IMG/VR virus record: IMGVR_UViG_3300025277_000007
Location: 1 to 39,532 of that record
Reading direction: 5' to 3' (one strand)
From: a virus
Taxonomy: Duplodnaviria > Caudoviricetes
Length of the DNA stretch: 39,532 nt
The number at the start of each line of letters is the position of its first letter. The first letter of the stretch is position 1. A program made the translations under genes and the position numbers. The notes under the pieces were generated by a model, which did no database searches, had not been told where the DNA came from, and saw only the letters and a list, made by a program, of their open reading frames with translations. Of the stretch, positions 1 through 39,532 are shown piece after piece.

Positions 1-103
1 CTGGCCACTGGAGCAGACCAGTATCCAGTCTGTGGGTAAACGTATCTGTCCACCCATAAGAACAACGAGCGACAGGTGTAGTGGGGACCAACTGGGACCG
101 GGT
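1..103. repeat. Direct terminal repeat, left copy (circular assembly overlap)
   Basis: ctggccactggagcagacc...actgggaccgggt at 1-103 is identical to 39430-39532. Confidence 0.95.
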
Positions 104-166
104 AGGAGCCGGTGGCGATGGAGCGGGAGTGCTCCGGAGGGTAGGGGGGGGTATTGGTCTATGTAC

Positions 167-709
167 TCATGGCAATTTGATGGCCAGTACAGCGATCAGG
201 TACTCCAGGTCACGTTCGGTGAAGACTCGGCCGATGCAGTTCCTGGCGTACACCAGAGCCTTCTTGCGGTCGGCTCGGTTGGCGGTACGGCCAGCGGCCT
301 GGGCGAAGGGGTTGTCCTTGCCTTCCGGCTCATTGCCGGCCAGCAGGCGACGGATCTGTGACCAGGACAGGCTCTTGTCAGTTCGGTGATGATCGAGGAA
401 GCCGTCGAAGCCACCGTACTCTTCAGCGGCGGTGGCGAATCGGATGCAATGGTACAGATCCCTTACTCCCACCTGTAAATCGTTGGCCAGGTGTTGTACT
501 ACAGAGGGTTCCCCTGCGGCATTGCGGTTAGAACGCCGGTAGGAGCCTGAGTCGAGTATGGCCCTGCCCACATCATGTTTGGCCCTGGCCAGGATCTCCC
601 TGGCGGCATACGACGCCTCGACTCTGATGGCCGTCAGCTCCTGCAGCAGATACTCGTACTCTTCCATGGGCGTCAGGCTGGACTGATGTACTACCGGGAG
701 ATCGGTCAA
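167..709 (-). CDS. DUF1016/YhcG N-terminal-like DNA-binding protein
   Basis: Pattern 'VGRAIL...VVQHLANDL..GVRDLYHCIRF...LSWSQIRRLL' resembles the YhcG N-terminal domain; likely TTG start at 709 preceded by GGAGG (ORF track extends to 754). Confidence 0.6.
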   Translation of the reverse strand: MTDLPVVHQSSLTPMEEYEYLLQELTAIRVEASYAAREILARAKHDVGRAILDSGSYRRSNRNAAGEPSVVQHLANDLQVGVRDLYHCIRFATAAEEYGGFDGFLDHHRTDKSLSWSQIRRLLAGNEPEGKDNPFAQAAGRTANRADRKKALVYARNCIGRVFTERDLEYLIAVLAIKLP

Positions 710-887
710 TGGAGCCTCCAGGTAAATAGGCCGGTGAATGGAATAGCCTTCCACCCACCGGCCTGGGGAGGCGAAAACAGAAGAAGAGGGGGGACTCCTG
801 TCTTCACCCGCTCATACGAAGTAAAACTTCATGGGTACCGCTGAAGATTTGCTTCGTAAGCCGGTACCCGGATCGGTGCCCATCATG

Positions 888-1079
888 TCAAACCACCATC
901 TCTTCCCCACCGCATTTCCAGCAGCACTTGTCCTCTGGTTCCCCTACAGCACCACACCGCTTGCAATGAGGGGCCGTCCTGCTGTCCAGACGGTTACGGG
1001 GGGACTGATGGCCAGAGATCGTCCACATCGGCTTACAGGGCCGTACAGGAGCCTTCAGGGGCTTTGTTGAGCTCATCAT
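888..1079 (-). CDS. Small zinc-ribbon protein
   Basis: CKRC...CWKC motif; abuts the upstream HTH gene. Confidence 0.55.
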   Translation of the reverse strand: MMSSTKPLKAPVRPCKPMWTISGHQSPRNRLDSRTAPHCKRCGAVGEPEDKCCWKCGGEEMVV

Positions 1080-1315
1080 CAGACTTCATCCTGACCTCGC
1101 ACCAGTATATCGTTCGGCTCACACTGCAGAGCCGCACAGAGTCGGCTGAGAGTGCGATGGTTCCAGCCGGCCCCGTCAAACAGGCGGCAAAGATGGAAGT
1201 AGCCGATGTCCGTATGCCTGGCCAGTTCCTGCTGGTTGGGGATCTGCACCGGCACCATCAACCTTCGTACCTGCGCCCGATCAATCACCCAACGCTTCAC
1301 CTTTTTCTTTGCCAT
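1079..1315 (-). CDS. Cro/CI-type (XRE) helix-turn-helix regulator, probably leaderless
   Basis: 'QQELARHTDIGYFHLCRL...TLSRLCAALQCEPNDIL' is XRE HTH-like; ATG at 1315 lies 7 nt downstream of a -10 box. Confidence 0.8.
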   Translation of the reverse strand: MAKKKVKRWVIDRAQVRRLMVPVQIPNQQELARHTDIGYFHLCRLFDGAGWNHRTLSRLCAALQCEPNDILVRGQDEV

Positions 1316-1322
1316 ATGTAAA

Positions 1323-1351
1323 AAGATACCATAATTGTCTTGACAGTGCAA
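1323..1351 (-). promoter_or_regulatory. Leftward sigma70-type promoter for the HTH gene
   Basis: Minus strand TTGCAC (1351-1346), 17 nt, TATCTT (1328-1323) with extended TG. Confidence 0.65.
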
Positions 1352-1368
1352 ACAGCCATGTATAAATT
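1340..1368 (+). promoter_or_regulatory. Rightward sigma70-type promoter
   Basis: TTGACA (1340-1345), 17 nt, TAAATT (1363-1368). Confidence 0.65.
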
Positions 1369-1410
1369 TACATATCCCATATCCATAACCTGAACCTCGA
1401 GGAGAAAACA

Positions 1411-1728
1411 GTGGTAAGCCCACATCATTATCCTACCATCGAATTTGCCAACGGCAAGATCCAGAAACGGATGGCCAACCTCATGCCCCGCTGGCGACGG
1501 CGACGGGGGGCGGTGAATGTCCCCGGTCCCGAGGCCGAGTATGTTCATGCCTTCGCCATGAAACATTCCCCCAACTGGCTGGTGTTCTGGCCGGGGGAAT
1601 GGGCCATCGTCGGAGACGAACAATTCATCTGCTCGTACGCCCCGTCCAATCAGGAATCACGGGACAACCTCGTCTCCATCTCCAACCGACGGCCGCTGCT
1701 GATGATGCTGCATAGCGATTACCTGTAG
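1411..1728 (+). CDS. Hypothetical protein
   Basis: GTG start preceded by GAGGAG; first ORF after the rightward promoter. Confidence 0.6.
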   Translation: MVSPHHYPTIEFANGKIQKRMANLMPRWRRRRGAVNVPGPEAEYVHAFAMKHSPNWLVFWPGEWAIVGDEQFICSYAPSNQESRDNLVSISNRRPLLMMLHSDYL

Positions 1729-1729
1729 C

Positions 1730-1984
1730 TTGAGATTCTCCGAAGCCCAAGCCTGGGTGACGCTTGAAGAACCGCCGGGCAGGCCCCCCACCCACTGCGA
1801 CCTGAGTAACCTCAAACACTGGCGCAAGGTGTACCGGAAAGAACGGGAACTCGATGTGGAGCCGGAAGCAGAATACGAGACATCAACGAGCCGCTCAGAT
1901 GTCCTGCGTGGCAATCTGTCTGCTGATCCTCGCCGGACTATGGATCGCTGGCTACAACCTAATAACCGTGGAGAAACCCTCTGA
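1730..1984 (+). CDS. Hypothetical protein (start uncertain)
   Basis: Fills the gap in the operon; stop overlaps the next ATG (TGATG). Confidence 0.4.
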   Translation: MRFSEAQAWVTLEEPPGRPPTHCDLSNLKHWRKVYRKERELDVEPEAEYETSTSRSDVLRGNLSADPRRTMDRWLQPNNRGETL

Positions 1985-2730
1985 TGGCAATCTCACTGAA
2001 CCGGGATGGTGACCGCGCCCTGGTGGAGTTCGACTACTCCAACGCCACCAAGAACCGCAGCAAGAAGGGCGACGGGTTCTACTACACCTTCGCCATCAAT
2101 GGTGGTGACAAGCTGCATGTCAATCGCCATGGATTCATGGCCATCGATCAAGCCTGGTGCGGCAAGAACGGCACCATGAAGATCGAACGCGTCGGCGTCG
2201 ATCAATACTTCTGCGAGGCCCAGTCCGGCGGTGCCGACTACCCGCTGGAACTGAAACAGTGGAACCAGAACACCAAAGGCTTCGATGACGTACAAGGCTG
2301 GCAGATGGGCCAGGACCCCGAGAACCCCGGTCAGAGCGCCCCTGCGGCCGCACAGCCCCCGCCGCCCCGGCAACAGCAGTCACAGCCACAGAACAACCAG
2401 CAGGCCCAGCAGCAGGCCCCTGTGGCCGCTGACGGGCCTTCCTGGGACGATCTGGCCGGCACCATGGGTCACGCGCTGATGGTCGCGGTGGGCATCTGGG
2501 AGCATGAAGGCCCGCAGGCCGCCACCGGAGATGTGGCCGGTGCCATCGAACGCATGGCGGTGTCCCTCTACATCGATGCGCGGAAGATGGGGCTGGCGGT
2601 GCCGTCGCAGGCAACGCAGGACGGTCCCATGCAAGAGATTGTACAGCAGGTGGTGCAGGGAATTGACGGCCAGGTGGATGAACAGCAGGCGGCACTCAAT
2701 GCTGCCGGTGAAGACGACCTCCTGTTCTGA
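1984..2730 (+). CDS. Putative single-stranded DNA-binding protein
   Basis: Beta-rich N-terminus, Q/P-rich linker, acidic-hydrophobic C-terminal tip 'GEDDLLF'; GGAG RBS; next to RusA. Confidence 0.5.
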   Translation: MAISLNRDGDRALVEFDYSNATKNRSKKGDGFYYTFAINGGDKLHVNRHGFMAIDQAWCGKNGTMKIERVGVDQYFCEAQSGGADYPLELKQWNQNTKGFDDVQGWQMGQDPENPGQSAPAAAQPPPPRQQQSQPQNNQQAQQQAPVAADGPSWDDLAGTMGHALMVAVGIWEHEGPQAATGDVAGAIERMAVSLYIDARKMGLAVPSQATQDGPMQEIVQQVVQGIDGQVDEQQAALNAAGEDDLLF

Positions 2731-3095
2731 TGCGGAGATTCGTAATGCTCGGCTCCTTTCCCGGCCTCAACAACATTGTCGAAACGGCCAAGAGGCACTG
2801 GGCCGTCTACTCTACAGAAAAAAAGCAGAAGACCACCTCGGTGGCCATTATGGCCAGGGCCGCCGGGCTGGAGCCGGTCACTGGCAAGTGCGTTGTGCGC
2901 TGCCTGTGGTTTGAAAAGGACAAAAGGCGTGATCCAGACAACATCCGCGTCGGCATCAAGTATATTCTCGACGGTCTGGTCGAGGCCGGCGTCCTGCCCA
3001 CCGACGGCTGGAAATGCATCACCGGCCTGGAAGATCGCTTCCATGTCGATAAGGAACGTCCCCGAGTAGAGATCGAAATCATCGAGGAGCCATGA
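2730..3095 (+). CDS. rusA: RusA-family Holliday junction resolvase
   Basis: 'KRRDPDNI...KYILDGLVEAGVLPTDG...PRVEIEI' catalytic motif pattern. Confidence 0.88.
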   Translation: MRRFVMLGSFPGLNNIVETAKRHWAVYSTEKKQKTTSVAIMARAAGLEPVTGKCVVRCLWFEKDKRRDPDNIRVGIKYILDGLVEAGVLPTDGWKCITGLEDRFHVDKERPRVEIEIIEEP

Positions 3096-3502
3096 ACTAT
3101 ACCGAACAGACCTGGCCGTCAGACCGCTGGCCCAACTTCTCTTTCAACGAGGCCAAGTGCAGCCATACCGGCAGATGCGACATCAACAACGGCTTCATGG
3201 ATCAATTGCAGGAGCTGCGCCGACGCTATGACCGCCCCATCACCGTGACCTCGCTCTACAGGCACGTCACCCACCCTGTTGAGGAAGCCAAGGAACAACC
3301 CGGTGCCCATACCACCGGCAAGGCCGTGGACATCGCCGTGTCCCATGCGGAAGCCCATACCGTGCTGCGCCTGGCGATGAATATGGGCGTGTTCCTGGGC
3401 GTCGGCGTCAAGCAGAAAGGCACAGGGCGCTTCCTGCATCTCGATGTGCTACGCAACGAAGAGGTGTCCTACATCCCCCGGCCGAGACTCTGGAGCTATT
3501 AG
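3092..3502 (+). CDS. Peptidase M15A-family endolysin
   Basis: 'NFSFNE', 'TSLYRH', 'HTTGKAVDI', 'FLHLD' zinc-peptidase motifs. Confidence 0.88.
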   Translation: MNYTEQTWPSDRWPNFSFNEAKCSHTGRCDINNGFMDQLQELRRRYDRPITVTSLYRHVTHPVEEAKEQPGAHTTGKAVDIAVSHAEAHTVLRLAMNMGVFLGVGVKQKGTGRFLHLDVLRNEEVSYIPRPRLWSY

Positions 3503-3637
3503 GTCCGGTTCACCCCGTTCCGCTTCCTGCGAAGTCTCCGCAGCACCGACGCTCTGCGCCGGGATCTTCTCCGGCCCAGAGTTGCCTGTAGCCAGTTTCT
3601 GATCCTCCGTAGCCTGTGCCATCTGCGTTCACCGCTG

Positions 3638-3838
3638 CTACTTCCCGTGATCGCCCCCGGCGTGGGCTTTGGCCGCGTCCACCAGCGCCTGGCAGATGAT
3701 GTAGATCATCAGAGGAACTCCCTGATAATCCGTCCCCGCAGCCGCCCCCTCGGCCAGCACCGCTGCGCCGACCTTCTTGCTCACAGCAGACTTCAGACGT
3801 TCGACAACGAAACTACCCAAGTGTCCCATTTTTATCAT
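3638..3838 (-). CDS. Small hydrophobic protein, possible holin
   Basis: 'SKKVGAAVL...LMIYIICQALVDAAK'; at the end of the late operon next to the endolysin. Confidence 0.45.
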   Translation of the reverse strand: MIKMGHLGSFVVERLKSAVSKKVGAAVLAEGAAAGTDYQGVPLMIYIICQALVDAAKAHAGGDHGK

Positions 3839-4013
3839 CCTCTGTTTCGGTTACCACCTCAAGCTCCGGCTGGCTGTCCTTCAGCCCCTGCAGCACCTCC
3901 AATTTGCCCGCGATACGCTGAATCACCGGGTCTGCCATAGCGAGTTGATTTAGACGAGCGTTCTGTTCCTGCTGCAGCTTGTTGATTTGTTCCTGCACGT
4001 CAATCACTGTCAA
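3813..4013 (-). CDS. Small coiled-coil hypothetical protein
   Basis: Heptad-like Q/E/L pattern; AAAGGA RBS. Confidence 0.65.
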   Translation of the reverse strand: MTVIDVQEQINKLQQEQNARLNQLAMADPVIQRIAGKLEVLQGLKDSQPELEVVTETEDDKNGTLG

Positions 4014-4031
4014 TCCTTTCGTGGTGCGTCA

Positions 4032-4259
4032 TTAACCGGCCCTGCTGCCCAGAGCGCCCTTGATCTCGGCCAGGATCAGGTTGCCGTCCTGCTGGGCCTC
4101 GATCATCTGATCCATCTTGCCCTCCAGGCGTTCAAATGAACCCCCTCCGTCCTGCCGGCCGAAGAGGCGGTATAGCGTATAGCCGACAATCCCTGTCCCG
4201 GCCCCGCCGCCACCCAACCCCATCATCAGGTCTGCCGTGCTTGTCGGATCAGTCGTCAT
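4032..4259 (-). CDS. Small membrane/coiled-coil protein (lysis-cluster type)
   Basis: Gly-rich hydrophobic segment then 'RLEGKMDQM'; ATGA overlap with the upstream gene. Confidence 0.6.
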   Translation of the reverse strand: MTTDPTSTADLMMGLGGGGAGTGIVGYTLYRLFGRQDGGGSFERLEGKMDQMIEAQQDGNLILAEIKGALGSRAG

Positions 4260-4465
4260 TTCTTACGCCCACCGATCCAGACGAAAAACGAGGTGATCAT
4301 CGCCATGATGCCGGCGTCAACGGGATCGAGGTGGAGGAAATCATATAAAAACGGATCTTCATAGCGCATGATCTCCCAGAGCCAGTCCAGTACTTCTTTC
4401 GTGCCAGAGGCAGCGACACCCAACCCGGCGGCACTGCCAATACCGGTTTTTGCTTCTTTCGTCAA
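4256..4465 (-). CDS. Small membrane protein, possible holin
   Basis: Two hydrophobic segments and basic C-terminus 'GGRKK'. Confidence 0.55.
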   Translation of the reverse strand: MTKEAKTGIGSAAGLGVAASGTKEVLDWLWEIMRYEDPFLYDFLHLDPVDAGIMAMITSFFVWIGGRKK

Positions 4466-4479
4466 TCTACGCTTGCCAT

Positions 4480-4908
4480 CTAATTATCGGGATGAGATAA
4501 TTTATACGCCGTTGCAAAACAATACGTGCTGATCCACATCAAGATTCCGAAAACCGCTTCATGATTCCACCACTCCATCCACCTATAGCCGCCCGGAAAA
4601 CCGATCACCTTCCAGGTTTCGTATAGCAGTGTGACCGCGACCGCCGCCATCCCGCTCCATAGCCCCGCGCTTTTTGCGGAGTCGGCGGCTTGCTGTTTTT
4701 TGGTCAGCGTGACGGCGATCTCTTCAGCCGCCGCCGTTTTGGTGATGTTTTCCTCTAACTCCCGACGGTCACCCCGGTGGCTTGTCCGTGCCAGGCGCAG
4801 CGCGGCGCTGGTTTCGTCTAACTGTTTAACCAGTGTATCATAATGCCCACGTAACTCCCCAAAAGACGCTACCTCCGCAGCCCTGCGTGGTGTTTTTCTG
4901 TTGTTCAT
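4480..4908 (-). CDS. Coiled-coil protein with two C-terminal transmembrane segments
   Basis: N-terminal coiled coil; hydrophobic 'GLWSGMAAVAVTLLY' and 'AVFGILMWISTYCFA'. Confidence 0.65.
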   Translation of the reverse strand: MNNRKTPRRAAEVASFGELRGHYDTLVKQLDETSAALRLARTSHRGDRRELEENITKTAAAEEIAVTLTKKQQAADSAKSAGLWSGMAAVAVTLLYETWKVIGFPGGYRWMEWWNHEAVFGILMWISTYCFATAYKLSHPDN

Positions 4909-4941
4909 CTCCGATCTGCTCTTGGATCTTTTCGGGATTCA

Positions 4942-5262
4942 TTATTCCTCTGCCCACGTAATTGAAGCTGCGGTCAAGTCAGTCTTGAGTTTGGCATACA
5001 ACTGCTGATGGATGTTGGCAGCGATATTTACGCCGGTTGCCTTGACGCGATCTACCCGTGGGCAGACCAACGTCTGGCCGATTAACCGTCCATCGGTCAC
5101 TCTGGCGGCTTCAGCAGCATCTTTATATACCGCCAGATCAGCACAAGCGTAGAACGTGCCGTCACTGCGATCCTTCTTTATCACATCGACCACACCGATG
5201 CGGACATAGCACCCTGCGGCCACATAATCCCCTTGCAGGGGTACACTTACGATGAGTGCCAT
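4942..5262 (-). CDS. Tail-fibre-associated hypothetical protein
   Basis: Immediately downstream of the tail fibre; 'YVRIG..V...L.VY...QLYAKLK' pattern typical of that position. Confidence 0.55.
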   Translation of the reverse strand: MALIVSVPLQGDYVAAGCYVRIGVVDVIKKDRSDGTFYACADLAVYKDAAEAARVTDGRLIGQTLVCPRVDRVKATGVNIAANIHQQLYAKLKTDLTAASITWAEE

Positions 5263-5263
5263 G

Positions 5264-7333
5264 TCAGTTCTCCAACAGGTTCAGCCGTGAGGCCAGTTCA
5301 ATATTTGTCTGGCGAAGTTCGTTCAGTTCCTCTTTTAGTTCTACATCCCGGCAGTAGCTCTGCCATGCCTGACCTATGAGAGCGCGTTGCGTTTGAGCGC
5401 CATTTACCAGCCCACGATGCCCCTCGGCTTCTTCTTCTGGCGAACAATATCCAAGGAGTTCGGCATCAATAAGATCCTGTTTATGATACTTCACCAGATG
5501 ATCAAATCGACTGCGAACAACCGTAGCAGGATCAGACGTTTCAATAGCCATCGCACGGAGAAGAGTGGCATCTTCAAAAAGGTCAAAAGCTCCTCCGTCA
5601 GCACCGTTGTAATGGAAGTCTCCGTCCTCGTCGATTACAAACAACGCTGGGTTTGCTGATGAAACCCTTGCTGAGAAAACAAAGCAGTTGCCATTAGCCG
5701 CTACGGCTACATTTGCATTAGCTCCATCGTGCTGTGTAGTATACCAATGATGTAAACCTAAAGCTGATGTGCTTTTTGCAGTATCTGCTTGACCACCCTG
5801 AGAAATACTGACGTTAACGGTTGCTAACGACGCGGAGTTCTCTCCGGTAGCAGTCAGGACAACGCCGCCCAAAGTATTACTCGCCTTTTGGATGAAAAAG
5901 TAGTCATCCGTTTCCTGGGTATCCCAATATCCGTTCGTCGTATGGCCCGTTCCAATATCAGATGATTTACAGACCAAAATCTTATCATCAGCCACTCCCT
6001 GATTGATCGTCAGGCCGGTGGTCATTTGGCCGTTGACGGTTTCGTTGATGCCTATAAGGCCAGAATGCGCCATTGTCATCAAAGTTCTTGAGTCAGTATC
6101 GTTGTAAAAATACAGGTGATTGGTGTTGTTGTGGATCGTGACATCGTCCGCGCTACCCGACGTATCCACGAAATACAGCGTTGGGAGAGTGCCTTCTATC
6201 GTCAACGCAGGAGCTGATGTAAAAGTGCCCGGTGTGGAAGTCCCACCGATGAGAAGGTTGCCACCAAGAGCAGCACTAAATGTCTTTGCCCCACTAAATG
6301 TTTGAGTACCAGATAAATGAGCAGTGTCATCATCAAGATATGCGCTGGCAACTTTAGTGCCTTGCCATACGCCAGTACCTATAGTGCCTGTAGTGACGAT
6401 ACTGCTACTACCTGCAACGACGCCATAGATAGACCCGATGGCCGTACCGCCAATCGTTATGGCATCTGCTTCCAAGGTGCCGTCAACATCAATATCGCCA
6501 GCCAGATCAATGTGGCCTGGGATCGTTACAACAGATGCACTTCCAGCACCAACTGTTACATCTACTTCGCCATCTGTGGTAGAGCCAGTTAAGGCTAAAC
6601 CTACAGTATTATTACCGTCATTTTCAGCCACATATAATTTAATCGCACCGCACTCGTCGCCGTTGCTGGCATCAGCTACCACGCCCTCGATGCGAGCAAA
6701 CTCAATATTATCTTGATTGTCGTCATCGCCATAGAAGGTAATCGTACCGCAGACATCGTTATCTGCTCCTGCAGCACCCTTGTCATTGATGAACTTCAGG
6801 TACGCGCTCGTCGCACCATTATTAGTGTTTTTCAGCGTGACAACAGGCTCGTTGGCCGACGCTGAGGTTGCCAGGATGTCGGCTGAAGCAGTGATCGTTG
6901 AGGCTGACAACGCCAGCACCTCTGCTGTCTCAACAGTGAAAGCCATGTCGGTGCCATGGGTGTAGACAATCGACCCTGCGTCGTTGTCATTTACATCTCC
7001 AAAATAGATAGAATTTGTCGTAGAGGCCCCTGAAAGGAACGACATCCCAGGATTGGCAGTGCCTTCAATGACAAAGTCGTTGCCACTGGCATGGGCCGTT
7101 ACCGATCCGGCGCTGGCCACATGGACATGCAACTTGCCGTCACCACCCCCGGCCGCAAGCCCTGATCCGGTGACCAGTGAGCCGAACAGATAGTCGTCGG
7201 TCTGGTTCAGGTTGTCGTTGTTGAGGGTATTGTCGTTGACGCCTGTGAGTATCCCATTGAACTCGGCATTCAAATCAGCTGCCGTCAATGTCTCGTTGGC
7301 GTTCCAGGTCTTCGTTCTGCTGATATTAGGCAT
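5264..7333 (-). CDS. Tail fibre / receptor-binding protein
   Basis: N-terminal 'ETLTAADLNAEFN' anchor, G/T/S/N-rich beta-strand body, C-terminal coiled coil. Confidence 0.8.
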   Translation of the reverse strand: MPNISRTKTWNANETLTAADLNAEFNGILTGVNDNTLNNDNLNQTDDYLFGSLVTGSGLAAGGGDGKLHVHVASAGSVTAHASGNDFVIEGTANPGMSFLSGASTTNSIYFGDVNDNDAGSIVYTHGTDMAFTVETAEVLALSASTITASADILATSASANEPVVTLKNTNNGATSAYLKFINDKGAAGADNDVCGTITFYGDDDNQDNIEFARIEGVVADASNGDECGAIKLYVAENDGNNTVGLALTGSTTDGEVDVTVGAGSASVVTIPGHIDLAGDIDVDGTLEADAITIGGTAIGSIYGVVAGSSSIVTTGTIGTGVWQGTKVASAYLDDDTAHLSGTQTFSGAKTFSAALGGNLLIGGTSTPGTFTSAPALTIEGTLPTLYFVDTSGSADDVTIHNNTNHLYFYNDTDSRTLMTMAHSGLIGINETVNGQMTTGLTINQGVADDKILVCKSSDIGTGHTTNGYWDTQETDDYFFIQKASNTLGGVVLTATGENSASLATVNVSISQGGQADTAKSTSALGLHHWYTTQHDGANANVAVAANGNCFVFSARVSSANPALFVIDEDGDFHYNGADGGAFDLFEDATLLRAMAIETSDPATVVRSRFDHLVKYHKQDLIDAELLGYCSPEEEAEGHRGLVNGAQTQRALIGQAWQSYCRDVELKEELNELRQTNIELASRLNLLEN

Positions 7334-7342
7334 GGCTTTTCC

Positions 7343-9655
7343 TTAATCTGCTGCGGTAGGCATACCAATACCGCCGATGGTTTTCATAAATGTACTGGCT
7401 CTGGGAGCTACATCTTCTTCCTGTTCAATAGGTATTTGCTCCAGTCTCTGCAAAACCTGCTCAATGGTTGCTCCCTCCTGCACCCACTGGGAAACAGGAA
7501 TACCCCGACGAGAAGCATTTGCCATTTTCGATCTCACTTTACCAAACAAGTCTTTTACTTGTTGCCTCTTTATCGGATCTTGCAGATCTAACACCAGTCT
7601 CTGCGCTAACTTTGGACTAAACACAACAGTGGATGCCAGCCCGCCAATGACCGCAATGGGCCAGCTAAAAACAAGACTTGCGGCAGCGCCTACTCCTCCT
7701 GCCCCCATCGCCATCACTGGCGCTCGCAACAAAGAACCCGTACCCCCCCCAATTTGCCTGACAGCAGCCGAATGGGCTATAAGGGATTGAGCCAGCCCAT
7801 GCTGAGTTTTCACGCCTGCAGCCATAGAAGAGATAGGCACCCCTGATTCATTCTCAAGTTTTAGTAGCAGCTCATAGGCAAATTCATCAGCGTCGTCAAG
7901 CGAACTGAGTATCGTATATAGTACTCTACCTCGGTCTACATTTTTAAGAACACCAGTCTCCGAGATCATGCCAGATTCAATCCCGAATTCTGTCTCAAGC
8001 GACTTCAATATGTTGATATCAACTTCATACTGATGTGTAGCCGTATCGTACACCTCGCCCAGTTGATCTGACAGCGTCTTGCGAATTTCCTGTCGCAGGC
8101 CGATCAAGGCACGGTTGGCTTGCTTGCCTACCTCTGTATCGGTGATGCCGATGGCATCATCAATTTCCCACATGAACCTCTGCAAGGCCCCCACGGTAGT
8201 AGGTGGGGCATTGACAAGACGCTGGTGAAAAGATCTTACCATCTCCCGGCCCCGGCCCTCAGAAGCTATCTGTGTTGCCCTTGGATGTGGAAATTGCTCA
8301 AAAGACACATCGGCCTCACCCGTACGGCCACGCGCCCGAAGTTGCTTTGGCCCCTGGCCTGTCTCTCTGAACTGGGTGCTTTCGGGGAACTCTTTCATCA
8401 GATCCTCTGCGGCACCCTTAAACAAACCAGAAGGCGTAGTCGCTCGTTGCGAGGATATCTGACTTAGTTCCGGCTCCAGAATTTCTACGGCCCATTCATT
8501 GCCAACTATGCCATTAAACTCTTTTCGCAGGTTTTGCACTGCCGCTTTTTTCAGAGACTCCAAGGCCCCCTCTTCAACGCCAGTTTGCATGTGCGGAGCC
8601 AGGGCTTCTTTCGCCTCGGTCTGGAACTCGTCGCTTTTCTTTTTTACCTCATCTACAGCACCAAGCGTGTTTCGCACCAGATCGTCTTGCCGACTCAACT
8701 TTGGAACGTCTAATCGACCTCTCGTTTCCATAACCGGACCAGAGAACTCCTTGACAATTCGACTTTCCCCACGCTCCGGTGCTGTGTTAATAATTCTCTG
8801 TGTTCGCCGCGAAGTAGCGGTAGTGAAGTCCAATACGTTCATCCGCGCACTGTAACCTGCATCTTTCATAAATCGTCCTGGACTTCTGCCCCCAACCAAG
8901 GGCCAATCTTCTGGAATTTTTGCATCGGCCAACTTTTTCGCCCCCTCCCAGCCACGTCGTGCGCCTTCCTTCGTCAGTCCCGCAAGGGCTTTGAACGTCG
9001 GCCTGGCTGCGGCACCCACCATAGCAGAACCTGGATCTTCAAGTGCGCGTGAGGTTCTTGTAAATGCAGGAATCTTGCCGAGCCTGGTAGCCCGTAGTAT
9101 TGGCGCAGCCACAGATCCAACAGTCAGGTACGGATCAAGCGGCCGGCGCTCACGCTCTTCTTCGCTGAACTGACCTGTCAGTTGGCTGGTGAAATCTTTG
9201 AAGGCAGAAATATCCGGATCGCCTTCCAGGCCCCTGAGATGGTGTTGTGCAGGCCCATACGTTGACTTTACTGCGCCTCCAGCCACATCAGCCAAATGCT
9301 TTGTTGTCTCCCAAGGAGAATTTATCACCTTAAGAAATTCCAGCGGCAGCGAAGCCATATTACGCAGGAGATTGGAGTGTTTGGCACCCTTTCGCGCAAC
9401 AGACAAAACCCTATCGGCCTCTGTCATGGTGCGAGGATCTTCATTGCCCCGAGGGGGAACGTCCATCGGCTGCAAGGCCCGTAGGGGCCGATTCAAGTCC
9501 GGGCCAACAAACAGTAGGGGGTCTTGGTCCGACAGTCTCTCCTCTGCGGACTCCTCCCGTTCTGCGTCCCTATCTAACCTGGCGTATTCCTCGGGAGAAA
9601 GTGCCCTAATTTCTTCGTCCGAGAGAGAACTGAGCCTATCAATTGCTGCGCCCAT
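7343..9655 (-). CDS. Putative internal virion (ejection) protein
   Basis: 770 aa, helical, with Gly/Ala-rich hydrophobic C-terminal segment; between nozzle and fibre as in podoviruses. Confidence 0.55.
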   Translation of the reverse strand: MGAAIDRLSSLSDEEIRALSPEEYARLDRDAEREESAEERLSDQDPLLFVGPDLNRPLRALQPMDVPPRGNEDPRTMTEADRVLSVARKGAKHSNLLRNMASLPLEFLKVINSPWETTKHLADVAGGAVKSTYGPAQHHLRGLEGDPDISAFKDFTSQLTGQFSEEERERRPLDPYLTVGSVAAPILRATRLGKIPAFTRTSRALEDPGSAMVGAAARPTFKALAGLTKEGARRGWEGAKKLADAKIPEDWPLVGGRSPGRFMKDAGYSARMNVLDFTTATSRRTQRIINTAPERGESRIVKEFSGPVMETRGRLDVPKLSRQDDLVRNTLGAVDEVKKKSDEFQTEAKEALAPHMQTGVEEGALESLKKAAVQNLRKEFNGIVGNEWAVEILEPELSQISSQRATTPSGLFKGAAEDLMKEFPESTQFRETGQGPKQLRARGRTGEADVSFEQFPHPRATQIASEGRGREMVRSFHQRLVNAPPTTVGALQRFMWEIDDAIGITDTEVGKQANRALIGLRQEIRKTLSDQLGEVYDTATHQYEVDINILKSLETEFGIESGMISETGVLKNVDRGRVLYTILSSLDDADEFAYELLLKLENESGVPISSMAAGVKTQHGLAQSLIAHSAAVRQIGGGTGSLLRAPVMAMGAGGVGAAASLVFSWPIAVIGGLASTVVFSPKLAQRLVLDLQDPIKRQQVKDLFGKVRSKMANASRRGIPVSQWVQEGATIEQVLQRLEQIPIEQEEDVAPRASTFMKTIGGIGMPTAAD

Positions 9656-9658
9656 GAT

Positions 9659-11599
9659 CTATCCCCCTTCTCGTATCCTTTTGGCTTTCTCGCGGGGGGT
9701 TTCTATTTTCCCATCGGTGCGCTCGCCGCCGAGAATGCCCTTTGAGATAGTCACAGCTTCTTCCTCGCCAATTTTGAATCCCGGATGTAGAAGATCCCAC
9801 AGACCAATAGTAGACTGAACTTCCGACTCCACAAAATCTCGTTGGGCCTCGTGCAAGGAGGTTGCCACCTGCATCATTCCGTCGATCATGTCGTCTGGAA
9901 GGAACCCCCCCTTACCAACACGGATAAGTGCGACTTCAATGTTGGCCATTGTCGATAGGGCATCTCGATACAGTTCTATATCCTGTGAGCGCACGGTTGC
10001 CGGATCAATCAACCGCTGGAACTGGTTAACCATGGCTACCTGCGCCTCGGCACGGCCAGCCATGTCGGGGTCGGCTCGATAGTCTTGATGAAACCTTTTC
10101 ATCCTGGCGAATGATGGTCCCAGACCCTGGCTTCCACTAAAGGATTTGACGCCTTCCAGGCCCATGATCGACTTACGCAAGGTGTCAGTGACACCAAATT
10201 TCTGCTTTGCATTGGCCAACGTATCACGTTGTTTTTGGCGGGAAATTTCCCTCTGGTCGTTCCAGTATTCAACTCGGGCCTTCGCGTAGGCGCCCACCTG
10301 TTCCTGGTAGGCAGACATCAGATCGAGTGCGAGAGTGGGATCATCGCCGCCAATCATGTCTTTAAGTTGGTGTTCCTCGAAAAAGGCGACTGGGTCTTCC
10401 ATAAGGGCGCCTTTTCTGGTTCCAGCCATTTCCACGGCGCCGGACAAGCGCCGGGTATAACTTCGGACAAGTCGGTCGATCTTTTTGTCTGTAAACTCGA
10501 TCACCGCGCGACCCTCTGCGCCCTTGCTTCGTCCCTCCGCGGCCAGTGCACGCTCTTCCCTGGCAAGGTCAATTTCTCGCTTAAATACTCCCTGTTCTCT
10601 GGCGTCGTAACCCTTCAGGGCATTGCCAACCATCTCAGTGGCAATCTGAGGATTGGCAGAAACCAGTGCTTTGAAGTCGGGATCGTTTTCGAGTGCAGCC
10701 CGCACTTCACCTCTGGTCCGGCCGGCGTCAAACAGATCTCTCCCCTTCTCCATCATGGCGACCTTGTTCTGGCCGGCGGTAGGGAGGTCACCTGGCTTGA
10801 AAAACGGGGCCATGGCACGTAGGCGCTCCGACCTCGCACCCTCTTCGTCAAACTCCAGTTGCCGTGCCTTGAGCTGACCGGCAAACTCACTTTGTTCAGC
10901 AGCCTGTCGATCAGCCTGAAACTTCAAGCCAGCACCTGCCACCTGACCAGGCACTGCAGCCAATTGGGTAAGTAGAGTTGGACGAGCCTCTTCCTCCAGC
11001 CCACGCGCCCCTGCACGGCCCTTGGACAAGGCGTTGATCACATTGGCCGTGGCCTGTGAGGCCCGATTGCGCTTCTCGGTACGGGACTGATCCCTCAACC
11101 CGAGTAAGCCACTGCCTGCCTTTGACAACGCCTGCAGGATACTCAGCTTGAGATCAGGCGGTTGTACTACAGGAGCTTCTACAGCAGGTCGTTGGCCCAC
11201 TGCGGAGAGGGCCTGCATGATGGCAGACCTTCCATTGCCGGCAGGTTGAGCCAGCCCTGCGGTCGGTCCCTCTACGGGAGTGGTCACAAGATCAGACGAC
11301 GGGAGTTCCGGTTCTACTGCAAAGGAATCGTCCACCTCCTCGCCAAAGGTGGGCATAGTAATATCCAACTCGTCAGTCGGAGGCTGGATGGGCGTATCAA
11401 AATCAGCCGATACGGTAGGAACATCGGGCGAAACGCCAAACTCTTGAGCCGCCTGCGCGTACGCAGCCGCAGGCTCCATGCCACCCGCGATGAGTTCCTC
11501 GGCACGGGCAGCGGCCTCTGGATTCAGTTCACGAAGCCTGTTTTGCAGATTGGTCACTTCACCTGGCATTGTTACCCTCGTAATCTGCTGAACAGCCAA
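9659..11599 (-). CDS. Putative internal virion (ejection) protein
   Basis: 646 aa, A/E/Q/R-rich helical; C-terminal 'LIDPATVR..D.E' motif; podovirus position. Confidence 0.55.
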   Translation of the reverse strand: MAVQQITRVTMPGEVTNLQNRLRELNPEAAARAEELIAGGMEPAAAYAQAAQEFGVSPDVPTVSADFDTPIQPPTDELDITMPTFGEEVDDSFAVEPELPSSDLVTTPVEGPTAGLAQPAGNGRSAIMQALSAVGQRPAVEAPVVQPPDLKLSILQALSKAGSGLLGLRDQSRTEKRNRASQATANVINALSKGRAGARGLEEEARPTLLTQLAAVPGQVAGAGLKFQADRQAAEQSEFAGQLKARQLEFDEEGARSERLRAMAPFFKPGDLPTAGQNKVAMMEKGRDLFDAGRTRGEVRAALENDPDFKALVSANPQIATEMVGNALKGYDAREQGVFKREIDLAREERALAAEGRSKGAEGRAVIEFTDKKIDRLVRSYTRRLSGAVEMAGTRKGALMEDPVAFFEEHQLKDMIGGDDPTLALDLMSAYQEQVGAYAKARVEYWNDQREISRQKQRDTLANAKQKFGVTDTLRKSIMGLEGVKSFSGSQGLGPSFARMKRFHQDYRADPDMAGRAEAQVAMVNQFQRLIDPATVRSQDIELYRDALSTMANIEVALIRVGKGGFLPDDMIDGMMQVATSLHEAQRDFVESEVQSTIGLWDLLHPGFKIGEEEAVTISKGILGGERTDGKIETPREKAKRIREGG

Positions 11600-12294
11600 T
11601 CAAGGAGACCCCCTTCTCCCCTGCTGGTAGCACTGCGGGGAGTCCTGGCACCAGAAGGTAGCGAAGTATTTCTTCTCCACGTCTGTCGTATTGCCATGGA
11701 AATGCTCGGATCATTGACCTGTTGCAAGGTGACCGGCTGGCCGTTAGGCCATGTCCATGCAGTTGCTCCTGAAAAGTTCGGTGCTGTCTGCCACGATCTC
11801 CACGGGCCATCTTTAGCTGTGGGTGGAGCCAGTGGGCCAAAATTTGTCCGAGTCCCCTCTTGTGTCCACGTCGAGCGGTTCGGGTTCGCGGGTGAAGGTG
11901 CCGCTACCGCTCTCGAAGCAGCACTCGGCCTTGCCGCCTGGGGGCCACCCATCGAGAATGGCCTTGCCTGCTGTGCTACCGCCTGGCTGGCATCAGGTAG
12001 AGTGGCACGTTTGGTTGACTGATCCTCACCGAGTCTGGTTAGCTTGTTTTCCATCCATTTCTGCACCAGAGGATCAGCCATAACGGAAGCAATATGGCTC
12101 TCCAGCCCCGGTTCCTGTCCTCGCCGCACGGTCTGCTGGCCTGCCATCTGCGGGTTAAGGCCCTGAAGGACATCCTGAAGACCTGCCCTCTTCTTCGCAA
12201 AATTTTGCTGTCTGCGTTGTGCAAGCGCACCGGCACCGGCATTAATGCCTGAACTGATTAGTGTCAGTAATGCCCCTGCTGTAACTGGTTCCAT
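11572..12294 (-). CDS. Putative ejection/pilot protein
   Basis: N-terminal 'MEPVTAGALLTLISSGINAGAGALA' is typical of podovirus ejection proteins; GGAG RBS. Confidence 0.55.
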   Translation of the reverse strand: MEPVTAGALLTLISSGINAGAGALAQRRQQNFAKKRAGLQDVLQGLNPQMAGQQTVRRGQEPGLESHIASVMADPLVQKWMENKLTRLGEDQSTKRATLPDASQAVAQQARPFSMGGPQAARPSAASRAVAAPSPANPNRSTWTQEGTRTNFGPLAPPTAKDGPWRSWQTAPNFSGATAWTWPNGQPVTLQQVNDPSISMAIRQTWRRNTSLPSGARTPRSATSRGEGGLLDWLFSRLRG

Positions 12295-12364
12295 AATTAT
12301 CTCCTGCGATCTGTATTATTAGAGCCTGTTTCAGGGCGAGGAATCTTCAGTCCCGAGATAGTCT

Positions 12365-15300
12365 TTAGTCATTAATTTTAGGCCCGCGTGAAAGCACGTC
12401 TTCCAATCCTCTTCGCATCTCTGGAGGAAGCAGGGGCAGTAGCGCCCGAACCAGGTCGGTCTGACGCGGGTCTTCCGTTGTATACGGATTGAAACTTCCC
12501 TGCAGCATGGCAACAATAGTGGCCAGTAGTGCCTGGTCCTGATCCTGGCCAGCAAGGGTGCGCTGGCCATCCAGGAACCCCAGTTCCCCCGCCCGTGCCA
12601 GTTCCCTGCGCTCCAGCAGGCCGGCGATATCGGTGCCGGCTCCAATGGCTTGAGTGAAGCGTTCATCAGCCCTCTCAGCGCCCTGTCCCAACGCCGCCAG
12701 TACCGCACGGCTCTGGTCGTCGGCTCGGAGATTGGCCAGATCGATAGTCTGACCACCACGCAAGACGCCAAACCTCTGCAGCAGCTCCCGATCCTCCCGT
12801 TCGCGCAGGCGATCTTGCTCTTCCTGATCTGCGAGAATCGAGGCAGTAATCGGATCAGATCGCAGAATACCAGCAGCTTGTGCCTGTGCCCTTCTGGTGG
12901 CTTCTGCGTCGATATCGCCTTCAAATCCGTCGGCTACAAGTTCAGCCCGAATCTGCGGGATAAGTTCTGCAGTCATCTCCTGGATCTGTGAGCGAATATC
13001 GGTGAACCCAGGCCGAATGGCACCAAGCAACTCCTCAAATACGCCACCCGAGCCAGAAGGCTGTAGGCCATCGGCGGTGTCCAGTCGAGCCAGAATGTCG
13101 GCCAGCGAGTCCTCAAGGCCGGATATATCTGTGACTCCACCAGCACCCCCGCCTCCACCACGTTGGTTAATGAGATCATTAACCTTCTGTATCTCCCGAG
13201 GAAGATCTTCTGTCAGACCCTTGATCTGCCCCCCCATGCCCGGCAGGAGGGTAAGAGGGCCTAAGAGAGTTTCGATACGATCCAGACCTGGCAAGTTGAT
13301 ATCGACACCGGCATTTGCCAACAGATCTGGCAATCGACCAAAATCACCAGCCTGAATGCCAGCCAGTAGATCGTTCAGCGGACCCGCATCTGTAGCGTAG
13401 CCGGCAAGATCCCCAAGCGGATCAAGACCACCAAGATCCAGGCGGTCAAGGAGGGCGTTGAGCGGCCCAAGGCCCAGGCTCTCAAATTCACCACGCAGCG
13501 CATCCATATCCGGCAATAACTGGCCAGCTGTCAATGGACTGGGAGCACGATGCCTAAACTGTTCAAGTAGTTCGCCGCGGCTTGGTAGCAGATCGTCTAT
13601 CGTCAGCTGCTCCGGCCTCATCGCCGTCCACGCTTCATCCATATCGATCGGCAGCAAGTCCCCTGACAGTAACTGCTGGGGCCGCATAAGATTCCACTCG
13701 TCCATCAAGTCTGTAGGCAGCATCCCCCTTGCTGTCAACGGATCAGGCCGCATCGCCGTCCACGCGTCACCCAGAATCCCCTCATCCGGCAGCAGATCGC
13801 CTGCTGTCAACGGATCAGGCCGCATCGCCGTCCACGCGTCACCCAGAATCCCCTCATCCGGCAGTAACTCGCCGGCTGTTAATCGACTGGGGGCACGATA
13901 CGCGAGCTGTTCACGTAGCAGATCACGACTCGGTAGCAGATCGTCTATCGCCAGTGGACCGGGCTTACGCTCATCCCACGCTGTAGTCAGTTCCTCCTCG
14001 CCAGGCAGCAGGTCGTCCAACGTCAGCGGAGGCAACTCTCCCATCGCTGTGTCAAGCTCTGCAAGTTTGGTGCCGCCGAGGGTAAACAGCTCGTTGAGCA
14101 GTCGGGCCTGATCTAATGGACCGCCCGTAAGGCTCAGATCAGGCGGTGCAGGCAATCCACCCAGCAGCGTCTCCAGGTCTTCGCCCTGACCGAGCGCCTT
14201 TGCCAAGCCAGTCCGTTGTGCCGGGAAGCCATATCCCTCACCGCCAAAGGAGCCGCCGATAATATCATCCAACAAGCCCTGCGACCTCTGCAGGTTCCTG
14301 AATAACGCGTTGGGCACAGGAGATGCGCCCAGCACCCCAAGGTCGTCAGTGATACCGCCCAGTTGATCTTCTAAAGTGCCTACTGTGTCAACAAATCCAG
14401 TAGGGAATTTCATAATCGAGGGGGACAGTTGCTGTCGCAACTCACCAAGACGAGTGCCCTGTAAGGTGATGGCCGCGGCAAGCTCCCCAAGGCCGAGGCC
14501 GCGGAGTTTCTCCTCCAAGCCGCCTTCGCCAAAAATGTCCCGCTCGATGACATCAAGGCCAAAGTCAGCGCCGGTCAGAGGATCAATAGCGCCACGAATA
14601 CCCGTGCCGATGTCACTGGCAAGGCCAGGGATATTCAGACCTGTGAGAATATCTCCACCCAGGCCACCGAGTTCGCCGAGAATCTTTGTGCTAATATCCC
14701 CTGGCAAGTCTTGAAAGAGGTCAAGAAGACCAGCTCTCAGATTCTCTTCAGGACTCAGTCCTGGTCTCGTCGTTGGAAAACCTAAGCTGAATGCAGGGCT
14801 ACCGAATATCACTTCAATGTGGCGCTGAACATTGTCTTCCCGTTCCTGCAGTGCCATAAAGAACCTGGCCCGGAACTGACTCATCTGTGCGTCGGAAGGA
14901 CGAGGCACATTCCTATCAGGGTAGTCGGCACGGTCGATGGAGCCGTCGCCGTTGACATCCTCGCCCTGACTGGCCAACCACGCGTCCAACTTCTGCCCTT
15001 GAACGATCATCTGCACTACAGGATCAGCGCCCAAGCTCTGGAAGACTTCGCCGGGACCAGAACCATATCGGGCACCATATTCTGCGGTGCGGAAATGCTG
15101 GTTAGTAAATTCTGTCAGATCTGGATCTGTGAAGTCGGGATTGTAGTTCGGCGTCCCCCACCCCGTCACTGGGCTTTTCCACTCCCCAGGATCAGTCCAT
15201 TCAAATTCAGTGCCATCAGCAGCAGCATCACGCGCAAATTGACTGCCTGCCCCGGTAGGATCATATCCTCCCATGTCAATTTCTTCGGGCGGCAAAGCGC

Positions 15301-15658
15301 CTTCGTCATCGTCAACACTCACAACTGTTTCCGGCAAGGCGTCTGTGGCCTGACCGTTTGCAGCGGTAGACGTGAAGAGAGAGAATCCCTCGCCACCGGG
15401 TCCACCAGGTGTCTCAATTACGTTCCTCTCGCTGGTAGAGCCGATCTGGATGCCGTCTTGGAAAATGCCCCGAGTGCCGGGCGCCTGATAGGCAGTACCA
15501 GGTTGAGAGACGCCGGGAATAATGTCGCCAATAGAGATATTCGGATCGAACCCAAAATCCCCAAACCCACGCAACTGGTTGCTCGTAAGCCTCTGGTTAC
15601 CAGACCATTGGATTTGAGAAGGATCTTTAAAAAGAAAGAAGGGACTAATAGGGGCCAT
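12365..15658 (-). CDS. Large acidic G/L/D-rich putative internal virion protein with tandem repeats
   Basis: 1097 aa; follows the nozzle-like gene; internal 22-24 aa repeats. Confidence 0.55.
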   Translation of the reverse strand: MAPISPFFLFKDPSQIQWSGNQRLTSNQLRGFGDFGFDPNISIGDIIPGVSQPGTAYQAPGTRGIFQDGIQIGSTSERNVIETPGGPGGEGFSLFTSTAANGQATDALPETVVSVDDDEGALPPEEIDMGGYDPTGAGSQFARDAAADGTEFEWTDPGEWKSPVTGWGTPNYNPDFTDPDLTEFTNQHFRTAEYGARYGSGPGEVFQSLGADPVVQMIVQGQKLDAWLASQGEDVNGDGSIDRADYPDRNVPRPSDAQMSQFRARFFMALQEREDNVQRHIEVIFGSPAFSLGFPTTRPGLSPEENLRAGLLDLFQDLPGDISTKILGELGGLGGDILTGLNIPGLASDIGTGIRGAIDPLTGADFGLDVIERDIFGEGGLEEKLRGLGLGELAAAITLQGTRLGELRQQLSPSIMKFPTGFVDTVGTLEDQLGGITDDLGVLGASPVPNALFRNLQRSQGLLDDIIGGSFGGEGYGFPAQRTGLAKALGQGEDLETLLGGLPAPPDLSLTGGPLDQARLLNELFTLGGTKLAELDTAMGELPPLTLDDLLPGEEELTTAWDERKPGPLAIDDLLPSRDLLREQLAYRAPSRLTAGELLPDEGILGDAWTAMRPDPLTAGDLLPDEGILGDAWTAMRPDPLTARGMLPTDLMDEWNLMRPQQLLSGDLLPIDMDEAWTAMRPEQLTIDDLLPSRGELLEQFRHRAPSPLTAGQLLPDMDALRGEFESLGLGPLNALLDRLDLGGLDPLGDLAGYATDAGPLNDLLAGIQAGDFGRLPDLLANAGVDINLPGLDRIETLLGPLTLLPGMGGQIKGLTEDLPREIQKVNDLINQRGGGGGAGGVTDISGLEDSLADILARLDTADGLQPSGSGGVFEELLGAIRPGFTDIRSQIQEMTAELIPQIRAELVADGFEGDIDAEATRRAQAQAAGILRSDPITASILADQEEQDRLREREDRELLQRFGVLRGGQTIDLANLRADDQSRAVLAALGQGAERADERFTQAIGAGTDIAGLLERRELARAGELGFLDGQRTLAGQDQDQALLATIVAMLQGSFNPYTTEDPRQTDLVRALLPLLPPEMRRGLEDVLSRGPKIND
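13463..14026 (-). repeat. Eight tandem 22-24 aa repeats (LT..DLLP.....W...RP..)
   Basis: Visible in translation; two near-identical 72-bp DNA units start at 13731 and 13803. Confidence 0.85.
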
Positions 15659-15660
15659 CT

Positions 15661-17205
15661 CTAAACTCCTGCCTTAACCCTGCGCTTCTTGCCAATGTCT
15701 TTGTATACCGGATGCGTACGTCGGATACGAAATAATTCATCTCTGGAATTGTTGGTAAACTTCAGGCTGGAATGAGGATCGTATTCGCTCATGTCCAGAT
15801 CCTGCGCCAGCATCCGCACCGTGCCCAGCTCTTCTTCGTCGGTCTTGCTTGAATTAAGAATGAATCCACCGCCAGCAACATTCAGCGTCCTGGTGGTACC
15901 GGATATGCCTGACGATTCCTGATTGACAGTGATGTTATAGTCTCCGGTAGCATCAAAATAGGTGCGCGAATACAGCCATCTGACCCGCTCGGCCGATCCA
16001 GACGGTGCTGGTGCCCCCGTGCGGAAATAGGCCCGAATAGCAGTGCCATCAGAGGTATCGTCATCGTCGTTGTAGGTGTTTGCAGGCGCATGATCTTCCA
16101 GTTTGCCGCCGATATCGCCTGACGAGTCCAATGTCCCGGCATGAGGCGTCTGATCAATCAACGCCGCACAGTTGCGGTCGAAGTACGCCCCCGATCCGGT
16201 GTAAGGACCGAACCAGCAGTCATGGCGATCCGAGTAGATGATGATGTGGTTCATCTCTGTCTGACCGGTGCCATAGGGCACCCAGAACCAGGCTTCTGCC
16301 TCGGCTGGATAGTACAGCGAGAAACTCTCCACCAGACGTGAGTCGTTGAGATGGGGCCAGTATCCCAGATCGAGCGCGAAGGACTTCTTCTCTACGTCAT
16401 CCCCACCATCCCACTCGTAGATACCGTCCTCGCGGACCATCAACTGGCGATCTCCAGGCAGCACCACCACCGCCCTGCCATGAAGCGCGGCCCGAGAGGT
16501 GCGCTGCTGCTGCTGGTAGGGAATCTGTGAGTTGCCCGTGGGCACCATGGTGAAGATGCCGCCACTGGTATGCACCGACAGGGCGTTGCGCGTTGACACC
16601 AGGGCCGTAATACGATGACCGAACTGGTAGAATGAGGTCGCCCCCACCGTATCGATATCGGCAGTATCGCTGAACCACAGCCGGTCATAGTCGGTGCCCG
16701 TGCTGCCCCACCAGACCCGGTTGTCCCAGTGCGCCACATGATCCGCTCGGTCGAAGCGAGAGTCTACATCCACCACCGCAGCATTGCCGCTGCCAGTCCA
16801 CTTGAAGGGGACATCATAGCCGTTGGTGGCAAAGAGGGTACCGCTGCCCTCGTCTGCCGCCCACTCGAAAGTATAGTCATCGCCAGCGGTGACGGTGACG
16901 CTGCCGGTGATGGGTGACCAGCCAGATGCGTATTTGTAAATGGCCGTGCCAGCAACGATGACCACATACTCGGTTGATGGCGGCACGGTGAACTGGGCGC
17001 ACATGGTCAGTGTCGGGTCCAGGGAGATGTTGGCCGCCGACTTGTACGAAGCCGTGCCCAGGCGCTTCTCTACGGCACCGGCCGCCTGTATTCGAGTATT
17101 CTCCATAGCGGAAATCTCCTCGACTGCCACATCCTCTTCAGGCCGCGAGTACCACACGCCGCCCGTCCATGGACCGTACTGAATATCACCGGCACGTATC
17201 GCCAT
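15661..17205 (-). CDS. Tail tubular protein B / nozzle-like (P22 gp10 / T7 gp12 type)
   Basis: 'GAVEKRLGT', beta-propeller-like W/Y-rich repeats, 'DNRVWW', 'RLWFSD'; position after the adaptor. Confidence 0.7.
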   Translation of the reverse strand: MAIRAGDIQYGPWTGGVWYSRPEEDVAVEEISAMENTRIQAAGAVEKRLGTASYKSAANISLDPTLTMCAQFTVPPSTEYVVIVAGTAIYKYASGWSPITGSVTVTAGDDYTFEWAADEGSGTLFATNGYDVPFKWTGSGNAAVVDVDSRFDRADHVAHWDNRVWWGSTGTDYDRLWFSDTADIDTVGATSFYQFGHRITALVSTRNALSVHTSGGIFTMVPTGNSQIPYQQQQRTSRAALHGRAVVVLPGDRQLMVREDGIYEWDGGDDVEKKSFALDLGYWPHLNDSRLVESFSLYYPAEAEAWFWVPYGTGQTEMNHIIIYSDRHDCWFGPYTGSGAYFDRNCAALIDQTPHAGTLDSSGDIGGKLEDHAPANTYNDDDDTSDGTAIRAYFRTGAPAPSGSAERVRWLYSRTYFDATGDYNITVNQESSGISGTTRTLNVAGGGFILNSSKTDEEELGTVRMLAQDLDMSEYDPHSSLKFTNNSRDELFRIRRTHPVYKDIGKKRRVKAGV

Positions 17206-18131
17206 CAGCTTGCCGCCGAAAGACTGCTATCAGCCGGCACATAATTGAACCGGCCTGAGAGATCTCCTACTTCCGCTCTACGCCAGACCCGATTGCCGTA
17301 GATCGTACGGTTGGTTTCCTTGCCGTTATCAATCGCCTCGTTGTACTCAAAGCGATTCTCCCCGGCGGCCTCAGAGTCGCCCTTCTCCTGCAGATACATC
17401 TCGGTCGCACCAAAGATCACCGCCGGCTGCAAGATCTCCGGCAACCACCTGTCCAGTTCTGTAGAGTCGTTGCCTGAAGTCCAGTCCACAATAAAGCCAC
17501 GATAGCGGTAGCGGATGACATCGCCCGGTGTGCTGTGATAGGGCCACATACGAACCCGGATCTTGCCCGACAGCGCGTCTACCCCATCAGCCGCCCATAT
17601 CCTCGCATTGGTCTCATTGTTTCTATCTGGGTCTTCTGCGTCGATCATGTCAAGGCCGGCACCAGAGATGGTACGGCTGTTGGTTTCATCGATAAACGAA
17701 TGCGGCACCAGCACGTCTGCGTCGAGGGCGTAGGTCTGGGTGACGGCGATAGACACATATGCAGCCGTGGCACTGCCGTTGGTCAGTGCCGTGTCTGACG
17801 TGGTAAACGTGCCAACGATGGTGTGTACCAGCAGGGCCGTAGGGTAGTTGGTAGGATCATAATCGTCATCTATTTTTGCCGTGGCCCCGGAACTGTTGCC
17901 GGTAATCGTGTTTCCTGCAGCAAAAGTCCCACTGATGCTCGATACCGTGATGGTCTTGGTCGTATTGAACGTGGTGGTCTTATGCAGCCACCACCACTTG
18001 CCACCAATCTCTCCTGACACCCGCTTCGCTGCCATGTTGAGATACAGCCGAGCCTGATCCTTGTACGTCGTATTGGTGGTCAACAGGCCGACGCGGTTCA
18101 GTGTCATGGTAATGGCTTGTGCAAGCGTCAT
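17205..18131 (-). CDS. Head-tail adaptor / tail tubular protein A-like
   Basis: 'MTLAQAITMTLNRVG...YLNMA...WWWL...Y.L..D...WP...LPE..QPAVIFGA' adaptor pattern with a T-rich beta insertion. Confidence 0.65.
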   Translation of the reverse strand: MTLAQAITMTLNRVGLLTTNTTYKDQARLYLNMAAKRVSGEIGGKWWWLHKTTTFNTTKTITVSSISGTFAAGNTITGNSSGATAKIDDDYDPTNYPTALLVHTIVGTFTTSDTALTNGSATAAYVSIAVTQTYALDADVLVPHSFIDETNSRTISGAGLDMIDAEDPDRNNETNARIWAADGVDALSGKIRVRMWPYHSTPGDVIRYRYRGFIVDWTSGNDSTELDRWLPEILQPAVIFGATEMYLQEKGDSEAAGENRFEYNEAIDNGKETNRTIYGNRVWRRAEVGDLSGRFNYVPADSSLSAAS

Positions 18132-18137
18132 GCTGCC

Positions 18138-18431
18138 TCAGATCAGATTTGCCCAGGCACCGTTCTCATAGCCCTGGAACTTGTTGTCTGTCTCGTTGTA
18201 CACCACCATGCCGTTGACTGCCGTGAGCGCATTGCGCTCGGTGGTGGTCAGCGACGTACACTGCAGGAACCCTGTAGGTGAGTCCACCTTCAGTGAATTG
18301 CATTCGACATGACCGAAAACGCCCAGTTCACCAAAGGACACAGCCTGGTTCTGTTGCCCTGCAACAACAGGGTCAGACTGGCTCTGCCGTTTGCGAGGCT
18401 CAGTCAGGCGCGGCTCACGGAGCTGGGTCAT
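18138..18431 (-). CDS. Small virion fibre/spike-type protein
   Basis: 'LTTTERNAL...GMVVYNETDNKFQGY..GAW' motif common in fibre proteins. Confidence 0.55.
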   Translation of the reverse strand: MTQLREPRLTEPRKRQSQSDPVVAGQQNQAVSFGELGVFGHVECNSLKVDSPTGFLQCTSLTTTERNALTAVNGMVVYNETDNKFQGYENGAWANLI

Positions 18432-18847
18432 TCAACGGCCAGATCAGCCAGGGCCTCTGGATCGAGAGTCATATTCGATTCTGCCGGTGTTGACACCGGA
18501 TCAACGCCGGTCTGCATCTGATCCACGTCACGGCCCGTGAGAGTCGTCATGGCACCGGTAGCGTTCTGATTGACGCGCCAGCTTTCAGAAACTTTTTCCT
18601 TGGCCGCTTCGTAGCCAATAGCCATGGCCATGGCTTCTGACGGTTCTGGCGTCCAGTCATCCGGGTGCAGAGCCTCACCGACAGTGAAGGCGATGCGCTT
18701 GGCATCAGCGTTGTTCTGCGGGGTGCTTTTACGCGTGATTGTGCCTGAAGCGCCCAGTGCCTGGCGCAGTTGTGTCTTCACATGATCAGGAGCATCCTTC
18801 AGCACGGCAACCAACGCGTCAAGATCCAACTTCTGCTCTGCTGCCAT
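18428..18847 (-). CDS. Hypothetical protein (structural operon)
   Basis: AAGGAG RBS; ATGA coupling to the next gene. Confidence 0.7.
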   Translation of the reverse strand: MAAEQKLDLDALVAVLKDAPDHVKTQLRQALGASGTITRKSTPQNNADAKRIAFTVGEALHPDDWTPEPSEAMAMAIGYEAAKEKVSESWRVNQNATGAMTTLTGRDVDQMQTGVDPVSTPAESNMTLDPEALADLAVE

Positions 18848-18868
18848 TTCAGTTCTCCTTGAATAAAT

Positions 18869-18902
18869 ATTTTCGGGATGGGGCGAACCCCACCCCGAAA
18901 AT
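18869..18902 (-). terminator. Stem-loop after the capsid/decoration genes (terminator or mRNA-stabilising hairpin)
   Basis: Minus strand attttcggggtgggg-TTCG-ccccatcccgaaaat; U-tract is weak. Confidence 0.45.
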
Positions 18903-18907
18903 CTGGT

Positions 18908-19684
18908 TTAGTCACCCAATCCGGTAATCATGATTGGGCAGGGCTTTTCTGTAGCAGCAGCTCCTACTGCATGGCCGATGACAAGTTCATCAACACCGGC
19001 GTCACTAATTTGAATAGAGCCAGCCGTTGAATCAGAAACAGCCACCATGACGCCTAATGTAACAGCAGCACCAGCATCATTAAGTGCATAGGCCACGCCC
19101 CCCGTTTGCAACCAGAAATAATAACCACTGGTAGCAGCCCTCGGTGCAATGCCAACAACACGGTCATAAGAGCCATCAATGACCGTAGCCGTAATAACAC
19201 TGGCATACGGATTGGGCGTAATCTGGTAATCATCACTGGTAGCAAAAGCAGTGACAATACCGTCGTACAACTGAAACGTGACCACGTTGGACACAGCAGC
19301 CGTATTCGACTTAATACGATATTGCTCCAGATTCGTGATGTTACCAAGATAAGCGCCAGAATAAAGGTTCGCCGTGGCGCTACTCAACGTAGAATCCGAC
19401 AACGTAATAGTCGTAGCTCCAGCACTGGCAGCGGTAAAAGTGCCATTCGTGTCTGCGGCTATAATTTGAACATTGTCGGTAGAAACGACCTTGCCCGCAG
19501 TTATTGCTGCCGAAGACTTTGAATACCGAAAAACACGGCCATCGTCGAACTCAAGTTTAGCACCAAGCGGACCACGCTGAGAAGAGGATTCTTCATAAAC
19601 CCCCTGAGAAATACCCGTGATCCCGCCTGGGCCTGTGCTTCCGTTATTGGTGCTTCCTCCACCAAAACCCCAATTAGTAGACAT
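18908..19684 (-). CDS. Putative capsid decoration / minor capsid protein
   Basis: Directly after the MCP; 'LGAKLEFDDGRVFRYSK', 'YYFWLQTGG', A/T/G-rich. Confidence 0.6.
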   Translation of the reverse strand: MSTNWGFGGGSTNNGSTGPGGITGISQGVYEESSSQRGPLGAKLEFDDGRVFRYSKSSAAITAGKVVSTDNVQIIAADTNGTFTAASAGATTITLSDSTLSSATANLYSGAYLGNITNLEQYRIKSNTAAVSNVVTFQLYDGIVTAFATSDDYQITPNPYASVITATVIDGSYDRVVGIAPRAATSGYYFWLQTGGVAYALNDAGAAVTLGVMVAVSDSTAGSIQISDAGVDELVIGHAVGAAATEKPCPIMITGLGD

Positions 19685-19745
19685 TGGTACAATTCCTTTC
19701 CCCTATGGGCAGGGTGTGAACCCCCATTGGCTTGGGGGCAAGGGT

Positions 19746-20744
19746 TTATGCCAGGTCGTACAAGAGACCCTGACGACGACGATTATTGGTGACCAACTGG
19801 CCACCAAATACCACGAACGCAGCACGGGCAAGCTGGTTGCTCGGACGCTGGAACGGGGTCTTCGAGAAGTTGCGGCCAGCCTGCACCTTCAACTTCAGAT
19901 ACTTGGTGTTGAGGAAATACATACTGTCAGTGACACAATCCCGATCAGCAATCAGCGGTGCGCCACGGAACGTGACATCGCCAGTGACACCAAGATCTGC
20001 CTTCCCCGCGCCAGTAAAGCGGGTATGGCCTGTGCCTTCAAACACGGCCTCGTAGTTCCCGTAATGGGTATGCGAAGCAACGAGAAGGGTGGGTTTGTCA
20101 TTGCCCTCAGAAACCGCATTCCACATCTGGCCCATGGCCAGAATGCCGGTGTACTGATCACCGATCTTGGTCAGGAAATTGGTATACGTGGCCAGCATTT
20201 CACCCGTACCAGCAGTGAAATCGCCACGCTTGTTGTCCCACCACGTATTGGAGGTCTGCGAAATGCCACCCAGCGTTGTGCCGGTTGACTCTGCACAAAT
20301 GTCCTGCAGGCCAAGCATCGACTTACCGGACTGGGCGAGGTGGATCGAAGCGTTGATCGTATCAAACGACTTGGTCATGGCCTGCTTGGCCTTGGCCGTA
20401 ATCAGTTTGACCGATCCAGACTTACGGGACTCGTCGTCTTCAGTGTCAGAAATAACCACTGGGACGGCGTTGTAGCGGAACTGATAGAACGCGGCTGTGA
20501 TGCCGTCGTTCGCGTTGGTGGACAATACGTCGTAACCGTCGAACCACTCGGACGATCCAAGACCGTACATCAGATCTTCCTGGATCTCCTTGCCACCGGT
20601 TTCAACTTCCATGACACCCGAACGCTTGAGACGATCTGTCGTCGGATAGCTGTCGGAGATGTTATCCGTCAGCCGCTTCCGATGCGACCGCATCGTCAAT
20701 GTCCAAGCCGCGTCCCAGGTTTCACTGGTGGTTGCAGCAGCCAT
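19746..20744 (-). CDS. Major capsid protein
   Basis: 332 aa after the scaffold; 'LTDNI', 'GG.EI', 'TLGGIS', 'P.L.V', 'MYFLNTKYL', 'LVTNNRRRQG' HK97-fold-like pattern. Confidence 0.85.
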   Translation of the reverse strand: MAAATTSETWDAAWTLTMRSHRKRLTDNISDSYPTTDRLKRSGVMEVETGGKEIQEDLMYGLGSSEWFDGYDVLSTNANDGITAAFYQFRYNAVPVVISDTEDDESRKSGSVKLITAKAKQAMTKSFDTINASIHLAQSGKSMLGLQDICAESTGTTLGGISQTSNTWWDNKRGDFTAGTGEMLATYTNFLTKIGDQYTGILAMGQMWNAVSEGNDKPTLLVASHTHYGNYEAVFEGTGHTRFTGAGKADLGVTGDVTFRGAPLIADRDCVTDSMYFLNTKYLKLKVQAGRNFSKTPFQRPSNQLARAAFVVFGGQLVTNNRRRQGLLYDLA

Positions 20745-20797
20745 AATTGGAACCCCTGTCTATGGGAGCAATCGCTCCCTTTGTTGGCGTTGTAGAG

Positions 20798-21694
20798 CTA
20801 CGCCTTCAAACCCAGTGCTTCCAGCTTTGAGGCAAGCTCTGCTTCGGATAAAGCACCCGAGCCATTATCAGCAGCAACAGAGGGAGTAGACGAGGCATTA
20901 CCAGCAGCGTTGCGCCGGACGCGCTTCTGGCCAGCCTGTAATTGAGCAGACTTCTGGCCAGAAATTCCGGTGAGCAACTCGTACGCTTCAGCAGGCGTGT
21001 AGTTCTTTCTCGTCGCCGGATTCGGCACAGCGGTCAGGGCGTTTACCTGCGCCTGATACTGGTCGATATCCGGGTATTGCCGACGAGCGTCCTGTGCAGC
21101 GGTGTTCTGTGCCTGCGTGGATTGCTGGACAATATGCACAGCAAGCTGGCGAACCGCGTTCGTCAACTGCTCTACCTGTTGTCCCTGCGTTTCCACTCTC
21201 TGACCCACGTCGGTCTTAACGACCTCGCGCATAATATCGAGGGCACCTTGCTCGTCGGGGCCGAGTCGGGCACGAACTGCTGCGAAAGGATCTTCCTCCG
21301 GGGAGGTAGCATCCACACGCGCACTCAGATCGTTCTGCTGGTTCTGCAACGTCGCCATCTGCAAGCGTTGCTGCAGAGTCTCGTTCTGCCGTCGCTGAGC
21401 GGCCACTTCCTGGCTCTTCTGGGTATAGGAACCCTTCAGTTGCCGGGCCATTGGCCTTAATGCTTCGGGAATAGACTCCAGGTCAGCATCGATGTCGATG
21501 CTTGCTGGTCGGTCTGGTGCGCCCGCTGTGGTCGCTCTTCCTGCAGAAGTAGAATCCGATGAAACAGAGCCTTCAATGGTCGGTGCTTCGCTCGGGGACT
21601 CAAGGTCGGCCCCCAGATCGATCACTTCACTGTCGGCTGTTTCTTCGGTCGTTCCACTATCTTCAGAAGAGTCCATTTGGACGGCTTCAGTCAT
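20798..21694 (-). CDS. Capsid scaffolding protein
   Basis: Acidic disordered N-terminus, 'YTQKSQEVA' coiled coil, immediately before the MCP. Confidence 0.75.
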   Translation of the reverse strand: MTEAVQMDSSEDSGTTEETADSEVIDLGADLESPSEAPTIEGSVSSDSTSAGRATTAGAPDRPASIDIDADLESIPEALRPMARQLKGSYTQKSQEVAAQRRQNETLQQRLQMATLQNQQNDLSARVDATSPEEDPFAAVRARLGPDEQGALDIMREVVKTDVGQRVETQGQQVEQLTNAVRQLAVHIVQQSTQAQNTAAQDARRQYPDIDQYQAQVNALTAVPNPATRKNYTPAEAYELLTGISGQKSAQLQAGQKRVRRNAAGNASSTPSVAADNGSGALSEAELASKLEALGLKA

Positions 21695-21706
21695 CTTATT
21701 CTGTCC

Positions 21707-22069
21707 TTATTCGCCGTGCGGGTCACCGACCCAGTTTGGCAATGTGGAGGAAGGTCCGGGATCAGATTTCTGATAGCACCTGGAACCGCCCGTAGGATCA
21801 GACGATTCCTGCACATCCAGTTCCCTCATCAGGCGCTGCTTGTGGCCGTAACTCTCGACCACAACGCCCAGACCCGGCTCGAACTTCCCATACATGGACG
21901 AATGCGTCGCATGGATGAAGTTCTGTTTGGGGTGGGCAAACACCCTGTTGGCCTCGCTGCCGCACTCAACGCACGGCCGGCAAGGCGTGACCTCGCTCCT
22001 TAATGAAAAGTAAACATCAACTTCCACGAAACCGCAAGTAGAACATTTGTAGTCCTCCATTCGAGGCAT
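21707..22069 (-). CDS. FmdB-like zinc-ribbon protein
   Basis: 'MP..DYKCSTCG...CVECG....RVF' motif. Confidence 0.75.
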   Translation of the reverse strand: MPRMEDYKCSTCGFVEVDVYFSLRSEVTPCRPCVECGSEANRVFAHPKQNFIHATHSSMYGKFEPGLGVVVESYGHKQRLMRELDVQESSDPTGGSRCYQKSDPGPSSTLPNWVGDPHGE

Positions 22070-22070
22070 G

Positions 22071-22670
22071 TCAGATACCCTTCGTTATGCGGGACAGGAG
22101 CCGCAGGCTCACGTCCTTCTGATGGTCACATCGATAGTCCCTGTCAACCATCACCTTGTATCCCGCCTCAGTGACGCGCTCACAGAAGTGGAAGTCCTCT
22201 CCCTTGCCGTCACGCATCTCAAATCGAGGCTCTTGGATCGCCTCGACCAGCTCTTTTTGCAGCACCATACAGCCACAGCCCACGGCATCGACGTTGAACA
22301 GGCGCTCTTTGGGCCAGCGCCGCTGGGGGATCGGCGCGTAGTTCTTGTCTGGCATTCTGAACCAGGTGTCCCAGACCAGTCCCTCCATCGTCAGATGCTG
22401 GTAGATGCCGTTGAGACAGGGAAATTCGTCGGCATGCTCCAGCAAATTCAGGTTCTTCGGCGGTACCGTATCCGCATCGACCATCCACAGGTGGGTACAG
22501 TCGCTGTGCAGAAATTGTTGGCATATCTGGTTCCTGTTCTCGACCACGCCCCAGCAGGAGCAGTGGATGTCAATGTCCGCATCAGGCATTTCTCTGGCAA
22601 ACCACACCAGCCAGCGCGTCAATTCCCTGTCAATACCGTCGGCAGTGGGAATTCGCAGAAATACCTTCAA
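22071..22670 (-). CDS. GT-A fold (GT2-like) glycosyltransferase
   Basis: 'IPT', 'NRN', 'HLWMVDAD' (DxD), 'VDAVGCGCM', 'GEDFHFC', 'CDH'. Confidence 0.8.
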   Translation of the reverse strand: MKVFLRIPTADGIDRELTRWLVWFAREMPDADIDIHCSCWGVVENRNQICQQFLHSDCTHLWMVDADTVPPKNLNLLEHADEFPCLNGIYQHLTMEGLVWDTWFRMPDKNYAPIPQRRWPKERLFNVDAVGCGCMVLQKELVEAIQEPRFEMRDGKGEDFHFCERVTEAGYKVMVDRDYRCDHQKDVSLRLLSRITKGI

Positions 22671-22681
22671 ATCTCTCTCAT

Positions 22682-24775
22682 TCAGTTCTGATTCCTGTCA
22701 ACCACAGCACCGGGCTGTGAGATTCTCTGGGCGTTCGAGCGTACGGCCGAGTTGACCGAGCCGACGGTCTGCTGCACCTGGCTCAAGGGCGAACCAGTGC
22801 CCCGGCCGTCGCCACCGATACCCTCAATCTTGCCAGTGGGCTGGGTCTGACCGCCACCCCCTCCGGCCTGGGCCTGGAAGGCTTCCTGATGCTCCTGCAG
22901 ATGCTGCTGTATGGTTTGCATAATCTGCTGGGCCAGCATCTGGTTGGCCTGGGCCAACTGCTGGAACTTCGGATCTTCCGGCAGTTTCTTATGCACTTCA
23001 GCGTGGGTTGTATGCTGCTCACCCGGATGCACCCTCACCTGCTGGCCGCTCATCAGCAGCAGATTCTCATACTGAGCAGCCCGCTGGGCGTCGATTCGGG
23101 CCGCATCCCCGATGAACTTCTCCATATTCGGCACCCGGAAGCTCTGCAGCACATGGCGCAGAACTTCGTTCCGGGGCACCTGCGGGAACTGCATGAGCCA
23201 GGTTGCCAGCGCGAGGGCATCTTCCTTCTCGATTTCCTCAAACATCGGCTTCATCGACGCCGCCTCGACCTCGACGGTGAAACGGGCTGCCATCATATCG
23301 CCCCGCACCGCCTCGAACACCGGGTCGTTCTCTGACTCTGCGACGTTGATCAGGAAGGCTTTCGGCTCATAGCGCACATCGCTGATGATCCTGGCGTAGT
23401 TGTAGGCCAGTTCCTTGTACACCTGGGCCACCTTGCCCTGCATCCAGTCGCGGTTCAACTGGCCGAACGAGGCTTCCAGTGCCGCCTGCGTGGCGGTGCG
23501 CCGGGGACCGCCACCGGAGGTCAGCGACGAGACATTGAGGATCTGCTCCTGGTAGTTGCGATAGTCCGACTCCAGGCCCAGTTGATCGGCCGGGGGCGTG
23601 GCCTGCGTCATCTCTGAGAAGGAGTTGTGTACGTCGTCCACCCAGATGATCTTGCCGTCCTGGGCCTTGTCGATATCGTCACCGATATCCGGATTGTTGG
23701 CCTGCTCTCCCTTGCGGCCCAGGATCGTACGCGAGTTGCGCTTGATGCCGTCGGCCCGCCGGGTCAGCGACTCGACAATGCCGGCCTGGGTGTCTTCGGC
23801 GTAAGCCATGACCGGCAGGCCGTAGAACTCTTCCGGGGTATTGTCGTAGGTCAGAGACGTATAGGGCGTTCCGTTCATCACCAGGAAGCCACCCTTGGGG
23901 GTGAAATCGTCGGTGGCGACCATCTCGCCGGTAAGCGGGTCCGGTGCCATGCGGGTTTCCCCGGCAAGGAACGGATGATCGATCTCCAGCACCGGCTTCT
24001 TGACGCCCTGTGCGAAGATGTACTGTTTTTTGTGAATACGGTCATGCACCTCGCGGAACAGCACATACTCTCCGAGAGTGCGTGAGTCTTCCTGGGCCTT
24101 GCGCTCAACGTCCTCGCCCTCCTGATCCGACTCCCAGTCTCCGAGCATGAGATCTTCCCGGTCGTCGGCGGTCAGGGGCTTGATATCGCCCTTATGCTGC
24201 AGGCGGTCGTCGGCTTTTACGAACTCCATCGGCACCAGCATTTTCTCATAACAGTAGCGTTGGTGACCGAACACATGGTTGGGCGTGACGATATCGCCAA
24301 AGAAGTTGAACGGGGACACGCGCAGGGTAGCGACCATGCCGTTCTGCAACGTATCGTTGGCCACATACGGCGGCATCAGATCTTCATCGCCGCGAGGGTT
24401 GACCACGGTCTTGAGGATGCCACGGTAGGCGAACAGGGCATCGAACACCATCTGCTGCACATGCGCCTTGGCGTCGGACAACTCCAGCGCGTTGTTGATG
24501 GTGCGCTGCATGATTTCCGCTTGAAAAGCCTTCTGCGGGGCTGATACACGAAAGAAGATGCGCGGGTTCTGGAAGACGATGGAGGCAATGATCTGTCGGG
24601 CCAGCGGATAGAACTGCGAGATCTTGCGGGTCTTGCTGGAATCGAGCGACACCACGTCGTCAAAGTCGAGCCGGTACTGTCGATGCAGCCGACGCCAGCG
24701 ACGGTGATGCTCCTCCATGAACTTTTCCGTATTGATGAACGTGTTTTGCCAGAAATCTATTTTATCCTGGATCAT
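22682..24775 (-). CDS. Portal protein
   Basis: Follows terL with ATGA overlap (start MIQDK at 24775); 'RVSPFNFF.D', 'RRTATQA', Q-rich C-terminus. Confidence 0.82.
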   Translation of the reverse strand: MIQDKIDFWQNTFINTEKFMEEHHRRWRRLHRQYRLDFDDVVSLDSSKTRKISQFYPLARQIIASIVFQNPRIFFRVSAPQKAFQAEIMQRTINNALELSDAKAHVQQMVFDALFAYRGILKTVVNPRGDEDLMPPYVANDTLQNGMVATLRVSPFNFFGDIVTPNHVFGHQRYCYEKMLVPMEFVKADDRLQHKGDIKPLTADDREDLMLGDWESDQEGEDVERKAQEDSRTLGEYVLFREVHDRIHKKQYIFAQGVKKPVLEIDHPFLAGETRMAPDPLTGEMVATDDFTPKGGFLVMNGTPYTSLTYDNTPEEFYGLPVMAYAEDTQAGIVESLTRRADGIKRNSRTILGRKGEQANNPDIGDDIDKAQDGKIIWVDDVHNSFSEMTQATPPADQLGLESDYRNYQEQILNVSSLTSGGGPRRTATQAALEASFGQLNRDWMQGKVAQVYKELAYNYARIISDVRYEPKAFLINVAESENDPVFEAVRGDMMAARFTVEVEAASMKPMFEEIEKEDALALATWLMQFPQVPRNEVLRHVLQSFRVPNMEKFIGDAARIDAQRAAQYENLLLMSGQQVRVHPGEQHTTHAEVHKKLPEDPKFQQLAQANQMLAQQIMQTIQQHLQEHQEAFQAQAGGGGGQTQPTGKIEGIGGDGRGTGSPLSQVQQTVGSVNSAVRSNAQRISQPGAVVDRNQN

Positions 24776-26184
24776 GCTATGCGCCTTTGCTTGGCGACCG
24801 GCAGCTGGTCGAGGACGTTGCTGCCAAAGAACGGGTTGGCATTCTGACTGGGCATGGCGCGAGATGGCTGATACAGGTGCATCACCGCGTAACGCAACTC
24901 GTCGGCGGCGTGGTCTTCGGTATGGGTGTCGAGGTCTTCGGGGTTGCTCTTGGAGCGGGGCAGTGAGGGTATCGTGCGGCAGAGATTGTCGTTCCAGCCG
25001 TCGAAGCAATGCAACTTGCGCTGGGCCAGCATGTCGTTGATGACCCGCCAGCCGGTGACGCGGTCGTTGTTGGCCTTGGTCAGGGAAAGGCCCTGCTGCA
25101 GAAACACGTCGGCCGGCGACTGGTTGACCACTTCCGACAATCTCCGCTTGACCCACATGGAGGGATCGGCAAAGATCTGCTGGGGTCGGCGGCCGTTGGT
25201 ATGCGGGTTGGCCGCGATCATCCGGTCAATCTCATAGGCATGTGTGGAGGCGGTGGCGCCGGCCTGGTAGTATTCGCAGAGCCGGTAGACATGGCTGTCG
25301 TAATCGATGGTGTAAAGACCAAATGACGTAGGCGAAGATTCGCCATAGTCCAGGCCCCCGAACAGGGGCCAATGCTCTGGAATTTCAAATGAGGGGATGA
25401 CACAGTATCTGGAATTCCAGTTGGTGAAGTAAGCTCCGAGGGAGACAGACCAGTCACCTTCCAGCCAGGCCCGTACCAGCTCGGGATCGCCAACGGACTG
25501 CAGCCTCTTGATATAGAGCGGGTCCGCATCGAGCAGGATCTTGTTGTCGGTGACAAGCGACTTGATCCACATGCGGGGAATGGCCGACTTGTCGTCCTGG
25601 ATGATCGTTTCCGGTGCGCCGGCATCGATGAAGTATTCCTTGACCGCCTGATGGCCGACGCCGCCGGGGTTGCCGGTGGCACGGACCCGCAGGTTATCGA
25701 TCTTGGCCGTTGAGCGCAGGCAAGCCTTGAGTTTATTGTAGCCCCCGAGGTTGGGCCAGTTGCACAACTCATCGAAGGCGATGTAGGTGTACTGGTGCCC
25801 CATGTAGTTGTCGGCATCGGCCTCGCTCTCCAGGTGACGCAGTCGGAGGGTGACGGTGCCGGTGGCATGGGGGATACGAAACTCATGGACACCTACCTTG
25901 TATTCAGTTCCCGGAAAAGCGGGGTAGAGAACCTTCTTGCCCTCTTCCACGACTTCGTCCAGTTCAGGGAACGACCGGCGCAGGATGATACCGCGCCATA
26001 CCGATCCGTACTTCTGCACATCCGAGGCGAAATCTCCCATGAGAAAGGAGGTTTTGCCGCCGCCCCGAGCGCCGCCAAAGAAAAGTTCCGGCACGAAGGA
26101 AGCCCGGATGGCTTTCTCCTGCGGTCCCGGCTGCGGCTGCCAGAGAGTCGGGGCAACCGCCTCTTCCAGCTCAACTATTGACAA
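24772..26184 (-). CDS. terL: Terminase large subunit
   Basis: 'PQPGPQ', Walker A 'GGARGGGKT', Walker B 'IAFDE', 'TGNPGG.GH', nuclease 'LDYG' and 'DHAADELRY'. Confidence 0.95.
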   Translation of the reverse strand: MSIVELEEAVAPTLWQPQPGPQEKAIRASFVPELFFGGARGGGKTSFLMGDFASDVQKYGSVWRGIILRRSFPELDEVVEEGKKVLYPAFPGTEYKVGVHEFRIPHATGTVTLRLRHLESEADADNYMGHQYTYIAFDELCNWPNLGGYNKLKACLRSTAKIDNLRVRATGNPGGVGHQAVKEYFIDAGAPETIIQDDKSAIPRMWIKSLVTDNKILLDADPLYIKRLQSVGDPELVRAWLEGDWSVSLGAYFTNWNSRYCVIPSFEIPEHWPLFGGLDYGESSPTSFGLYTIDYDSHVYRLCEYYQAGATASTHAYEIDRMIAANPHTNGRRPQQIFADPSMWVKRRLSEVVNQSPADVFLQQGLSLTKANNDRVTGWRVINDMLAQRKLHCFDGWNDNLCRTIPSLPRSKSNPEDLDTHTEDHAADELRYAVMHLYQPSRAMPSQNANPFFGSNVLDQLPVAKQRRIA

Positions 26185-26425
26185 TCGCCACCAGGCAGTC
26201 CTCGATGATCTTGTTCTCTCCTGCCTTGAGCCAGATAATCACTTCCCCGTCAGATCCCACCGAAGGCGTTGCTGCACCGAGGGTATCCAGCGCCTTCTGG
26301 GCCAGTTCCTTCTTGGAGGGCTTTGGCGGTTCCGGCGGTACGGGTGCCGTCGCTGCCAACACCGTTTTGGCCGGTACGGCCTCCTTTTTCATCACTTTTC
26401 TGGTTGCTTTCTTCGCTTTAGCCAA
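26171..26425 (-). CDS. Small K/P/A-rich hypothetical protein
   Basis: Overlaps both neighbours; GAGG RBS. Confidence 0.55.
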   Translation of the reverse strand: MAKAKKATRKVMKKEAVPAKTVLAATAPVPPEPPKPSKKELAQKALDTLGAATPSVGSDGEVIIWLKAGENKIIEDCLVAIVNS

Positions 26426-27188
26426 TCGGAGCCTCTTTTCGGGTCAGATCCATGGCTTCATCCTCCTGGACTGAGCGCATGGCGTTTATCAGTCGCTGCC
26501 GTTCCTTTTCCGCAGCCTCGTCGTCCTTCTGCTCCCAGGATTTGGCCTTTTCGGCTCGTTCCTGGAAGCCGTTGGGCAGAACGGGCCGGCCGAACTGGTC
26601 AATTGTCCACAGTGGGATGCCATCTTCCGTTTCCTGCGTGGCCGGCCCCATTTTCCGCGTATTGAGAGTCTCGATGCGGGGGATTTCGGGTTCTGCCGGG
26701 AGAATCGCCTCGGTTTCGATCTTGGGTGCTTCTCCGACGGCCTTGTACATCTCCGTATTCTGGGAAATCCACTCTTCGTAGGACGAAGCGCGGGGCGGGA
26801 GGTTGACACCGACGGCACCGGAGACATGATGCTCGATGACCTGCTTGTCATCACCCACTTCCTGACGTATAGCCATCAGAACTTTCAGTTTCATGGCCTT
26901 GTCGCGTTCCTGCAGATCTTCATAGATGGCTTGCAGGGCTTTGACCCGCTCTTTGCGGTCGGCCAGGGGGACATCATCGAAGTTCGCTCTGTATAATCGT
27001 ACCTGACGATCAAACTCCGAGCGGAAATAGTCCAGTTTGCGCCAGCGGCTGACGGTAACCGGCTGGCAGCCGACAAGCTGGGCAATCTTCTTGGTCATAT
27101 CCGTCTTGGCATGACGATCCAGCACCAGGTAATGGATGGCCTGCATCTGCTGGTCGGTGCATCTGGATCTGGGAGCTTGTCTGGGCAT
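26418..27188 (-). CDS. Putative terminase small subunit
   Basis: N-terminal HTH 'KIAQLVGCQPVTVSRWRK...F', 'PLAD...R...L', upstream of terL; alternative start at 27221. Confidence 0.6.
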   Translation of the reverse strand: MPRQAPRSRCTDQQMQAIHYLVLDRHAKTDMTKKIAQLVGCQPVTVSRWRKLDYFRSEFDRQVRLYRANFDDVPLADRKERVKALQAIYEDLQERDKAMKLKVLMAIRQEVGDDKQVIEHHVSGAVGVNLPPRASSYEEWISQNTEMYKAVGEAPKIETEAILPAEPEIPRIETLNTRKMGPATQETEDGIPLWTIDQFGRPVLPNGFQERAEKAKSWEQKDDEAAEKERQRLINAMRSVQEDEAMDLTRKEAPIG

Positions 27189-27205
27189 CTTAACAGAGTT
27201 TCCGT

Positions 27206-29080
27206 TTATAGATCTTCCCATGGAGATCCGTATGGAGCCGTATTTCGGTTATACGGTTGTTGATTATACGGTGGTCCACTACGATCCTCTATGATTGGAA
27301 AATCATATCGACCATGTAAACCAGGGTCTTGCCATTGAGAATGTCTGGGCCATTCGAGCCTATACCATTCCCCAAAGTCGCCAGCAGGCCATCGGGTAGT
27401 ACCCCAGTTTTGATTTTTCTCATAGGCAGGAAGTTCTTCCCAAACCTCCCATGCTGCTTGAATATCCGGCTGCCCTTCTCCTCCCAGACCGAAAGCCTTT
27501 TCACTATACGGGTCTTCTACATAGGTGGGGCCTTGCTGCAGGCCGGAGGCACCAGGAATGCCGCCCCAGTAAGCATCCATCTCACCTGTCGGGCGAGGCT
27601 TAAGTTGGGCAAGGTATTCATCCCATTCCTGCTCCCCTTCAGCCTCCTGTTCAAGTCGTAAGCGATTCCGCATTTCCGCTTGTGCCATCATCAGAATAGA
27701 TTCTAAAGATCCATAAAAAAGCCTATCTCCGTATATCTCCCGAAGCAATTCCTTAGCCTCATCACTAATCGGCAGATCATTAATTTGCCACCCCTCTTTC
27801 ATATCCCGCTTATTAGTCCGCGCCTGAACGTAGTCGTCATGCTCTCTCTGTCTTCTCTCCTCAAGACTCATAACGGGAGGGCTCTCCGGATCATACGTTG
27901 GATAAACGCCAGCCCCCTTCGCTGCTGGCTGCACCACCTCCTCACCCAATAAATCAGCTTCCAGATCCTGACCCAACTCCACCTCGTCCACTGGCCCCGT
28001 TACGGACTTATATCTTGGTCCGTCAACATTTGCCGCCATCCAGGCGCGGGCTTCCACCAGTAATTCCGGTGGAAGCTGGGAGATCTGAGCTTCCGTCAGA
28101 ACTGGACCCTCACCCACCTTCATCGCATGGTAGGCGTCTACCAGCGGCAGTCCCCCTACCAGTTCAGTACCATCCGGAGCAATCACCGGGGGCGGTTCGG
28201 TGCCTACCAGATCAACTTCCAGATCCTGACCTAACTCTGGCTCTTCAACAGGGGAAACAACCGGTTCTTCGAGAGGTGGTTCTTCCTCAAGATCCTGACC
28301 CAACTCAATATCCTCATACTCATATATCCTTTCTCCAGGACCCTGATCCTCATCAGGTTCAGCCGACACGTAGCCTTCACTTAAAATATCACGTTCTCTC
28401 TGTGTAAGTTCCGGAGGCAGTTCTCCCTCAAGCTCCTGACCTAACTCCGGACCAGGATCAACCACCGCTGGCAAGGGATCGGGTTCAGGGAAGGGAGGGG
28501 GTTCAGGATCTATTACCGGTTCAGGTGGGGGTGCCAGGCCGACCGTGGCCTCACGTTCGGCCCTGGCCATAGACTTATCGACCTCGCCCAGCACATTTCC
28601 CATCCCATCCCGATAGACCCAGGAACGGCCATTGTCAAGACGATCTACGGTACCGGTGTTTACGCCATCTTCCCAGCCGTATATATCGTCCGGGCCGGTA
28701 TAGCTTCCCGACGCACCCGAGGTACCCTCTCTCTCGGTAAGTCCCGAATCAGCCGGAAAAGCCCCGGCGGTGTTTGCCCCGATAGCGGCAAGGGAGAAAT
28801 CTGGCGACGTGACTGCCGGCGTGGGCGCGGCAGTTGACCCGATCGTTGACTGGAACACACGATTGGACATCTCCGAATCCTGACCGACGCGACCGAGACT
28901 GGACAGGGTGCCGGAAGCCTGGGGGGCAGGCGTTACCGTCCGCGGGGGTACATATGTCGTTGACCGGATTGTTTTAGCATCATAAGAGTTATACTCGTCC
29001 GGATTAAAATCCGCAGGATCAAGATCCCCACGCGCAAACCCCATCTGCTGGGCGCCAGTCAAACTCCTTTTACGAGCCAT
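27206..29080 (-). CDS. Acidic, Pro/Glu-rich hypothetical protein with ELGQ[DE]LE repeats
   Basis: 624-aa ORF with GAGGGG RBS; low complexity. Confidence 0.65.
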   Translation of the reverse strand: MARKRSLTGAQQMGFARGDLDPADFNPDEYNSYDAKTIRSTTYVPPRTVTPAPQASGTLSSLGRVGQDSEMSNRVFQSTIGSTAAPTPAVTSPDFSLAAIGANTAGAFPADSGLTEREGTSGASGSYTGPDDIYGWEDGVNTGTVDRLDNGRSWVYRDGMGNVLGEVDKSMARAEREATVGLAPPPEPVIDPEPPPFPEPDPLPAVVDPGPELGQELEGELPPELTQRERDILSEGYVSAEPDEDQGPGERIYEYEDIELGQDLEEEPPLEEPVVSPVEEPELGQDLEVDLVGTEPPPVIAPDGTELVGGLPLVDAYHAMKVGEGPVLTEAQISQLPPELLVEARAWMAANVDGPRYKSVTGPVDEVELGQDLEADLLGEEVVQPAAKGAGVYPTYDPESPPVMSLEERRQREHDDYVQARTNKRDMKEGWQINDLPISDEAKELLREIYGDRLFYGSLESILMMAQAEMRNRLRLEQEAEGEQEWDEYLAQLKPRPTGEMDAYWGGIPGASGLQQGPTYVEDPYSEKAFGLGGEGQPDIQAAWEVWEELPAYEKNQNWGTTRWPAGDFGEWYRLEWPRHSQWQDPGLHGRYDFPIIEDRSGPPYNQQPYNRNTAPYGSPWEDL

Positions 29081-29116
29081 TATGGAATACCCCTCGTAAT
29101 GAATTCAGTCATGGGG

Positions 29117-29833
29117 CTATCGCGGGTTGATTATACCTGTATCCAGTATCTGAATGCTGACGCTTCCAGGATCTTCTACTGTGTTCCTATAAAAGATTGC
29201 ATCAAACCCATCGTTCTTCAGCCTTTGTATCTCGTCAGGGAAGGCGTTAATAGACGCAAGTTCTGTCTCGCTAATTGGGTTCTCTGGTGTGCCATATGAC
29301 TTCTTAGATGTGGCGTTGATAGGAAAAAACTGCTGACCTCCAGGACGGCCCTGCCTATGGGAGGAAGGTCTGATGTACTCTACCCTCATGCGAGCCGCAT
29401 CCGGTGTACCTGCATGAAGACCTCCAAAGCTCTTAGGTGCCTTATCAGGTACCCCTCCCTTAAATGTGCCGTGTACGCCTTCAAAGGGCACGTTTGTACC
29501 TACGGCCACATCTCTACCAAAGGATGATATAGTGGTTGTCGCGCCTCTCGGAATTTTCTTAGCCAGACGCCGCGCAGCCTTTCCCAGGGGTTTCGCTGTC
29601 CCCCCAATATCAAACGGCATCTCCTGACCACGGAACAACCGATCCAAGTACGGGAGATCTTCCGGCGACATCAGTTGCGCCTGAGAGGACACAGGGCCGG
29701 GTTGCGGCGGGGCAGCAGGCATCCGCGTAGGAGCAGCACCGCCACTGGTAGACTCAATCAAAGCCTGGACAATCCGATTGGCCATCTGTGGATCTTGGCC
29801 GATACGGCCAAGACTTTGCAAGGTACCTGCCAA
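29117..29833 (-). CDS. Protein with a C-terminal ADP-ribosyltransferase-like (ART-PolyVal type) domain
   Basis: 'GVHGT', 'GLHAGT..AA..R', 'LKNDGFDAIFYRNTVEDPGSVS' recall ART-like domains of phage polyvalent proteins. Confidence 0.55.
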   Translation of the reverse strand: MAGTLQSLGRIGQDPQMANRIVQALIESTSGGAAPTRMPAAPPQPGPVSSQAQLMSPEDLPYLDRLFRGQEMPFDIGGTAKPLGKAARRLAKKIPRGATTTISSFGRDVAVGTNVPFEGVHGTFKGGVPDKAPKSFGGLHAGTPDAARMRVEYIRPSSHRQGRPGGQQFFPINATSKKSYGTPENPISETELASINAFPDEIQRLKNDGFDAIFYRNTVEDPGSVSIQILDTGIINPR

Positions 29834-29998
29834 ATTCCATTCCCCTTATAAAAAAGAAGGAACTGCCGGCTTGCTCCCCACAAGTGACCGGCAATCCCCT
29901 CTATACCAAACGAAAGATCAGACAATCGGCCGCTCTCCCCAGAACGTTTTTCCACCGAGGTATAATCCTTCGTTCTGAACGATAGTCACCCCACCAAC

Positions 29999-30175
29999 TT
30001 AAGGCAACCCCTTTTCCTCCAACGCCTTGACCCGAGACGACAATGAAGGCCGGTCAAGACTTTCCTCCATCAACCGACAAATCCAGGCTGATAGAGATAT
30101 ACCGTCCGTCCTGGCCTGCTCGGTAGCCACCTGCTTCAACTCCAGATCGCACAAGATATGAATCTGTTCAGCCAT
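29999..30175 (-). CDS. Ribbon-helix-helix DNA-binding protein
   Basis: 'QIHILCDLELKQVATEQARTDGISLSAWICRLM' RHH pattern; AAGGAGG RBS. Confidence 0.7.
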   Translation of the reverse strand: MAEQIHILCDLELKQVATEQARTDGISLSAWICRLMEESLDRPSLSSRVKALEEKGLP

Positions 30176-30315
30176 AAAGCCCAATCCTCCTTACTCCCAT
30201 TCTACATAATCCTCTACAGTATAGCAACCCGTTCCCCAATATCCCTTCCTTTCCCAAACCCAATTGCATACCTTGCCGAATACAACCAACCCCCATACCC
30301 CGATTGGAGAACACC

Positions 30316-30432
30316 ATGCCCAAAGTCGGCAGCAGACACTATGCCTATACCAAAAAAGGCCAGGCCCAGGCCAAAGCCGCAGCCAGGAAGTCCGGTAAGA
30401 AAGTCACCCGAAGGAAACCCAAGAAGAAGTAA
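30316..30432 (+). CDS. 38-aa highly basic protein (below the ORF-track cut-off)
   Basis: MPKVGSRHYAYTKKGQAQAKAAARKSGKKVTRRKPKKK; GGAGA RBS at 30306-30310. Confidence 0.7.
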   Translation: MPKVGSRHYAYTKKGQAQAKAAARKSGKKVTRRKPKKK

Positions 30433-30439
30433 CCCCCCA

Positions 30440-30755
30440 ATTAACCGGGTCAGACTGGACATTAACCGGGTCACACTGGCCTATACAGCCCCCCATAGGC
30501 CCCATTCTACATAGGCCATACAGGGTGATTGTATTTGGACTGATATATTAACCCTGGCCTTTTAACCTTCGTGATCGGTTTCACCTCTTGGCCAATTGAA
30601 TCAATCGATTCAATCGTCCCATTTGGCCTATGGCCATAGGCCAAACCATAGGCCAAATGACCTATTGACCTATGGCCATTGGTTGCCGATTAGTCCTATG
30701 GCCATTGGGTACCCATAGCCATCAACCATCCCATCCGTTCCTATCGTCCTATGGG
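30440..30755. repeat. Non-coding block of direct repeats and palindromes
   Basis: ATTAACCGGGTCA[G/C]ACTGG at 30440 and 30461; perfect palindrome TTTGGCCTATGGCCATAGGCCAAA at 30622-30645; many CCTATGG/CCATAGG. Confidence 0.8.
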
Positions 30756-30796
30756 TTCCTCTCTTCCTGTGTTTCCAGGCCTTTAGAGGGTCAATG

Positions 30797-30825
30797 TTGC
30801 GCTTTCTTACATATAGGACTATTAT
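30797..30825 (+). promoter_or_regulatory. Sigma70-type promoter
   Basis: TTGCGC, 17 nt, TATTAT upstream of AGGAGG-ATG (30861). Confidence 0.65.
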
Positions 30826-30860
30826 ATAAGGGCAACCCACCAACCAGGAAGGAGGAACCT

Positions 30861-31292
30861 ATGCCGGCGAAGGTAGCTTGCCATGGAAACTTGAACAGAC
30901 ACTGTCTAAGCCTTAAGGCAGGCTCGGAGCCCATGCGACATATCCGGGACAGTGTCGTAGTCTTGCGCTGTGCAAGCTTCAGGGTACAACCCAAAGGGCA
31001 TGAACGTATTGTGTCCCTGGGACGACGTAACGTCGTGGCGCGTATCTATGGCGAGCTTGAGAGTGTCACGGCTGTCGATGGCGACGCCTTCAACACCGAC
31101 GGCAACTATCGACGGGTAAGCTATAACCCGGCGAGCGTCGCCAAAGGGCAGGGTGAGACTCCCCACCCGGAGCGTCCCTTCTTTTATACGGTAGACGACG
31201 GTAAGCCTATAAGGTCTGCAGATACCGTCTACCTTGTCACACACTCCACCATACCCACACGCACATCCACAAGCGCTTACATCGCCACATAA
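30861..31292 (+). CDS. Phage hypothetical protein
   Basis: AAGGAGG RBS; 'NL....SL...F.V...G..R......NV.A...G...V.YNP...F' pattern resembling small phage early proteins. Confidence 0.7.
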   Translation: MPAKVACHGNLNRHCLSLKAGSEPMRHIRDSVVVLRCASFRVQPKGHERIVSLGRRNVVARIYGELESVTAVDGDAFNTDGNYRRVSYNPASVAKGQGETPHPERPFFYTVDDGKPIRSADTVYLVTHSTIPTRTSTSAYIAT

Positions 31293-31308
31293 CCATAGGA
31301 GAGAAGCT

Positions 31309-31470
31309 TTGACCATACATAAGAACATATCGCGCTCGGAGATGGCCACACGGTTGCGACGGCTCCGGAGCGATGGCGCTCATTTTCAGTACTCAGTCAA
31401 TACTACCGGCCGACGTAACTTGTCAACGCAAGTCGGCAGGGGGAGCCGTTTCTTCTACGTCAAGCCATAA
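31309..31470 (+). CDS. Small hypothetical protein
   Basis: TTG start after AGGAGA; ends before the terminator. Confidence 0.5.
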   Translation: MTIHKNISRSEMATRLRRLRSDGAHFQYSVNTTGRRNLSTQVGRGSRFFYVKP

Positions 31471-31493
31471 GCGCCACAAGCAACCGCACAGAC

Positions 31494-31532
31494 AAAGAGC
31501 CGCCCTACCGGATAGGTAGGGCGGCTCTTTTT
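31494..31532. terminator. Intrinsic terminator, probably bidirectional
   Basis: AAAGAGCCGCCCTACC-ggata-GGTAGGGCGGCTCTTTTT between convergent genes. Confidence 0.85.
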
Positions 31533-31639
31533 GCGTTAGGCTTGTCAGGCGGTGTCTATGGACGTTTCCTTATCGATACGGAGTATATCACAATTGCGAC
31601 TATCAACACCAAGTCTATGGCGATTTCTGACAACATAGG

Positions 31640-32356
31640 TCAAGCTGCCTTTCGCCGATTGAATCGACCACCATGTAGCGGAATAACAATACTTTTCGCT
31701 CCTATACTCGACCCACTACAAAGGCGACAGTCGGCACATTGGACCTTATGGCGACCAATATGTGGGCATACGATTTCATTAGCCGATATAGGGCTATCGA
31801 TATGCTCTATCGTACGATACGCTCGCCATCCCTTTTCGTTGGCGAGTTTAACGTCGGCCGGCGTCTCGCAGCTGGCCATAAGGTATTGCGAGTATTCTAC
31901 TGGCAAGGTTCGCCATTGATGCGAGTATCCTGTGAATTTACGCGACGGGGCGCCAGGTTGTCCCGCAGTCCAGGATTTCAAGACGGACAAAGGGAGGAAC
32001 CCGGGATCACCATAAGCACCTAACCGAATCGGTTTACCCGGCCGGATATCGGCCGGATCGATATCGGGTATGCGTTGACCTTTCACGGATCGATAGACTT
32101 GTGTCGGCATTTGTCCCACAAGTACATAGCAATCGTTGTTTCCGCCATTTTCCGTAGATGAGTACAGACAGCCGCCACAGTTATGACGGTCAAGACCTTT
32201 CCGCAAAGCTTCCAAGGGCTCCACCTTGCGAACCAATATGCTCAGCTGCAGCATGTCCCCCGTCTTAGGATTCGCTGACCGGCGCGTAACGCCAGTAACA
32301 GCCGCCACTATCGTACTCGTACGATAGATAGGTATGGAATTCTTCATTTTCCACAC
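31640..32356 (-). CDS. Gp88-like Cys-rich (radical-SAM-like / Fe-S) protein
   Basis: 'SANPKTG', 'CGGC...CYV', 'IRLGAYGDP', 'TGYSHQW', 'MASCE', 'CP...CADCRLC...I....HG'. Confidence 0.65.
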   Translation of the reverse strand: MWKMKNSIPIYRTSTIVAAVTGVTRRSANPKTGDMLQLSILVRKVEPLEALRKGLDRHNCGGCLYSSTENGGNNDCYVLVGQMPTQVYRSVKGQRIPDIDPADIRPGKPIRLGAYGDPGFLPLSVLKSWTAGQPGAPSRKFTGYSHQWRTLPVEYSQYLMASCETPADVKLANEKGWRAYRTIEHIDSPISANEIVCPHIGRHKVQCADCRLCSGSSIGAKSIVIPLHGGRFNRRKAA

Positions 32357-32859
32357 CGTATCGGCATAAGTACGACGGTAGGCTGGCCGTCTCGGTCCCT
32401 GCCCACAATACCCGATGTGGCGTCTGCGGCTCTCCAGCTATGAACCTTACCCACCTTGCCGGCCAGTACGAATCGGCTGGCGTCTACGTACACACAGAGA
32501 AAACGGCCGGTATCATGTAACATAGTAACGGGCCGGCCGTCTTTCCCCGGATCGGCCGATCCTGTTTCGGTTACCAGGCTTGTGGCGTTATCGACATTGT
32601 CCAGCCAGATACGGCGCGCACTTTCCCAAGTTACGCTCCTATCTTCCTGGCGTCGTCTCAATAGACGCCCAACGTCTCCCTTGTTAATCCGTGAACCGTC
32701 AAAAATCATTAGGCCGTCGGTAGGATATTGGTGCGTGCGGTCATTTTCTGCAGGTACCGACGGCTGCTTTCCGTTAAACTCCGTATAAATTTGTATTGCG
32801 CCTTTCCATGCATGGCGCAAAGCTCCGAACTTAACCGGGGCCGGATCGAGTAGTTGCAT
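32344..32859 (-). CDS. Hypothetical protein
   Basis: Likely start MQLLD overlapping the upstream stop, GGAG RBS. Confidence 0.6.
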   Translation of the reverse strand: MQLLDPAPVKFGALRHAWKGAIQIYTEFNGKQPSVPAENDRTHQYPTDGLMIFDGSRINKGDVGRLLRRRQEDRSVTWESARRIWLDNVDNATSLVTETGSADPGKDGRPVTMLHDTGRFLCVYVDASRFVLAGKVGKVHSWRAADATSGIVGRDRDGQPTVVLMPIRCGK

Positions 32860-33077
32860 CAGAATTCTCCCCTCGCTTCCGCTTCCAACCATGGAAGGTC
32901 ATCGTTGTCAAGCGCCATATCGGCACCTTCCTCCGGGGTTACTCCATCATTCCAATTGTCCCATATAGCAAAGTCGGCAAGGTCGTGAACAGATATTCCT
33001 ATTCTTCTGCCAATAATCGCATCTACTTCCGCAAGCCACTGTTTCAACGTACGGCCTTCGATTCTTTCTGCAGGCAT
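32859..33077 (-). CDS. Small acidic phage hypothetical protein
   Basis: 'WL..VD..I....G.S..DL.D...WD.W.DG.TP.E.A..AL'; GGAG RBS before MPAER. Confidence 0.65.
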   Translation of the reverse strand: MPAERIEGRTLKQWLAEVDAIIGRRIGISVHDLADFAIWDNWNDGVTPEEGADMALDNDDLPWLEAEARGEF

Positions 33078-33117
33078 AGCACAAGCTCCGATAGTGTAGG
33101 GTGATGGGTTATAGTTC

Positions 33118-33147
33118 AATATAGGGGCACAATAGGCACCCCGTCAA
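33118..33147 (-). promoter_or_regulatory. Leftward sigma70-type promoter
   Basis: Minus strand TTGACG, 18 nt, TATATT. Confidence 0.6.
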
Positions 33148-33151
33148 TCAA

Positions 33152-33380
33152 TATTTGTCCGGCCGGACAAATAAACCGGCCGGCCCTTTCCGGCCCATCT
33201 TTCCAGCTGGCAGACGACCACCCGACCCACCCGACCAGGCCGGCCGGCCCGACCTAAGTCCCTGTAGGTATTGAGTTTGGATTGCGATTGAGATTGAATT
33301 GGAATTGGAATTGGATTAGGATCGAGATTGGATTGGAATTGGATTGAGATTGGATTGCGATTGGAATTGGATTCAGATTC
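33152..33380. repeat. Palindrome, CCGACC repeats and strand-biased ATTG(G/A/C) tandem array
   Basis: TATTTGTCCGGCCGGACAAATA at 33152-33173; CCGACC at 33222, 33231, 33249; gattgga/aattgga run at ~33270-33380. Confidence 0.85.
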
Positions 33381-33383
33381 TTC

Positions 33384-33413
33384 TTGACATCGCAATATGA
33401 TGGGGACTATATT
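33384..33413 (+). promoter_or_regulatory. Rightward sigma70-type early promoter
   Basis: TTGACA, 18 nt, TATATT upstream of AAGGGGG-ATG (33452). Confidence 0.65.
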
Positions 33414-33451
33414 ACACCAGCAGTTCACGCACAACCAAGGGGGATATTGAG

Positions 33452-33805
33452 ATGGATCTTTTTGCTGGCTCGGCCCTGAAACTGGAGTGTATTGATCGGC
33501 TCATAGTAGACACTGCGGTCTATGTCATCTACGACGACGGTGCCTACCGCCATGTGATCTACGCCGACGACTGGGACAGGCCCCTCAGTGACGATGAGCA
33601 GGAGTTACTCGACGACGACGACCTCGACGCGGCGTACACGCAGTGGTGCCGATCCTCGGGCGGCGTTGACGACGACGAGGCCCTGAAGGTGGCAGCGGTG
33701 GCAGGATTGGACTACATCCACAGCACTACGGGCACATGTTCCTGTCTGGAGGTGTCCCCGGTGCAGGCGACGATGGAGAGTATCGAGATCGGAGACAGGC
33801 CATGA
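33452..33805 (+). CDS. Acidic hypothetical protein
   Basis: RBS present; first gene of the early operon. Confidence 0.7.
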   Translation: MDLFAGSALKLECIDRLIVDTAVYVIYDDGAYRHVIYADDWDRPLSDDEQELLDDDDLDAAYTQWCRSSGGVDDDEALKVAAVAGLDYIHSTTGTCSCLEVSPVQATMESIEIGDRP

Positions 33806-33993
33806 CCTATCGTATTTGGTGCGAGAGCAACGGGGTCCGTTTCGGCTACCGTTGCGGATGGATGCGGGACGACGACAGTTCCACCGGCTACATGGAGTTT
33901 CCGACCATGGAGGCCGCTGCCAGCCACGCTGCCGGCATCGACACCACTCGCAGATCCGACTCGGCCTCGTACACAGCCATGGAGAGGGACTGA
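33802..33993 (+). CDS. Small hypothetical protein (MTYRIWCES...)
   Basis: GGAGA RBS; ATGA coupling. Confidence 0.6.
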   Translation: MTYRIWCESNGVRFGYRCGWMRDDDSSTGYMEFPTMEAAASHAAGIDTTRRSDSASYTAMERD

Positions 33994-33997
33994 CATT

Positions 33998-34384
33998 ATG
34001 GGATTCTACTCGTTCAAATGCAAGAAATGCAGCAAGAGCCTGCTGCACCCCAACAAGCCTATCAATCAGTGGATGTCTCAGACATCCATGGTCTACCTCG
34101 ACGGATCAGTGTTTTCGGGCCACTACGACTGTTACGGCACCGTTCATGGCGACGAGGAGTCCAGGGAGGTCAGATGGCACCCCGAGACGTACGCCTCAGT
34201 CGCCGCATCCCTCTACCACACTGCTTGTTATAACCTCTCCGGCGAACCGAAGTACTCTGGCCCGTCCGAGAGCGCCGATGACCAGGGGCACTTTTTCGCC
34301 CATGACTCCTATGACATCCCTGAACCCACCGACGCCGAGAGCCTTGCCACCGTCGTCGCCTTCCAGGTCGGAGACAAGCCATGA
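33998..34384 (+). CDS. Phage hypothetical protein with Cys/His motif
   Basis: 'MGFYSFKCKKC', 'G.YDCYG', 'HTAC', 'DDQGHFF'. Confidence 0.7.
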   Translation: MGFYSFKCKKCSKSLLHPNKPINQWMSQTSMVYLDGSVFSGHYDCYGTVHGDEESREVRWHPETYASVAASLYHTACYNLSGEPKYSGPSESADDQGHFFAHDSYDIPEPTDAESLATVVAFQVGDKP

Positions 34385-34662
34385 GCATTCAGGAGCAGTA
34401 CGAGGCGGCGGGGACATTTCGGGACCGGCTCCGCGCCGGCCTGTCCACAGGAGATTCGGGTGGATCGGCTCCATCGTCAGCCGACCATGCCCTGCTGAAG
34501 GCCGCAGAAGACGCTCTGACGCGTCCCAACATCTCGCCTGACTTCCGAGCCAGACTCATCCGCGAGGCGGCTCAGATCGAGTCCTGTCGCTATTGCGGGG
34601 CAATCTACTGGCCTGCACCCATTGGATTCGGGCGCAGATGTGACTGCCCGGAGAACAAGTGA
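34381..34662 (+). CDS. Hypothetical protein with C-terminal zinc finger
   Basis: CRYC...CDC; coupled to both neighbours. Confidence 0.6.
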   Translation: MSIQEQYEAAGTFRDRLRAGLSTGDSGGSAPSSADHALLKAAEDALTRPNISPDFRARLIREAAQIESCRYCGAIYWPAPIGFGRRCDCPENK

Positions 34663-36020
34663 GGTTCGGCTCGTTGTTCGCTGGCATCGGCGGCTTTGAC
34701 CTCGGGCTGGAGAGGGCCGGTATGGAGTGCGCGTGGCAGGTGGAGATCGATCCATGGGCACGGCGCGTACTGGCCAGGCACTGGCCCTCTGTGCCTCGCT
34801 ACGAGGATGTAAAGGAAGTTGGCCATCATAACCTGGAGCCTGTCGATGTCATCTGTGGCGGGTTCCCCTGTCAGGATATATCCCATGCTGGAAAAAGAGC
34901 AGGTATCGGAGGTGAACGCTCGGGTCTTTGGGGAGAATATGCGCGAATCATTCGCGAGCTACGACCTCGATACGTCATCGTGGAGAACGTCGGCGCTCTC
35001 CTTGTTCGGGGGATCGATGTCGTACTCCGAGACTTGGCCGAGAGCGGGTATGATGCGGAATGGGACATCATATCGGCTGCAGCCGTTGGTGCCCCGCACC
35101 TCCGTGAAAGGGTCTGGATTGTGGCCTACCCCGACCACGGACAGCGCGCAGGACAGGCAGAAGAAATACGCACAGGGCGGGACGCCTCTCACTATGGCCG
35201 TGAAGATGTGGCCTACCCCCAGAGCAGCAGACTTCAAGGGAGCGATCAACCCGTCAGAGACAACGGCCCGCAGAGTGGAAACTGGCAAAGCGAACCTGCC
35301 GGAGGCAGTGGTGGAGTCGCAGAGATGGCCGACACCGCAGGCGTCCGACAACAGGGACAGGGGGAATCGACAGACACCAGCAATCAAGCGACGGATCGAG
35401 AAGGGGAAACAAGTGATGCTCTCGATGTCCGTATCGGACACCAGTGGACAGTTGAACCCGATGTTTGTCTGCTGGCTGATGGGCTATCCGAAAAACTGGA
35501 CGGAGGTCGTCGAGTAAATGTTGACAAGAGATGGCTACAGGTTCCATGCCCGCAAGGCGCGGGAGAAATCCTGCGCCGATTGCGGGAGTACCGAGAGGCT
35601 CTGCGCCCACCACATCAGCGGGGATTGGACGGACAACACACCCTCGAACTTGCAGACGCTATGCAATTCCTGTCATACGTCATTGCATCACAGACAGGGA
35701 GACATCCTGAAGAAGTCAGAACCGCCGCCGTGCAAGATCTGCGGCAAGCCGTCGTATCGATCAGTGGAGGGCTTGTGCAGCACACACCGGACCAGACTCA
35801 AGAGACATGGGAGTCCCTTGCTGAAGAAGAGAAGGACTGGTGCATCGTGGCATCTCGCATGGGACCGTGGTGGACTGAGTGGACAGAGGTTCCAAGAGTT
35901 GCAAGCGGAATACCCAAGCGGGTGGACAGACTTAGAGGACTCGGCAACGCCGTAGTGCCCCAGGTGGTCGAGTGGATCGGCCACCGCATCATGGAGGTAG
36001 AAGCCTATGAGCCAGTGTGA
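34659..36020 (+). CDS. dcm: DNA cytosine-5 methyltransferase, alpha (catalytic) polypeptide
   Basis: Motif I FAGIGG, IV GGFPCQ, VI ENV, VIII H.RERVW, X RLRGLGNAV; motif IX absent from this frame. Confidence 0.92.
   Translation: MRFGSLFAGIGGFDLGLERAGMECAWQVEIDPWARRVLARHWPSVPRYEDVKEVGHHNLEPVDVICGGFPCQDISHAGKRAGIGGERSGLWGEYARIIRELRPRYVIVENVGALLVRGIDVVLRDLAESGYDAEWDIISAAAVGAPHLRERVWIVAYPDHGQRAGQAEEIRTGRDASHYGREDVAYPQSSRLQGSDQPVRDNGPQSGNWQSEPAGGSGGVAEMADTAGVRQQGQGESTDTSNQATDREGETSDALDVRIGHQWTVEPDVCLLADGLSEKLDGGRRVNVDKRWLQVPCPQGAGEILRRLREYREALRPPHQRGLDGQHTLELADAMQFLSYVIASQTGRHPEEVRTAAVQDLRQAVVSISGGLVQHTPDQTQETWESLAEEEKDWCIVASRMGPWWTEWTEVPRVASGIPKRVDRLRGLGNAVVPQVVEWIGHRIMEVEAYEPV
34846..35517 (+). 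CDS. C5-MTase beta polypeptide in the +1 overlapping frame (3 WPTP TRD-like repeats + motif IX)
   Basis: GGAG 7 nt before ATG 34846; WPTP at 35122, 35209, 35326; 'GQLNPMFVCWLMGYPKNWT'. Confidence 0.75.
   Translation: MSSVAGSPVRIYPMLEKEQVSEVNARVFGENMRESFASYDLDTSSWRTSALSLFGGSMSYSETWPRAGMMRNGTSYRLQPLVPRTSVKGSGLWPTPTTDSAQDRQKKYAQGGTPLTMAVKMWPTPRAADFKGAINPSETTARRVETGKANLPEAVVESQRWPTPQASDNRDRGNRQTPAIKRRIEKGKQVMLSMSVSDTSGQLNPMFVCWLMGYPKNWTEVVE
35518..35955 (+). CDS. HNH endonuclease nested in the +1 frame of the MTase gene
   Basis: 'CADCG...HHISGD..DN...NLQTLCNSCH..LH' plus second Zn motif 'CKIC...GLCSTH..RLKRHG.P'; GGAGGT RBS at 35502-35507. Confidence 0.8.
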   Translation: MLTRDGYRFHARKAREKSCADCGSTERLCAHHISGDWTDNTPSNLQTLCNSCHTSLHHRQGDILKKSEPPPCKICGKPSYRSVEGLCSTHRTRLKRHGSPLLKKRRTGASWHLAWDRGGLSGQRFQELQAEYPSGWTDLEDSATP

Positions 36021-36228
36021 GGACATCAAGGCCCATCTGCAAGCTGGTCACTCGTTGACGGCACTGGAGGCCCTGCAGCGTTTCGGGTGCTTCCGGCTGG
36101 CCGCCAGGATCGCTGACCTCAAAACGGAGGGGATGCACATCGACACTGTCATGGTCGCAGATGAGGACACTGGCAAGGTTTACGCTCGTTATTCCACCCC
36201 TACCTTTCGACTGGAGTTTTCCCCATGA
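36007..36228 (+). CDS. Small winged-helix/HTH protein
   Basis: 'I..HL..G.SLTALEAL..FGCFRLAARI.DLK..G..I.T' phage HTH pattern. Confidence 0.8.
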   Translation: MSQCEDIKAHLQAGHSLTALEALQRFGCFRLAARIADLKTEGMHIDTVMVADEDTGKVYARYSTPTFRLEFSP

Positions 36229-36395
36229 CTGTCGCCTGTATTACGCTGGATCGCGCTGAGAGTGAGGTGGTACTGGCAGCCCTGCGCCAGCCCGGCACCA
36301 CCGTCTGGATGGACGAGAAGCAGGCCGCTACCCTGTCGTATCTGGAAAAGCGCCTCGACCACTATTTGCAGGATCTGGAAGCGAGGAAGAAATAA
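36225..36395 (+). CDS. 56-aa hypothetical protein (not in the ORF track)
   Basis: MTVACITLDRAESEVVLAALR...LEARKK; GGAG RBS, ATGA overlap. Confidence 0.6.
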   Translation: MTVACITLDRAESEVVLAALRQPGTTVWMDEKQAATLSYLEKRLDHYLQDLEARKK

Positions 36396-36396
36396 C

Positions 36397-36609
36397 ATGC
36401 CCCGGTGGAAAACAGAACTGACCCTCCACGATGCCCCTGTCACAGTCCACTACGTCCACGGTGGCCTCATGGTGATGTGTGGGAGTGAGGATGTGACCGA
36501 CAATATCAGCAAACAAGACCTGTCTACTCTGCATACCATTGGCGGCGAGGTGGAGCAGGAGAATATGATCGAAGACAACGGAGTCATGGTGCCAGAGGAT
36601 ACCCCGTGA
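36397..36609 (+). CDS. Hypothetical protein (MPRWKTELT...)
   Basis: GAGGA RBS; fills the operon gap. Confidence 0.55.
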   Translation: MPRWKTELTLHDAPVTVHYVHGGLMVMCGSEDVTDNISKQDLSTLHTIGGEVEQENMIEDNGVMVPEDTP

Positions 36610-37412
36610 CGGAACACGATATCATCGACCAGGCCATTAAGCAGTACAGCATCACCAAAGTGTTTGGCCTGTTCTCTGGAGGGCATGACTCTCTCTGTGC
36701 CACCCATGTCGCCTCCAGCCATCCCGCCTTCGTTTCTGCGGTGCATATCAATACCGGGATCGGGGTGCCACAAACGCGCCAGTTCGTACGAGATACGTGC
36801 AAAGAGCATGGGTGGGAACTGTTTGAATATCACCCGCCCGTTCCTTATCGGGAGATCGTCAAGGAACACGGCTTCCCCGGCCCTGGAGGTCATCTATACA
36901 TGTACACGCGCCTCAAAGAGAGGTGCATTCGCCAGCTCACCAGAGAACACAAGACGCACCGCCTGGAGCATATCGGGCTGGTGTCAGGGGTGCGCTCGGA
37001 AGAATCCACGCGACGAATGAGACATGTGGACGCAATCCAGAAAGAAATCTCACGGATCTGGATTGCCCCGATCCATGCATGGGACAAGCGGCAGTGCAAC
37101 GACTACATCGACAAGCACAACCTCAAGCGCAACGAGGTCGTCGATCTTATCCATATGTCGGGGGAATGTTTATGCGGCGCTTTTGCATCGCCTGGAGAGC
37201 GCGAAGAGCTGCGCTTGTGGTTTCCTGATGTAGTGAAGGAAATAGAAGAGATCGAGGCAGAGGTGGCCAAAACCGAGAAGCCTTGTGTCTGGGGTCAAAA
37301 ACCGACCAGGATCGCCGGACAGCAGGAGATGGCGTTTATGCCCATGTGCGTGGGCTGCGGCAAGAGAGATGAAGACAACCACAACGAAACCACTGGAGAA
37401 TTGAACCCATGA
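36606..37412 (+). CDS. PAPS-reductase-family (PP-loop) protein
   Basis: 'FSGGHDS', 'NTG', 'LKER', 'GVRSEES..R', 'API..W', 'SGECLCGAF'. Confidence 0.85.
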   Translation: MTEHDIIDQAIKQYSITKVFGLFSGGHDSLCATHVASSHPAFVSAVHINTGIGVPQTRQFVRDTCKEHGWELFEYHPPVPYREIVKEHGFPGPGGHLYMYTRLKERCIRQLTREHKTHRLEHIGLVSGVRSEESTRRMRHVDAIQKEISRIWIAPIHAWDKRQCNDYIDKHNLKRNEVVDLIHMSGECLCGAFASPGEREELRLWFPDVVKEIEEIEAEVAKTEKPCVWGQKPTRIAGQQEMAFMPMCVGCGKRDEDNHNETTGELNP

Positions 37413-37621
37413 CATCCCGACAACACACGATCCGCGACTCGGATCAAAGACCTGTATGCAGCGAGTGCGAAACCACCATGCTCTGCTCGAAAAACGAGGT
37501 GCGAGTGGACTGTGGTCATGGATACGTCAAGAGCGGCGATGAGTACACCTGCTCCGAATGCAATATCAGAGTCATCGTCGGATTCGGCAGTACATGGCAA
37601 CCCGAGGAGGTAGCAGCATGA
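37409..37621 (+). CDS. Zinc-ribbon protein
   Basis: CSEC...CSEC. Confidence 0.65.
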   Translation: MTSRQHTIRDSDQRPVCSECETTMLCSKNEVRVDCGHGYVKSGDEYTCSECNIRVIVGFGSTWQPEEVAA

Positions 37622-37926
37622 GGACATTGAACGTCAACGTCAAGGTGGAGGTGGAGTTTGAACTGGACGTATTCCGTACAGGATGCTCCACAGAGCCTCC
37701 AGACCCCGCCCTGTGCGAGATCTACGGGGTATGGGTGACATTGCCCTGCGGCCGGCGTCTGTTCAATCTGGGGCCGTTCCTGGACGAAGGGGAGCTGGAT
37801 GACCTCAAGCAGCAGATCGTCATGGACGCTGAAGAGGGCTGGGCGGCCGACGAGGCCGACTGGCAGGCCGACAATGCCAAGGAGGGCTGGGAGGTCGAGG
37901 TCGGTGGCGGCGGGGAGGTGCGATGA
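37618..37926 (+). CDS. Acidic hypothetical protein
   Basis: GAGGAGG RBS before MRTLN. Confidence 0.65.
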   Translation: MRTLNVNVKVEVEFELDVFRTGCSTEPPDPALCEIYGVWVTLPCGRRLFNLGPFLDEGELDDLKQQIVMDAEEGWAADEADWQADNAKEGWEVEVGGGGEVR

Positions 37927-38099
37927 TGGCCAGGACTTTGCGAGATGAATTCGCCATGGCTGCTATGGCTGGAATGCATGCTGCCGACACAGACATCAGC
38001 AAGAGAGAATGTGCAACCGCTGCATACCAAATGGCCGATATCATGATGGAAGAGCGCAAGAAGCACCTGTCAGCAGAGAGAACGCATGATGATGACTGA
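37923..38099 (+). CDS. 58-aa phage protein (RD.FA..AM...AY..AD.M pattern; not in the ORF track)
   Basis: MMARTLRDEFAMAAMAGM...AAYQMADIMMEER; GGAGG RBS. Confidence 0.7.
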   Translation: MMARTLRDEFAMAAMAGMHAADTDISKRECATAAYQMADIMMEERKKHLSAERTHDDD

Positions 38100-38373
38100 C
38101 ATCGAACGAGCCCAGCAGGAGGACGACGAGTACGCGGCCTTCTGCTCTGAAACAGCCAAGCTCAACAACCGAATCCTGGCTGCCAGGCAGAAGATGGGCC
38201 TGTCGCAATCACAGATGGCCGATGCCATGGGCGTGACCACGCGGACCATCAAGAAATGGGAGGAGCCACGCCGCTATGAAGAGTTGGACAGCATCTGGCC
38301 CCCCGAGAGGGCCTGTCGTCATGCGACGTTGCTGGCCGGGATCGATATAATCTGGCATTGGGCAAGGCCATGA
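38086..38373 (+). CDS. XRE-family HTH protein
   Basis: 'ILAARQKMGLSQSQMADAMGVTTRTIKKWE'. Confidence 0.8.
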   Translation: MMMTDIERAQQEDDEYAAFCSETAKLNNRILAARQKMGLSQSQMADAMGVTTRTIKKWEEPRRYEELDSIWPPERACRHATLLAGIDIIWHWARP

Positions 38374-38401
38374 AGAAGCGGACAGAAGCAGAGTTGGCCA
38401 A

Positions 38402-39145
38402 GTGAAGATCTTTCTGGGCCATACATCAAGCCACAAGATCCTGGCTCGACTGGAAACGCTGGGGTGGGGGAGGTTCTGGTGCTATCACAACCAGTTCAAC
38501 CCCTTCCCCGGCGAACAGTGGGGCCTCGACAACGGTGCCTACGCCGCCTGGCAGAACGATACGCCATGGGACGCAGCAGCCTTTATCGACAAGGCGCAAC
38601 GGGCTGCCGAAATGGACGGCTGTGTGCTGGCGGTGCTGCCTGACATGGTTGGCCAAGGGGAGAGATCGCTGGACTTCTCGCTGGAATGGCTGGCCAAGCT
38701 CCCCAAATTGCCCTGGTATCTGGCCGTGCAGGACGGCATGGAACTACAGCCCCTCTGGGGTAGGTTGCTGGACAACCTGGATGGCATCGACGGGTTGTTC
38801 CTGGGTGGCACGAAACGGTTCAAGTTGACCGCGATGAACTGGCGCATGACAGCTGACATGATGGGCAAGCGACTTCACTACGCAAGATGTTCAACGCCTG
38901 CAGTGTTGCAACACGCCATGAATTGCAATGTGGATTCAGTGGATTCCAGTTTCCCGCTATGGACAAAGGAACGTCTGGCCATCTTTGAGAAGGTGATCTC
39001 AGGCGAGGCACCGCAGATGCAGTTGGCAGAAGAGTGGGGCTATCGTAACGATCCGTCGTTGTTGTTCAACAGCAAGCAGACGTTGGCCGAGGAAAGGGCG
39101 TCCGGCAAAAGAAATCCCTTGCGAAAGGACAGTCGTTCAGTGTAG
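38402..39145 (+). CDS. TGT/DpdA-like TIM-barrel protein (putative DNA base modification)
   Basis: 'LDNGAY..W', 'PD.VG', 'AVQDG', 'LFLGGT..FK', 'HYAR', 'DSVDSS' resemble guanine-transglycosylase-like phage proteins. Confidence 0.6.
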   Translation: MKIFLGHTSSHKILARLETLGWGRFWCYHNQFNPFPGEQWGLDNGAYAAWQNDTPWDAAAFIDKAQRAAEMDGCVLAVLPDMVGQGERSLDFSLEWLAKLPKLPWYLAVQDGMELQPLWGRLLDNLDGIDGLFLGGTKRFKLTAMNWRMTADMMGKRLHYARCSTPAVLQHAMNCNVDSVDSSFPLWTKERLAIFEKVISGEAPQMQLAEEWGYRNDPSLLFNSKQTLAEERASGKRNPLRKDSRSV

Positions 39146-39208
39146 ATTCCAAGCGTCAGGGTTCCTCCCCCTGGTGTTTCGTAGTTGAGTAGTGGTTATG
39201 GGTTAGAG

Positions 39209-39245
39209 AAGGGCCGGCGCCGGATATCGCCGGCCCTTTTCGTTT
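39209..39245 (+). terminator. Intrinsic terminator ending the early operon
   Basis: AAGGGCCGGCG-loop-CGCCGGCCCTTTTCGTTT. Confidence 0.8.
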
Positions 39246-39272
39246 GACTTCTCCGGTAAGCCGCCGTATCAT
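39244..39272 (+). promoter_or_regulatory. Sigma70-type promoter with no downstream protein gene
   Basis: TTGACT, 17 nt, TATCAT. Confidence 0.7.
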
Positions 39273-39277
39273 GGGGT

Positions 39278-39394
39278 TGCCTGACGTATTGTCGAGTACC
39301 TATCTTCTAACCGGCCTCCACAGGCTGGCCACAGAAGAACCCCGTAGGGACATCGGACTCGACACCGTTAGGCACCCTGCGGGGTTTCTTCTTT
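39278..39394 (+). ncRNA. Candidate structured non-coding RNA (pseudoknot / alternative stems)
   Basis: 39278-39297 pairs with 39357-39374, which lies in the loop of stem 39333-39349/39375-39392. Confidence 0.5.
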
Positions 39395-39429
39395 GAGGCC
39401 CCCAAACCTACGGGTGCCATTGTGGGGAT

Positions 39430-39532
39430 CTGGCCACTGGAGCAGACCAGTATCCAGTCTGTGGGTAAACGTATCTGTCCACCCATAAGAACAACGAGCG
39501 ACAGGTGTAGTGGGGACCAACTGGGACCGGGT
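39430..39532. repeat. Direct terminal repeat, right copy
   Basis: Identical to 1-103. Confidence 0.95.

Follow-up and report, generated by a model that had tools for sequence, protein, structure and literature searches.

A candidate homing HNH nuclease overprinted on a two-frame cytosine methyltransferase gene of a phage

Homing endonuclease genes can be inserted into host genes without splicing, as exemplified by mobE within nrdA of Aeromonas phage Aeh1 and by fungal mitochondrial endonuclease genes that bring along a substitute for part of the host gene. The phage locus described here resembles these cases in that the insertion is tolerated without splicing and the element re-supplies host sequence; it differs in that those elements divide the host gene or take the place of its end, whereas here the host frame reads through the nuclease gene. 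The closest described systems are the out-of-frame HNH inserts in mycobacteriophage methylases (the ShiLan domain), reported from sequence analysis by Arsenault, Gosselin and Gogarten in 2025 (PMC11855218), and the Pacc40 gp60 insertion (Gosselin et al. 2023, PMC9957025). A 2025 genome announcement annotates an out-of-frame HNH methylase gene of the ShiLan kind (PMC12613952), and out-of-frame nucleases are described in inteins too (bioRxiv 2025.01.02.630785). By their published descriptions (PMC11855218, PMC9957025), the ShiLan and Pacc40 gp60 cases share with the present locus an out-of-frame HNH with zinc-finger motifs in a phage methylase, a stop-free host frame, no signs of an intron or intein, a patchy distribution, a short host duplication at the insert end and a poorly folded host-frame product, all likewise deduced from sequence. 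A first-pass annotation of this DNA had put the locus forward as an undescribed system; the principle had in fact been published in 2025 (PMC11855218).

Several features nevertheless set this locus apart. ShiLan gp65 is described as a DPPY amino-methyltransferase with an intein and an HNH in the +2 frame, whereas the host here is a C5 methylase and the HNH lies in the +1 frame. Leaderless GTG initiation is proposed for the ShiLan HNH, whereas the start of the present HNH is coupled to a beta stop with a Shine–Dalgarno site, and the hosts of its family, unlike those of ShiLan, span two-frame and single-chain methylases. The possibility that the two are the same element was ruled out, the ShiLan HNH scoring 6.5 bits against the HNH family profile of the window (by which we mean the whole 39,532-nucleotide stretch analyzed), and no mycobacteriophage appeared among the phage matches to that family. 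Of the features characterizing the ShiLan type, the window shows a discrete insertion absent from close alleles, an open host frame, an out-of-frame zinc-motif HNH, no intron or intein and a disjunct distribution; the N-terminal finger is absent, as are the marks of the ShiLan domain proper, namely a homologous HNH, the +2 frame and an amino-methyltransferase host. The main text of the 2025 paper (PMC11855218) contains none of the words cytosine, C-5, EcoHK31I, subunit and coupling, and an open-access literature search turned up no publication that treats the C5 two-frame case.

The host gene is best compared with M.EcoHK31I, described as having an alpha subunit with motifs I–VIII plus X and a beta subunit with motif IX in another frame of the same DNA (PMC2836561, PMC3404938). 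The window represents a complete virus record (39.5 kb, with terminal repeats), and its sequence occurs in marine metagenome runs. Its alpha ORF (34659–36020, plus strand), assigned from the ORF list, Pfam and PHROG, encodes a C5 cytosine methyltransferase of 453 aa in which motifs I–VIII (aa 1–158) are followed by a long low-complexity variable region, the read-through of the insert (about aa 277–419) and motif X, whose GNAVVP closes the protein. Pfam DNA_methylase matches residues 1–158 (E 2e-48), and Foldseek aligns the alpha model with M.HhaI (E 5e-16, 162 columns); AlphaFold pLDDT is mostly >90 in the core and 92–95 in the motif X helix, and 30–72 in the insert. The beta ORF (34819–35517, plus strand, +1 frame) ends at a TAA stop at 35515–35517, and its start is uncertain (TTG 34819, ATG 34846 or a later codon). 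It encodes WPTP repeats and then, in an alignment of 28 betas, a motif IX-like end (GQLNP..WLMGYP..WT). PHROG 1008 (DNA methyltransferase) matches the beta ORF (E 2e-36), and the beta tail aligns by hhalign with the part of single-chain hosts that holds motif IX (96%, E 3e-9, against 0.5% for a reversed control); a profile search with beta matched no solved structure. This two-frame layout, with I–VIII and X in alpha and IX in beta, is the norm of the phage family, being found at 70 of the 76 loci with motif X, a subset of 80 loci picked by an insert-free methylase. Alpha and beta are thus predicted to constitute an M.EcoHK31I-like two-frame C5 methyltransferase with methylase activity. Compared with M.EcoHK31I as published, the window has no visible cognate restriction enzyme, its beta is longer, with the WPTP repeats, and the HNH gene follows beta within alpha.

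A candidate sigma-70-like promoter (33384–33413, plus strand; an assignment based on an 11/12 consensus match) precedes the plus-strand gene run that holds the methylase and is a candidate source of a shared transcript. Together with GC-rich CCGG/CCCGA repeats and, directly 5′ of it, a strand-biased tandem array of GATTG type (33270–33379), it makes up a region between divergent gene runs (33170–33413) that may be origin-like or regulatory. Near the methylase are a PAPS-reductase-family gene (36606–37412), a DUF7227/PHROG 2554 gene (31640–32356) and a PHROG 15826 gene (38402–39145), possibly further DNA-modification genes. A large minus-strand structural block occupies 5264–29833; its recognized products are the major head protein and the terminase small subunit, and about 14 of its long ORFs gave no Pfam or PHROG match. 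A 72-base tandem duplication is present at 13730–13879, and a Pfam search of 17 other ORFs of the window returned no match.

The HNH nuclease ORF (35518–35955, plus strand, +1 frame) comprises 145 codons and a stop, 146 codons in all. Its ATG at 35518 directly follows the beta TAA, and a Shine–Dalgarno-like GGAGGT (35503–35508, plus strand) lies within the beta tail, 9 bases 5′ of this ATG; the ORFs agree here with the first-pass reading. That reading had also seen an intact zinc-binding HNH domain with a second zinc motif, and both are present, as CxxC..HH..N..N..CxxCH..H and CxxC..C..H. The assignment draws on matches to Pfam HNH (E 0.002, below the curated cut-off) and to PHROG HNH families (down to E 1e-7), and the top Atlas match of the protein is an HNH cluster (0.93). 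A profile search against solved structures was weak (best E 0.004), and a structure search with the HNH model returned nothing at E ≤ 0.001, its weak rows being HNH-fold proteins. Two refinements can be added: the window HNH is a short form without the ~55-residue N-terminal zinc-finger region of its 166–205-aa relatives, a form common to 10 of 22 protein homologues, and its last ~14 codons and stop are the host's original beta tail. With alpha and beta, the HNH would bring to three the proteins predicted from one gene.

Alignment to the insert-free locus L198 delimits an inserted element of 426 bp (3n) at 35488–35915 (plus strand), with ends uncertain by ~5 bases. The best crossover falls at 35487–35489 with an offset of 426, and 59 of 65 insert-free segments place the left end at 35483–35493. 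In beta, this landing point is where motif IX ends. The first 30 bases of the element rebuild the end of beta, including a new stop and the GGAGGT site, and its 3′ part rebuilds the alpha segment ahead of motif X. A copy of the motif IX segment, which is doubly coded, stands on either side of the insert, and the two are related (alike at 27 of 60 bases): the upstream copy (35441–35510, plus strand) keeps the beta reading, and in the downstream copy (35867–35955, plus strand) the beta reading has decayed and the alpha reading runs into RVDRL..GNAVVP. The beta-frame score is higher for the upstream than for the downstream copy in 31 of 31 loci. A clean alpha/beta division of labor between the copies was rejected, as it holds for beta at all 31 loci but not for alpha, for which the downstream copy is better in 9 of 31. 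An assembly artefact was ruled out by independent contigs that cross the beta–HNH junction in runs not marked as possible sources (X9, 34869–35944, 0 differences; X5, 35182–35872, 0 differences; X13, 35182–35944, 3 differences).

The alpha frame contains no stop across the whole HNH ORF, remaining open for 146 codons up to motif X as the first-pass annotation had stated. Synonymous resampling with the HNH protein held fixed gave 5.0 expected alpha-frame stops (P(0) = 0.003), and codon shuffling gave 5.2 (P(0) = 0.002). Chance overlap was ruled out by these two tests of the window and by its relatives, a set of 89 distinct HNH matches of at least 60 bits (obtained from three collection scans with an HNH alignment plus two cultured phages) that includes the copy in the window itself and a partial copy at 99%. 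Alpha-frame stops within the inserts of homologues had been named beforehand as the observation that would speak against overprinting; instead, the host frame, one base upstream, is stop-free in 71 of the 89 relatives against 0.65 expected. Being related, these loci cannot be counted as that many independent trials, but they are diverged, their HNH sequences being about 30–87% identical to that of the window. The third frame is open in 0 of these 71. Among the open loci is the AT-rich phage CUB-EPI_14, for which 16.7 stops were expected. The other 18 relatives, most of them free-standing, have 5–25 stops each, near the null (12.4 seen, 14.0 expected).

Comparison of the window with 11 relatives gave dN/dS values of about 0.13–0.27 for the HNH frame (9 computable pairs) and about 0.55–1.1 for the host frame, with substitutions concentrated at HNH third codon positions. 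The HNH frame is under purifying selection (dN/dS about 0.15–0.25 for close relatives), the short form included, and the alpha reading of the insert is nearly neutral apart from stop avoidance. Because host-frame changes are slightly more conservative than expected (z about 2.6 in a rough test), the spacer appears mildly constrained rather than wholly free. All of the covered open-frame loci (70 of 70) retain intact catalytic and zinc residues, a count that is partly circular because the search patterns included active-site residues.

The 71 open loci comprise 34 with alpha read-through, 12 with beta read-through, 13 in single-chain methylases and 12 unclassed, so that 59 can be assigned to a C5-methylase layout. 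Insert length is 3n in all 33 alpha-read-through inserts measured and 3n+1 in all 11 measured of the beta-read-through class, one of which (L092) is doubtful. The 3n+1 inserts put beta, insert and motif X in one frame, resulting in an M.AquI-like split at 12 loci; the likeness belongs to these relatives and not to the window, and the M.AquI subunits are described as separate genes without a nuclease insert (PMC3404938). In the alpha class, the HNH ATG lies at most one codon from the beta stop at 29 of 34 loci, two loci are beta–HNH fusions, and a Shine–Dalgarno-like site is present in 21 of the 32 non-fused relatives. In the single-chain class (n = 13), the insert sits just ahead of motif IX. 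The host frame is continuous from well upstream through motif X at 31 of 34 alpha, 11 of 12 beta and 8 of 13 single-chain loci, the last figure being a pattern count of 9 of 13 minus L113, a false pass; in some relatives (L028, L133 and L129), the host gene is broken outside the insert.

Other arrangements were observed across the relatives. The same HNH family is fused in frame within a single-chain methylase at L159 and to beta at L077 and L093, and these fusions are possible intermediates. At L071, one frame holds the motifs I–III region, beta, insert and motif X and another holds motifs IV–VIII, so that the two-frame methylase is rewired in yet another way. Distant HNH-like ORFs occupy the same site behind beta at L264 (2752–3165), L284 (1365–1691) and L329 (1344–1697); they score 29–42 bits against the HNH family profile, carry a different C-terminal zinc finger and leave the host frame stop-free, the one at L329 being fused to beta. 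Single-chain methylases with an in-frame stop within motif IX, just 3′ of the HNH insert, were seen at L113, L109 and L119 (also L111 and L120). These stops stand between matching codons (CTT-TGA-CTA, GTT-TAG-GTT and CTT-TGA-CTT), with motifs IX–X resuming in the same frame, and at L120 extra residues occupy the stop position; they could represent stop hopping, read-through or a split gene. Cultured carriers of the element are Staphylococcus phage CUB-EPI_14, in gp45 (ON325435; L135, 1342–3147), and Komagataeibacter phage phiKX1 (L136). The expectation that gene callers would miss the HNH is borne out for CUB-EPI_14, which is annotated only as a DNA-cytosine methyltransferase; it fails for the window, whose HNH protein is in a public protein collection. 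Among the 80 methylase-selected loci the insert is rare, with 0 of 80 carrying the HNH family and 1 of 80 a more distant HNH-like insert.

The first-pass statement that intron and intein hallmarks are missing also held. An Rfam search of the insert gave no match at E ≤ 1, the insert has no non-coding base and no intein end motif (HN-[CST] type), and Pfam found no intein family. A group I or II intron was rejected on the absence of a structured non-coding ribozyme core (Rfam) and of non-coding room, and an intein on the absence from the host frame of a Hint domain with a C/S start and an HN-[CST] end. The insert might still be removed or skipped by an intron of unknown type, by protein splicing or through ribosome bypass, or else a separate motif X peptide might arise from an internal start; in either case, full-length alpha would not be the working form. 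Such a scheme would draw on the two related copies that flank the insert and on the motif IX stops of L113, L109 and L119, from which recoding may occur in the gene family. The Rfam, non-coding-room, end-motif and Pfam results all count against it, as does the open frame itself: removal at the RNA level would need no stop-free frame along the whole insert. We consider this explanation scarcely probable.

The element has a patchy distribution among its hosts. On a host tree of 138 rows the HNH label needs 15 changes, 8 of them forced by strong branches, and it is clustered, since shuffled labels need 36.9. HNH and host identities correlate weakly (rho 0.29), and from the clustering and this correlation it follows that much of the inheritance is vertical. 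The short-form HNH clade (7 rows, SH-aLRT 98) is found in hosts that are 36–69% identical, as in a pair with an HNH identity of 81% versus a core identity of 42%. Host monophyly of the six short-form members with cores was rejected (AU p 4e-13) on a tree of 45 of the 138 rows, from which four had been dropped beforehand (three long branches and L264), the group having been named after the host tree was seen. Module exchange is also evident: the window's catalytic core is 99% identical to that of the insert-free P0035, P0147 combines the same variable region and insert with another core, and in L058 a 92% identical core is joined to a different variable region. Cores and variable regions therefore swap independently, and part of the patchy pattern may reflect module exchange.

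This swapping bears on a reading in which the HNH is a passenger or accessory nuclease (with a role, for example, in recombination or in general interference against co-infecting phages) that has ceased to home and moves with the methylase 3′ half, swapped at motifs VIII and X. The exchanges seen in P0035, P0147 and L058 are direct observations in its favor, and it accommodates the clustering of the HNH label and the lack of the N-terminal zinc-finger region in the window. It is harder to reconcile with the purifying selection on the HNH frame, which extends to the short form, and with an identical landing site in very different hosts, single-chain methylases included; moreover, an accessory gene would not profit from remaining within another gene. 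We judge the passenger reading unlikely.

Potential targets are found in the same samples. Of four runs examined, three also contain a close insert-free allele, and two show variants without the whole methylase gene. Joints recorded in the runs are 35211>35911, 35461>35910 and 34657>36007; in several runs, 34657 is joined to 36007 via four other bases, pointing to related phages without the whole methylase gene. Since insert-free alleles and methylase-free variants co-occur with the element, it has targets at hand, and the host gene can be dispensed with. A 12-base junction core (at most one mismatch) is present in 53 of 65 insert-free segments versus 0 of 44 insert-bearing loci, in either copy; these statistics derive from the 80 methylase-selected loci, with 120 loci chosen by a target pattern left out, and the test is biased in that its controls lie near P0035 and many insert-bearing hosts are distant. 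The more distant HNH-like inserts at L284 and L329 keep the consensus target upstream. The absence of the core from insert-bearing loci would fit the prediction of self-immunity.

The first-pass annotation had offered two options, overprinting without splicing and an inseparable restriction-modification or competition module. In the second, the HNH would cut unmethylated sites protected by the host methylase, from which it could not be separated. The nuclease and methylase would lie on one transcript and are apparently translationally coupled, and a C5-methylase layout can be assigned for the 59 loci noted above, as this option would have it. A single HNH clade is, however, carried by methylases that are 36–69% identical and have different beta regions, a pairing at odds with matched specificity; variants without the insert and variants without the methylase occur together; 18 of the 89 relatives lie outside any open host frame; and methylase-bearing loci mostly have no HNH insert. 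A Type II system is defined by a matched nuclease and methylase that are co-inherited, and what was found instead is an HNH clade on unrelated methylases together with insert-free alleles. This second option thus appears very unlikely, the insert-free allele with a 99% identical core, the relatives outside an open frame and the nature of the nuclease, a small zinc-finger HNH, all telling against it. Overprinting without splicing agrees with the open-frame statistics, dN/dS, host trees and insert alignment, with homing as its likely means of spread.

The window thus carries an overprinted HNH insert in a two-frame methylase whose host frame is kept stop-free, and we consider it probable that this insert spreads by homing without splicing. 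From these results we infer read-through to a 453-aa alpha, coupled HNH translation, retained methylase activity and cleavage of insert-free alleles. Alpha would be translated straight through the insert, which would place ~140 loosely folded residues as a spacer between motif VIII and motif X. Beta would be made, and ribosomes would restart at TAA-ATG to produce the HNH; alpha and beta could still assemble as a methylase, as in M.EcoHK31I. In a mixed infection, the HNH may nick or cut alleles that lack the insert, at or close to the doubly coded junction of motifs IX and X, and repair of the cut allele would copy the insert in. The junction suits such an element because both frames constrain the DNA, giving a conserved target, because the alpha variable region is a tolerant linker and because the gene is dispensable.

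What is new here is the combination of a separate HNH family, a C5 host, the +1 frame, a start that is coupled to the stop of beta, a target read in both frames and inserts of 3n or 3n+1 that set which subunit carries motif X. A broader proposal, which we advance tentatively but which has an appreciable chance of being right, is that the doubly coded motif IX–X junction of phage C5 methylases serves more than one lineage of splicing-free homing nucleases as a common insertion site. These nucleases would borrow the beta stop for their own start and erase the target in both flanking copies, and their length would either leave an EcoHK31I-like split (3n) or rewire it to an AquI-like one (3n+1), so that selfish nucleases may be what drives the subunit layout in a widespread family of enzymes.

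As far as our literature search found, this is the first quantitative test of selection for an open host frame. The analysis yields a predicted target and translation start, and the cultured phages CUB-EPI_14 and phiKX1 allow the 2025 hypothesis to be tested. Many long 'dcm' annotations would conceal a nuclease and a beta subunit. Overprinting without splicing is thus not a mycobacteriophage oddity: it appears to have arisen once more, with a different HNH family, methylase class and frame, and it is common in uncultured phages.
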